Shown in pieces: positions 1 through 64,000 of a stretch of DNA of 64,000 nt. Each line of letters starts with the position of its first letter. The stretch's first letter is position 1. This stretch comes from Octopus sinensis (taxonomy: Eukaryota): contig NC_042998.1 of the NCBI RefSeq assembly GCF_006345805.1, positions 137,454,001 through 137,518,000 of the forward strand. The letters are read 5' to 3'. Made by a program: the position numbers and the translations under genes. The notes beneath the pieces were generated by a model. It saw only the letters and a program-made list of their open reading frames with translations. It was not told where the DNA came from and searched no databases.

Positions 1-209
1 TCATTGTTATTATTATTATTACTATCATCAACATCATTATCATTACTATTACTACTACTATTTTGCGTTGTCTGAGTTACTGGCATGGTAACCAAGGCCT
101 TGTTATTTATAATTTTTGTCAGTACACTCATTCTCATCGGATCGATTGCTAAGGAAACCAAAACTCCTACTTCTTCTTCTGCTGGTGGAGGTTTATTGTC
201 AGGTTCCAT
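1..209 (-). CDS. Candidate 5' coding exon of an unidentified host gene, open to the window edge (MEPDNKPPPAEEEVGVLVSLAIDPMRMSVLTKIINNKALVTMPVTQTTQNSSSNSNDNDVDDSNNNNNN...)
   Basis: Manually translated: ATG at 209-207, 69 codons with no stop before position 1, in-frame TGA upstream at 242-240. Candidate acceptor (pyrimidine tract + CAG) at 416-414. Absent from the ORF track because it has no stop in the window. Product not recognised. Confidence 0.45.
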   Translation of the reverse strand, partial: MEPDNKPPPAEEEVGVLVSLAIDPMRMSVLTKIINNKALVTMPVTQTTQNSSSNSNDNDVDDSNNNNNN

Positions 210-1214
210 AAAATTTCTAGCCAAAGTGGAATGCCCAAGTCAATGTATCAGATAGTTTTTCATCAATGGCTGACTAGTTTTACAATAATAGTTTACAATA
301 ACTGAACTAACTGGAGGTGTTAGTTACTCAAACACAAGGATGATCATTTTATCTGTTTCCTATCATAATGTCCATTTTTATCTCATTGTGTTCTATATGA
401 TTTATGAGAATGACTGAGAATAGTGTAGAATTTGTTTTAAAGTAAGAAGAGAAAATAAGCATCAGAGTTGTCTTTCAGCATAGAACAGTGACTTGCAGAT
501 TGTAGAACTGCATATAATCTTTACTTCAGGGTTTTATAGTGAGGAATAACATGTTATTGATGATGAGCTTCAGATTAGATATTATAGATGAATACCAGTC
601 TGTCTGTCTGTCTATTTGTTTGTTTTTTTTTTCGTTTGTTTGTTTGTTTATGTTAATATTTCGCTTATGCATTGTGATGCTAAAAACCTGGTGTTAGAAT
701 TCAATCTACATATGCTTCAGTACAAAGTACAGAGCTGTAATAAGAGATTGAAATGACAAAGGAATAAATACTTACATTATGAACTTCATTAGCTTACAGT
801 TGTTTCTGCTATAAGATCCAATGCATTCATTGTTGAGTGCTTGAGTATCTGGAGCCTCAAACATGAAGTGCACCCCAATTTCTTAACTCTCTCTCTCTCT
901 CTCTTCCCCTCTCTCTCTCTTCCTCTCTCCTCTCCCCTCTCTCATATACATACGTACATATATATATAATTTCTTTTTCTGTCACTTCATGTCAACTTTC
1001 CCCTACATGAATAGGTCAGACAGAATTTATTGAGGCAGGTTTTTGTATGGGTGGATGCCTTTCCTTTCACCAACCCTTGCCTTTTAAAAAGCAATGTAAT
1101 ATTTCCCAATGCCCAGATATGTTTCCAGCAGAAGAGTAAAAATGAAGAACACCACTCTTTTGATAGTTATACTGATTTATAGGCATCATATAATGAAAAA
1201 ACAAGGGTACACAC

Positions 1215-1540
1215 ACACACACATGCATACATATGATGGGCTTTTTTCCATTTCCATCTACTAAATCCACTCACAAGGCTTTGGTTGCCCTGAGGCTGTA
1301 AAGTAGAAGACACTTGCCCTAGGTGCCACTCAATGGGACTAAACCCAAGTGGACATGGTTGGGAAGCAAGCTTCTCAAACACACAACGATGGCTGTTTAC
1401 CTTTTATCTTTTATTTGTTTCAGTCATTAGAATGTTATTCTATCAATCTCTTTTGCCAAACCACAAAGTTATGGGGACGTAAACACACCAACACTGGTTG
1501 TCAAGTGGTGGTAGGAGAAAAACCAAGACACACACACACA
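1215..1540 (-). mobile_element. tRNA-derived SINE family A, two fragments (5' half and 3' half)
   Basis: Reverse complement of the consensus 'ccttgggcaagtgtcttctactatagcc...gccttgtgagtggatttggtagacggaaactgaaagaagcc' and of the 3' end 'gactgaaacaagtaaaag' seen in many copies in this window. Confidence 0.75.
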
Positions 1541-2744
1541 TAGGTTATGTTTAAAATCAAAGTTTAGATAGGAGACTTTAAAATATAGTATCCAAACCTT
1601 GTTTTTAGTATGTCCCTAGTAGTGTGCCTTGAGAGCATGTTCACCACTTACAGCTACCAGGCGTCATCCACAGTACTGCACTTTAGTTGCAGGTTCTACA
1701 TAAGGAATTCCTTGGTGCACATTTAGTATATTTTAAATAAGTGATAAGGAAGACGAATGCTTATAGTACACTCTGTCTTCCCTATCAATTATTTAAAACA
1801 CACACACAATGGGCTTCTTTAAATTTCTGTCTACCAAATCCACTCACAAAGCTTTGGTCAGCCTGAGGCAATAGTAGAAGATATTTGCCCAAGGTGTCAT
1901 GCAGTGGGATTGAACTCGGAATCATATGGTTGGGAAGTGTGTGTGTGTGTGTGTGGTTGTCTTGATGTTGTGTAATAGTTGTAAACAACCATCACCATCA
2001 TACAAGTGGTGTGTTCATCTTTAATCTTTTATGAAAACATGTTCAGCCATGGAGAAATATTACTTTGCCTGGAAAGTTGGAGAGTAGAGTCAATAAGTTA
2101 CAGATCTCACTACAATTAGTGATTCAGTCACATTGGGGATATAGTCTAGTATTAATCCCAACTTTCTTTTTCCTTTTTTCCTCTTGCTTGTTATAGTCAT
2201 TGGACTGCAGTCATACAGAGGCACCACATTGAAAAGTTTAGTTGAACAAATCACCCCCAGTACTAATTTTTAGGTCTGGTACTTATTCCTTTGGTTTCTT
2301 TTGCTGAACTGCTAAGTTAAAGTGACAAAAACAAACTGACACCAATTGTCAAGCAGTTGGGTGGGGGCATATACAAAAACACATACATTATGGGCTTCCA
2401 CACAGTTTCCATCTGCCAAATTCACTCACAAAATTTGTTGGCCGAGATCTTGCTGTGGGACTGAACCCAAAACAACATCGCAAAGTAAGCTTCATAACTA
2501 CTCAGCTGTACCTCTGCCTATTGAAGACGTTCATTAAAAGAATGCTCGTTAATTAGGTGAATAACTTTCTTTTGTGTGATATAAGCTTGTATTATTTTGC
2601 TAATGTTAATTTTTCTGTTGAAGAAATCACTGAACATGAATTGTCTGATCTGTTTTTCTCTGTACACTACATAATGATTGTAAAATGAATTATTTGAAGA
2701 TTGTCAAAGTAGTTAGAAACTGAAGGGATTAAATAATTGCTCCT

Positions 2745-3525
2745 TGTTTCTAATATAGGCACAAGGCCAGCACCTTTGCAGGAAGCAGGCAAGTCAATTA
2801 CATTAATCCCAGTACTTGTCTGGTACTTTATTTTATTGACTCTGGATGGATGGAAGGCAAAGTTTGACCTCAAATGGATTTGAACTCAGAATGTAAAGAG
2901 CTAGAATAAATACCACAAAGCATTTTGTCTGACATTGTAACAATTCTAGCATACCACCACCCTCAAATATTTGAGTGAGACCTCTGAAGACCAAAGAGGT
3001 GAAAGATGCTGTGCCAACAGCAGTCAAACAATGGGTCAGTTTATCATAAGAAGTAGGTGATAGCTTTAACTAAAGGAGCTGGATCCATCATTGTTGAAAT
3101 AATAATAATGATAATCCTTTCTACTAGGTCTGAAATTTTAGGAGAGACGATTAATCAATTACACCAACCCTAGTATGCAACTGATACTTATTTCATCAAC
3201 CCCAAAAGGATAAAAGGTAAAGAAGTCTGCCTTGGCAGAATTTTAACCCAGAGTATAACAACAGATGAGATGCTGCTAAGCATTTTGTCCAGTGTGCTAA
3301 TGGCTCTGTTCACTCACCACCTTAATAATAATAATAATAATAATTGTTTCTAATACAAGCACATGGCCAATAACTTTGAGAAGAAGGTTCTAGACAATTA
3401 CACTGATCCCCAGTATTTGACAGCTACTTTAATTTTTATTAACTCCTGAAGGATGAAAGACAAAGTCAACCTCAGCAGAATTTGCATTCAAAACATTAAG
3501 CGCTGGAGAAGTGTTTTGTCCAACA
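2745..3525 (-). mobile_element. Cluster of decayed SINE family B copies
   Basis: Three copies of 'ctggtacttta ttt atcgacccc gaaaggatgaaaggcaaagtcgacct...gaatttgaactcagaa...gcattt' (reverse of the family B consensus seen on + at 40718). Confidence 0.65.
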
Positions 3526-3565
3526 ATATATAATAATAATAATTATTATTATTATTATTATTATT

Positions 3566-4118
3566 GAGTGAAAGAGCAGTGCATGCCATCAAAATGACAC
3601 TGGGGTAAAATATATGAAGCCCAGTATACCCATCATGACTATCCGTCTGATAAGGATACACCAGGCACATGCATCACAACCATATGTGTGCGACATGGTG
3701 ATCTCATATCAAGATAAGCAGTGCATGACCTTGCAGGTGGGGCCAAGTTAGAATTTTCTTCTGGTCGAGTAGCCCATCCTGCTCAAAAGGTCCCTGAACA
3801 AGGATTGTTTAAGAATGTTGAATGAACCACCCATGTTTCCAAAGGTGAATTATCCAAACCCCAAAGAATTCCTTTCAACACATGGCTATGATGCTCCCCC
3901 ACTACTTCTGCTCATGATCAGAGATGCACATATTGTCAGCCATTAAGGGACATGGTCAACTGGTTAAGGTCAAACAACTGACAAGCAAATCTGTGGTATT
4001 GAGCAGAATATTTGCTGTAGCCCATCTTTTATATCAAGACAAAACAATGTACATGATAACACTCCCAATCAGTTAAGATAGGAAGCCATGAGAGCCACTG
4101 CCTGGTACTGCATCAGGA

Positions 4119-4120
<2 letters not shown>
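3566..4120. mobile_element. ~555-bp non-coding interspersed element inserted in an (ATT)n microsatellite
   Basis: GC-richer block with sharp boundaries, flanked on both sides by (TTA)n (3541-3565 and 4121-4247). No credible ORF. Confidence 0.55.
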
Positions 4121-4150
<30 letters not shown>

Positions 4151-4247
4151 GTTGTTGTTGTTATTGTTATTATTATTATTATTGTTGTTGTTGTTATTGT
4201 TATTATTATTATTATTATTATTGTTATTATTATTATTATTATTATTA
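4121..4247. repeat. (TTA)n/(TTG)n compound microsatellite
   Basis: Seen directly in the sequence. Confidence 0.95.
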
Positions 4248-5076
4248 TGGGTACAAGACCTAAAATGTTGATGCTCAACTGGTATTATTTTATCAATCTT
4301 GAGAGGATGAAAGCAGTCGACCTCAGCAAGCATAAAGACAGATGAAATACTGCTAATTATTTTGTCCCATGTGCCAACAATTTTACCAGCTCACCACTTG
4401 TTTACAGCTCAATGAACCAGAACAGATACCACAAGCCAACTTGTTTGACATGATGATGACTCTACCTGGTCAGAGGAATGAAAGACAAACTTGACCTCAG
4501 TGAAACTTAAACTCAGAGTATAACTACATACCTAAAGAGTCTGAAGGCAGTAGGGTAGCAGAAAGTGTGTAATATATTATCTTGATCCTATTTTGATGTT
4601 CCTAGCCCACTGCATTTGACTTTGTCAGTCGTCTTACCATGGTCTGTCAAAAACAGCCAAGTGCTGGAATCAAATTATGTCAGTCACACTTCTGCCTGAA
4701 AATGTATGGCACTGTGCCAAAATAAGAAATCTAATAAATTTCCACACTGGCAAAATGTCACAAAATGTATATAATGGTTTATAAGCCTGGCAGATGGCCA
4801 CAAATCTAGAATGAGTGATGAGATGGGGGAGGTCTGCTTAATTGAATTAAACTCAATATCTTAGTATTTATAGAATGTACTCTGGAATGATAAACAGCAA
4901 AGTTGACACTGGTGAGATATGAATTCCAAATGTGAAGACTTATAAATATAATTGCAGAGTATTTTCTCTGGAGCTCTGTTTCTGCCACCCCACTTCTTTA
5001 ATAATAATACTAACAAACAGGATTACCTTACATAGGATTAAAGGTTTAATAAATTTTGATTAAAATGATACAGGAT

Positions 5077-5328
5077 TCTACAGTTCTATATTTAAGAGAT
5101 GAGGAATTATGTACATTATTTACATTCGACGGATATTTGTCCTCATCTTGTTTATTGTTAATAATAATAATAATGATAATAATAATAATAACACCGAAAA
5201 ATACCTTAGGAATGAGAACCCAGGTTCGAAATTTCCCCAAGACACTTGAAGCAGGCTGGAGAATATATCAGCCGAAACATTGTGTTAACAACAAACAAGA
5301 TGAGGATAAATATCCATTGAATGTAAAT
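5077..5328. mobile_element. Short palindromic non-autonomous Penelope pLTR derivative (inverted tail + (AAT)n + plus-strand pLTR with decayed HHR)
   Basis: Matches 24835-24994. Arms are inverted. Perfect 13-bp flanking direct repeat AATGATACAGGAT at 5064-5076 and 5329-5341 (TSD). Confidence 0.85.
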
Positions 5329-5474
5329 AATGATACAGGATAGTTGAACTAGATTTAAACGGATTTTAAGTTTGTAAATTTACTCCCTATACTTAGGAGG
5401 ATCAGCATGTGATTACCAAGTGAGTGGTAAGAAAATATATTCTCCCTATATTTAGTGTAATGTTGGGCTTGTGA

Positions 5475-6172
5475 CAATGAAAAGCATGGGTATGAAACAG
5501 TGGCAATGAAAAATTTGGTTACAACATATTGGCATTGAAATATTAGACTTGAGGTTTTGGCAGTAAAAAATTTGACTTTGACATATTGATAATGAAAAAT
5601 TTGGCTATTAGGTGCTGGCAATAAAATACTGACTGTGAGGTATTGGTGAAGAAAAACTTGGCTATGAAGTGTTGGTAGTAATGAAAATCTTGGCTATGAA
5701 GTGTTGGTAATGAAAATCTTGGCTATGAGGTGTTGGCTATGAAAAACTTGGCCATGTGGTATTGGCAATGAAATATTAGGTATGAGGTTTTGACAATGTA
5801 AAACTTGGGTATTGTGCATTGACAATGAAAAACTTGGCTATGAAGTGTTGGCAATGAAAAGTTAGGTTATGACTTGTTGGCAATCAAATATTAGCTCTGA
5901 GGTGTTGGCAGTGAGGATTGGCAATGGAAAATGTTACTATGAGGTGTTGGCAATGAAACAGTGGCTATTTGGTATTCGTAGTGAAAAACATTGATTCTAA
6001 AATGTTGGCAATGAAATATTGGCCATAAGGTGTTGGCTATGAAAAACTTGACTATGAGGATTTTGGGAAGGAAACATTGGCTATGAGGTGTTAGCAATAA
6101 AGCATTAGCTATGAGGTATTGCCTATGGAATATTGACTGTGAGGTGTCAGCCATGAAGTTTTGGCAATAAAA
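5475..6172. repeat. Degenerate ~29-bp minisatellite (TGGCAATGAAAAACTTGGCTATGAGGTGT), roughly 20-25 units
   Basis: Recurrent TGGC(A/T)ATGA about every 14-15 nt; the unit is a dimer of two related subunits. Confidence 0.85.
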
Positions 6173-7676
6173 AGCTTTCCAGCCATAGAAGCCAAGCCAA
6201 AGTAGATGATGGAGCATAAAATGCATTCTTTGTACCCATTGGACCCTGTCAAATAATTTAATCAATGCCAGTATAATACCAGGACATTAAATGATTATGA
6301 GGAGGATAACCTTGAAAATAGTATGCATGCCACAAATTCCCTTTATCCATTCAAATCATCTCTCTCTCTCTCTTTCTATCTCTCTCCCCTATGCCTTAAA
6401 AATTATTTTCATTAGCATCTTCATTTTTATATTTGAAAATTACAATATTCAAGTAAAGTATCTAGCACATAGATTAGATATTCCTCTGTTGAGGAAGACA
6501 GATTGATAAAATATTGAGGCATGACATCTTTGATATACTGCTTTGTATACATATATCACAGTGTTTGAGTCTTAGCTGAATAAGTAGCGATACTACAAGG
6601 TAAGAGTGCTCTACGAGCCATTATATGGGTTGTAAAGAACACTGTTATTTGCAGAAATACTATACAATTTATGTGCATTTTATTAGTTGAAATCCACCTA
6701 CGAGTATCACTAGGAGAGATTTTTGCTCCATATACCTGATTTTGCTAGATACATAATCTGATGATAAAGGCTTTCTGTGGCATTTCAAAAAGCCAATGGA
6801 TTATGCAACTAACTTAGCATAGTTCTTTCTAACAAAGGTATAAAACATTAAATTTGGGCAAAGGAATTAATTGAACTGACCTTAGAACTTGACATGTACT
6901 TTATTTTATAAGCCCTGAAAGGATGAAAGTCAAGGATGACGTCAATAGTATTTGAACCTGGAATATAAGTAGCTCAAAGAAATACCACAAGGCATTGTCT
7001 GGTGTACTTACAATTCTGACAATCCACTGCCCTTGGACTAACCTAGCATAATGTAGCAATACTGTGGTGAATTACAATGTAGTTGTTGGAGGTTCCAAAT
7101 ATTTGCATGCTGCAAACGATTATTAGTTCTTGTCTCAACGCAATATGTAATTTAATTTTCTGTATATCTGAGAAGACTTCCTGTCTAATTCAGAAATAAT
7201 AATCATTCATTAGTGTTGTTGTCAAGCAAATCATCTTTTGTTTTGTCTTCTGTTGGTCAGACTGCTGTAGATTTAATAATTCGTTGTGTCTACTTCCTTA
7301 TGAATTATCTGCAACTAGATATCTGTATTTTTATTATATTTAAACATGTTCCTTGATTTTTATATCGTGGCAGGCATGGCTGTATGGTTAAGAAATTTGC
7401 TTTGAAACCTTATGGTTAGGAGTTTGGTTTCACTGTGTGAATGTTGTCAGCTAACATTCTATACTATAGTCACAGCTCAACCAATACCTTGTGAGTGAAA
7501 CTGGTAAACAGAATCTAAAGCCTGTCATAATCTTACCTTATCTAACAACTGTTAGATCTTACTCTAATAACTTCACTGGAAAGCATGTTACACCCTATCC
7601 TTAGAGGAATTCTGCTTAGTACCCAGGAGAAAGGTACTGTAAAATTGTTGATCATTTTCTTGATAATCTTCTCTAA

Positions 7677-8066
7677 CCTATCTTTTATCTTTTACTTGTT
7701 TCAGTCATTTGACTGCAGCCATGCTGGGGTACTGCCTTGAAGGGTTTTAGTCGAACAAATCGACCCTAGGACTTATTTTTTTGAAGCCTAGCATTTATTC
7801 TGTCGAACTCTTTTGCTGAACTGCTAAGTTAAGGGGATGTAAACACACCACTACCAGTTGTCAAGGCAGTGGTGGGGGACAAACACACACACACACATAT
7901 GTATGATGAGCTTCTTTCAGTTTCCCCTCTAAATCCACTCACAAGGCTTCAGTCAGCCTGAGGCTATAGTAGATGACACTTGCCCAAAGTGCTATGCAGT
8001 GGAACTGAACATGGAACCAGGTGGTTGAGAAGCAAGCGTCTTACCACACAGCCATGCCTGCACCTA
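7677..8066 (-). mobile_element. Full-length SINE family A
   Basis: Head 'ggcatggctgtgtggtaaga' (A box) and 'ggttcagttcc' (B-box-like), central (CA)n, 3' end 'gactgaaacaagtaaaagataaaaga'. Confidence 0.85.
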
Positions 8067-8724
8067 TACATATTTATCCTACCCAGTTATTTGTATTTGG
8101 TACTCTTCCCCATTATCCTTCTCAAATCCTCATCTACAATATTTAAATCCCCCATATAAGTATGTCCCTCACCACTGTAGCAGAATTCAGACTTAGTGTA
8201 ATCACAGTCACCAAGGCAAATCATTCTGAAGCTTTCCAAATTAATGTTTAACAAGCACTATAATTAAACAATCTATCACCTACAGTATGATCTAGTTTAT
8301 AGCTAATGTTACCCTTTACCATATATATATGTATACTTAACTGGCAAAAGAACCTGTCTTGTTATTACTAATGATAGGCATTATCATGTATTCTACCTTG
8401 ACTTTGTCTTTTTCCTGGTTGTTTTAAAAAATTCATTTGAAAAACATTGATTTAAAAAAAAAGCCTAACTCTGTTAAATCTCTATTGCATCTATCCTAGA
8501 GTTTATAAGTATGGAAAGAGAACACAATCTTATGTGAAGTTTTCAAATCATTGTTTTCTAGGCCTGTCCCAAATTAGATATTTGCATCTAGTTACATACT
8601 CCTATTTAATCTTCTATTGTAGCTACATTGTCTTCTTAATATCAGCTATGAAAAATGTACATTGCCTGCTTGGTTTTCTCCCAATGTGTTACCAAAATCT
8701 AAAACCCTATTAGTCATATCTAGT

Positions 8725-9050
8725 GGATGAATACTAGAGTACACTAATCCAAAAATTCTCCTTCTCCAGAAGTGATTTCCTGTTTGTTTGTTTTTTTTTT
8801 TTTTTGGTTTTTTTTTTACTCTTTATCTTCTACCTGATCAATAACTTGTATTCTACAGTTTTCAAACCCAGAACTATGCTCCCTGAAATGTTTATAAATG
8901 TATTGATTCTTGCTAAGTTTAAACACCTCTTTATATCCATTAAGATGTTGGTGTAATGTCTGAGTAGTTTGTTCTACATATTGCCTACCACTCCTTACAA
9001 TATATAAAATAAACATTATGAAACATACAAGTAACAAATAATACACTGTA
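8725..9050 (-). pseudogene. GIY-YIG endonuclease remnant of a Penelope-like element
   Basis: ORF 8816..9046 'GRQYVEQTTQTLHQHLNGY...IYKHFREH...IQVIDQ', continuing as 'LLEKENFWISVL'. Matches PLE GIY-YIG motifs (YVGxTxxxLxxRxxxH...ExxWI). Confidence 0.7.
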
Positions 9051-9445
9051 AATATTAAACTTTTTGCCTAATCCACAATACAAACTGTTATACCCTTTGC
9101 CTGCATTTGCCAACAACATAATTGTACCGATTTTCAGATAAGTATTTTTTTTTTTTCTTTAGTATTTATAGAGCCTAGAATTTTTAAAGCAGCTCTTTTT
9201 GATGACATATAACCCACTCAAACAGGCTCAAACCAGAGAGAAGCAGCTAGCTGCCAGATAATGTCTAACAAGAAGCTGCCTCATCTAATTGATGTTTCCT
9301 GGTATAATTTCATTAATACTGAGATTCCCATTTACAATAACAATATCAGACTGTTCAGTTCATAGCTTTTCCAAACCTTATAACAAGATCGAAATTACCA
9401 GCAATATTGCTTAAATAATAGTGTTGGCTCCACCCTTTCAATTAA

Positions 9446-9663
9446 CCCTTTTGATACCAACCTGCCTGGGATGCCCTGCATCTATGATTTAAACTTTCTG
9501 CTTTAAAGTTAAATAAAAAATTTCAAGAAACTTAAAAATTTAAATCTTGCATCAAAATTTCATTTTATGTTCCATACAGTAATTTTACTAAATTCTTTAG
9601 GATTTTCAAACTTAATTGAAACTAAAGCAATGTATTTCATTGGAAATATGGTAACAAAAAGTG
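9446..9663. mobile_element. piggyBac-like MITE
   Basis: TTAA on both flanks (9442-45, 9664-67), termini CCCTTTTG...CAAAAAGTG. Same family at 60977-61196 in the opposite orientation. Confidence 0.6.
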
Positions 9664-11667
9664 TTAAAAAACAAATGACTAATGATATCCTCTCCCTGTT
9701 CTTTTATCTTGACAACCTCACTGGTGTCAGTGGCACAAGAAAAGCACCCAGCATACACTATAAAGTGGTTGGCATTAGGAAGGCTATCTTGCTGTAAAAG
9801 TTGACATTGGAGCACCACATGGCTCTAGGACTCACTGAATCCTGTCAAACCATTGAACCCATGCCAGCATGAAAAGTAGACATTAAATGATGATATATAT
9901 AGCTATCACTGTATCGACCAAACTATCAGATGTTGTTGTACATCATTGGTTGCAATGTGTTTCCTTGCATCCTTGTAGCTTTCAAATGAAGGCACCCAGT
10001 GGGCTAGATGGGATGGCCAACATTTCCTCTGAACAAAATGTCAATCCTTTGCAAGGTTACACATTTACTGCTGAACAGACTGGGGTAATGTGATATGAAG
10101 TGCTTTTCACAAGAACACAATGCACAGCGAGTCTGGAAATTGAAACCACAATCTTGCAACTATGAGTGGAACTCTCTAACCACTAGGTCAGGCACCTTCA
10201 CATACTATGTTTCTCTGTTCCCACTTACTTCTACTGACCTTGTAATTTGAGGTGGAGACACCCGGACACCTCATCATGACTATTTATCTCTTTGTAGCTA
10301 ATACTTATTCATTCATTCTCTCTCCATCCCTCCCTCTCTCTCTCTCTCTCCTTTAAATGTAAATAGCCATATAGCTCCTCTTCAACAAGAACCTGTACTG
10401 TACCTATTTCTCCCCATTTCCTAGCATAAAACTTGCCTCCTTCCTTTGGGTTTTGTAGTCTTGCAGGCTGCATTACAACCTCACTAATGCTGGTGGCAAG
10501 AAAAAGCACCCAGTACACATTGTAATGTGGTTAGCATTATGAAGGACATCCAGCCATTGAAACCATGCCAATGCAGACACTGGAGAACAATAACAGTTCT
10601 TGGATGCATTGGATCCTGTCTAACCCATACTAGGATGGAACATGGACACTAAATGATGATGATGTGTGTGTGTGCATGCATGTTTATATGATTCATATTT
10701 TCTCCTTGTTTTATATGTGTTTGTTGCATGTTAAAACAACAGCCTGATTATCAAATACAGACAGTTGTGTATGTGCTTTCAGTGACCCACATAAATCTTA
10801 CATACATAACTGGCATAATATAGAGTGATAGAAAGAGAGGAAGGGGAGAATTAGAGGTTAGTTACAAGGAGTTGAAATGCTAGAAAGAAAAAATATATTC
10901 TTTAAAGATGGATGTAAAAGTGATTGCTTGCCTTCAGCTCTTATTTTTGTCATTCTTTCTCATTGTCTCACCATTTGTCCAGCTCTATATCATAATACAA
11001 CTACCTATAGGATATTTATAGCTGCCACAAAACAACTACTGCAATACTTTGTAACAGAGGACAAAAAAAATTAGGATTATATTATTCAATGAGCTTAATA
11101 TTATGATGAATTTAAGTTTGTTTCCCAGTCAGGTGGTTCCAGGTTCAGTCCCATTGTGTGCCCAGGCAACCAAAGCTTTGTGAATGGATTTGGGATGTGG
11201 AACCTGAAAGGAATTCATTGTGTGTGTGTGTGTGTGTCTTTGCGTTTGGCCCCACTTGACAACCAATGTTGGTTTGTTTACATCACTGTAATTATCAGTT
11301 CAGCAAAATAAGTACTTGGATCAATTCATTCAACTAGAACCCTTCAATATCCCAGCATAGCCACAGTTTGGTACTAAAACAAGTGAAAGATTGATGGGAG
11401 TGCAGCCCTCACCTAATACACCCAGAAAATACTCCTCTATGACATTCTCAGAAAAAGATGAAGGCTGAAATCAACATTAGCAGTCATTATTTTATCCAAT
11501 TTATTCAACATCTGGCTTAGCAAGGGTTCACTACACTTTTATCATTGTCTAGGCTATATCATCTGTTATATGCCTTTAATATTTCTTTTACTCTTCTCTT
11601 CAACCAGTGTTTTCCCATACTTATATAGCTTATATAGTTTCATCATTTCTGTTCTCTACATATTTCT

Positions 11668-11860
11668 ATCATCATTTAACATCCATTGTCCATACTGGCA
11701 TGGGTTGGATGGTCTGACCAGAGCTGGCAAAATGGGGAACTGCACCAGACTTCAGTCTGATTTGGCATGGTTTCTGCGACTGGATACCCTTCCTAATGCC
11801 AGCCACTTTACATGACACTGCATGAGTGCTTTTATATGTCACTGCCACAGGTGCTTTTCT
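11668..11860 (-). mobile_element. 3' tail fragment of RTE LINE ((GAT)n tail)
   Basis: 'atcatcatttaacatccattgtccatactggcatgggttggatgg...ggatacccttcctaatgcc' matches the 3' end of the RTE copies at 33.8 and 38.9 kb. Similar tails at 9715-9895, 10455-10665, 30812-31010, 32285-32430, 35555-35797, 55740-55940. Confidence 0.75.
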
Positions 11861-12719
11861 ATGTATTTAGATATATCAAACTGTTTCATAATTTCCTTTA
11901 TAAACTTCTTATATCAGTTAGGGCTTTTTTTGTTTTATCAAGTTTTATAGCCTGTAGTTCTCTTTATCCATTAGTTCAAAATGCTTAGCAGCATTTTTTC
12001 CAGCTTCACATTCAGTGTTCAAATTCCTTTCATCGTCAATTCAGTAAGTAGGAGTATGGTCGATTATGTCAAGTTTGGTATTTCGTTGGTACTTTATTTC
12101 ATTGATTGCTGAAAGATGAAAAGCAAAGTTGACTACTGCAAGATTTGAACACAGAACATAAAGAACAAAAAAAATGTTGCAAGCCATTTTTTCCCAAAAC
12201 TCTTAGGATTCTAGCAATCAATCACCTTATAATAATCATTTCTAGCATCTGCACAAGGTCTGAAATTTGGGATAGGGGATTAGCTAAAACCAATGACCAC
12301 TTGACTGCTACTTTATCAACTATGAAAGAATGATAGGCATAGTTGACTTCGATGGGATTTGAACTCCACATTTAATATGTTTGATAAAGTACCCTTGGCA
12401 TTTTATCTGACACACTAACAATTGTAAGGTTTATAATTGTTTCTGATTTAGGCACAATGTCAGCAGTTTTGAAGGCAGGGATTAGTCAATACCATTGGCT
12501 TCAGTTCTTTGCTAGTTGTTCATTTAATCGACCCTCAAAGTATGTTAGTTAAAATTGACATTGACAGGATTTGAACACAAAACCTAAAGAGCCAGATGAA
12601 ATATCACAAGGTATTTTATCTGACACTCTATCAGTTCTGTTATTCCTCCATATAAGGTATGATAAACCAGGTTTTATGTATTATACATTTGTTTTAGTTT
12701 TTAAATTTATGACATAGTG

Positions 12720-13045
12720 TGAAGGTGCATGGCCTAGCAGTTAGGGTATTGAACTCGTGACCATGAGATTGTAGTACTAATTCCAAGACTAGTTGTGCAT
12801 TGTGTTCTTGAGCAAAACACTTCATTTGACATTGCTCCAGTCAACTCAGCTATAAATGGATTATCCTTGCAACAGATTGGCATACAAGGGTGAGATGGTG
12901 AACCGGTGGGGAAATCACCCAAACAGAGGTCCTGCAAGCAACATTTTGTATTCAGCAATCAAAAGGATGAATAATACAACCTGTACTGTGAATCCCAGCT
13001 GGTTGGGATTGGTTGTTTAACCATACCAAAGGATGATGATGATGC
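12720..13045 (+). mobile_element. tRNA-derived SINE family C
   Basis: Head 'tggcctagcagttagggtattg', body 'tgtgttcttgagcaaaacacttcattt...ctccagtcaactcagct', (GAT)n tail. Related copies at 56270-56530 (+), and on the minus strand at ~9900-10200, ~37650-37890 and ~50930-51110. Confidence 0.6.
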
Positions 13046-15204
13046 ATCATCATCAAGTGTTTTAAATCCAGGTTTTGTCCCCATTAACAGGGGTGGCTGG
13101 ATCTACCTCAATGCTATAGCACCTGAGGCAGGTGGTTGCAGCCCACCCCAACCTTTGGGCTGGTTGGTTGGCTGGCTGGCTGGTGCCCATTCTCCCTTGC
13201 TATCATGAGGCTTTTTTGGAGCTGGATTTTCTATAGGGAGCATACCCTTGCTTACCCCCAACCTCAGTTTCTAGACATGAGTGGTCCCGAGACCAAGGCC
13301 ACTGCCACGATTTTTAAGAAATGTGGTGGAACACTAGCTCAGGAAGACAGGGACACTACTCCCTGAGACCCCTTTCGGAGCCCCCCTACCTATACATATA
13401 ATATATAAAAACACAATCCGCATCAAGTTATCCCAAATTCATATTATTTGTCACTTGTAAATCATTAGCTGCATTTCAGTTGCTAACTTCTTACAATCTG
13501 AGCTGGTGTAGTAGACACATGTATGCATATGTACACTTACACATGTATTTCCTGCCCCTCACACTTAACATGCAGAACAATGGATATTCTCACGCTGGTT
13601 GGCATATTATAGATTATATAACACATTGGTCAATCTTATCATTTCATCAATTAATTAGTACAGATGCTAATATGTACACCTTTTTTTTATGGTATTGATT
13701 TAAAAATCTGATTTACTTTTACCTTCCAATAAATCTATATTGCTCAGTCTGTCAAAAGAAAATCTTTTTTGTTTTTTCTTTAAGGATTAGATGATGTTTA
13801 CTTACAAAAAAAAAAACATTTATGCATGATGCAACATGAAACAGATTTACACATGAAGTAGCTGATATCATTATCAGTACATTTTTTTAGGTGGGTGGGG
13901 GCTTATAATTATTATTGTCATAATCATCGTTGTCATTATCCTCGTCATAATCAGTATTATCACAATCCTCAGCATTAACATCATTATCACCGTAATCATT
14001 ATTGTGTGTGTGTGTGATAATTAGACTAACAATCAGCAGTTTAAGTATTCCAAGTGATTATATCATGTGTTAATTGGATTTCATCCATTGAACTTGTGGT
14101 TCAGCTGCCATCTTCATTGAATGTTGTGACTACTTACAAGTCTGTAAAGCTTGACAGTAATACTCTAAAACACAATGGATTAGAGTTCAATATCTATCTA
14201 AGAATAATGGCTGATGTGGTTAATTGTGAAGGCAAAGGAATTGGAACTGGAGACTAACTGGTTATTGATGTGACAATTGAAATATTTATTAACTGCATTA
14301 GATATTCTGGGATCAACAGGAAGCTGTTGTAAAGAGAATTTACTTTGTATATTCAGACTGGAGCCTGATGCAGCTGTCCAGCTTACCAGTTCCACTCAAA
14401 CCATCTGACCCATGCCAACATGGAAAACAGATGCTAAATGATGATGATTCAGTTACTTCATTTTTACATTCCAAGTTCAAATCCAGCTGGGATTGGCATT
14501 ATTTTTCACCTTTTATTTGTTTCAGTCATTAGACTGTGACCATGTTGAAGCACCACCTTGAAGGATTTAGTCAAACAAATTCACTCCACAATTGTTTTTT
14601 CTTTTGTTTTTTTTTTAGATCCAGTACTGATTCTATCATTCTCTTTTACCAAATCACTAAATTACTGAGACAAATAAACTGGTTGTCCAGTGCAGGAGGG
14701 ACAAACACACTCACACATATATACACAGTGGCTTCCACACAGTTTCTGTCTGCCAAATTCACTCACAAGGCATTGGTTGGCCCAGAAGACACTTGCCCAA
14801 GGGGTCACACAGTGAGACTGAACCCAAAGTCACATAGTTGCAAAATGAGCTTTTTAACCACACAGCCATACTTTTTCTTACACTGGTGCTGATAGCATAA
14901 ATATAAATGATATATATGGATTGATATAGGTGACTACAGACCTTTTCTATAAATGCGTGTCTGTGTGTCAGAGTTAAAAATTAATATTTTAATTGATGCA
15001 TAGGAGGAAGACTTGTAATTTTATTAATTAGCAGTTTGCAAATTATTACATCACGAGCAAAACGCCCCCCCCCTCCAATGGACAGTGCTGTGTTGCCAAA
15101 CATTTAAACCAAATTTTCTCAAAACAACTTGTTCAACCATCCCATAGGCCTTCCCTTTGAGAAACACTGATTTAACCTAAATTTGAGACACTGTGCATTT
15201 TTCT

Positions 15205-15425
15205 TGCATATGCGTAGAATCAATAGCAATAGCTGATGTACTTGCACGTTCCCACGGCTTTATCGATTACATTCTCACCTGGAATCGATTTTTGTAATTT
15301 TTTCAAGACTTATACACGCCCTGATATCGTTGGTATCTACATATCAAATTTGAGCATAATTGGATGGAGGATGCCCGAGATCCTAGAAGACATACAGAGA
15401 CAGACAACGGATTTTATATAATAGA
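15205..15425 (-). mobile_element. Helitron-like 5' terminal fragment
   Basis: Minus strand begins A|TCTATTATATAAAATCCGTTGTCTGTC, resembling the 5' end of the Helitron at 45878. No CTRR 3' end found. Confidence 0.45.
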
Positions 15426-16907
15426 TGTATAAGTGTTAGCAATCTTTTTTATATAAGCAAGTTAGAAACAACATCTTCTGATTTAAACAAGGGAGGAGTT
15501 TAGTTAATGCTATCAATCCTGGTACTTGACTGACACTTTATTTTATCAACTCCCAAAAGAATGAAAGGTTAAGTTGTCCGCGTTAGAATTTGAGCTATGA
15601 ATTTAAAGAGTCAAACTAAACACCACAAAACATATTCTCCAGTGCTCTAACAATTCTGCCTACTCAGTACCTTAAAGGAATTAGGAATATTATACTCAAC
15701 CACATGTAACAAACACACACACATACACTAGGCTTTCAGTTTCCATCTAACAAGTTCACTTATAAGGTTTTAGTCAACCTGGGGCTATAGTAGAAGACAC
15801 TCAACCATGATACCATACAGATTAAATATTTTCCATGTTAAATTTTGGTATTTCTTACTGAATTTCATAAAACAACAGACAAAAAAAGATTAAAAAATAG
15901 CCAAAACCATTTTGTCTGTTCTCCTGCAAAAATCCCACCATAAACCCAGCCTCTGAGTAATATTTACCAATCCATTGATTTACCATTGTAAGAATCTTGT
16001 TTTATCAGTTACCAAGCAACACAGCTGTTAATTACATTGTTATCCTTTTCTTTTTTAACTGTTTGCTTAGTTACTGTCTCACGTTTACATGTGTGTGTCA
16101 GTGTATGACAGCATATTGTCTGACAGTCTGTCTACAGTTACCAAGCCTCTTTCATCTGTCATCTTTTTATTTATACAATTTCAGGTGCTTTATTTTATGG
16201 TTATTTTGTTTGCATAATTTTGAAACTAAAATTTGTTTTATGAACCATGTGCAGTTGTTGCCTAACTCTTGATTAGGCTGACACAAGTCTAACACAAAAA
16301 TAACTGGTGCCTGGTCTTTGTAGCATTAGGAACTGACGCTATCTAAGATATTGCAGTAGCCCATATACTCAGTAGACTTCTCCTCTAGTTTTGAACCCAC
16401 ACACTGTGAACTTATAACTTGGTACTTGACTACTTAACTATGCGGTTAAGAACTAGGCTCCTGGTTTCTGTCAATGTTGTTATTTGCTCGGTCCAGGAAA
16501 ATCTTTTTGTTTTCTTAAAGCAAATATTGATTATTTCTTTATTCAATACAAGCAAGTTTTCTAAGTAACTACTTAAGAACAATAAAACAAGGATGCCTCT
16601 GCTAAGTCTTTTGTGATTTTTGTTTACTTTTTTATTTGTTTGTTTCTTTTAGTGTTTTATAGAAACACTGGACAATTGTAACAGCTGATTAATTGGTTGA
16701 AGAGTTTTACAATTAAGCATTAAAAGGCATGAAATATTGTTTGTTTGCAGGTCACTTAGGCCGAGCATTAAACCTAGATCAAACAACCAGTTTCATAAAA
16801 TGCAACAATTTCATAAAATGTATGAATAAAACTACCCAGTATTCAAGCAATTGTGGACCATGGTTTTGTGCAGCATGGCTGCAGCCAACTGGTTAGAATT
16901 AGTGAAA

Positions 16908-16910
<3 letters not shown>

Positions 16911-16963
<53 letters not shown>
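16911..16963. repeat. (TC)n microsatellite
   Basis: Seen directly in the sequence. Confidence 0.95.
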
Positions 16964-16966
<3 letters not shown>

Positions 16967-18136
16967 GCATTTGCTCAACCTGCAAGAAATAGCAACCAAA
17001 TCTGCAAAATGCATCCTAAATCATTGTCATTTAACTTCCCTGTTCCATTCTGTTGTGGGCAGGATGGTTTGACAGGATCTGATGGGCCCAAGGACTGCAT
17101 CATGCTCCAGTGTCTGCCCTGGCAGGGGTTTCTACAGCTTATAGTCTTTAAAAATGTTACATTAGGTTATATAGAGCTACATACACTGTCTGAATAAAAG
17201 ACAGGATGATTATGGCTGGAATAACCTTTGACCATGAGCCCAAGCTGACTTGGACTTAACAAATTCTAAGACATTTCCACACTCACTTTTTTTATATAGT
17301 CCTACCTTTTAAATATTATTAGCCTTTTTAATTGCCTACTGCCTTTGCAGTTTATCTCATGCATCACACATTACTAAATATTGGTAACATATTTATTTCA
17401 TATAACCAGAGAAAATGTTTTAAAAATACTATTTATTAATGATCTTAAATTAATTTAGAATTGATAATAATTTCACTGTGAAAGGGGTCTCATTGTAATA
17501 CTTAAACACACACTCTACAGCATGTAACAGAAAGATACATGTTTCAAACCAATATTGCTTCTTTTCTTGTTTCTTACTTTGATAAAGGGTTCACCCAAAA
17601 TATCAGTCTACTTTTTTCCCCCCTTTTTTTTGTCGTACTATTCACTGTACACTGTATTTGTTATATTTTTCTTGTGTTTTTTTTGTCCATCACTTTTGAA
17701 TTTTGTCTACCTGTTGTACCCTCTCACATTGTCCATCTGCCCATCTCTTATTGCCCACATTTATGCTATTTCAACTCTCATTATTACTTTTATTTTTGTC
17801 TAGGAGCAGTATTCTTCTGAGGCTCTGCCAATGTCCACGTTATACTCAAAGAATATATTTAACAGCTTCAAAAGTGAGTGAAATAGTTCTCATTTTAAAT
17901 CTTTCAAAATTACCATATTTCCTCGTATCTTTATCTTTTACTCATTTCAATCATTGAACTGTGGGCATCCTGAGACACTGCCTTGAAAGCTTTTAGTCAA
18001 ACAAATCAACCCCCTACTTGTATTTTTTTTTTTAAATCTGGTACTTATTCTGTCAGTTAGTATGCCAAACTGCTTATTACAGTGATGTAAACACACACAC
18101 ACACCTTCACACACATATATATATATATATATATAT

Positions 18137-18352
18137 GAATGCCATGTTGGATCATTAGCCCCTACACGCAATTTTTTTTCTCTCTCCTTGTTTCTCTCCT
18201 TGTTTCTTTTCTGTGTATCTTTCTGTCAAAGAGCATAGGCTCGAAACGTAAAAGACTTGTTTTATTTCTATTCCTGAGCGCCATACTAATACATTATTTG
18301 TTTGTACTCCACCTGCCTTCGTCTTTTGTTTATTTTCATAAACCTTCCTGTT
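18137..18352 (+). mobile_element. ~215-bp (TA)n-inserted element with HHR-like motif (CUGU-core family)
   Basis: 'tcttt CTGTCAA A GAGC atag GCTC GAAAC GTA aaaga' at ~18218-18255, flanked by (TA)n. Homologous to 51456-51636 (-) and a decayed copy at 53955-54050 (-). Confidence 0.7.
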
Positions 18353-18486
18353 ATATATATATACACACACACACTATATTTGTGGTTTAACAAGGTAGCC
18401 ATTAGTTTCATATGAAGAGATTTTCACAAATATGAAAGCGTGTCGCATTGGAATTTTGGTAGTCGTTACTATTCTGGCTATTAGTA

Positions 18487-18517
<31 letters not shown>

Positions 18518-18538
18518 ATGTATGTATGTATGTATGTA

Positions 18539-18578
<40 letters not shown>

Positions 18579-19304
18579 AACAAACATTAATAAGTTCAAT
18601 TCTTAAAACCATGGTAGGTTAGAGTCCATAAGCAAAAAGAGTTCTACAAAATCAATTCATAATGCTTAAGAAGTGAACTTTTTGGAAGTACTCTTGTGTG
18701 AGGGGAGTAAAAAAAAACCTTTTAAAATATTTCTAGTCAGTTGGTATTTTATTTTATCTTAGTTTATTTAGTTTTTAGTAGCATGACATGCTTTAGAATT
18801 TTTATGAATGTTTAGTCATTTATATTTACCTTTTGATAGGCCATTCTATATATTTGTATTTTATTTGCATATATATTTTTACCTTGTGTGTTTTTATGTA
18901 TACGTATATTTTTATATGTTTAAGAACCATGGTAATATTTATATTTGATCAAATGTTTGAGGTATGGTGTTATATATAAAGTCGTTGACTCGAATTTGAT
19001 GTTTGTTCTATGATTAATGTCTCTTTATCTTTGTCTCATTTACATTTGAGCACTTCTTTTTTGCAGTCCTATAAATCCTTTTGTTTCCATAGAGACAAAC
19101 ATTATTCCTTGTTGTGTACATATATATACGCACACACACACATACACAAACTTTCAGTTTCTATCTAGCAAATTCATTCATGAGGTATTGGTTAGCTCAT
19201 TCCTATAGTAGAAGACACTTCCCTAAGCTGCTATGCAGTGGAACTGAACCCAAAACCATGTGGTAGCAAAGTAGGCTTCCTAGCTATGTTTGATTGATAT
19301 ATAA

Positions 19305-21379
19305 CACTGGTCAACACAATTTCTTCTTTGCTAATTTTGGGGTGCTGAATCCAGAAATGACATCTATTTTCTCCCATCACATCAGGTTTGGGCTGTATAA
19401 AAAACCATTTTTTTTTTTTAATCACAATTTTTGACCAAAAATGCTATTGTATCCTGATATTTCTAAATACTATTTTTACTTCTTCAAACTATAACAATGC
19501 AAATTGGCATTGAAACAAACACTATAAACATTACTGTTAGGCTGTTTGCTCATTTAACAAAGAAAAAAATTAAAAGTAATGCCATTTTTAACAGATGAAC
19601 CTGACAATCCCAAGTGGTCCTTTATTGTGATACTAAAAGCTGTATAATCAGAAATTTGTAGATGGAATTACCACCAGGTAGACTTCACACAAAACAATAA
19701 CAAATTCTTTCTTTTGTGATTTATGAATTTTGTTTGTTGTCACATTGACAGGAGCGCCTAAACACATCGAATTCAGAAGACAGTGATTGGCTTTTTATGA
19801 TGTCATTGTTCTCTCTGATTGGTTGTCATTGTTCTCTTTGCATTCCACCGCCTCTGAATCAATGCATTGCAATCAGTGTGTTTAAATATTACTGAACTCA
19901 CTGTATTTAGGCACACCTCACATTGACTGGGAAATAGTTACTTTTGTCAGAATCATTAGAACATCTATTAGCATTATAGGAAAAGTTTAGTATTCCTTGC
20001 TAGTAGTAGATTCTGCTGGGATATGATGTTGTTCAAGTTTGTAGGAATACAATGAAAAATTTGTGTGGATATGAATGATCATACTTTATCATTTTCATAT
20101 ATTTAGAAAAGAAATAAATATGGTATCCTCAAGGTACTGTACAAATGATCCAGATTTGTTCTGCTACACTTGTGGAGAGTTTACATTCAAAGAAAATAGA
20201 AAACAAATCAATGATTTCTAAGAGACGGCCTACTACATGTATTTCAATATTAAACTTGGAGATCAGGACAAGTCATGGGCGTCACACATCATTTGCAAGT
20301 CATGCAAGGAGAGTATACGCCTGTGGACAAAAGGTACTCAAACCTCCCTTAAATTTAGGATTCCAGTGATATGGCATGAACTGAAGAATCATCACGATGA
20401 TTGCTACTTTTGCATGGTTAGTTTGGTTGAATTCAACAAGAAGAACAGAAAGAAAATATCCTACCTCTCCATTCTCTCTGCTATTCGGCCCATACCACAT
20501 TCTGAACATTTTCTAGCTCCAGTTTTCAAGGGATTTGCTGATATTCCAGTTCCCGCTGTAATCACACGACTTGCACAAGAACTAGAGTACAAGATGACTG
20601 AAAGTGATTCTGACCCAGATCTTGATAATGCCATTCAAGCTTACAGTGCTTTTGACTGTTTTGAATCAGCAAATGAACCAAAACTGTTCAATCAAAATGA
20701 ACTGAGGGACTTAATTCAAGACCTGAATTTACCAAAAGAGTTAGCAGAATTGTTAGCATCATGCCTTCGTAAGAAAAATTTGTTAGCAGCTAAAACAAAT
20801 GTCACTTTCTACTGCAACTGAGATGCTGAGTTCACCCCATCCTTTGAACAAAACAACGATCTTGTGTTTTGTAAAGAAATTGAACAGTTACTTCTTAGAT
20901 TGGGCATTGATGAATATGATGCTTGTTATTTATCAATACTTCAAAGTGCAGCTTGAAGTGTGTACTTCTACTCAACACAAACATGTATGCTTCCATACTG
21001 ATTGGGCACTCCACTACACTCAAAGAAAAGTATGAGCCGATAAAACAGGTGATGGAAAGTATTAACTACTCCAGTCATAAGTGGATTGATTTAAAAATGG
21101 TAAACTTTTTACTTGGACAACAAGATCTAACGATCTTGAATAATGTTGTAGACCATTTGAAATATACTTTGCATTGATTTGCAATATCAACATTATCCAA
21201 ACAATAATCCATAAAATAGTAAAAACTAGCCGATTTTTACAAAAATGGCTAAAAACAAGTAAAGTAGATGTGATGGGTTAAAATGGTTGTGATTTTCAGA
21301 ATCAGCATGCTCAATATGATATATTTCACCTAAAATATACCCAAGCAGAGGACTAAAGTTGTTTTTTTTTTTACCAGTG
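19305..21379 (+). mobile_element. Chapaev3-type (CMC superfamily) DNA transposon, internally deleted
   Basis: Termini CACTGGT...ACCAGTG, 3-bp TAA TSD (19302-04, 21380-82), subterminal inverted blocks (gctgaatccagaaat/attttcagaatcagc; cccatcacatc/gatgtgatggg). Encodes a transposase relic. Confidence 0.8.
20120..21125 (+). pseudogene. Chapaev3-like transposase pseudogene (N-terminal Zn-binding region to the DLK...LLGQQ motif)
   Basis: MVSSRYCTNDPDLFCYTCGEF...*...LGDQDKSWASHIICKSC...WHELKNHHDDCYFC...FNQNELRDLIQDLNLPKELAELLAS...FINTSKCSLKCVLL...DLKMVNFLLGQQ. In-frame stops and frameshifts; C-terminal half missing. Confidence 0.8.
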
Positions 21380-22036
21380 TAATATATATAATGTGTTTAT
21401 GTATTATTATCATAATAACCCATACTCATTGGCACTTCAATGACTCTACTTCCATGTGATAATAGCATTTTAAACTAACCAAACCTTTATTTGGAAGAAA
21501 TGCTTTCAAAGATGTTTGTTTATCTGCTTCTTTTAAGGAAATATAAACTATTTTTGCTCCTCTCATTGATTGGCAGCCCAAAGACTAGCAAGTTTATTTA
21601 ATTTACTTTTATTATACATGTTGTTAGCATTGTTAATGTTGTTTGAATCAGGTTACCTACAATTTCCATAATGGAGTGTTCTAAAGCAAAATTGTTAGAA
21701 TACTAGTTGAACAACAGGACAAATATATTGATTTTGAAGGTAACATTATCCAATCAGAGTTGATTGGTGTTAAATACTGTTTATTAGCTATGGGTTAGTT
21801 TGTTGTGCTTTATTCTCCTCTATATGGTGCAGTAGTGTTTGCTAATGATTTTAGTTGATGAGAAAAGCTCCTTGTTCTTTAGCTATAGCTTGTAGATATT
21901 CCTTTCGGGTTCATGTGTAATAGAAAGAAAATAAGTACCTTTCAATGTTATTAATGCAGTTCTTTGTTTGCTTTACAGTGCAGCAGTAATGGGTTTGCTT
22001 TTAATTACTATAAACTGAATATCAATTGGTATAAGT

Positions 22037-22039
<3 letters not shown>

Positions 22040-22106
<67 letters not shown>
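22040..22106. repeat. (TA)n microsatellite
   Basis: Seen directly in the sequence. Confidence 0.95.
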
Positions 22107-22108
<2 letters not shown>

Positions 22109-22523
22109 GGCTTAAAATATATTCACTGTTGACAGGCAAGATACTGCAGTTTTTGTCAAAGATAAATCTCTTATAAGTGTACTGTGTTAAAAACACAATA
22201 TATATATTAGGAGGAAGAAAAAATTGCAGGTCCCTTCTTTCTACTATGTTTGAAATTTTGGCTCTTTGTCTAAATGTATCATTGTTGTGTCTTTTCTGTA
22301 TTTCCATGCTCATTGCACTGATGAATTTTCTGATTTAGTACATTCTGTCAAGACTTTTAACTTATTATTTACATTTGACGGATATTTGTCCTCATCTTGT
22401 TTGTTGTTAACACAACATTTTAGCTGATATACCCTCCAGCTTTCATCAAGTTTTCTTGGAAATTTCGAACCTGGGTTCTCATTCCTAAGGTATTTTTCGA
22501 AGATTTTTATTATCATTATTTTT

Positions 22524-22599
22524 CAGGTCTCTGCTTGGAAATCGAACTTGGAATCTTGGGGTTAGTAGCCCATGCTCTTAACCACTACGCCATATGCCC
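22524..22599 (-). promoter_or_regulatory. tRNA-like Pol III cassette (A and B boxes) inside the Penelope 3' pLTR
   Basis: GGGCATA TGGCGTAGTGG (A box) TTAAGAGCAT GGG-CTACTAA-CCC (anticodon-like stem-loop) CAAGATTCCAA GTTCGATT (B box), starting ~30 nt after the ORF stop. Repeated at 24749-24805 (+) and 41249-41180 (-). Confidence 0.75.
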
Positions 22600-22628
22600 G
22601 TGGACAATTATGGAGTAAATTTTAGGGC

Positions 22629-24256
22629 TTATAAATCTAATATTTTCCTATCCTTCCTTAATACCAGTTCCCATGTGCTCCTCATATCTGCACTTGGTCT
22701 GCTTAGGAGGTTGTTGTGTCTTAGCATATGTGCTGCTTCTTTTAGTTTATGTATTTTCCAGTGGTGTTCTCTGTCTATTATTTTAACTTCATCCCACAGA
22801 GGGAGGTGGTCTCCATTTATCCATACATGATCAGCTATACCCAATTTATCAATATCTCCTCCTTTCACAGCTTTGCAATGTTTGTCTACCCTTATTTTGA
22901 TGGGGTGGCATGTTCCGCCTTTGTAGAACCTACCACAGCTGCATGGGATGGACTACACGCAGTCTTTGGTCATATTCTCTTCTACTGGTGGTTTTACTAA
23001 AAGGAGATATTTGCAAATTGTTGTATTACTCTTGAATACTGTCCTGATGTCATATGGGCTGCATATGTTTTGTATCTTTTTAGAGAGGCCTTTCAAATAG
23101 GGTAGACAGACTGAGGACAGTTTATTGGTTTCATTCTCATTTTTCTTCATAATTGGAATGGATAGTATGTTTTTGGGGGTAGTTGATGCTTAATAGATTG
23201 TTATTGAACTTTATCATTTCTTCGTGATGTGTATCATGATTGCTACTTATATTCTTTGCTCAATGTTTTAGGCACTGAGCAGTCCTTCTCTTTACACTGT
23301 ATGGATGGTGGGAGTTGAAGTTTAGGTATCATCCAGTGAAGGTCAGCTTGCAGTATACGGATGTCCTGAATTTATAATTGGTGCATGTTATTAACACATC
23401 CAGGAACGCTAGCTGATTGTCTTTTTCCTTTTCCATTGTTAACTGTATGGATGACTTTATTGAGTTCATATGATCTAATAGCACTTGGACATCTTCCTGG
23501 TGGGGGCCAGAGTATAAAGGTGCCATCAACATATCGCAGCCATAGGGTTAGTTTTAGTGGTGTTGATCCTAAACCCAAATTCTCAGTATTCCATGTATGT
23601 ATTGGCTATTATCGGTGATAAGGGTGAACCCATAACTAAACCCTCTTCTTGTAAATATATATCAGTGTCCATACTGAAGTAGGTAGTTTCTACACTGAAG
23701 GATAACATTTCCATCAAGTTTCTTATTGGTATACTAGTGCATTCTTTTAGATGGGTGTCTATCACTTGTTTTTCTTGAATCACCGATAGTGCTTCACCAG
23801 TTGGTACTTTGGTGAACAGACTTATCACAACTAGACTCACTATCTGGTTGGATTCAATAGGAGTATCCTTGATCAATTCTGTAAAGTGGATAGAATTCTT
23901 CACGTACGATGTGGACTTTTCTGCTAATGGACTGATTATATCCACAAGGAAGCAGCTCAGTGGATGACATGCTGAACCTCTACAGCTCACTATAGGTCTT
24001 AATGGAATACCATCCTTGTGAATCTTAGGGAGACCGTACATGTGTGGTAGTTTACTGTAGTGTCAAGTCAGTTGTCTGTACTTCATTGGTGTAAAATGAT
24101 CTTTGTTCTTGATCAAGATTTGTGACAACTTCCTCTCTGTTTTCAGAGTTGGGTCTTTCTTTTCTTTTACTGTAGCTACCATCACTTGTAAAACTTGCCA
24201 ATTTTTCAGAGTAGTCAGACTTGTTCATCACCACTGTAGCATTTCCCTTGTCTACT
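22629..24256 (-). pseudogene. Penelope RT + GIY-YIG ORF, disrupted
   Basis: VDKGNATVVM (DKG motif); YGLPKIHKDGIPLRPIVS; SLFTKVP; QEEGLVMGSPLSPIIAN; WLRYVDGT (YVDD decayed); LAFLDVLI; linker LPYLKGLS; GIY-YIG region 'SIPCSCGRFYKG...IADHVW...KLKEA'. Multiple stops and frameshifts. Confidence 0.92.
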
Positions 24257-26005
24257 ATGTGAAAGGCCTCTCCAAAAAAATACAAAACATATGCGGCCCA
24301 TATGACATCAGGACAGTATTCAAGAGTATTACAACACTTTGCAAATATCTCCTTCAAGTAAAACCACCAGTAGAAGAGAATATGACCAAAGACTGCATGT
24401 AGTCCATCCCTGTGGTAGGTTATACAAAGGCGAAACATGCCATCCCCTCAAAATAAAAGTAGATGAATATCACAAAGCTGTGACATGAAGAGATATTGAT
24501 AAATCGGGTATAGCTGATCATGTATGGAAAAACAGACACCACTTCTCCCCGTGGGATGAAGTTAAAATAATAGACAGAGAATACTACTGGAAAATACATA
24601 AACTAAAAAAAGCAGCATATATGCTAGGACACAATAACCTCCTAAGCAGACCGAGTGCAGATATGAGTCGCATATGGGAACTGGTATTAAGGAAGGATAA
24701 GAAAATATTAGACTTATAAGCCCTAAAATTTACTCCATATTTGCCCACGGGCATATGGCGTAGTGGTGCTGGCTACTAACCCCAAGATTCCGAGTTCGAT
24801 TCCAGAATAATATTAATAATAATAATATCAAAAAATAACTTAAGAATGAGAACCCAGGTTTGAAATTTCCAAGAAAACTTGAAGGCTGGAGGGTATATCA
24901 GCCGAAAAGTTGTGTTAACAACAAACAAGATGAGGACAAATATCCGTCAAATGTAAATAATGTACATAATTCCTCATCTCTTAAATATAGAACTAAGTCA
25001 TTTAACTGTTTAGTATTCTAATCCAAATACTATACCAGTTTTATGTTCAAACTGGCCAGACCTGACCTCTCACACCTACCCTACAATGTCATTCTGAAAA
25101 TATACAATCACATCATTGAAATCTCAAAGCTAAGAGATGAGGCATGATTAATTCCAAAACAGCATGAATAAATAAGCATTAAATTTGACAGAAGGGTTAA
25201 ACATGTCACTCACTTCTCTTTCCAGGTACATTGTTTCTCTGTTGAGCTTCCTGTTAATCTTGAATCCTTTTATTTTTATAGCTTCTTTCCACAAGCTGCT
25301 GCTCTCAGGAACTCATTACCACCATTTTGTTTTCCTTTAGTCTATGATATTCACTTCTGTTTAGCTTTCTGTCAATGGACATTTTTTGAATTGGTAGGTC
25401 CCTTCTTTTGCTTTTCTGTAGTCTTTTATGTTACAGTGTCATTAAGCCTTGATTAGAACAAAAATGTTTTTTAAAAATTAATGGTATAAATGAAATGGTT
25501 CCAAGTAGAAACCAAACCTGGATTATTGACAAATATATTAGACTGGTTTTTAATTAATGAATCTGACAGTTATTTAAAACCAGTCCTAACTAAGCTAGAC
25601 TAGCTTTCTTTAATATACTGATTTATCAAGTTTACATTAGATATACCGTTTAAAGCAAAATATATTATAACCTCATAAATATTCGTAGCTCAGAATTTCA
25701 TTTTTCATGATACCACAATGCTGTAGAACAATTACATTATAGATTTAGATATATTTAAAAGCATTCTAGTAATGGTAATTATATTGTGCTCAACTTAATT
25801 ATTGGATTCTGATTTTCCTTAATTTCTGCTATATTGTTTTTTCTCAGCTATAACAGAAACTTCATCCAATAGTGGCATGTGATTTTTGTTTTTATATCAT
25901 AGATTGTTATATTATTCCTGGCATCTTAAACGAAAGGAGAAATATATATTTTGGCTATCTTTCAACATTTTTATCTCTTTCTATTCTAACATTGATTAGG
26001 TGTAC

Positions 26006-26430
26006 TGTTGTATCTCAGGAGGGTCATTATGCAAATAATAAACACATATGCTTTATTTTCACTTCTCTATTTTTTGCTTGCAAATTGGTTAACTATTTAA
26101 CCAATTAACTAAGCAATTGTTTGGTCAATCAATCAATCAGCTAACTTTGTCTAAGTACTTTTTGTCTCCATTTGTGTCTTCTTCATGGAAATAATCTCTA
26201 CTCCAGATTTGTTTTAGGTCCGGAGAGCATATGTCATTGATGAGGTTGTGAATGATGACAAATGGACTTTGACAAACCCAGCTAATTGATTGATTGACCA
26301 AATGATTAATCAAGCAATTGGTTAGTTAATTGGTTAAATAATTAATCAGTTGGCACTAATAATAAAAGAAATGAAATAGGACCAGTGCATGTATTTATTA
26401 CTGGTATAATGACCTTCCCATGATACAACA
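26006..26430. mobile_element. MITE-like element with long imperfect terminal inverted repeats
   Basis: TGTTGTATC...GATACAACA termini. Internal inverted blocks (gtcattat/ataatgac; tatttaaccaattaactaa/ttagttaattggttaaata; tttggtcaatcaatcaat/attgattgattgaccaaa). Confidence 0.7.
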
Positions 26431-28399
26431 AAATATGTTTCAACACACAAGTTCATGACAAGTGTCTTGCAAACCAAATACAAAAATTAAATATTGTACA
26501 CATGCAGAGGACATATAGACTACTGTATTTAGAGGACATATAAACTACTGTTGAAGAGTGTAATATTTAATTATATCACACCCTTGAACACAACTTATCT
26601 AGTTAGATGATAGGTACCAAATTTTTCTGGGCAAAGTTAAATACAATAGCATTAACATCCTATACATGAATAGATAGGTTTTTCATTTCATTAATACTTC
26701 AAAGTGACAATTCAGGCACCAGCCCTATGGATGAAGTCTTGTAGTTCTTGAATAGATTATCCGAAGTTTATTTCTTTAATCACTTTGGTGCTAAATATAA
26801 ACAAACATCAAGCTTCATGAAGACTTATTGTAAGATACTTAGCACCTTCAGTTAACCTCATCATTAGATATTTACTTTTCTTCTTCTTCAAGTGGCTGCA
26901 ACTAGGTTCCTTTTTACAATGTCACACCAGGAATCTCTGTCCCCATTAGATTTAATAGTTCTTCAATTTCATGCTGTGTGTCTATGCCAATAACATCAAT
27001 GTAGTTGAGTGCTCTTTGTCTTTTCTTTAAGTGCACAAGTCTACAAAATATAACATCTGATATTGCCTGTTGCTTAGCATGATAGCAGTAACCAGTAAAG
27101 CATACCCTGCCTTGGGCAGTAATAGTAGAGATAAGGAGAATGTATCCATAAATCCCCTCTTGTGCCCACATCATGAGATGTTTTGAACCCTCATAACAAG
27201 CCTAATATAGGTGCCTTCAAGTGATCTTGGAGCTCCATTTTTATATACATCATACACACACACAAACACATTTTATAGGTACAGCCATGGCTGTGTCATT
27301 AAGAAGCTTGCTTCCCAACCATGTGGTCTTAGTTTCAATCACACTGCATGAAACCGTGGGCAAGTGTTTCCTACTACAGTTCTGGGCTAATCAAAGCCTT
27401 GTGAGTGTGAGTGAATTTGGTTGGTAAACTGAAAGAATTTTATCATGTCGTGTGTGTGTGTGTACTTTTATTTAAACATTACATGATGGTTGTAAATGAG
27501 CATCATTATCTTACAAGTAAGTCTTCTGAGAAAATCATGTCTCTCTATGAGGGAAATATTACCTTGCTTGGAAAGAGGTGAGTATTAGTAATGAAACAGG
27601 CATCCAACCATAAAAAAATCTGCTTTGGAAAATTGTGCATTAAATTATGATGATGATGATCCTGTTTCTCATCCTAAACTACTTGATATATGAATAACTG
27701 CCTAGTATTGCTATAAATTAGTTATGAAACAAGAACTAAACTCATTTGTTTTACTCATCACATGAATATTTAGTTGCTATGCAGCACTTATATGTTCAAA
27801 ATAAAACCTCATTAGAACTGTGAATTGCAGTGTTTTTGTTATATTTTTGTCTCTAGCCATGGTATTGTCTATATCTTGTTGTTCCATAGTTTTCAGACAA
27901 TAGTAACTTCTCATTCCTTCAATACCTTTTTTAGATTCCTTACATTTCTGAATTCCATATTTATCAGCATACTTTCCACTCGAGTGGTTACCTATTGTTA
28001 TTACTATTATTGTCGGTGTTGTTATTAAATTTATTATTATTACTTTTATATTCCCACCAGACATGCTTTTAATGCTCTCTTTTATGCTCAATAGTGTTTC
28101 ATTGTCTTCATGACCACCATCATCACTACTATAGCATAGTCACCACCTTCACATCATCATCACATCACATCACATCACAACACCACCACTTGATAGGACT
28201 GAATATATCTAACACCTCATATTCTTTCTTTTCTTAACTGTTAATAAAGATGTATTATATTTTGACTCTTTTATCCATTTACTTTCACCTGTATTATGAA
28301 TAGAGTTTGAAACAAACTTAGTGTGAGTGTCTTGTCTTGTACTTTCGGGGTACAAGAAAGCAATCACTAGTCGTTGCTTTAAAATCCAGAATTCTACTA

Positions 28400-29050
28400 G
28401 TCAGAAACAACAAGACGCAGACGTAAAATATATATAACTACTTTATTCTCTTTCTTGGTAACAATAACAATAAGTGTGTTATCTGATGTCCTTGATTCTG
28501 GGCGCGCAAGGCTGAAAGTTAATAGATTGTAATATTTACAATGTCCAGCCGCTAAACCAGAAAGGGGTCAGCCGCTAAACCAGAAAGGGGTCAAGATGGC
28601 GTCGAACAGGGAAGTTGAATGTGGTCGGCAACAATTTGGTTAAAGGCATTCGGCCGACTGCTGCTATCAACCGGAGAGAATATATGCGTGACCGCCGCCT
28701 TCAATCGCTGGGTCCCAAGTCGCCGCTTGCTGCTGCTAGTGGTCAAACGTTCTACGACCCCCTTGCCTCGCTAACTACCACGATAGGCAAGCGGGTCGTG
28801 CTTCCGGTGGTTCGCGCATGTGCGAGAGGGCCCTTCCTTTCTCTGCCTTGGTAAAGGCACCAACACGCGCGAAATACAAATGGACGGTGCGCGAGCGCAC
28901 GCCGTTGTAGGATCACTACAAGTTTTTAGGAATAATAACCCCCATTTGGCTTATAAGATCTAGTTTATGTTTAAATCCAGTCCACAAAACCAAACAAGTT
29001 TGTTGCAATTGTAGTTAACTACATGGAACTGAATGGTCAAAATTGACCAG
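28400..29050. promoter_or_regulatory. CpG-rich housekeeping-type promoter region
   Basis: The most conspicuous CpG-rich island here that is not an obvious repeat. YY1 motif CAAGATGGCG (28592-601), ETS CTTCCGG (28801-07), NRF1-like GCGCATGTGCG (28814-24), E2F-like GCGCGAAA (28867-74), ACTACA motifs (28915-20, 29018-23). Confidence 0.65.
28546..28591. repeat. Perfect 23-bp tandem duplication CAGCCGCTAAACCAGAAAGGGGT x2
   Basis: 28546-28568 is identical to 28569-28591. Confidence 0.95.
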
Positions 29051-29799
29051 AGATCAGTGGATATAAGCCCCAGAGCACAAGGAAACTATCGAAGTCTCTA
29101 TTGATAAGAATAGTTAAAGTTTGCAAATTTAAACAAGTTTTGTTTAAGGACCATCTTCAGAGTAAAAAAGTGTCCTTACCAGCAATATTAGAGAACATGG
29201 CTGCCCCTCATACACAGATTTCTGTAAATTTGTGAACAGATATCAGAAAGCTAACTTACAAGTCAGTAGAAATTAAAAGATATGTTTTATAGTCACTTGT
29301 TGCTAAGTTGAGTATTTCTTTTCTGTTAGTTTGTAAAACTGCTGATAAGGTTGTATTATATTATATATTATATTATATTATATGTAGATGTGCGCACACA
29401 CACATATACATATACACACACACATACACGTGTATGTGTGTCTATTAGCTTTCTCTCTCTCCATGCACATGTGTAGGTGTTCAGATAAAAGTACCTTTTC
29501 AAATAAACATTAAGATATTTATCGACTGTAATGTTGCATTTCACTAGACACAAAGGTGGGTTGACCATTGGCTTTTTTGTTCCCTTTTTTTTTGTTTGCA
29601 GGAGGGTGGGGAAAGCTTCCTTTGTGTTCAGATTTGTTATAGCTAGTGTCTACATGCATGACAATAAAGTGAGTGTGATCTATTTCAAGTGTATAGATGA
29701 AAGTGGCTTACTAGTTAAAGGTTCTGGGCTAAGTAAGCAACCTTTGTACTCTATGGATATGAGTGGATTTGTCTCAGCTCATGTGTACTCTTGTACAAT

Positions 29800-30213
29800 T
29801 TCTTCTTTTATTCTTTTACTTGTTTCAGTCATTTGACTGTGGCCATGCTAGAGCACCACCTTAAGGGGTTTTTCAGTCAAACATATCAACCGCAAGACTT
29901 ATTCTTTGTAAGCCTAGTACTTATTTTATCAGTCTCTTTTGCTGAACTGCTAAGCTACGGGGACATAAACACACCAACACTGGCTGTCGAGTGGTGAAGG
30001 GGGAACAAACAAAGCTACTAAGATACACATGCATAAATATATACATATATGATGGGCCTTTTACAGTTTCTGTCTACCAAATCCACTCTCAAGGCTTTGG
30101 CCAGCCCAAGGCTATAGTAGCAGACACTTGCCTAAGGTGTCACGCAGCAGGACTGAATCATAAACGAAGCGGTTGGGAAGCAACCTTCTTACCACACAAC
30201 CACACCTGCGCCT
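29800..30213 (-). mobile_element. Full-length SINE family A
   Basis: Same architecture as 7677-8066 and 59893-60270. Confidence 0.85.
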
Positions 30214-31334
30214 CACTTTGTCTCACCTTATAAGGTAAAATCTCTTCATGTTAATTAACATAGGAATGTAAGCAAGAGAAGTTATTGCAGTATGAGTGCA
30301 GACAAGGTCCTCACCTCTGAGATTTAGCTTTGGCTTTTGTTGAATATTTAATGATGCATCACTTCACCCTTTCACTTAGCTGTGTTGTCATACACAATGA
30401 AGACTGGTTATGTAACTAAACTGACATTATACTAACTACAATAAATGTTTACTGTGAATTGTTTTATTGTCCAAGAAGCTATGCTTTCATGTTGTTTTGC
30501 TTAGCCCCAAATCAGCTTAGGTCAAGTAGGCCTCTGAGGAAAAGCATTCCAGCCATGATCATCCCATCTCTTAAGACTGTTTATCACAAAGCTACATTAT
30601 TCAATATGTCCTTATTTTTAAAGGTGGTAGAGTATGATGTGAGAGAGAGAGAGAAGAGAAAAGGAGAGAGAGTTAGGTGTTATTTCTAACATATCAAGCA
30701 ACCATGGAGTGACTCTCTGAACGTTTGGCTTGTGTTGAAAACCACTCAAGATAGTTTATGAAAATCAGCTCATTACATTGGTTCAAATTTGTGTTAAATT
30801 TAGATTTTCAATTCATCATCATTTTACATCTGCTTTCCATGCTAGCATGGTTTGGGTGGTTTGGCAGGAACTGATAGGCTGGAGAACTGACAGCATTTTA
30901 CTCCAATATCTACTTTCACATGGTTTCTGCAGCTAGATGCCTTTCTTAACACCAACCACTTTACAGCATATATTAGGTGCATTTTTGTTATAACACCAAC
31001 ACTAAAAGAGTTTCTCATGGCCTTTGGCAAAACCTAAAAGGTCCGCTCAACCCTGAGTTGTCTCTGGCAAAAATGTAAGATTGCTCTTAGCTCCATTGAC
31101 AGCTCCCTTGTAACCACAAAAGCCACTACATACTAGGTTCAAGTGGATCCTATCTATGTGATCCAATATGCTTGTAGTGACAGTTTCCAACAAGTTTTTG
31201 TCAACATGGTGCTGCTGGACAGCACCCCTAACAATACCCTAGATGCAGCTGTCCAATGAGATTCAAAAGAGTTCAGCTATGAGGTCACATGATGCATGGA
31301 TCACATGACCACATGGTTTTCTCAGATCTTACCT

Positions 31335-31665
31335 GATACAAACTGCTGTCTCTTTGTCATACAGGACTTGTACATGATGTCAATATCACACCACACCACT
31401 TTCACCTACTTAACGAGGGTCTTCATTAACCTGCTGGAGTGATCACTGATGATATCCTAGACTAGCTACATGAACTTGGCCATCCCTAATGACTGCTGAG
31501 AATGTTTCTTTTTCTTGTCCACAGATAGCTCTTCCCAACCCTGAACACAAAGGATCCAGCCACATTCAAGAAGCTGGCAAACTCCAATTTGTGTGGTTGA
31601 CAGCTTAAGCCATGAGCATAGTGTGCTTTTTATTTTCTCTGTCATATTCAAATTTGCCATGTTGA
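31335..31665 (-). pseudogene. Decayed Tc1/mariner (maT/DD37D-like) transposase N-terminal fragment
   Basis: Frameshifted translation gives 'LEFASFLNVAGSFVFRV' (HTH) and 'KKKHSQQS...KFM*LV*DIISDHSSRLMKTL...DIMYKSC..KRQQF', resembling maT-type N-termini. Confidence 0.5.
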
Positions 31666-31879
31666 TGTTGTTGATTAATCTGAAAGCAAAAAGAAAAAAT
31701 TGAAATTTGGAGCATGTCATCTTCTATTTATGACCGATTAACATTTTCCTCTAGTCTTTACATGTTGAACTACAGGATATATTGTATATGGGAGACAGAA
31801 ATATGTCATTACTGCTTAATATACATTCATAAAAAAAAATAGAAAGAGAGAGGGAGAGAGAGACATATATACACACACA

Positions 31880-32235
31880 CATACCATCATCATTATCATC
31901 ATCATTGTTGTTTAACATCTGCTTTTCGTGCTGGCATGGGTTGGACTGGACTCCAATCTGATCTAGCAAGGTTTCTTCAGCTGGATGCTCTTCCTAACGT
32001 CAACCACTCCAAGAGTGTAGTGGCTACTTTTTATGTGCCACTGGCATGAGGACTAGTCAGGCAGTACTGGCATCGACCACACTTGAATGGTACTCTTTAC
32101 ATGCCACCAGCACTGGAGCCAGTCAGGCAGCACTGGCTACAGCCATACTCAAGTGGTGCTTTTTATGTGCCACCGGCACAGGACCAGTCAAGCGGCACTG
32201 GCATCGACCACGCTCAAATGAAGCTTTTTATGTGC
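31880..32235 (-). mobile_element. RTE-type 3' UTR fragment with ~60-bp tandem repeats
   Basis: (GAT)n tail plus 3-4 units of 'ttttatgtgccaccggcacaggagccagtcaggcagcactggcatcgaccac...'. Confidence 0.7.
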
Positions 32236-33624
32236 CACACATACATATATATATATACACACATGTATATGCATACATGCACACAGTGGGGTTGAGAAGG
32301 GCATCCAGCCATAAAAACTATGCCAAAACAGACACTGAAACCTGGTACAGTCTTCTGCCTAGCCAGCTCCTGTCAATCCGTCCAACCCATGCCAACATGG
32401 AAAGCAGATGTTAAATGATGATAATGATAAGGATACATACATATACTGCAGTGAATTGATTTAATTGTACCTACATGTACAGAATAAATCACCATTGTAA
32501 TCTACAGCCTATGTTTCTTTTAAATAACAATGCAATTTCATACATTTTAATGATTGGCTAAATGGCATTTGAAGAATTTTATGCACTTCTGTAGCAGTAT
32601 ATATTAGATACATATATTAGATAAATTCAAATGAAATAAGGACAAAGATAAACTAGTCAATATATTAACTACTTTAAAATCCATTTAGCACCATCTTCAC
32701 TTTGTTTTTGTTTTGTTTTTTTGCTTGATTTTTTAAAAAGTTTTTTGTTTTTGTTTTTTAAATTATAATTTTGTTGTACTGCATAATATAAATATATTAT
32801 CACATGGGCATGTTCTGAGGAAGGTAATTGTGTTTGAGGTAAATGGAGCATGAAAGCAAGGTAGACTAAGGAAAAGGTGGAGGGGACAGGTGGAGGAGGA
32901 GATTGGGAGGGTTAGTTTGAAAAAGGAGAACACCCAAAGCCAGGCAAGACGGTGTGAGGGCAGATACTATGGCATTGAAGTAGATTTGGCCTCCCCTGTT
33001 AACGGGAACAAAATCTGAATTTAAAACATTGGATGATGATGATGATGATGATACAAGTCTTGTTTGTAGAAATATAACAATGTGACTTGAGATAATTCAC
33101 CAACAAAAATATATCTGAAGTGGCTCCTTTTCACTTGTTTAAAAGCAGTCATAAGAGTACTTCAGACAAAGATAATCTTTTGAAGTTTTCCATGGCAATT
33201 TTTATTATCATTACTAATATCAACAGCATACCCATGTCATCAAAAGTGCTGACAGTTTTATTGATAGCAAATGGTGCATCAAAAACAATGGGAGAAACCA
33301 TTTATAATTGTCAGCAAGTAAGTTAATACATGTACCTGTACAGAATTCAAGCACTGGAACAATCAGATGCAGTTGTAATATCTTGGTAAAAAATATTATC
33401 ATCCACGTAATATCTGAAACCTCCACTTTTCCATGTTCAGATGGAGCAAACAGATTTTGTACAGCTAGCTGCCCTTCCCTCTTTCTAAGAAAGCTAATAT
33501 TTCACCATGCCCACACATGGTTACATGAAAAATTGGAAACAAAACGCATCTCTTGCATGACAGTCACGCTTGCTTACAACTGTTGCCTGACGTCAAGGCA
33601 AGGAGACAGTAAAACAAATGCACA

Positions 33625-33674
33625 CACACATATATGTGTCTATTTATATACATGTATACTCTTGTACACATATG

Positions 33675-33705
<31 letters not shown>

Positions 33706-33780
33706 ATACATATATGTATGTATATTTATATGTGTATATATGTATATATATATGTGTATGTATGTATATTTATATGCATT
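33625..33780. repeat. Compound TA/TG/TATG microsatellite (left flank of RTE)
   Basis: Seen directly. The same repeat type resumes at 35228-35555 on the other side of the RTE. Confidence 0.9.
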
Positions 33781-33781
33781 T

Positions 33782-35227
33782 ATCATCATCATCATACATC
33801 CATTGTCCATGCTGACATGGGTTGGACGGTTTGACCCGGGCTGGCAAGCTGGAAGGCTGCACCAGACTCCTGTCTGATTTGGCATGGTTTCCACAGATGG
33901 ACACACTTCCTAATGCCAACTACTCCAAGAGTGTAATAGGTGCTTTTACGTGCCACCAGCACAGGTGCTATTTGTATACACCAGTATCTGCCATGACTGC
34001 GATTTTACTTGGCTTGATGAATCTTCTTCTTCTCAGGCACAACATAATGCCAAAGGTTTTGGTCATTTGTTATTGCCTCTGTGAGGCCAACATTCAAAAG
34101 GAGCATTTCAGGTGCCACCAGCATCAGTGACTTTGCCTCCATGAGGCCCAACACTCGAAAGGTGCTTTTTACATGCCACCAGTATGAGTGCAAGTTATGT
34201 GACACCAGCATCGGCCATAACTATGATTTTGCTTGGCTTGATGGGTCTTCTCAAGCACAGCATATTGCCAAAGGTCTCAGTCACTACTCATTGACTCTGT
34301 GAGGCTCAAAGTTCAAAGATCATACTTCACCACCTCATCCCATACCTTCCTGAGTCTGTCTCTACCACAGGTTTCCTCCTGAGTTACAGATCAGCACTTC
34401 TTTACACAACTGTCCTCATCCATATGAATTACATGACATACCAGCGCAGTCATCTCTCTTGCACACCACATCTGATGCTTCTTATACCCAACTTTTCTCT
34501 CAAGATGCTTACACTCTGTTGAACATGCACACTGATGTTGCACAGCCAGCAAAGCATACTGGTTTCATTTCTTTCAAGCCTCCACATATCCTCAGCTGTC
34601 ACAGCCCATGTTTCACTGCCATGTAGCATAGTTGTTCACACACAGGCATCATACAATCTGCCTTTCACTCTGAGGCCCTTTGTTGCCAGCAAAGGTACAA
34701 GCTCTCTGAACTTTGCCCAGCCTATTCTTATTCTCACACCTACACTCTCAGAGCATCCATCTCCACTACTAACTTGGTCACCTAGACACTGGAAGCTATC
34801 TATTACCTCTAGCTTATTGCTCTGGCAGTTGATGGAGTCTATTTTATGTACATTTTCAGTGTTTATTGTACCTGTACATTTTCCACACACAAAAGCTATT
34901 TTCCCTGTTAACTTTCCTCTGATGTTATTTCATCTCTTATGTGTCCATAGCTTACACTGGGTACATCTTATGGAGTTTCTATCTACACATTTTCTACAGA
35001 TCAAGCAGAGCCATCTGCCTGAAGAGATTTGTGATTTGTCTGCCTTCTTACTTACTAAGACTTTGGTCTTTGCTAGGTTAACTCTAAGACTCTTTGATTC
35101 TAGACCTAGCTTCCATACCTGAAACTTCTTCACTAGTTCTGGTTGTGATTCATCTATAAGAACAAGGTCATCAACATAGAGGAGCTCCCAGGGGCAGCCT
35201 GTCTTAAATTCCTCTGTTATTGCCTGC
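33782..35227 (-). mobile_element. 5'-truncated RTE-clade LINE (RT C-terminal part with inserted PHD finger, 3' UTR, (GAT)n tail)
   Basis: One frame: PWELLYVDDLVL (RT catalytic motif, 35178-35167)...LRVNLAKTKVL-[CLIC...CTQCKLWTHKR*...CGKC]-LEVIDSFQCLGD...GWAKFREL...GRLYDACV, then the LHGSETWA region. Tail at 33782-33794. Confidence 0.9.
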
Positions 35228-35877
35228 TATATTTATATGTGTATGTATGTATATTTATACACATATATGTATATTTATACACATATATGTATATTTATAC
35301 ACATATATGTATATTTATACATGTATATATGTATATTTATACATGTATATATGTATATTTATACATGTATATATGTATATTTATACATGTATATATGTAT
35401 ATTTATACATGTATATATGTATATTTACACAGGTATATATGTATATTTATATGCGTATGTATATTCATGTGTATATATGTATGTATATTGTATACATATA
35501 TGTATGTATATTTATATGCATATATGTGTATGTATATTTATATGCATATATATGTATCATCATCATTGTTTAACATCCACTTTCCATGGTGGCGTGGGTT
35601 GGACGGTTTAACTGGGGACTGGTGAGCCAGATGGCTGCACCAGGCTCCAATCTGATCTGGCAGAGTTTCTACAGTTGGATGCCCTTCCTAACGCCTACCA
35701 CTCCGAGAGTGTAGTGGGTGCTTTTACGTGCCACCAGCTCGAGGGCCAGTTAGGCAGTACTGGCAATGCCCTCGCTCAAATGTTGTTTTTCACATGCCAT
35801 ATATTTATAAGCGTATATATGTATATACATTTATATGTGTATATATGTATATATATCTATATGCATATATATGTAAA

Positions 35878-36098
35878 GTCAATGAAATTCCAACATTGTC
35901 TGATTTTGATATTTTAGTTTTGTATGTTTCATAATTTTACAATATTATATACTATGATAAAACAAGTTGTTTCATTCTACAATCTTCAAAGTTATATAGC
36001 TGCTTTATTAACTGAAGTTTATCATATGTAATATTGTAAAATTGTTAAAAATACAAAAATAAAACATAAAAATCTGATTGTGTTGGAATTTCATTGAC
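35878..36098. repeat. ~220-bp AT-rich foldback (inverted arms ~85 bp) flanked by (TA)n
   Basis: GTCAATGAAATTCCAACA...TTTTACAATATT (35878-35963) is the reverse complement of AATATTGTAAAA...TGTTGGAATTTCATTGAC (36017-36098). Confidence 0.75.
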
Positions 36099-36199
36099 AT
36101 ATATATCATACAAATCACAATCATACAAACTCTCAATCCTGAATTTAACTCTAAGCTAGTTCCATTTTTAATATCTTAAATAAACACCCCACCACATTA

Positions 36200-36600
36200 C
36201 ACAACCTTATGAAATCCCAATCTCTCACCTTACAAAACCTACAATCTAAAAAACTTTGTCTACCTACCCTCAGACAAGGAGAAGGGATCCTGCATCATAG
36301 GTTCACTTACAATGAATTAGCAATTAAACATCTTAATGACACCATGCTATACCAAAAAGCACAAATCACACCTAGTCAGTTTGAAGCCACAATTAATGCT
36401 AGTTGGACCAACATTTGTCACAACTGAAAGCTTTCTAAGAAAATTGGCTTAATTTCAAACCCAAAAATATACCCCTTCCCTCTGTCGTTTAGTGAAAACC
36501 CACAAATTCAAACCTAAACTTAAAATCAGACCTATTATCATAGGAATTGATGGTCCCTGTTATAAAATTTTTTTGACTTCTTTCTACATGAAACAGACTG
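36200..36600 (+). pseudogene. Highly decayed Penelope-like RT N-terminal remnant (distinct family)
   Basis: 'PSDKEKGSCII' (DKG-like), 'YNELAIKHLNDTMLYQK' and 'LKIRPIIIGIDGP' across frameshifts. Confidence 0.5.
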
Positions 36601-38473
36601 GTTACTAAAGCAGATACCTATCTGCACATGTCACCACCTCTTTCCTCTCCCTCCTCCTTCTTCTCCTTCCTCCTTCTACCCCAACAAATCTGAGCAACAA
36701 CTTTTCCATACCTCACTTTTTTGAAAATGTCTTGAAAGAGAGGTTATAACCCTGAAATACAGAAATACAAGGTAAAACTGCAACTTTGTTTTCATTTCTT
36801 TTCCTTTTGTAGTTTACTTTGTACCTTCTCGCATTGCTCCGGCCTTGCACAACAAATCTCTTTCATATATATGTATATATAATTCAAGAGAGTTTAATAT
36901 TTAATATCATAGATATATATATATATATATGTATAATATGTATCTTTGAGAAATTGATAATATAAATATAATTTGATAATAAATATAATTTATGATAAAA
37001 AAATTGCAATTTTATTTTTATTAATATAGTAGCAACTTCAGAACAAGGTGTCTCACTCCAACTCACCTGCATGTAATGTTACTGTCTCTCACACCTGCTC
37101 TGTTTAGAGTTTCCCTCTATCAGCTTGACTAGCTTCAAGCACATTGTGTTTTATTTTATGTAATCTATTATATGCTGAATGGTTAGCTTGCCAGGCAAAA
37201 TGCTTATCAGCATTTCATTTATTATTATGGTCTGAATTCAAATTCTGCCGTGGTCAGCTTTCATCCTTTTCAGAGTTGATAAATTAAGTACCAGTTGAGC
37301 ATTTGGGTTGATGTAATCAACTTACCCACTCTCCTGAAATTGCTGGCCTTGTGTCAGTATTTGAAACTGTTATTATCAATAATATTAATATATCAACTTA
37401 TTCTTTTTGTATGTACGTATGTGTGGTGTGTGTCATACTTACTTCAAAGGAAGAAGCAAGTGGCAAAGTGAGAGAGAGAGGAAGTAAGAGCAAGAGAGAG
37501 AGTGAAAGAGACAGTGAGTGGTAACGGTGTTCGTTTTGTGTTTTGAAATGTTTATCACATCGCAAGGAAAGTAGATACATAGATGGAAAGAAAAGTTGAT
37601 ACATAAACAAATGGAACAGTCTGCTCATAAAATTAACGCACAAGTGACTGAGTATTCCACAGACATTCATACCATAACATAGTTCTCAGGGAGATTCAGC
37701 CTCACCCAGAATGTGACAAGGCTGGCCCCTTTGAATTAAGCTACAACTCAGTTTTGCCAGCTGAGTGGACTGCAGCAAGTTGAAGCAGAGTACCTTGCTC
37801 AAAAACACAGCATGCTGCAGGGAATTGTATTCATGACTTTACGATCGTGGGCCCAATATCCCTAACCACTGAGCCACACACCTTCACTCTCTTAACCATA
37901 GACAAAAGGAGTGAAGCGACAGAGAAAGGAAAGCTTCAGTCATGTACAATGACAATTAGACTGAAATATGATCAATCTTTTCTCGCTTCTTTACATTTAG
38001 CAATGAAGAAGAGGGGAAAGACATTTAGTAATGAATGGAGGGAAAGTCTTTCAGGTGTTTATGTTTTTATTCTGGGAGTTCTAGAATGATTGACTGTTAG
38101 TTTTCTGTTTTTCCCCCACCTCAGTACTTATTCGCCTTCTTTCATAGTTCTTCATGTCTTTAAGTTAGTGGGGGAAGACCATGTTTTTTTTATTTTTCAG
38201 GCACATTTAATGTTTTCTCTACAAACAACAAACAAGCCCCACTCCCTTCCTTTTATTTTCATACACAAACTAATGCAAATTTCCAACAGGGTATAGCTGT
38301 GAAAAGAATCCAGAAAATTGGGTACTACCCACTACAAAATAGGTGGGGGAGAAAAGTTGCCAACAGGTGGCTACACGAAATTCAACTCTATACTTTAAAG
38401 AGTGTCTTCTACTATAGCCTCTGGCAAACTGAAGCCTCGTGAGTGAATTTGGTAGACAGAAACTGAAAGAAGC

Positions 38474-38532
<59 letters not shown>

Positions 38533-38537
<5 letters not shown>

Positions 38538-38663
38538 ATCCAAACAAGAAAGCACAAAAAAAACACCACAACGCAAGGACGTAGAACAAATATAGTATTA
38601 TTGGATGCTCAGGAAAGAAGGAAAGAGGGAGGGTTTAACGTTTCGAGCGGAGCTCTTCGTTGG
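38533..38663 (-). mobile_element. HHR-bearing Penelope-like tail fragment (5' part of core damaged)
   Basis: Minus strand: ccaACGA A GAGC tcc GCTC GAAAC GTT aaa. Abuts (TA)n. Confidence 0.6.
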
Positions 38664-38717
38664 TACACACGCGGTCACATTTTGAATAACTTTAAAATTG
38701 AATAGAAGATATGAAAT

Positions 38718-38761
38718 CCACCTGATGAATGTCATTTGAAGACAGGAAACAATTGTAGTGG
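38718..38761 (+). ncRNA. Minimal type I hammerhead ribozyme motif
   Basis: CCAC-CTGATGA-A-TGTC(atttgaa)GACA-G-GAAAC-AATT-GTA-GTGG: stem I CCAC/GTGG, intact core, palindromic stem III ACAATTGT, predicted cleavage after GUA (38757). Confidence 0.75.
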
Positions 38762-38848
38762 CGATTTATTTACTTTATATTAAAATTTTTTTATGTATTG
38801 ATTAAGTCTTTCTTTGTTTGATTTGCAAAATAGTGGTTTTGTCTCTAA

Positions 38849-38910
<62 letters not shown>

Positions 38911-38914
<4 letters not shown>

Positions 38915-40200
38915 TCGTCATCATTTAACGTCCATTGTCCATGCTGGCATAGGTTGGACAGTTTCACTGGGCACGGGTGCCATTTGCATGACACTGGTAT
39001 CTGCCACAACTGCAATTTTGCTCGACTTGATGGATCTTCTTCTTAAGCATGACATAATGCCAAAGGTCTTGGTCATTGCCTCTATGAGGCCCAACGCTCG
39101 AAAGGTGCTCAGTCACTTTGCCTCCATGAGGTCTAACGCTCGAAAGGAACTCAACCACCTTGCTTTCATGAGGCCCAACATTTGAAAGGAACTCAGCCAC
39201 CTCACCTCCGTGAGGTTCGTTCGAAAGGAACTCAGCCACCTTACCTCCATGTGGCCCAACACTCGAAAGGAACTCAGCCACTTTGCCTCCATCAGGCCCT
39301 ATATTCAAAGGTTGATTTTTCGTTTTTTTTACGTGCCACCAACATGAGTGCATTTGGCTTGGTGGGTCCTCTTAAGAAGAGCACATCACCAAAGGTCTCA
39401 GTCACTAGTCATTGCCTTTGTAAGGTTCAAAGTTTGAAGATCATACTTCACCACCTCATCCCATGTCTTCCTGGATCTACCTCTACCACAGGTTCCCTCC
39501 ACAGTTAGAGAGTGGCACTTCTTTACACAACTGTCCTGATCCATACACATCACATGACCATACTAGCACAGTTGTCTCTCTTGCACACCACATCTATTTC
39601 TCTTATGCCTAACTTTTCTCTCAAGATGCTTACACTGTCGAACATGCACACTGATATTGCACATCCAGCAAAGCATACTGGCTTCATTTCTTTCAAGCCT
39701 ACACATGTCCTCAGCTGTTATAGCCCATGTTTCACTGCCATGCAGCATAGCTGTTCATACACAGGCATCAAACAATCTGCCTTTCACTCTGAGAGAGAGG
39801 CCCTTTGTTACCAACAGGGGTAAGAGCTCTCTGAACTTTCCCCAGCCTAATCTTATTCTCACAGCTACACTCTTGGAACAACCACCTCCACTACTAACCT
39901 GGTCGCCTAGATACCGGAAGCTATCTACTACCTCTAGCTTGCCCCTCTGACAGTTTATGGAGTCTATTTTCTACTCAAGTTCAGCATTTATTCTCTGTGC
40001 ACCTTCCACATACAAAGTTAGTTTCTCTGTTAACCTTCCTTTGATGTTGCTGCACCTTTTGTGTCTCCAAAGCTTACACTGGTTGCATCTTATGGAGTTT
40101 CTACCTACACCTTTTCTATAAATTGAGCAGGGCAATCTACCGGAGGGGATTTGTGGTTTGTCTGCTTTCCTACTTACTATGACTTTGGTTTTAGCTAGGT
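38911..40200 (-). mobile_element. Second 5'-truncated PHD-bearing RTE LINE copy with ~42-bp tandem repeats in its 3' UTR
   Basis: NLAKTKVIV...PCSIYRKGVGRNSIRCNQCKLWRHKRCSN...(frameshift)FVCGRC; LEVVDSFRYLGD; MLHGSETWA...RLERNEASML. Repeat units at 39086-39310, (GAT)n tail, (TA)n on both flanks. Confidence 0.9.
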
Positions 40201-40717
40201 TATATATATATATATATTTATGTATGTGTGTTTGTGTTTGTGTTTCTCCCTCACCACCACCATCGCTTGACGACCAATTTGGTGTGTTTGCATCCCTGTA
40301 ACTTAGCTGTTCGGCAGAAGAGATTGATACAATAAGCACCAGGCTTACAGGGAATAAGTCCAGGGGTTAATTTCTTTGACTAAAGGGCAGTGCTCCAGCA
40401 TGGACACCATCAAATGACTGAAACAAGTAAAAGAATAAAATAATACCAAAATAATTTTCCATACCACCAAACCAAGAAGGTTCTTTGAATATATACGATG
40501 TATTTTAAGGCTAAATATTAATTCTGTTTACATTTGCGTAACTGAGACATTTTGGTTGGATGATATAGTTATCAGTTTTACACTTCTTTCTATATTCTGT
40601 AACTGTCACAATATAGAAACATTTCTCATGGAACCAGCACATAATTTACAGATGCTTACATTTTTTATGTTTTCTGTGAATTTTTCATGGGTCCAGCTAG
40701 TTATTATTATTATTAAT

Positions 40718-40975
40718 GCAGGGAGCTGGCAGAATCTATAGTACACCAGGTGAAATGCTTAGTGGTATTTCATCCACCCTTACATTCTGAGTTCAAATTC
40801 TGCCTGGATCAATTTTACCTTTCATCCTTTTGTGTGAGGGGTGGGGTCAATAAAATAAGTATCAGCTAAGTACTGTGTTTGATGTAATTGAATATCCATC
40901 TCCCACAAATTTCAGGCTTTGTGCCTATTGTAGAAGTCCCTCTCATCCTTCGCCCTTGTGGCAAATAAATGAAAT
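40718..40975 (+). mobile_element. tRNA-derived SINE family B, near full length
   Basis: 'gagctggcagaatc...gaaatgcttagtggtatttc...gagttcaaattc (B box)...ctttcatccttt...ggtcaataaaataagta...gcccttgtgg gcaaataaat'. Other copies at 37175-37375, 49600-49800, 56570-56960. Confidence 0.75.
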
Positions 40976-40976
40976 C

Positions 40977-41290
40977 ATACAGTTCTATATTTAAGAGATG
41001 AGGAATTATGTACATTATATACATTATTTACATTCAACGGATATTTGTCCTCATTTTGTTTGTGGTTAACACAACGTTTCAGCTGATATACCCCCCAGCC
41101 TTCTTCAGGTGTCTTGGGGAAATTTTGAACCTGGGTTCTCATTCCTAAGGTATTTTCAATGTTATTATTATTATTATTCAGGTCACTTCTTGGAATCAAA
41201 CTCGGAATCTTGGGGTTAGTTGTGCTCTTAACCACTACACCATATGCCCGTGGGTATATGGCGTTGTGGTTAAGAACTCGGGCTACTAAT
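40977..41290 (-). mobile_element. SINE-like Penelope derivative: tRNA-like head + (AAT)n + HHR + pLTR tail, with inverted head fragment
   Basis: Colinear with 24745-24994. Starts ~4 nt upstream of the tRNA-like head (41249). Plus-strand inverted head at 41252-41290. Confidence 0.85.
41068..41113 (-). ncRNA. Minimal type I hammerhead ribozyme motif of the Penelope pLTR (best-preserved copy)
   Basis: GACAC-CTGAAGA-A-GGCTG(gggggtatat)CAGCT-GAAAC-GTT-GTGTT: stem I GACAC/GTGTT, stem II, palindromic A-CG-T stem III, GUU cleavage triplet. Decayed copies at 5241-5286, 22409-22455, 24875-24917. Confidence 0.75.
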
Positions 41291-44200
41291 TTCAGCCTGA
41301 CAAACTTCCTCCTGAAAGCACTATTATAGGCTTTATAAGTATCTGTTATTGTAAAATGTTTTCATGCTCATCAAACATGATGATAATGATGATGATGTTT
41401 ACATCATCATTATCATTTAACATCTGTCGTCCACGCCATAAATTTATTACTATAAATTTATTCAATGAGGCAAGTGTCCTATACCTGACTAATGATTATT
41501 CAAAATTGATATGATGAATGGTATTTGTTTTCACTTCAGTTGTCTGCTGTAAATATAATTTCTATGTATCTTATCACAAGAAATCACTAGTTTCAAATTA
41601 CTAATTGCTAAATGATGTGTGTGCGTGTGTGTTTACATCTATGTTATGTGGTAACAATATACAAGAAGCTTCTTTTTTCCATCTATCAAATTCACTAACA
41701 AAGCTTTAGTTAATCTGAGACTGTAGTAGAAACAGACTTTGCTCAAGCCACACCATGGAATTGAACTTGAAACTATATGGCTGCAAAGCAAACTTCTTAA
41801 CCACACTGCCATGTCTGAGCCTAATAAATGTAAATAGAAATACCATTTGTTTAAAAAGGAAAACAAAACAGAAAAAAGGAAGAAATATTTGTTTTCTCTC
41901 CAATCACTTATAGTTTTTATTCTATTGTTTTGATTGATTAACAAAAGCCATCAATTGACAGTGGCCCAAAACAATTTCTATTAATTTTATTGCTTTACAA
42001 TATCTGCATTGAGATCAGTTGATACAATTAAAGAACTGCTTAAAAGATTGAAAGTGAATAGAATAATTTGCTTGTTTTTCTTTTATAGATTTTGTTGCTT
42101 TTGGTTTATTTTTTCTTATTTTGCTTTCCAAGTGTTAGCTTAAGCTTCCACTTAAAAGCCAATTTAATTATCTTTAAATATGAGTGAAGTAAATCTGCAC
42201 TTATTAAGATTCAGCTAGCTATATGATATATTCAGACATGATCTGGGTGTGGGTTGTGGTGGGGGTGGGGTCTTTTCTAATGAGAACAACAACAGACATG
42301 GAGGCAGCATATTTTGAACTATATAAGTATTTCAGTGCCATATTACATTTTATTATGCCCTTGTATACTGAATCATATTGTATTACATCACTACTAAATG
42401 CATATGTATTCAAATTCGAGATTTATCTTCATATTACATGAAGATTAAGCTACAAATATTGACAGTCTAAATATGCTCCTAGGTACCAATATAGCTGTGT
42501 GGTTAAGAAGCTCACTTTCCCTTCACGTGTTTCAGTTTCAGTCTCACTGCACAGCACTTAGGTAAATGTTTACCACTATAACCCCTGGCCAACCAAAGCC
42601 TTGTAGGTAGATTTGGTATGTGGAAACAGAAGTAAGCTTGTTTTGTGTGTGTGTTTTTATCTGACACCTATACCCCACTACTTGACAACTGTTACTAGTT
42701 TGGTTGCATCCCCATAATTTAGCCCTTTGGTGAAAGAGACTGATATAATGAACACCAGACTAAAGGCTTTCAAAGCAGTACCCTGACATGGTTACAGTCC
42801 AATGACTGAAACAAGAAAATGATAATAAAAAAGGTGCTCGTAGATGCTAGTGTGGCTGTGCAGTTAAAAAGTTTGCTTTCCAGCCACAGGATTTGGAGTT
42901 GAGTCATGCAACATGGACAAGTGTTTCCTACTATACCACAGGATGACCAAAGCCTTGTAAGAGAATTTGGTAGATGAGGGATGATAGAAGCCCTTTGTAT
43001 ATGTGTGCATGTTGGTTTTTTTGCTTACATTTGCATTTTATATAAACCTCTCATTATGAACAATATTATTGTTGTTATTGTCACTTCTTTCAAGAAACCA
43101 TGTAGCCACTTCATGCCTTTAAAGACATAAGAAATAAATGGACCCATGCTTGAAAAGCTGGTATGGATTAATGACAGGTAGGACATTCAGCTGTATAACA
43201 ATGCCTCGTTAATGTATACATCTAACCCAAGAGAAAAAAATGAACATAAAACAAGTAGTGATGGAAAAAAGGAAAATGGGATATTTTTTCATTAGATATT
43301 ATCAGCAATTGTTTGTAGTTCTTCAGGCACATAATTTTTATTTTCACCAAGCATAATCTCACTCCATGGATCTACAGGTGTGTAAAACTTAAGGTCACAC
43401 AGGAGAACATTTTGAAGTAGGTCACATTTATTGTTATAACTCTTAGTAACAACCCTTTTAATACCAACCTGATTGAGACCATACCAAGTTCTACGATGCA
43501 CACTTCCTGTTTGTATCATAGAGCACTTGTATCTTTAGATCACTTTAAAAAGTTATCTGAATTAAAACTTAAACAAAAATTGGGCTAAGAGAAATAACTC
43601 AGACTGGCCAGTGGCATGTATTTCAACAACATAGACAAATATATGTATATCAAATACCACAATATAAGTTCTTGGTTTATTAAAATTATCGCCAACATCA
43701 GAGGATGTGCCTTAAGCCTTTAGCATTTAAACTGGCCATATCCAGCCAAAATATTCTGCCTGTTTTATGTTCAAACTTACCTCTCACACCTATCCTACAA
43801 TGTCATTCTAAAATTAAACAACCACATCATCAAAACTTAGATGCTACAAGACAATTCATGGTTAATTCAAAGCCATGTGAATAAATAAGTATTACATTTG
43901 ATAGAGCAATCAGAATGCTAAAGGGTTGATTGCCATATCACAATTAAGATTAGTTCCACTTCAGAAGGAGAGGTCATCTCAAGAATCAAGAATTCTCCAA
44001 AGTTGATATGCCATTAAGGTTTATTTTCAGGAGATAAAAGGACAGCTTTGTGCCAGTTGATGAGAAATTAGAGATATAGAGGGGTGTGGCTAGGTGTCCT
44101 GCTGTAAAGTAGGTCTATGAATGCTCCAGTTAAAAAAGAAAGGTGGGTTAGAGACTAAGATATGTTGGGACATGTTCTGGGGGTGGGGGGCAGGTGAGCA

Positions 44201-44549
44201 TAGGTGGAGGTGATACAGAGACTTGGACTGGGTGGGCAGGGTAGAGATGACTGGAGCAAATGATAAAGCGAAATATAAGAGAGGCTTAAGGGCAGGGATT
44301 ATGGTAGGTATGTGAGGGCATTGAGGATGATAGCAGATAAGCAAGATGTTAATAAGTAACAAGGATGTCAAGGTATTAGTGCATTATGGCCATTTCAGCT
44401 GGCTCCATTTAATCGAACAATGCAAGCATTACATCAATTTGAAATACACCACCATCTTCAGATGCATAATATAGGTTTTCATCATACAGGATACTCCATT
44501 ATGATTTTTAGTAAATATTTCGAACCAATCAAAATAGATGAACATCAAT

Positions 44550-45153
44550 GGAATTTGTATCTTTGTGGTACCAGTGCCGGTGGCACATAAGAAAACCATC
44601 CAAACGTGGCCGTAGCCAGTACCGCATCGACTGGCCTCCGTGCTGTGGGCACGTAACAAACACCATCCAATCATGGCCGTTCGCCAGCCTCGTCTGGCAC
44701 CTGTGTTAGTGGCACATAAAAATTAAAAACACCATCCAAGCGTGGCCGTTCGCCAGCCTCGTCTGACACCTGTGTCGGTGGCACATAAAAAAACACCATC
44801 CGAGCGTGGCCGTTCGCCAGCCTCGTCTGGCACCTGTATCGGTGGCACATAAAAAAACACCATCCGAGCGTGGCCGTTCGCCAGCCTCGTCTGGCACCTG
44901 TGTCGGTGGCACATAAAAAACACCATCCGAGCGTGGCCGTTCGCCAGCCTCATCTGGCACCTGTGTCGGTGGCACATAAAATCACCCACTACACTCTCGG
45001 AGTGGTTGGCGTTAGGAAGGACATCCAGCTGTAGAAACACTGCCAGATCTGACTGGCCTGGTGCAGCCTTCGGGCTCCCCAGACCCCAGTTGAACCGTCC
45101 AACCCATGCTAGCATGGAAAGCAGACGTTAAACGATGATGATGATGATGATGA
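44550..45153 (+). mobile_element. Young RTE-type 3' UTR/tail with five ~62-bp tandem repeats
   Basis: Units 'aaaaaacaccatccgagcgtggccgttcgccagcctcgtctggcacctgtgtcggtggcacat' at 44657-44976, CpGs retained, ends 'gacgttaaacgatgatgatgatg'. Confidence 0.85.
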
Positions 45154-45322
45154 TTTCATCAGAACTAGAGAATAAAGCCAGTTGTAATGCACTAATACCT
45201 TGACATCATTGTTATTTACTTTTTATTCACCTTACTTCAAGCTGTGAAAATAATACTGGACTGACTTGGTTCCTCAGCTACCTAATTCAACTAAATTGTA
45301 ATTATATATATATATATATATA

Positions 45323-45878
45323 CTAGCAGTATAGCCCGGCATTGCTCGGGTTTGTAAGGGAAATAAGCATTTTTAGAGAGTTATAGCCAAAAAATAGCAA
45401 AAAAAATGCATTAAAAATGGGAAAAAAATTATGGTAAATTTTTTTTTAAATCGTTGACTCATCGTAGACATTTTCTGTTTTGTTGTCTTCAAGCCATGAA
45501 GTCGTTGTTCTAAAAGAATGCTGGTCTCCTTGACAACACTTTACGACGTTGATTTCCTTACACTCCCTTCCCCACAGCTTCACGAGGGAGGGAAGAAGGG
45601 GAGAAGCAACACAGGTGCAGGCGTGAGCGTGGACGCCAACTCCGCCGCCATCGACACACGAAAAAATATGCATTAAAATGGAATAAAAAATTATGTTAAA
45701 TTATTTTTAAAATCGTAGACTCATCGTAGACGTGCACTAATACCCAGACAGACTTGATATGAATCACGACTATAAGATACCCGAATTTGGTTAAACTGCA
45801 CCGCAAAATGTGGGAGTAGTTAGGAATCTAAATCGAAGGGGACAGACACTCACACAACTACAGTTTTATATATATAGA
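45323..45878 (-). mobile_element. Non-autonomous Helitron
   Basis: 5' TC (A|TCTATATATATAAAAC at 45878), 3' hairpin CCCGAGCAATGCCGGG (45350-45335) followed by CTAG|T (45326-45323). Inserted at an AT dinucleotide within (TA)n. Confidence 0.85.
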
Positions 45879-45879
45879 T

Positions 45880-46479
45880 ATATATAAAATTGGTGTACAT
45901 TTAAGCACAAAAATAGGTGACCCTTAACAGGCTGCCTTACATGCCAGAAGGAACAGTTAAAAGTCCAAAACCACAGTTAAGAGCATTTTTGAAGGGAATG
46001 AAAAATAAAAACATTTACCATGTTTTACAACTAGACCTAGGTTTCGAACTTTAATTAGCAAATAAAATAATTTGCTGGGCAAAGTTCCCATCACTGGGTA
46101 CGCCAAACATTAACATATAATTTAGAGACAGAATAACACGTGTCCCATCATTATATATTATAATTTTTCAAATCTACTGCACAGTTTCACTCGGCAGTAA
46201 ATAAAAAATGTTGACTAACTTCAGAAATTACTAAAGTCATATTCTTAAAATGATATAGGGTAGCAAAATTTTAGAAATCTTTCTACCAGTGGCTTAGCAT
46301 GTATAAAAAGTCAATAGACAACATATTTTCCATATAAATTTAGTGTACATTTAAACACAAAAAGAGGTGACCCTTAACAGGCCACCTTACATGCTAGGAG
46401 GAACAGTCAAAAGTCTAAAACTACAATTAAGAGCAATTTGGAAGGGAATGAAAAGTAAAAACATTTACCATGTTTTACA
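45880..46479 (-). mobile_element. Partial-tandem ~450-bp HHR-bearing element (retrozyme/pLTR-like) in (TA)n
   Basis: ~150-bp direct repeats at 45881-46029 and 46332-46479. HHR-like motif 46098->46030: gTGATGG-GAACTTT...AAAGTTC-GAAAC-CTAG-GTC. Confidence 0.65.
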
Positions 46480-48182
46480 TATATATATATATATGTATAT
46501 ATATGTATATATATATATAGCCCAGGTAATATCTTTGCAATGTTTTCCAGAATAAATTTTTTAAGACAGCTCATTTAATTGTAAATTATGTAACAATAAA
46601 GACATTTACAAATCACCGTCATCATCGCTGACAGCAGCAACTTTATTTTATGTCTTGTGGAATGATGGTTTTTATAATATTAACAATCCTAAAAATAGAA
46701 CCAAAACCAAATTGAAATACTCTCTACCTTATATGTTTAGCTCTGTAAAAAAAAAATGTTATATTGCTTTATAAGTAATAGTTCTCTATCAGTGTCAATG
46801 TAGTCAAGATCATCTATATATATGTGTGTGTGTGTGTGTGCACATTTTAAAGATTTTCTTTTCCCCTTATCCCAGATTTATGTCTAGCTTTATGTTTCTT
46901 ATTATCAATAATAGTTAGTCTGTATTGGCAACAGTCACTTCAGTTGAAAGCAAAAAATGACATCTGAGGAAACGCTCTGCCAAAAATGTTAGCTATTTCT
47001 TTTCTACAAAGCACATGACCTTCCTTTTGATTAAACCAATAAGTAATACTTTGATTTATCACTAAATCATTCAATGTGTTACTGGGTCTCAAATAATGTA
47101 ATATAAAAATAAACATATTCTCTTTATAGGTAATCCCATACAATATTATATTAAATGATGTAATGTTTTATTGGATCTTATTGATGTACTAAAGACACAG
47201 ATCTTATAATTAATCACACAGCATTACATTAGAGATTTGAAATTGTTATAAATATTAAATATGTAGTGTTTTAAATTTTTTTTTTTTTTCATACAAAAGA
47301 CTCCATGATGAAAGCATTGTAAAGATATGTAGGGTAAAACTAGTCAATATATCATTACCATGATTTAGAACACGAACTACTGGTGAAGTTTTTTCCTTCA
47401 TATATTGACACATTTCCTATTACCTCATTAATTTTTATTATTTTGCTAGTTCATTTGGTATACTCTCTCTAGTAAAATAAATCCAACTATATTTGCAAGT
47501 CTTATGACTTTTATTGCAAAAAAAAAAAACCATATCATAACAATTAATTTTATAAAACTTGAGAAAGCTTATATAAATGAGGTTGTTTTTGGTTTTTTGG
47601 GGTTTTTTTTTAGGTGGGAGGGCGCAATAACATTCTGTACTGACCTAATTTATTTACAATGTTTTAACTGAAACTGCTGTGAATATCTGCCTATTTGTCT
47701 CAAAAGAAATAACCTGATTGAAAGATAAGAGATTTGTAGAAGATACAGAAAAGAGTCTTCGATCAGCCTGTCTAATGCACTTTCATTGTAGATAAATCTT
47801 TTAAAAACACTCATAAAAGAAAACACTAACAAATGACTGTGATTATTGATTTGAATTTAAGTCACTTGGTTTAGTTCTATACAGTTAAATCTAAGCTTTA
47901 TGAGGAAACTAATACACAAATCCATTCATTCATTTGCTTTACATCCGGTATTTTGTTTTTTTGCTTTTTTCATGCTCGCATGAGTCAGACCAGGGGTTGG
48001 GAAAGTGGTCAATCAACCTAGGCCTATGTGGCTATCCAACGGATCAATAAACACCTGAAGCAATATCAAATGTTAAAGATGTTAAATTATTATAGAATTG
48101 AATCCAGAAGGTACTGTAATTTAAGGCTAAAACTAATTTCAGCCAAACATCAATGCAACAACTAGTATTCAACAAACATTAA

Positions 48183-48402
48183 TCCTTTAGCATTCAGACC
48201 AGTCGTATTAGGCCCAAATATTCTACTTGCTTTATGTTCAATCTAACTAGATCAGGCCTCTCATACCTACTCTGCAATGTCATTCTAAAAATAAACAATC
48301 ACATTATCAAAATCTCAAAGCAACAAGATAATGTATGATTAATTCAAAACAATATGAATAAATAAGCATTACATTCGACAGAGTAATCTGAATGCTATTG
48401 GG
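48183..48402. mobile_element. piggyBac-like MITE (second family), nested in a possible hAT-like MITE (47991-48654)
   Basis: TTAA flanks, termini (C)CCTTTAGCATTCAGA...TCTGAATGCTATTGGG. Homologues at 25003-25200 and 43712-43930. Confidence 0.6.
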
Positions 48403-49079
48403 TTAAATATTCCAAGTGTATCAATAATGTTTGCTGCTGTTTGAAAATGTCATCAAACAACATTATTTCTGTAAATATGTTTTATTAAAATGCAGTAGTG
48501 ACAAAAAAGAACAAAGGAATTGTTGATTCTAAATAGGAATTTTTTTTAATTATACTTTTTAATTTTATTTTAGAAATTTACATGATTGGGATCAATGAGT
48601 TATCAGTGATTTCATGAAGGAGGTCAGTGCTTTAAAAAGTTTGTTGATTCCTTGGTTAGATTAATTTATGATGTTAAGGCATCCATTTTATAGCCAGATG
48701 TTCTTCTTGTTGCAAAATTTTAGCTGCTTTTCAAGTAAGGAAGTTTCTATTCCCTTCAAAAGGGAGATGTCAACAAGCATCATTGCCCAGAGCTTAGTAG
48801 TTTTCCCCAGACATGGTTGTGTGGTTAAGAAGCTCACTTTGTAACCATGTGCTTTCAAGTTCAGTATCATTGTGCAATACTTTGGGCAAATGTCTTTGAC
48901 TGTAGTCTTGGGCCAACCAATGTCTTGTAAATGAATTTGGTAGATGGTAAATGTATGGAAGCCCATCATGTGTATATATGTGCATATGTTTCTATGTTTC
49001 CCACCAGCTCTTGACAGGTGTTGGTTTGTTTAAATCCCTGTAACAAAAAAAGAGACTGGTTGCAACATGCTTCTAAACT

Positions 49080-49590
49080 TTATTAATTGTGTCATTCTTT
49101 TCCATTTTGGATCAAATTGTTTTACTAAATCATCTTCCCATCATTGTGGAGGCCTTCCAAATGGTCTTTTCTAATCTCTAGAATACAACTTGCAACTGTA
49201 TTGATTTACCTGTTGCGTGTGACCCTCACAACATATCTGGCCCTGAGGAACTTGTTCTTTGAGTATTTTCCACTTCATTTGAGAACCATCCCATTTTGGA
49301 TATATTTTTGCAACAATATTCCAAACATTAATCTTTTCATGGCCTTTTGCATCTTCCCTCTTTGTAGTAGCCTATGTCTTGCTTGCATATAAGAGCACAA
49401 GTACAACAGTGCTGCCGAAGAGACTAGCGCATAGGGTCTTGTCCAGCTTTGCTTTGAGCACATCTGTTATCAATGTAAATGCCTTCTGTCCTGTTCTTAT
49501 GAAATTCATTCTGCATTAGTTTTGTGAGTTCATTGAAAATTCATAGGCACTCACATTTTTTACACTGGACTCAATGTCAACCCTTTGCAA
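49080..49590 (-). pseudogene. Old RTE-like ORF2 C-terminal remnant
   Basis: 'MQKAMKRLMFGILLQKYIQN...RYVVRVTRNR' resembles the RTE consensus AQRAMERxMLGxSLxDxIxN...GHVxRxxDNRW. Confidence 0.45.
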
Positions 49591-50486
49591 TAACCTAAAT
49601 ATTGGTTTCAAATTTTGGCATAAGGCCATCAATTTCAGGGTAGGGGCTAAATCAATTACATTGACTCCTCTGCTCAACTGGTACTTATTTTATAGACCCT
49701 AAAATGAAGGAAGACCCTAATGACATTGGAACCAGGATGTAAAAACACACAAAATGCCACTAAGCATTTTACCCAATGTGCTGACAATTCTGCCAGCTTT
49801 TGATAGAACTTAGGAGGAAGATTTAACCTCATATATCATCAGGCATCTCATCTAGAGCACTAACAATTCTGCCGGTGCTCTACCCTGGACAGACCCTTTA
49901 TTTCCTGACCCCAACCGGTTGAAAAATACAATTAACCTCACTGGGATTTGAACTCAAAACATAAAGTGTGGTGTTGTATGCATGTGTGTATATCACCATC
50001 ATCATAATGTCTACTTTTCCATACTTGCATTGGATCAGATGGAATTCATTGAGGCTGATTTTCTATGGGTAGATGCTCTCGATGTTGTCAGATAATATTT
50101 CCTCATAATTAGACACGTTTTCATAGAAAACTGGAAATGAATGATGCTGCTAGGATGCTTGCTACAACCATTATGTTATGTCAAGACAAGGAGATACACA
50201 CATGTATACACATTCATGCATGAGCGTGCATGCACACACACATACACACACATGCATAATAAGTTTCTTTCAGTTTCCATCTCTCATAACCACTCACAAG
50301 TCTTTGGTTGGCCCTAGGTGCCATGCAGTGAGACTGAACCTAAAACTGTATGGTTTGTAAGCAAACTTTTTAACCTCACATCCTTTCTATATACATACAA
50401 ACACAACTGTCTGTTTTCTTTCCTCTTCTCTCACTCTCCTTCTCTTTCTCTCTTCTGCATCTCCTTATATCCCTTATCTCACCATT

Positions 50487-50535
<49 letters not shown>

Positions 50536-51119
50536 ATCTATCTCTCAGTCTCTCTGTCTCCTTCCTTCTTCCCTATACATATTTTCCTCCCTCCTAACTT
50601 AGACAACTTAACTGGCTAACCCCCATCACACACACACACATGCACACACACCAAACTATCTCCATCAGTTGGTTTGTATTTTGAAATATATTAATTGAAG
50701 TTGTTGTGTAAGGGGTGTATTTCATATTATATATTATGCAGATTTGAAGCATACTTATTAAATGCATTCAAAATATTATTTGGTTTGTCTTCATTATTAC
50801 AATGACATATATAATTAATAATAGTCTCTCAAGTCTAAGAAAGATAGTTCTGCAATTTCTTGCTGAACAACTTGCACAGATTATTTGTTTGTAATGATAG
50901 TATGTTTGTGCTGCACATAAACTCATTTCCTCCACAAATCCTCATTGCCTGTACAAATGCACTATGTGCTATACATCAGATGTCAAAGTGATTGCAGAGC
51001 AACGTGAGATGAAGTGTTTTGCTCAAGAGCACAACACACCATCTGCTCCAGAAATCAAACTTGTGATCTCGCAATTATAAATGTAACACCTGACTACTAG
51101 GCCATAAGCACCACCACCC

Positions 51120-51193
<74 letters not shown>

Positions 51194-51440
51194 TGCAGTT
51201 AAATATATGTCCAGTCATAGAGTGACCAATGGTTTCACATCCATAAAGTGCTTGGCTTTATAGACAATTGTCAGATACTAATGGCAAATCTGACGAGTTG
51301 TCTATAAAGCTAAGCACTTTATGGATGAGAAACCATTGGTCACTCTATGACCAAACATATATTTAACTGCATGTAAATACATTACTGTTCTGTCCTTTGG
51401 AGTAGGCTTCTTTTTCGGATATGTGATCCACTGACGATTG
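51194..51440. mobile_element. Palindromic HHR-bearing insertion in (TA)n (83-bp inverted arms)
   Basis: Arms 51194-51276 and 51288-51371. Plus arm reads CTGACGA-G-TTGTCTATAAAG(ctaagca)CTTTATGGATGA-GAAACC(att)GGTC (51290-51341). Confidence 0.75.
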
Positions 51441-51455
51441 ATATATATATATATA

Positions 51456-51636
51456 GGGAGAATTTACGAAAAAGACAAAGACAGGTGGTGTACAAAACAA
51501 ACAGATGTATTAGTATAACGCTTAGGAATAGAAAAAGTCTTTTACGTTTCGAGCCTACGCTCTTCTACAGAAAGGGACATGAAAAAACAAGGAGAGAAAA
51601 AAATGTGTGTAGTGGCTAACAATCTATCATGGCAAC
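51456..51636 (-). mobile_element. Second copy of the CUGU-core HHR element in (TA)n
   Basis: Minus strand: ccttt CTGTAGA A GAGC gtag GCTC GAAAC GTA aaaga. Colinear with 18137-18352. Confidence 0.7.
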
Positions 51637-53256
51637 TATATATATATATATATATATATATATGAGTGCATGTGAGTTGTGTGTGTATACATACACAAAC
51701 ACACACACAGGAAAAGAAGCATTGAATATTCTGCTAACACCTCAGCTATACCGAACAACAATTAAAAATATTTCCTGACTAACACGACAGCTCTTTGAAT
51801 TTATGCCACCTAGCAAACACTATAACATGTCCATATTTCTTGAAAAATAAAAATTTAAGGAATAACCACAAGGTTTATGTGGCAATTCTGAATAGCATAA
51901 CATTTATGAATGGACCAAAGCACCCAAGAAGGGACATCAAAAACTTTGATCCCAGGATATGACCCAAATGACCTGGAACTCATATAGCTTTTTTATGATT
52001 CTCCGTCCTCAGAAACTTCTTGGAAGTGTTTCCCACCCAGTGCTAGCTAACAAGAACATAACTCAAGAGTCATGACATATGCAGTTTACCACCCAATGCT
52101 AACAAGGACATAACTCAACAGTCATGACACAAACACAATTCAAAGATGTATGAATTTGATAGAAAATCTGTCTTGTTTTTTTTTCAGAATACTTCAATAA
52201 ACACCATTAGGGCTGGCTTGGTAGTCAAGTAACATTCCAAGCTGTCACCACAATTTAAAATGAACTGATTGTTTTGGCTTACTATCACCTTTATCTTATC
52301 ACTTAATATCTATCTTTGTCTACCTCTGCTAACCCCAATCACTCCCCCACCCCTCACCTACTCTTTGTCCATCTCTGTTGTTGCCAATCAGTGACCTCAC
52401 CCAAATAACCTTGCTTTTTTTCCATCATAGTCTTGCTTTTTCCACCTACCCACCTTCACTTTTGCCCACTTTTACCATTTACTCCCCTCCCAATACCACC
52501 CTTAAATTTCCCAGTTTTTTCCTCCATCATACTGTTGTTTCTTGAGCCCTTCCAACCATTCCAGTCCTTCTGGCATCATTCTTCTTTCTCTTTTTCTCCT
52601 ATTCTCCTCCTTCGTCACCTATACAAATGTACATGCCCCAGTTTATTGAATACTCTGCATACTCCCCTATCTTTCTCTCTCAAATACTCATTTCTAGTCT
52701 TTCTATTATCATTGTTCTGTCTCCAAATTTACATTTACTGTATACAAGGCTCCACCTCACCCACTGTAAAGTGGTTGGCTCTATGAGCTGAGAAAATTCG
52801 GGGTTATAATGTCCCTTTTGCCCTGTATTCACCCTCTGAGGGTTGGTGCCATTTGAAAATGCAGCCACTACACTCTATAAAGTGGTTGGCAAAAGGAAGA
52901 TCATCCAGCTATAGAAACGGCAAGCTTGTATATAGATACATACAAGCACCTACACTTTGAGTAGGTTTTGATGCAAAATGATTCATATCATGATGATCTC
53001 TCAAACCCATCTCAGCATGGAAAGATGTAAAATAATGTTGTTGTAAGTGAACTGACAGGCAATGATCTTCTGGCATTATGTAATGGATTTTGTTGCTGCT
53101 ATGCATCTGTAGAGGAACAAAACCATCTTGACCCTTTCTAGTGATCACTACTGTTAAGAAATAAGTGAATACTGCATATAACAACTTTTGACTAAAGATG
53201 ATACTCTCACAATGTAATTGTTTTTAGTTATAAACAACAAATGGTCTAGGATCAAG

Positions 53257-53292
<36 letters not shown>

Positions 53293-53527
53293 GCATATTA
53301 ATATCATTTTCATCATTTTTTATTTTGCTTCTTTTAGTCATTGGACTGCAGCCATAATGGTGCACTGCCTTAAAGAGTTCAAACAAATCAGTCCTAGTTC
53401 TTATTTTTAAGTCTGGTACATATTCTATCACTTTCTTTTGCCAAACCACTAAGTTAAAGAATGTAAACAAACCTACAACAGTTGTCAAAGCATTGCTGGG
53501 GACAAAGATACATACACCTACATACAT

Positions 53528-53559
<32 letters not shown>

Positions 53560-54060
53560 AATGGGCGTCCACACAGTTTCTGCCCACCAAATTCACTCAC
53601 AAGCCAGTAGTTAATCCAGGACAAGGTGTCATTGATAGGACCAAGCCCAAAAGCACATGATTGCAAACAAACTTCTTTAAATACGCATAACTATATACAT
53701 CAATGCCTACACAATACATCTTTACACAGATGTCATGTCTATTGAATTGAGCTTTCAATTTCTCCTCTATTATTTTGTGATTAAACTTGTCTGGCAGCTA
53801 ATCAATCTTTATGAAATATGAGTGGTAACCTACTATTACCTTTTTTTAATAAAATTCAAAGAGATCTATTCTAACATCAATGAATACTGGAGTATCTGGA
53901 GTATCTGTGAGTTTTAGTGGTTTAGAGTTTGACTTGCTATGGTAAAATATAGTTGGAATTTACAAAAGACAAAGACTGGTGTATAAACAATAAACAGGTG
54001 TATTGGTTTAACGCTTGGGAAGATGAGAAAGTTTTTTATGTTTTAGCCTATATTGATATA

Positions 54061-54863
54061 CAAGGTGCATTCCAGAAGTTTTTGAACTTTTTCAAGAGAG
54101 ACATTTATTAATTTCAAAGAAGTACAAAGCTCTAATCTCCTTCAAAATAGGATCCTCTGACTTCAGTGCACTTGTTGCAGCACTCCAGCCACTTTGTGAA
54201 GGCCCTATAAAAATCCTCTAAAGCGAAGGTGTCCAGGACCCATATCACAGCCACTTTCATCTTCAAAACAACCTCCCCGAAGTTTTTCAGCTTGAACAAC
54301 GAAAAGTCAGAGAACAAGAGCTGAACTGTAGGGAGGGTGAGGGATGATTTTGATGCCCATCTCTGTCAAGTATTTTGTTAGCGGGATGCTCACTACTAAG
54401 CACCTTGAGAACAAATTTTGCACATGAATAATTCGCTGTACAGTTGCCAAACCAACTCCAAACTGTATGCCTATTTTCTTTATAGACATATGACAGACTT
54501 CTTCCTCTCCCTCCCACACCTCACATCATCTCCCACCTCCTCTCTATCGTCTGTGAACCATTTGTGCCAGCGAAAAATTAATCATTAACAATCTGGAACA
54601 TTTCATAAGTTTCCGTAGCATTTTCACCCCGTTTAACACAAAACTTTATGGCATAGTGAGCTTCCAAGCAACCTGACTGAATAATGCAAACTAGTCAGCT
54701 GAGACAAGCAAAGTTTAATAGGGTATGTTCAAAGTGCTGCTGCACAGCTAATTAGATATATTAAAATCATGATATTATAAAGACATACTAAAATTATAAT
54801 TATCTTGTACATTTATAACTGCCTCTCCTAAAAAATGCCTGTAAACTTCTGAAATACACCTAG
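54061..54863 (-). mobile_element. mariner (DD34D-type) transposon, internally deleted
   Basis: TIRs CAAGGTGCATTCCAGAAGTTT / CTAGGTGTATTTCAGAAGTTT, TA TSDs. Relic 'IPHPPYSSALV..SDFSLF' (HPPYSPDLAP) and C-terminal 'WLECCNKCTEVRGSYFE'. Confidence 0.85.
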
Positions 54864-57800
54864 TATATTATGAAGAATATATATAAGCATAAACGCACAT
54901 GCACACACACATGAATGTATATTGTTTGTTTTATGTCAAGTTGTATATGACAATAATTCGACATTAATCCAAAGGATTACTCAATACTTTTTATTAGAGA
55001 ACATACTTATTGAACTTTTACAAGGTAAAGGTTAACAGTGGCTTTGAATATTCAACTTGCCCACCTTCATCAGTCTGACAAAGAAGTATGCCAAAACAGT
55101 GAAGTCACTGTGACATGTTTCTTCATAAAGTTTGATTACATAGCTATCTGTATGCCTATGAATATATTCATAGGCATGGCTGTGTAGTTAAGGTCTCTTT
55201 CCATTCATATGGTTTTGAGTTCAGTCCATCACATGGCACCTAAAGCTCTACGAGGGGAATTGGTAGTTGGAAACTGGAAGAAGCTCATCGTGTGTGTGTG
55301 TGTGTGTGTGCATACGTACATCTATGTATGTATGTATATAAAGTTTGTCTTGTACACACACATACATATAGTAGTAGTATGGGAGTATGCATTGTGACAG
55401 TGCATCACCACATCCACCATTTGTTGATGATACTCTAGTCCTGGTGGATGACACCTTTGCACCATTCAGGTGATAACCATCCAAACCAAGGGCCTGTTTG
55501 GGTTGTTGTTGCTGGTGAGGGTTTTACAAAGTCGGAGTACAAATCTTACATCAATCTCTTTTGGCTGTCTTTTGCGACATACAGAGGAAACATTGGGTCT
55601 ACTTTAACATGCCAGTCTCCATGCTGCATATGCGCGCGCACACACACACACACATCAATTTCTATCCACTAAATTTCAATCTCAACTTGAGAATACATTG
55701 GAAGGCACTTGCCATATAATGTTATGCAGTGGAATAATCATCATCATTAGCAGCAGCATTTAACGTCTGTTTTCCATGCTTGCATGGCTTGGACAGCTTG
55801 AATGGAGCTGGTAAGGCAAGGAGCAACACCATGCTTCATTGTCTGTTTTGACATGGTTTCATCTGCTGGATGCCTTTCCTAATGCCAACCACTCCACAGA
55901 GTGTACTGGATGCTTTTTATGTGGCACCAGCACTGGTATCAATTCTGCTGAAATTACATTGTTGTGATACAAACTACTTTACCCACACAACTATGCTTGC
56001 ACCCATACTTGCCTTATAGTTATTCTATCGACCCTAGAATGCTGAAAAGCAAAGGCAATAGAGATGGAGTTTGAACTCACAATATAAAGAAACATAACTA
56101 AATATCAAAATAGCATTTGTCTCCTTCTCTACCAATTCTATTAATCTTCTGACCATCTCAGAGTAGATAATTGTTTCTAGCAGGGCATGAGGCTTGAAAT
56201 TTGAGCAGAGAGGGCTAGTCGATACCATCAATTCCAGTACTTGACTGGTATTTCATTTTATCAATCTCAAATGGCCTATTGGTTAGGTTGTTGCACTTAG
56301 AATCATAAGAGCACAGTTTTGATTCCTGGACCAGACAGCATGTGTTCTTGAGCAAAACACTTCATTTCACATTGTTCCAATTCACTCACCTTAAGATGAG
56401 AAGCCCTGTGATGACTAACATCTTGTTCAAAGGAAATGTGATAGCGGTCTCTTACTCGCCATAAAAACTGGGTAACTGGCTCTCGGAGTCCTATAACTTA
56501 AGACAGTAATGTCCAGAGATTGATGATGATGAAAAGCATGAAAGACAGTTTTAAGGATTCTACCAATCCCTGTAATTGTTTCTAACATTTGAAATTTGTG
56601 GCAGAGAAATTAGTTAATTATTTCAATCTTAGTACTTAACTGGTACTTTATTTTATCAACCCTGAAATGATGAAATACAAAAATGACCTTGATGATTTAA
56701 ACTCAGAACATAAGGAGCTGGACTAAATACCACAAAGTATGTGCTTTATGTTCTAATGATTCTACCAATCCAGTACTTCCACAATTACTTCAAATATAAA
56801 TGCAAAGCTTGAAATTTGTGGGAAGTTAGGTTAATTAATTACGCCAACCTCGGTATTTGACTGATACTTTATTTTATTCCTCTTGAAAAGCTGAAAGAAA
56901 ATTTGACCTCTGCAAGATTTGAACTCAGAATAAACACCACAAGACACTTTTTTCCAATTCAGCCAATCCACTTATCTTTCTTCTGAGTAAATAGTAATAA
57001 TATCAAGTTTTATGTGTATGTAAAAAAAAATTATTTAGCTAATTTATATTAACATGATAAGCCCAACAGGATCCACTTACTAATCAATGATATGAGTTAA
57101 TCTATATAAATTATACACTGGCAGCATCTGGTCAGGCTAGAAGTTCACTTAATTTATTGTTTTCTCTGTTTCAATTGTTGCTTAATTTTATATATTTATT
57201 GATTTTGCTTTGTTAGAATCAGGTTTTATAGAATTAGTGTTTTATATTTGCAGTATGGGGTTTTTAGCTGTAAAGATATTGACTATTAATTATATATTAA
57301 TATGTTAACTCTATAGTTGAGGTAAATTGACTTAGTTCAGAGTGGTCTACTGTATTATATGTCTTTGTGAATAAAGTCAAAGTTCAGAAAAGTGAGCCTT
57401 ATAGTTTAATGTGCTTGCTTATGATCATGCAAAGTGCAGTTTGTTGTTTCATGTTATTAGATAACTATACTTCTCAAAATGAGCAATATCATCCAGTGGA
57501 GATGGTGAACAATTTTATATTTGTACAGAAGACCAGGAGACTGTACAGGAAATTTGTGAGGAGGTGGGTTAGTCTACATTGACCCCAGTACTTGACTGGT
57601 ACTTTATTTTTTTCCTCTTGAAAAGATAAAATACAAATATGACTCCAGCAAGATTTGAACTCAGAACAAATACCTCAAGATATTTTGTCCAAAGCTCTAA
57701 CAATTCAGTTGTACAGTTTTTTCTTTCTTTTTTAGTTTTTGACACACATTTAAATATTAACTTTCAAAATATAAATTTAAAATGTAATATGGTAAACTAC

Positions 57801-58239
57801 TTGTTAGCTACAATCATAACAGCTATAACTATAACCACAGCATCAACAAAAATAACTTCAAAATGTGAATAAGTAAATAAGAAAAGCCAAATATATACCA
57901 GCTATGTTTATAGTAGTGTGGCGTTGTTGTAAGTAATCACCTGTATCAAATTAGTACCTGGAATTAAATTATTCTGGCCGGATATTACATCAATGTAGAT
58001 TAAAAATGAGTGGGAAGGATTTGAGTTGTAGCAAGGAGACATTGAAAAAGTTTTATGGAAAAGAGGTCATAATTAAAAATAGTTTGAGAACACTGCTGTA
58101 TAGTGTTTAGTTACATTGATGTTTTATATATTGACTTGCTAATTTAATTTTTAAGTCTCAGGGAGACACCAAATGTGAATTCAATTGATCTGTTGCAGTT
58201 TCGATGACTCATGATTTGTTATGTGTGTTATGCATGCAT

Positions 58240-58905
58240 GTATGGCTGTGTGGTTAAGGAGCTGACTTCCCAACCATGTGGCCACTGGTTCAGTCCTACT
58301 TTGTGACACCTTGGGCAAGTGTCTCCTGTGGCCTCAGGCTGACCAAAGCCTTGTGAGTAAATTTAGTAGGTGGAAACTAGAAAAAACCCAATGTGTGTAT
58401 GTGTATTCTTGTGTACACACACATGTATATGCATTTACAAATATACACACATATATATGTATATAGCTCAGTTGGTAGAGCATCAGTCTTTTATAAGTCA
58501 ACCGTCAAAGTATTATGAGGGTTATGAGTTTGAATCCTTCTGCAGGTCTATGACTTTTTAGGCTCAGGCGTGGCTGTGTGGTAAAAAGCATTCTTCCCAA
58601 CCACATGGTTCTGGGTTCAGTCTCACTGCATGCCACCTTGGGCAAATGCCTGCTACTACAGCCTAGGGCCAACCAAAGCCTTGTAAGGGGATCTGATAGG
58701 CGGAAACTGAAAGAAGCCTGTCGTATGTATATATGTATGTATGTTTGTATATGTTTCTGCATATGTATGTTTATATGTGTGTGTGTATATATATGTGTGT
58801 GTGTGTATACGTTTGTGTGTGTGTGTGTGTGTGTGTATATGTATGTTTGTGTGTATATATATAAATGTATGTTTGTGTATATATATATGTATGTATGTTT
58901 GTATA

Positions 58906-58936
<31 letters not shown>

Positions 58937-58980
58937 TTGTGTATATATATGTATGTGAGCATATATATGTGTGTGTGTAC
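58240..58980 (+). mobile_element. Two SINE family A 5' halves with long TA/TG microsatellite
   Basis: Heads at ~58240 and ~58566 (tggctgtgtggt...ggttcagtc...ccttgggcaa). Confidence 0.75.
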
Positions 58981-59892
58981 CTTTGTTAAATGAGCATCAC
59001 TGTCATAGAAATGCTGTTGTTTCTAGTCTTCCATGACAAACACTGCTAGTCACATGAAAAAAATTACCATAATTCAAAATCAGCTCAGCTTGGTGACAGG
59101 AAAGGGGTTCCAGTCATAGAAAATCTGCCTCAGTAAAATGATGTATTTTTTGCATTAACAGTGATTTGGGGGCAATGTTGCATATTATTCCTGCATGGTT
59201 TGTATATGAATGGATTCAGTGGTTCATGGAGGTGATTTTTAAAAATTTATTTATTTGTATTTTTCTTCTTTTTTTTTTAATTTTTATTTAGTCAGTGCCA
59301 ATGGTTATTTACAGGGATTCTGGGAGGAGGGAAGGTGTCTACAAACCAGAGATCTGGTCTGAATGCTTGCAACTAAGTGGTTTCTAAAGGGACTCAAGGT
59401 GCTAGATGGTAATGTTTAAAGTAGGTGGTGGGTTGAGTCTGCCATCAAGTCAGCCATGGTGGGATTTGAACTCCAAATATAAAGTACTGAAACAAATATC
59501 ACAATGCATTAAGTACAACATTCATGCAGTTCTGACACCTCATGACCTTTTGTTTTTGACCCTGAAAGGGTGAAAGGCGAAGTTGATCACAGCAGTGTTT
59601 AAACTAGCACAGAGAGATGAAACAAGCCCACTGACAACTTTACCAATTTACCAGGGTTGTATAGAAAAAGACTGCATCTAGATCTTTATGTGTACCTTTA
59701 CATTTAAATGTGTTTGTAAGCCTACACCTTTATTCATATGCTAATACATGCTTGTATGCAATCATACATATTCAAGGTCTACATCTATTATTCTATAAAT
59801 ACATGTAAACATGTTACAGAGCACGTATATATATAAACGTATAGCTTTATCAATACATGATTTTAATTCTGCTCCCATGAGTGTATGAATGT

Positions 59893-60270
59893 AGAGTGGC
59901 TGTGTGGTAACTAGCTTGCTTACCAACCATATGGTTCTGAGTTCAATCCCACTGTGTGGCATCTTGGGCAAGTGGCTTCTTCTATAGCCTCAGGATGACC
60001 AAAGCCTTGTGAGTGGATTTGGTAGACAGAAACTGAAAGAAGCCTGTTATATATGTTTGTGTGTCTGTGTTTGTTCCCCACCACCACCACTACCATCGCT
60101 TGACAACCGAAATTGGTGTGTTTATGTACCTGTAACTTAGCAGTTCAACAAAAGAGACTGATAGAATAAGTACTAGGCTTACAAAGAATAAGTCCTGGGG
60201 TTGATGTGTTCGACTAAAGGCAGTGTTCTAGCATGGCTGCAGTCAAATGACTGACAGAAATAAAAGAATA
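59893..60270 (+). mobile_element. Full-length SINE family A (tRNA head, CORE-like 'cttgggcaagt' block, internal microsatellite)
   Basis: A box TGGCTGTGTGG, B box GAGTTCAATCC, 3' end 'caaatgactga...taaaagaata'. Confidence 0.85.
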
Positions 60271-60976
60271 TGTAAATATACAAAGTTGAATGGCTAGTTT
60301 AACTACTTGAATTATTTGTTATTTATTCACCCTTGCCTCAACACTAGCATACTTTGTTTCATTACAACTCTTTTTGTAGCTCTATCTAAAGAATAACAGC
60401 CTTTCTTTATTTTTATTCTTATGTCTGTCCAGCTAGTAAGTGTCATAAAGTATAAAAGCAGATAGTTGCGGATGTGATTTAAAAAATAGTTTTAGAAGCC
60501 CATTGAATGGCTGTGCATATAAGCTGCTTGACCACTAACTACATAGTCAAGTGTTCAAACTCCACTATAACTATTGTCTAGGATCCCAAGGCAATATTAT
60601 TACTTTAAACAAACATTTCACTAGGTCAAATATGTTTACAATGCCAACCTAGGTTAGAACAAAATAATATACTAAGCATATAGATAGAAATGACTTCACT
60701 GTTCCATCTAGCTGTTGGTATTTTTAATACGTACTGCTGAAGGCCAGAATTTTTTCAGTAGCAAACAGTGAATACAGTCATTTTACAAATCAAATATATT
60801 CCAGATATATTTGATGTGATCTAAATGTTTGTTTACTCACAACACTATTTTCAAATGTCTATTACAAAATACATTGCTTTGTTAACAGAAAATTGCAATC
60901 ACTTTCATCTCACAACTGAGTGGTTAGCACTTGGTTATCTAGGTAAAAAAGAAAAGCAAGAATCATAACAGATTAA

Positions 60977-61196
60977 CCCTTTTGTTACTGTATTTCTGTG
61001 GAGATGCTCTGTTTCTTTCAATTAATTTTAAATATAACAGAGAATTTAGTAAAATAACTTAGTTATCATTAAGCTCATGTTAGGAACATAAATTGTGACA
61101 AAGGTTTGGTGGAAGATTTTCATTCAGAACTTTTGAAAACAAAACATTTGTACTATAGAGCCAGAAGTGGTTTCAGCTGGGTTGGTATCAAAAGGG
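60977..61196. mobile_element. piggyBac-like MITE
   Basis: TTAA|CCCTTTTGTTAC...GTATCAAAAGGG|TTTA; reverse of 9446-9663. Confidence 0.65.
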
Positions 61197-61581
61197 TTTA
61201 TAATCCTATAGCAGTAGCTTGATCAAAGTCAGAAGGATTTATTGAAAACAATTCAGTACTGAGTAGAGTCATTGGAATAGAGTTGCTACAGCAGAAAGAA
61301 AAAAAAACTTTTAGAATCAAAATTATTTGTATAAAAATTTCTGAATCTTAGCTGACCAAATTCAGTTAGTATAATCATCAAGAAACAAATAAAGATTACT
61401 AAAATTGTCCAGACTGAAATTCTCTATCTAAAAAGCTTACTAACTCTTGGCAGCAAGTCATACAGACCACTGTGCTTCCTTCATTCATATCATTTATAGT
61501 CATTGTATGATCCGTTAATACCTGCTTCTACAGATATAAAATCTCATAGCTTTTACTCACAAATGATTATGACCTGATAGC

Positions 61582-61716
61582 TATTATGTGCTATACTTTT
61601 GCGTATTGTTTTAACTGCTTGCAAGCACCACATAAAGGCGCATGTGCACCGTCAATGTGTGTGCAGGCACTTTGTGAAGACAGTCGTAGAAGTTGTTGAG
61701 AAGAGATATTGTTTGT
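61582..61716 (+). mobile_element. LTR fragment related to the Gypsy LTR at 62628-62790
   Basis: 61657-61716 is the near-perfect reverse complement of ~62727-62785. Begins TATTATGT, close to the TGTTATGT LTR terminus. Confidence 0.55.
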
Positions 61717-62171
61717 CTTGATTGTAAATGAGCATAACCCTCATACAAGCAATGTTGTTCATTTCAAGTCTTCCATAAAAAGCATGCCTGGCAATGGGGA
61801 AGTGTCATGCTTAGAAACAGGTGAGGGTTGGCAACAGGAAAGACATCCAGCTGTAGAAAATCTACCTCAACAAATTCTATCCAAGCCTTGCAAACATGGA
61901 AAAGTGGATGTTAAATGATGATGATCATGATGATGAAACTTGATACATATCTCATATCTTTTACTTGCTCCAGTCATTGGACTGTGCCTGTATTGGAGCA
62001 CCGTCTTAAGGAGTTTAATGAAGCTAATCAACCCCTGTACTTATTTTTAAGTCTGGTACTTATTCTATTAGTCTCTTTTCCCAAACAGCTAGCTGGCTTA
62101 TTTACATGGACACAAATAAACCAACACTAGTTGTCAAGTGATGGTGGAGGAAGAAACACAAATACACATAC

Positions 62172-62620
62172 ACATGTCATTTCACAACCAGCCCCAAATA
62201 CCATCATACCAGATTTTGATGTTACCATCTTTGATACATCTCTCAAAAACATAGAGCATTTTCCATATCTAGGCAGCCTTTTATCAAACAAGTGCACTTC
62301 AAAAAAGGATGGGGAACACAGAATTGGAGCTGTGCATGGGGCATTTGGAAAGTTAACCAAACACGTCTTCAACAACAAAGATATAACTTAACAACTAAAA
62401 TTATAGTTTATAATGTCATTTCAACCTTGCTATATGGCTTTGAAACCTTGACTTTATACTGTCACGATGTCCAAAAGTTAGAATGCTTTCACCAACAAAA
62501 GCTTTGTTCAATCATGGCCATCAAGTGGAAAACTATGTGACCAACAACGAAGTCCTGGAAAGAGCCAGCAGTCAAAGTATCAAATTAATGGTCAGAACAT
62601 GTAGCAAGAATGAAAGAGTT
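62172..62620 (+). pseudogene. RTE/BovB-like LINE RT C-terminal fragment (no PHD insert)
   Basis: 'VISQPAP...LKNIEHFPYLGSLLS...RIGAVHGAFGKL...TKIIVYN..STLLYGFET...LECFHQQKLCSIMAIKW...VTNNEVL'. Confidence 0.85.
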
Positions 62621-62627
62621 AAATCTT

Positions 62628-63757
62628 TGTTATGTCCTTCTTTGAACTCACTGTATATGCCACTTTATAATGTGGACTTATAATAAGGTTATAACAATAT
62701 AAATATAAATCAGAAACAACACATAACAAACAATATCTCTTCTCAACAACTTCTACGACTGTCTTCACAAAGCGCCTGCACACACCAGACTGTCCTTCAT
62801 TGACTGTTTAGGACAGTTGACTTGCGATCCCACAAGGGTGTCAGGATTTCAACAATTTTTCAATATCCTGATCCATATTTGACTAGTAAACATAGCTTCT
62901 CATCAATCCTTTCATTCTCGCAATTCCTGGATGTCCCATGTAGAATTCTTTTAACATATGGTTTTGCAAAGAAAAAAGTATTACAACTTTCTGAGTGTAC
63001 ATAAGTATGTCATCACATATCAAATACCATTTCAGAACTGTGTTACCCTTGGTTACATGAGTTTTTGTATTTGCTTCAAGCTTCGCTATTCTAGCCCTTA
63101 TCTCTGCATCTTTACTTGCCGTTAATCTTTGTATGAAGATTAAACATTTAAACATGTCCGAGCTTAATTCGAGTTTAAATTTTTCACATTCTCTATTTAC
63201 GATTTTGGCATACGTGACGAAATCTTCCATTTCTTTATTTTTTCAAATTCAAACACTCCCAGAAAATATTAAATAGTGAACTTCTTTCACTGTATATTTT
63301 AGATAATAGCTTAATTGTTTCCTCGAAGCAAATTTTAGATGTAATTACAAAACTTTTCATGTTCTGGTAATAATTTCCTTAAAAGAAGACATACCTTCTT
63401 TTTGTCCATCCAGCTTTTATACCCTTCCTTGAAGATTCCTTCATACCTTCTGAAGTATGCAGAAAATGTAATCCCTTCTTCCAGATTATATGTAAATTCT
63501 TCAATTGAATTAGCAACCATGTCTGCCAAAAATGAACCTGAAGTGTTTTTTGACTGAAATAATAATTCCAACAACTGTTAATTTTGTTGTTATAGTTGCT
63601 GTTGTACCTGTTCTTGCTCTTTCTGTTGTTCTTGTTGTTACTGCTGTAGTTGCCATTGCAACTGTTGCTGCTCTTGTTGTAGTTGCCATTACAACTGAAC
63701 CACAGAAGCTAATAGGTCTTCCATGCTAAGAACGTCCACTGTTGTCTTGCTCAACCC
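62628..63757 (-). mobile_element. Deleted Ty3/Gypsy (Mag-like) LTR retrotransposon: Q-rich gag joined to integrase Zn-finger region, plus partial 3' LTR
   Basis: ATG at 63724, MEDLLAS + poly-Q; 'NSIEEFTY...TFSAYFRRYE...KVCLLLRKL'; 'EDFVTYAKIVNRECEKFKL...FKCLIF'; 'GHPGIARMKGLMRSYVY'. LTR-like end ...GGACATAACA at 62628. Confidence 0.8.
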
Positions 63758-64000
63758 TGTTATGTCCTGTATTATGACAGCTTACTTCGCCGTCGGCCCG
63801 ACTGGCCCCTATCTCAGTGACTGGCCAAGAACAGTATACCTCGTCAACTGCCTGCTCCACTTGTAGCTGTTCATTATATATTTGTAGTGGAATGACTCAC
63901 TTCTCTCGCTCGGGGTGTCCTCCACAACAATCTTATTCAGTGAGCTCACTTCAGAAAAAAGACCACGAGGTTGCCCTCTTCGAAGGTACAAGGACCAACT
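63758..64000. mobile_element. Possible LTR of another element running off the window
   Basis: Begins TGTTATGTCC like the terminus at 62628 but diverges afterwards. Retains CpGs. Confidence 0.35.

Follow-up and report, generated by a model that had tools for sequence, protein, structure and literature searches.

A tRNA-derived head, likely a polymerase III promoter, in the terminal repeat of an octopus Penelope-like element

A Penelope-like element (PLE) family of Octopus sinensis opens its pLTR with a tRNA-derived head, which is likely to act as an RNA polymerase III (Pol III) promoter. The order of parts in the family pLTR is the tRNA-derived head, (AAT)n, the ATG of the ORF, a minimal hammerhead lying in the first codons, and two 3' ends. 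The tRNA-head module is real and family-wide, and the copies found in the 64,000-nucleotide stretch of contig NC_042998.1 analysed here (hereafter the window) are themselves decayed. Judged by its domain order, the absence of a linker and the layout of its pLTRs, the element is a Penelope/Poseidon-type PLE.

Copies in the window and assignment of the element

The main copy (22364..24260, minus strand) is 5'-truncated, and consists of an RT and GIY-YIG remnant followed by the 3' pLTR down to the first tail end. Its ORF (22629..24260, minus strand) encodes RT then a C-terminal GIY-YIG, with the zinc-finger linker absent, and is broken by stops and frameshifts; the RVT_1 match (E 4e-4) falls below the Pfam cut-off. 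This is not the master element that the initial annotation had placed in the window. Downstream of the stop codon of this left arm (22629-22631, minus strand, as for all features of the arm), the tRNA-derived head occupies 22526..22599, its +1 at 22599 lying 29 nt past the stop, with an A box TGGCGTAGTGG at 22582-22592 and a B box at 22540-22547. After the B box come, in order, (AAT)n, hammerhead and tail: an (AAT/AAC)n leader running from head to start codon (22500..22523, bounds approximate), the ATG which opens the ORF in copies having a pLTR ahead of the N-terminal domain (22480..22482), and a decayed minimal hammerhead with C3 and G12 altered (22409..22454). The inverted arm (24249..24994, plus strand) carries the GIY-YIG end, a stop at 24717-24719 and the pLTR to the second tail end. 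Its head (24749..24805, +1 at 24749) has suffered 7-nt and 3' deletions and includes an A box (24756-24766) and a B box (24794-24801), and its hammerhead is a remnant with the 5' core deleted (24873..24916, bounds approximate), all on the plus strand. A tRNA-like cassette had been reported about 30 nt past the stop in both arms, and it is indeed there. The GGG-CTACTAA-CCC loop also attributed to both is present in the left arm, but the right one reads TGG-CTACTAA-CCC, 7 nt being missing between A box and loop. The pair is flanked by a probable decayed TSD (22350..22362 and 24995..25007, plus strand) sharing 11 of 13 letters.

Two smaller insertions belong to the same family. The first is a solo pLTR (40977..41251, minus strand) with head (+1 at 41249), (AAT)n, ATG (41140-41142), hammerhead and both tail ends; its B box has a C-to-T change. 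It had been described as an ORF-less module beginning about 4 nt before the head, which holds for its nature but not for its start, as the copy begins with a fold-back, an inverted copy of the head's leading 38 nt (41252..41289, plus strand). The second, headless insertion (5077..5331, strand not assigned) was credited with a 13-bp TSD, which is real (5064-5076 / 5329-5341); the copy itself is an inverted pair of tails, made of an inverted tail (5077-5161) and a forward (AAT)n-hammerhead-tail (5166-5331).

A natural open segment of 551 aa codes for RT then C-terminal GIY-YIG in a single ORF. The segment itself gave no Pfam match, and its best homologues carry PF00078, some of them PF01541; a PDB search returned no significant match. 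By eye, the CxxC zinc-finger linker between RT and EN is absent in the family (P0001) and present in a control family (P0122). Such a linker is present in Neptune and Nematis (PMC8557442, in the part cited). PLE-type pLTRs, inverted 5' arms and a 30-40-bp tail were all found: one copy, L181, is pLTR-ORF-pLTR, 53/90 insertions include an inverted part, and the 3' end takes one of two positions, located about 120 and 150 nt inside the ORF. Candidate sister families at 59-77% protein identity were discarded, the search matches being decayed copies of the same family.

In natural copies, the reading frame of the ATG continues across hammerhead and tail and joins the N-terminal domain, and the peptide encoded by the hammerhead is shared with P0004, the closest full-length homologue (1/30 long homologues). 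Since the ATG directly follows (AAT)n and the ORF contains the ribozyme, the head module forms the 5' end of the mRNA of the element itself, rather than the accessory small-RNA unit proposed initially.

The tRNA-derived head and the internal hammerhead

In the head, A and B boxes are intact and the cloverleaf is broken. Among 129 head copies, the majority state is an A box at +8 and a B box 45 nt further on. A profile of these copies matches the genome's own tRNAs Ser-GCT, Arg-TCT and Thr-TGT, with E values of 8e-4 to 3e-3, which argues for a tRNA origin of the head. A single parent could not be retained: the comparison covered host tRNAs for 7 amino acids, and the three above tie. In the column table of the 129 copies, T and anticodon stems keep 2-3 of 5 pairs each, and the acceptor stem reaches up to 5/7 pairs in one register. 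A search of the window with a combined A-box and B-box pattern gave one match, in the right arm (the left arm was missed), vs 0.07 per shuffle. ARAGORN called no tRNA in the window, and none in 200 family loci at default settings; with relaxed settings, 5 family heads corresponding to 4 distinct sequences were called among the 200 loci. Searches of the window and of two single copies against Rfam gave neither a tRNA nor a hammerhead match; recognition required a profile built from many copies. By eye, the head stands 3' of the stop codon in 28/30 ORF-end copies, so that the cassette is a constant component of the autonomous family, as anticipated, and is not a one-off SINE insertion. We consider it likely that the head is a Pol III promoter.

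The hammerhead motif announced in the two arms of the main element is present there as remnants only: the core is broken in both arms, as in the 5-kb copy, and within the window the 41-kb copy alone (41108) fits the minimal type I descriptor, for which 100 shuffled versions of the window gave 0 matches. This intact motif (41068..41113, minus strand) has a predicted cut after 41073. Majority letters of 248 tail units give a CUGANGA and GAAA core with a GUU triplet, an extra nucleotide before G10.1-C11.1, a short stem I and a palindromic 15.2-16.2; N7 is the sole non-CpG variable core column. MFE folding of monomer and dimer did not yield the full active hammerhead fold. The ribozyme is internal, is predicted to need a dimer, and does not set the ends of copies.

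Copy ends and the transcription of the element

Insertions were sampled by their tail: 90 loci were kept among the first 100 listed of 1310 places (L089, a duplicate of L088, was dropped). Fifty-three of them reach the head, and 41 of these 53 start at it, where about 5% would be expected (P about 1e-41); the remaining 12 extend into the ORF, with ends spread over about 900 nt. The other 5' ends lie in (AAT)n (18/90) or inside the head (6), or leave the tail only (13). The 18 (AAT)n ends were excluded from the head count, about 10 of them adjoining, by eye, the 3' ends of other repeats inserted there. The best 30 matches, 28 of which start at the head, were set aside because of query bias. Whether full-length or short, copies have their starts no more than about 7 nt away from the tRNA +1. 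The 5' pLTR reaches the head in 6 copies and 4 start there (L181, L340, L342, L346); the other two, L344 and L359, are read-through from an upstream ORF end, which implies that RNAs starting upstream of a head exist. In a head-picked sample, 4/30 heads were ORF-linked and 1 more had an ORF-side leader. A fresh fold-back was seen at 44 ORF-less head ends; the 2 flagged with an ORF-side leader look ORF-linked. The pile-up at the head predicted earlier, as opposed to random truncation, is thus borne out by the 41/53 count. It does not prove Pol III transcription: in a control PLE without tRNA head, 24/29 copies are short and 12 starts fall within one stretch of 26 nt, which indicates that a pile-up marks an RNA start, and not which polymerase made it.

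The short copies bear PLE insertion marks, in agreement with the proposal that Penelope mobilises them: a TSD of at least 9 nt was found at 30/90 insertions vs 0.8% of controls. Two subfamilies are common to short and ORF-linked copies, and private variants are absent (88 short, 64 ORF-linked heads), the tail pattern being biased to a variant commoner in short copies (51/76 vs 19/46). Because they combine these marks with the subfamilies of the ORF copies, short copies are solo pLTRs, and neither a separate SINE lineage nor retrozyme arrays. Head-to-tail arrays of full units were found in 0/90 insertions, two flagged cases being one alignment overlap and one partial tandem, and at most 4/90 starts lie near the hammerhead cut site. 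A single 34-nt tail pattern has 1310 exact matches and is matched by 2/91 independently picked tails, from which the family is estimated at roughly tens of thousands of units.

We also looked at oligo-T runs. On the 2.7-kb sense strand, four-T runs number 0 in 2620-2740 majority columns, for 4.8-5.0 expected (P about 0.007). The control PLE has 11 runs of at least 4 T in 2060 columns, single LINE/PLE ORFs have 22 in 8.5 kb, and one control LINE ORF has 0 in 1.2 kb. Against codon-aware nulls the deficit is weak, P being 0.17 under the codon usage of the element itself and 0.04 under generic T3, and G runs of 4 are likewise missing from the element (P about 0.04). The absence of T runs, of moderate to weak significance, fits Pol III transcription of the whole element. 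Among sequencing runs, contigs of five organisms contain the sequence. In RNA-seq from an organism that carries it, both strands were equally represented, about 70% of reads continued into dissimilar flanks, and starts did not pile up, though fragmented cDNA may fail to show such a pile.

From these data a cycle can be sketched in which every pLTR would fire. A 3' or solo pLTR would give a roughly 270-nt RNA plus flank, and a 5' pLTR a long RNA, which Pol III could complete because the sense strand is without a four-T run. By analogy with the anole PLE (PMC11167929), RT/GIY-YIG would begin copying within the RNA, at the tail, so that the 3' flank would be dropped; after 5' run-off the cDNA would fold back, giving head-centred hairpins. 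Taken as a whole, this would be an autonomous coding PLE relying on Pol III end to end: a tRNA promoter taken, oligo-T purged over 2.7 kb, an uncapped RNA translated behind an A-rich (AAC/AAT)n leader, the 3' flank trimmed by internal RT priming, and SINE-like solo pLTRs shed from every terminal repeat. We put this complete scenario forward as a possibility, held with less assurance than the promoter assignment. A Pol III mRNA would lack a cap, which counts against a Pol III reading.

Other readings were weighed against the same data. Pol II might start transcription at the head, as it does from the TATA-less promoter inside D. virilis Penelope; the tRNA-derived part would then be the head of a captured SINE, its boxes vestigial, and short copies would be solo pLTRs of the ordinary kind. 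Pol II-type internal promoters are reported for Penelope (PMC2377424) and Chlamys-3 (PMC8557442) in the parts cited, a capped mRNA would account for translation, the codon-aware T-run test is weak, and in the control PLE short copies are in comparable excess, their starts likewise clustered. We nevertheless regard it as unlikely, given starts so close to the tRNA +1, two boxes kept while the stems decayed, and 2.7 kb free of four-T runs, of which the control has 11 in 2.06 kb. The head could alternatively mark no RNA end at all, a hairpin at the ORF/head junction causing RT to stall, or cDNA to snap back, on read-through RNA and yielding short fold-back copies. Such a hairpin is predicted at the junction (-7 to -14 kcal/mol) and on cDNA, fold-backs with this hairpin at their centre make up many of the 5' ends, and read-through copies exist. 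Yet it is a modest hairpin, most ends are at or beyond its loop where a stall would be expected at the 3' foot of the stem, and many ends, namely 46 'other' heads, are without fold-back. To our knowledge, PLE RTs are without RNase H, and the cDNA end should then remain paired to RNA until run-off. As intact boxes and missing T runs would also be left unexplained, we judge this reading quite improbable.

It is harder still to believe that the tRNA-like head is a processing signal at which RNase P would cut long Pol II transcripts, creating the 5' end at the tRNA +1. Ends do cluster round +1, the acceptor stem forms 5/7 pairs in one register and relaxed ARAGORN recognises a few heads, but the T stem is down to 2-3 of 5 pairs, default ARAGORN and Rfam see no tRNA, and many copies keep 2-7 nt upstream of +1. 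The slightest chance is given to an independent Pol III SINE/retrozyme lineage parasitising the PLE, with its own source genes and a cycle of self-cleavage and circular RNA, close to what the initial annotation had in mind. Short copies are about 3 to 6 fold commoner than ORF-linked ones and slightly less diverged (4.0% vs 5.2%), those that keep the promoter could serve as secondary sources, and the hammerhead is fully intact in 96/248 tail units; against this stand the sharing of both subfamilies by both classes, with no variant private to short copies, the absence of full-unit arrays and the scarcity of ends at the cut site.

If the Pol III promoter reading is true, its meaning goes beyond this family. 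Pol III promoters in mobile elements are regarded as a mark of non-coding parasites, e.g. SINEs. A tRNA-promoter PLE would be an exception to the Pol II requirement argued for autonomous partners (PMC10886601, in the part cited), possibly with a natural Pol III-made mRNA. The family offers a mapped start site in a class where promoters are known in very few members. It also shows how SINE-like repeats can arise straight from an autonomous element, which is a possible origin of promoter-plus-hammerhead repeats of the Sm-alpha type. A family of this size could be mis-annotated as a tRNA SINE.

Comparison with known systems

tRNA-derived SINEs have a tRNA-like head with kept boxes and decayed stems, have their 5' ends at the head, and are moved by an RT from another molecule. 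The octopus copies resemble them in all these respects, but take head and body from the 5' end of their partner, which is a PLE, and form neither a chimera with a LINE 3' tail nor a separate lineage. Our literature search found no PLE with a tRNA-derived pLTR; a Repbase or Dfam entry may exist.

With Penelope/Poseidon PLEs, notably PAc of the green anole (PMC11167929; PMC8557442 and PMC4209133, in the parts cited), the family shares a single RT and C-terminal GIY-YIG ORF without CxxC linker, a pLTR-ORF-pLTR layout with inverted 5' arms and a minimal hammerhead over the ORF start, and two 3' ends that are spaced by about 30 nt and lie 110-150 nt inside the ORF. Unlike them, the octopus pLTR has at its start a head of tRNA origin that bears A and B boxes, and four-T runs are missing from the whole sense strand. 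The PLE promoters described in the cited sources are Pol II-type (Penelope, Chlamys-3) or unmapped.

In the SINE-like Sm-alpha and Sj-alpha repeats of schistosomes, too, a hammerhead comes after a Pol III-type promoter within one short unit. As the cited part of PMC6765202 summarises them, they have no coding function, often stand in tandem and are freed from multimers by their ribozyme, and no link to an autonomous PLE is given; the octopus unit, by contrast, forms the 5' end of a PLE that encodes protein, occurs as a monomer and has a ribozyme that is minimal and internal. Animal non-LTR retrozymes are likewise short hammerhead repeats without an ORF and are related to the pLTRs of PLEs; their defining traits are tandem units and circular RNA (PMC7229834; bioRxiv 10.64898/2026.07.22.740005), whereas the octopus copies are dispersed monomers or inverted pairs starting at the tRNA head. 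The term 'Polymerase III' is absent from PMC7229834, and no mention was found in the cited part of the bioRxiv text. Finally, the TRIMs Cassandra, Helenus and Ajax have a Pol III promoter derived from a small RNA within the terminal repeat of a retroelement, as the octopus family probably does. They are non-autonomous LTR elements, whose autonomous partners are argued, in the cited part of PMC10886601, to need Pol II; in the octopus, the head sits in the autonomous ORF-bearing PLE itself.

Family copies in the window and in the genome

In the window (coordinates from G000:C2:137454001-137518000, within the 2.72-Gb genome), the parts described in the initial annotation are present, with corrections, and what it took for a master element is a dead copy. 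A minus-strand RT/GIY-YIG copy (24260 to 22364), 5'-truncated and broken, is joined to an inverted arm (24249-24994); each part terminates at a different family 3' end, and the insertion is probably flanked by a decayed 13-bp TSD. The hammerhead is intact in 1 of 5 window tail units, that of the solo pLTR at 40977..41251 (-). Elsewhere in the window we noted a decayed coding-like stretch at 20120-21130 (+), with several CxxC motifs, an open segment (20222-20821) and no Pfam match at E 0.1, which may resemble a DNA-transposon protein; a tandem array of five GC-rich 63-69 bp units (44624-44981, family D11); and a segment rich in GC and CpG amid AT-rich surroundings (28520-28930), where a short direct repeat lies close to the beginning.

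Reference coordinates are those of a natural copy, L056, counted from base 381: stop near 1590, tRNA +1 at 1620, A box at 1627, B box at 1672, (AAT)n at 1694-1720, ATG at 1739, hammerhead core at 1775-1810, and 3' ends at 1856-1865 and 1888. Exact genome matches number 1310 for a 34-nt tail pattern (control, 0) and 773 for a 30-nt head pattern. A natural open segment of 551 aa has homologues at 54-68% identity; the beetle and coral proteins that match it are at 39-43%. Missing from this segment is the CxxC linker that PMC8557442 describes as a feature of Neptune and Nematis, an absence that points to Penelope/Poseidon. Divergence of copies from the column majority is 4-5% at non-CpG positions versus 20-26% at CpG, which indicates methylation and a family of no very recent age. 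None of the 200 family loci scanned contained an intact full ORF.

The tRNA-derived head and the predicted hammerhead

Among 30 copies chosen by their GIY-YIG end, 28 had the head, whole or partial, 3' of the stop (by eye), and the other two had lost it by internal deletion; the cassette thus belongs to ORF-bearing copies generally, as initially proposed. The head is constitutive, and it derives from a tRNA: a 129-copy profile matches tRNAs of the same genome (E 8e-4 to 3e-3; best Ser-GCT, Arg-TCT and Thr-TGT), with the A box beginning at +8, and both boxes conform to the usual consensus. The T and anticodon stems keep only 2-3 of 5 pairs, and single head copies were not detected by Rfam or ARAGORN at default settings. 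In 30 loci picked by their head, the same leader comes next (L365 and L368 retain a remnant only); 20 of these loci reach the PLE body in no more than 420 nt, and the other 10 stop in or near (AAT)n.

At the ORF/pLTR junction (for example window 24738-24758 and 22590-22612), the stretch between stop and head repeats the beginning of the head in inverted, imperfect form. It is perhaps what is left of a fold-back copy that brought head and ORF end together. Other repeats, presumably Dong/R4-like by their motifs, land in the (AAT)n leader: the same LINE-like or SINE-like ends interrupt several copies, splitting head from tail (listed copies: L071, L075, L141, L146, L073, L130, L140, L059, L372, L383, L385).

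Every minimal-hammerhead feature listed for PLEs in PMC4209133 is the majority letter over 248 tail units, 96 of which carry a fully intact predicted ribozyme. The difference between subfamilies lies at the free position N7. MFE folds did not yield the active form.

Short copies and possible signals of Pol III transcription

The 5' ends of 90 insertions were taken from the first 100 listed of the 1310 tail matches (one duplicate dropped), using a tail pattern biased toward the variant more frequent in short copies. The most upstream base lay in the ORF in 12 (ref 615-1511), at the head start in 41 (ref 1599-1624, including three that carry a short inverted piece of head), inside the head in 6, in (AAT)n in 18, about 10 of them uninformative because they adjoin repeats of other kinds that have landed in the array, and in the tail in 13. 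The anticipated pile-up at the head was recovered: 41 of the 53 head-reaching insertions end within 26 nt, where truncation at the rate seen in the ORF would give about 5%. In the head-picked sample the proportion was similar (4/30 ORF-linked, plus one with an ORF-side leader).

The short copies are SINE-like in being short, in having a tRNA head and in being, presumably, copied by the PLE protein. They show both PLE 3' ends, inverted arms in 53/90 and a TSD of at least 9 nt, mostly 10-14, in 30/90 (control, 0.8%). A separate SINE lineage is not supported: two linked subfamilies each occur in ORF-linked and short copies, and we found no variant private to short copies. Their proposed identity as retrozymes fared no better: no arrays of full units occur in the 90 insertions, and at most 4/90 start near the predicted cut site, though the pattern used for sampling itself starts immediately 3' of that site. 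Sequence features identify the short copies as solo pLTRs; the initial reading is supported in part.

As control we used a second PLE family of the same genome, with a zinc-finger linker and, in the 3' regions examined, without a tRNA head. Its copies are also mostly short (24/29); 12 starts fall in a single 26-nt window and 18 in 56 nt, so that solo pLTRs with clustered starts are not peculiar to Pol III. This second family (L305-L334, L395-L424; 1906 first-look candidates, copies 93-97% identical) inserts into (TA)n, and its short copies begin just 5' of a hammerhead-like motif. In one of 30 copies (L110:1943-3530; G000:C1, ~141.743-141.745 Mb), an inverted solo pLTR of the studied family is fused to its 5' end, by either template switch or chance insertion.

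Three things remain specific: that starts coincide with tRNA +1, that both boxes are intact, and the outcome of the T-run count. Lack of four-T terminators was predicted ahead of the count, and majority columns of the whole element contain none in 2620-2740 (median depth 80; 4.8-5.0 expected, P ~0.007) and 28-30 A runs; the control PLE ORF has 11 in 2060, and individual LINE and PLE ORFs taken from the loci carry 22 such runs over 8.5 kb, with one ORF free of them. The case is weakened by codon-aware nulls (549 codons; P 0.17 and 0.04), by the P of 0.09 for avoidance of TTT at Phe and by an equal absence of four-G runs (P ~0.04); the T-run absence is suggestive, not decisive. Three raw RNA-seq runs from one study of a sequence-bearing organism contain thousands of reads, equally on both strands, about 70% extending into unlike sequence and with no start pile, which fits passive inclusion in host transcripts and is neutral as to a Pol III RNA. 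On balance, we lean toward a tRNA-derived Pol III unit as the promoter of the PLE; that Pol III transcribes the whole coding element is a more tentative proposal.

The module as 5' end of the element

The head-(AAT)n-hammerhead module is the 5' end of the PLE itself. In L181, a complete pLTR-ORF-pLTR element, the first base lies 2 nt upstream of tRNA +1. Of six 5'-pLTR copies reaching the head, four start there and two continue from an ORF end lying upstream. Fresh fold-back 5' ends, in 44 heads, are centred just before +1, as would be expected if cDNA ran off the end of an RNA. A near-full-length insertion with identical flanks is present on four contigs (L260, L261, L262, L265), through either segmental duplication or redundant assembly.

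Where natural copies join a pLTR and the N-terminal domain, a single frame runs from the ATG right behind (AAT)n across the hammerhead and the two tail ends and on into the protein, staying open for 160 codons in L340, L342 and L352 and for over 120 in L345. The hammerhead-encoded peptide is also found in P0004, the closest full-length homologue, and is absent from 29 other long homologues. Our searches of article text found no PLE with a tRNA-derived pLTR. In the anole element PAc, according to PMC11167929, ribozyme and ORF start overlap, RT initiates at two internal sites of the RNA, and insertion does not require ribozyme cleavage. The arrangement of the present family, with a predicted ribozyme overlapping the ORF start, agrees with that of PAc as described there.
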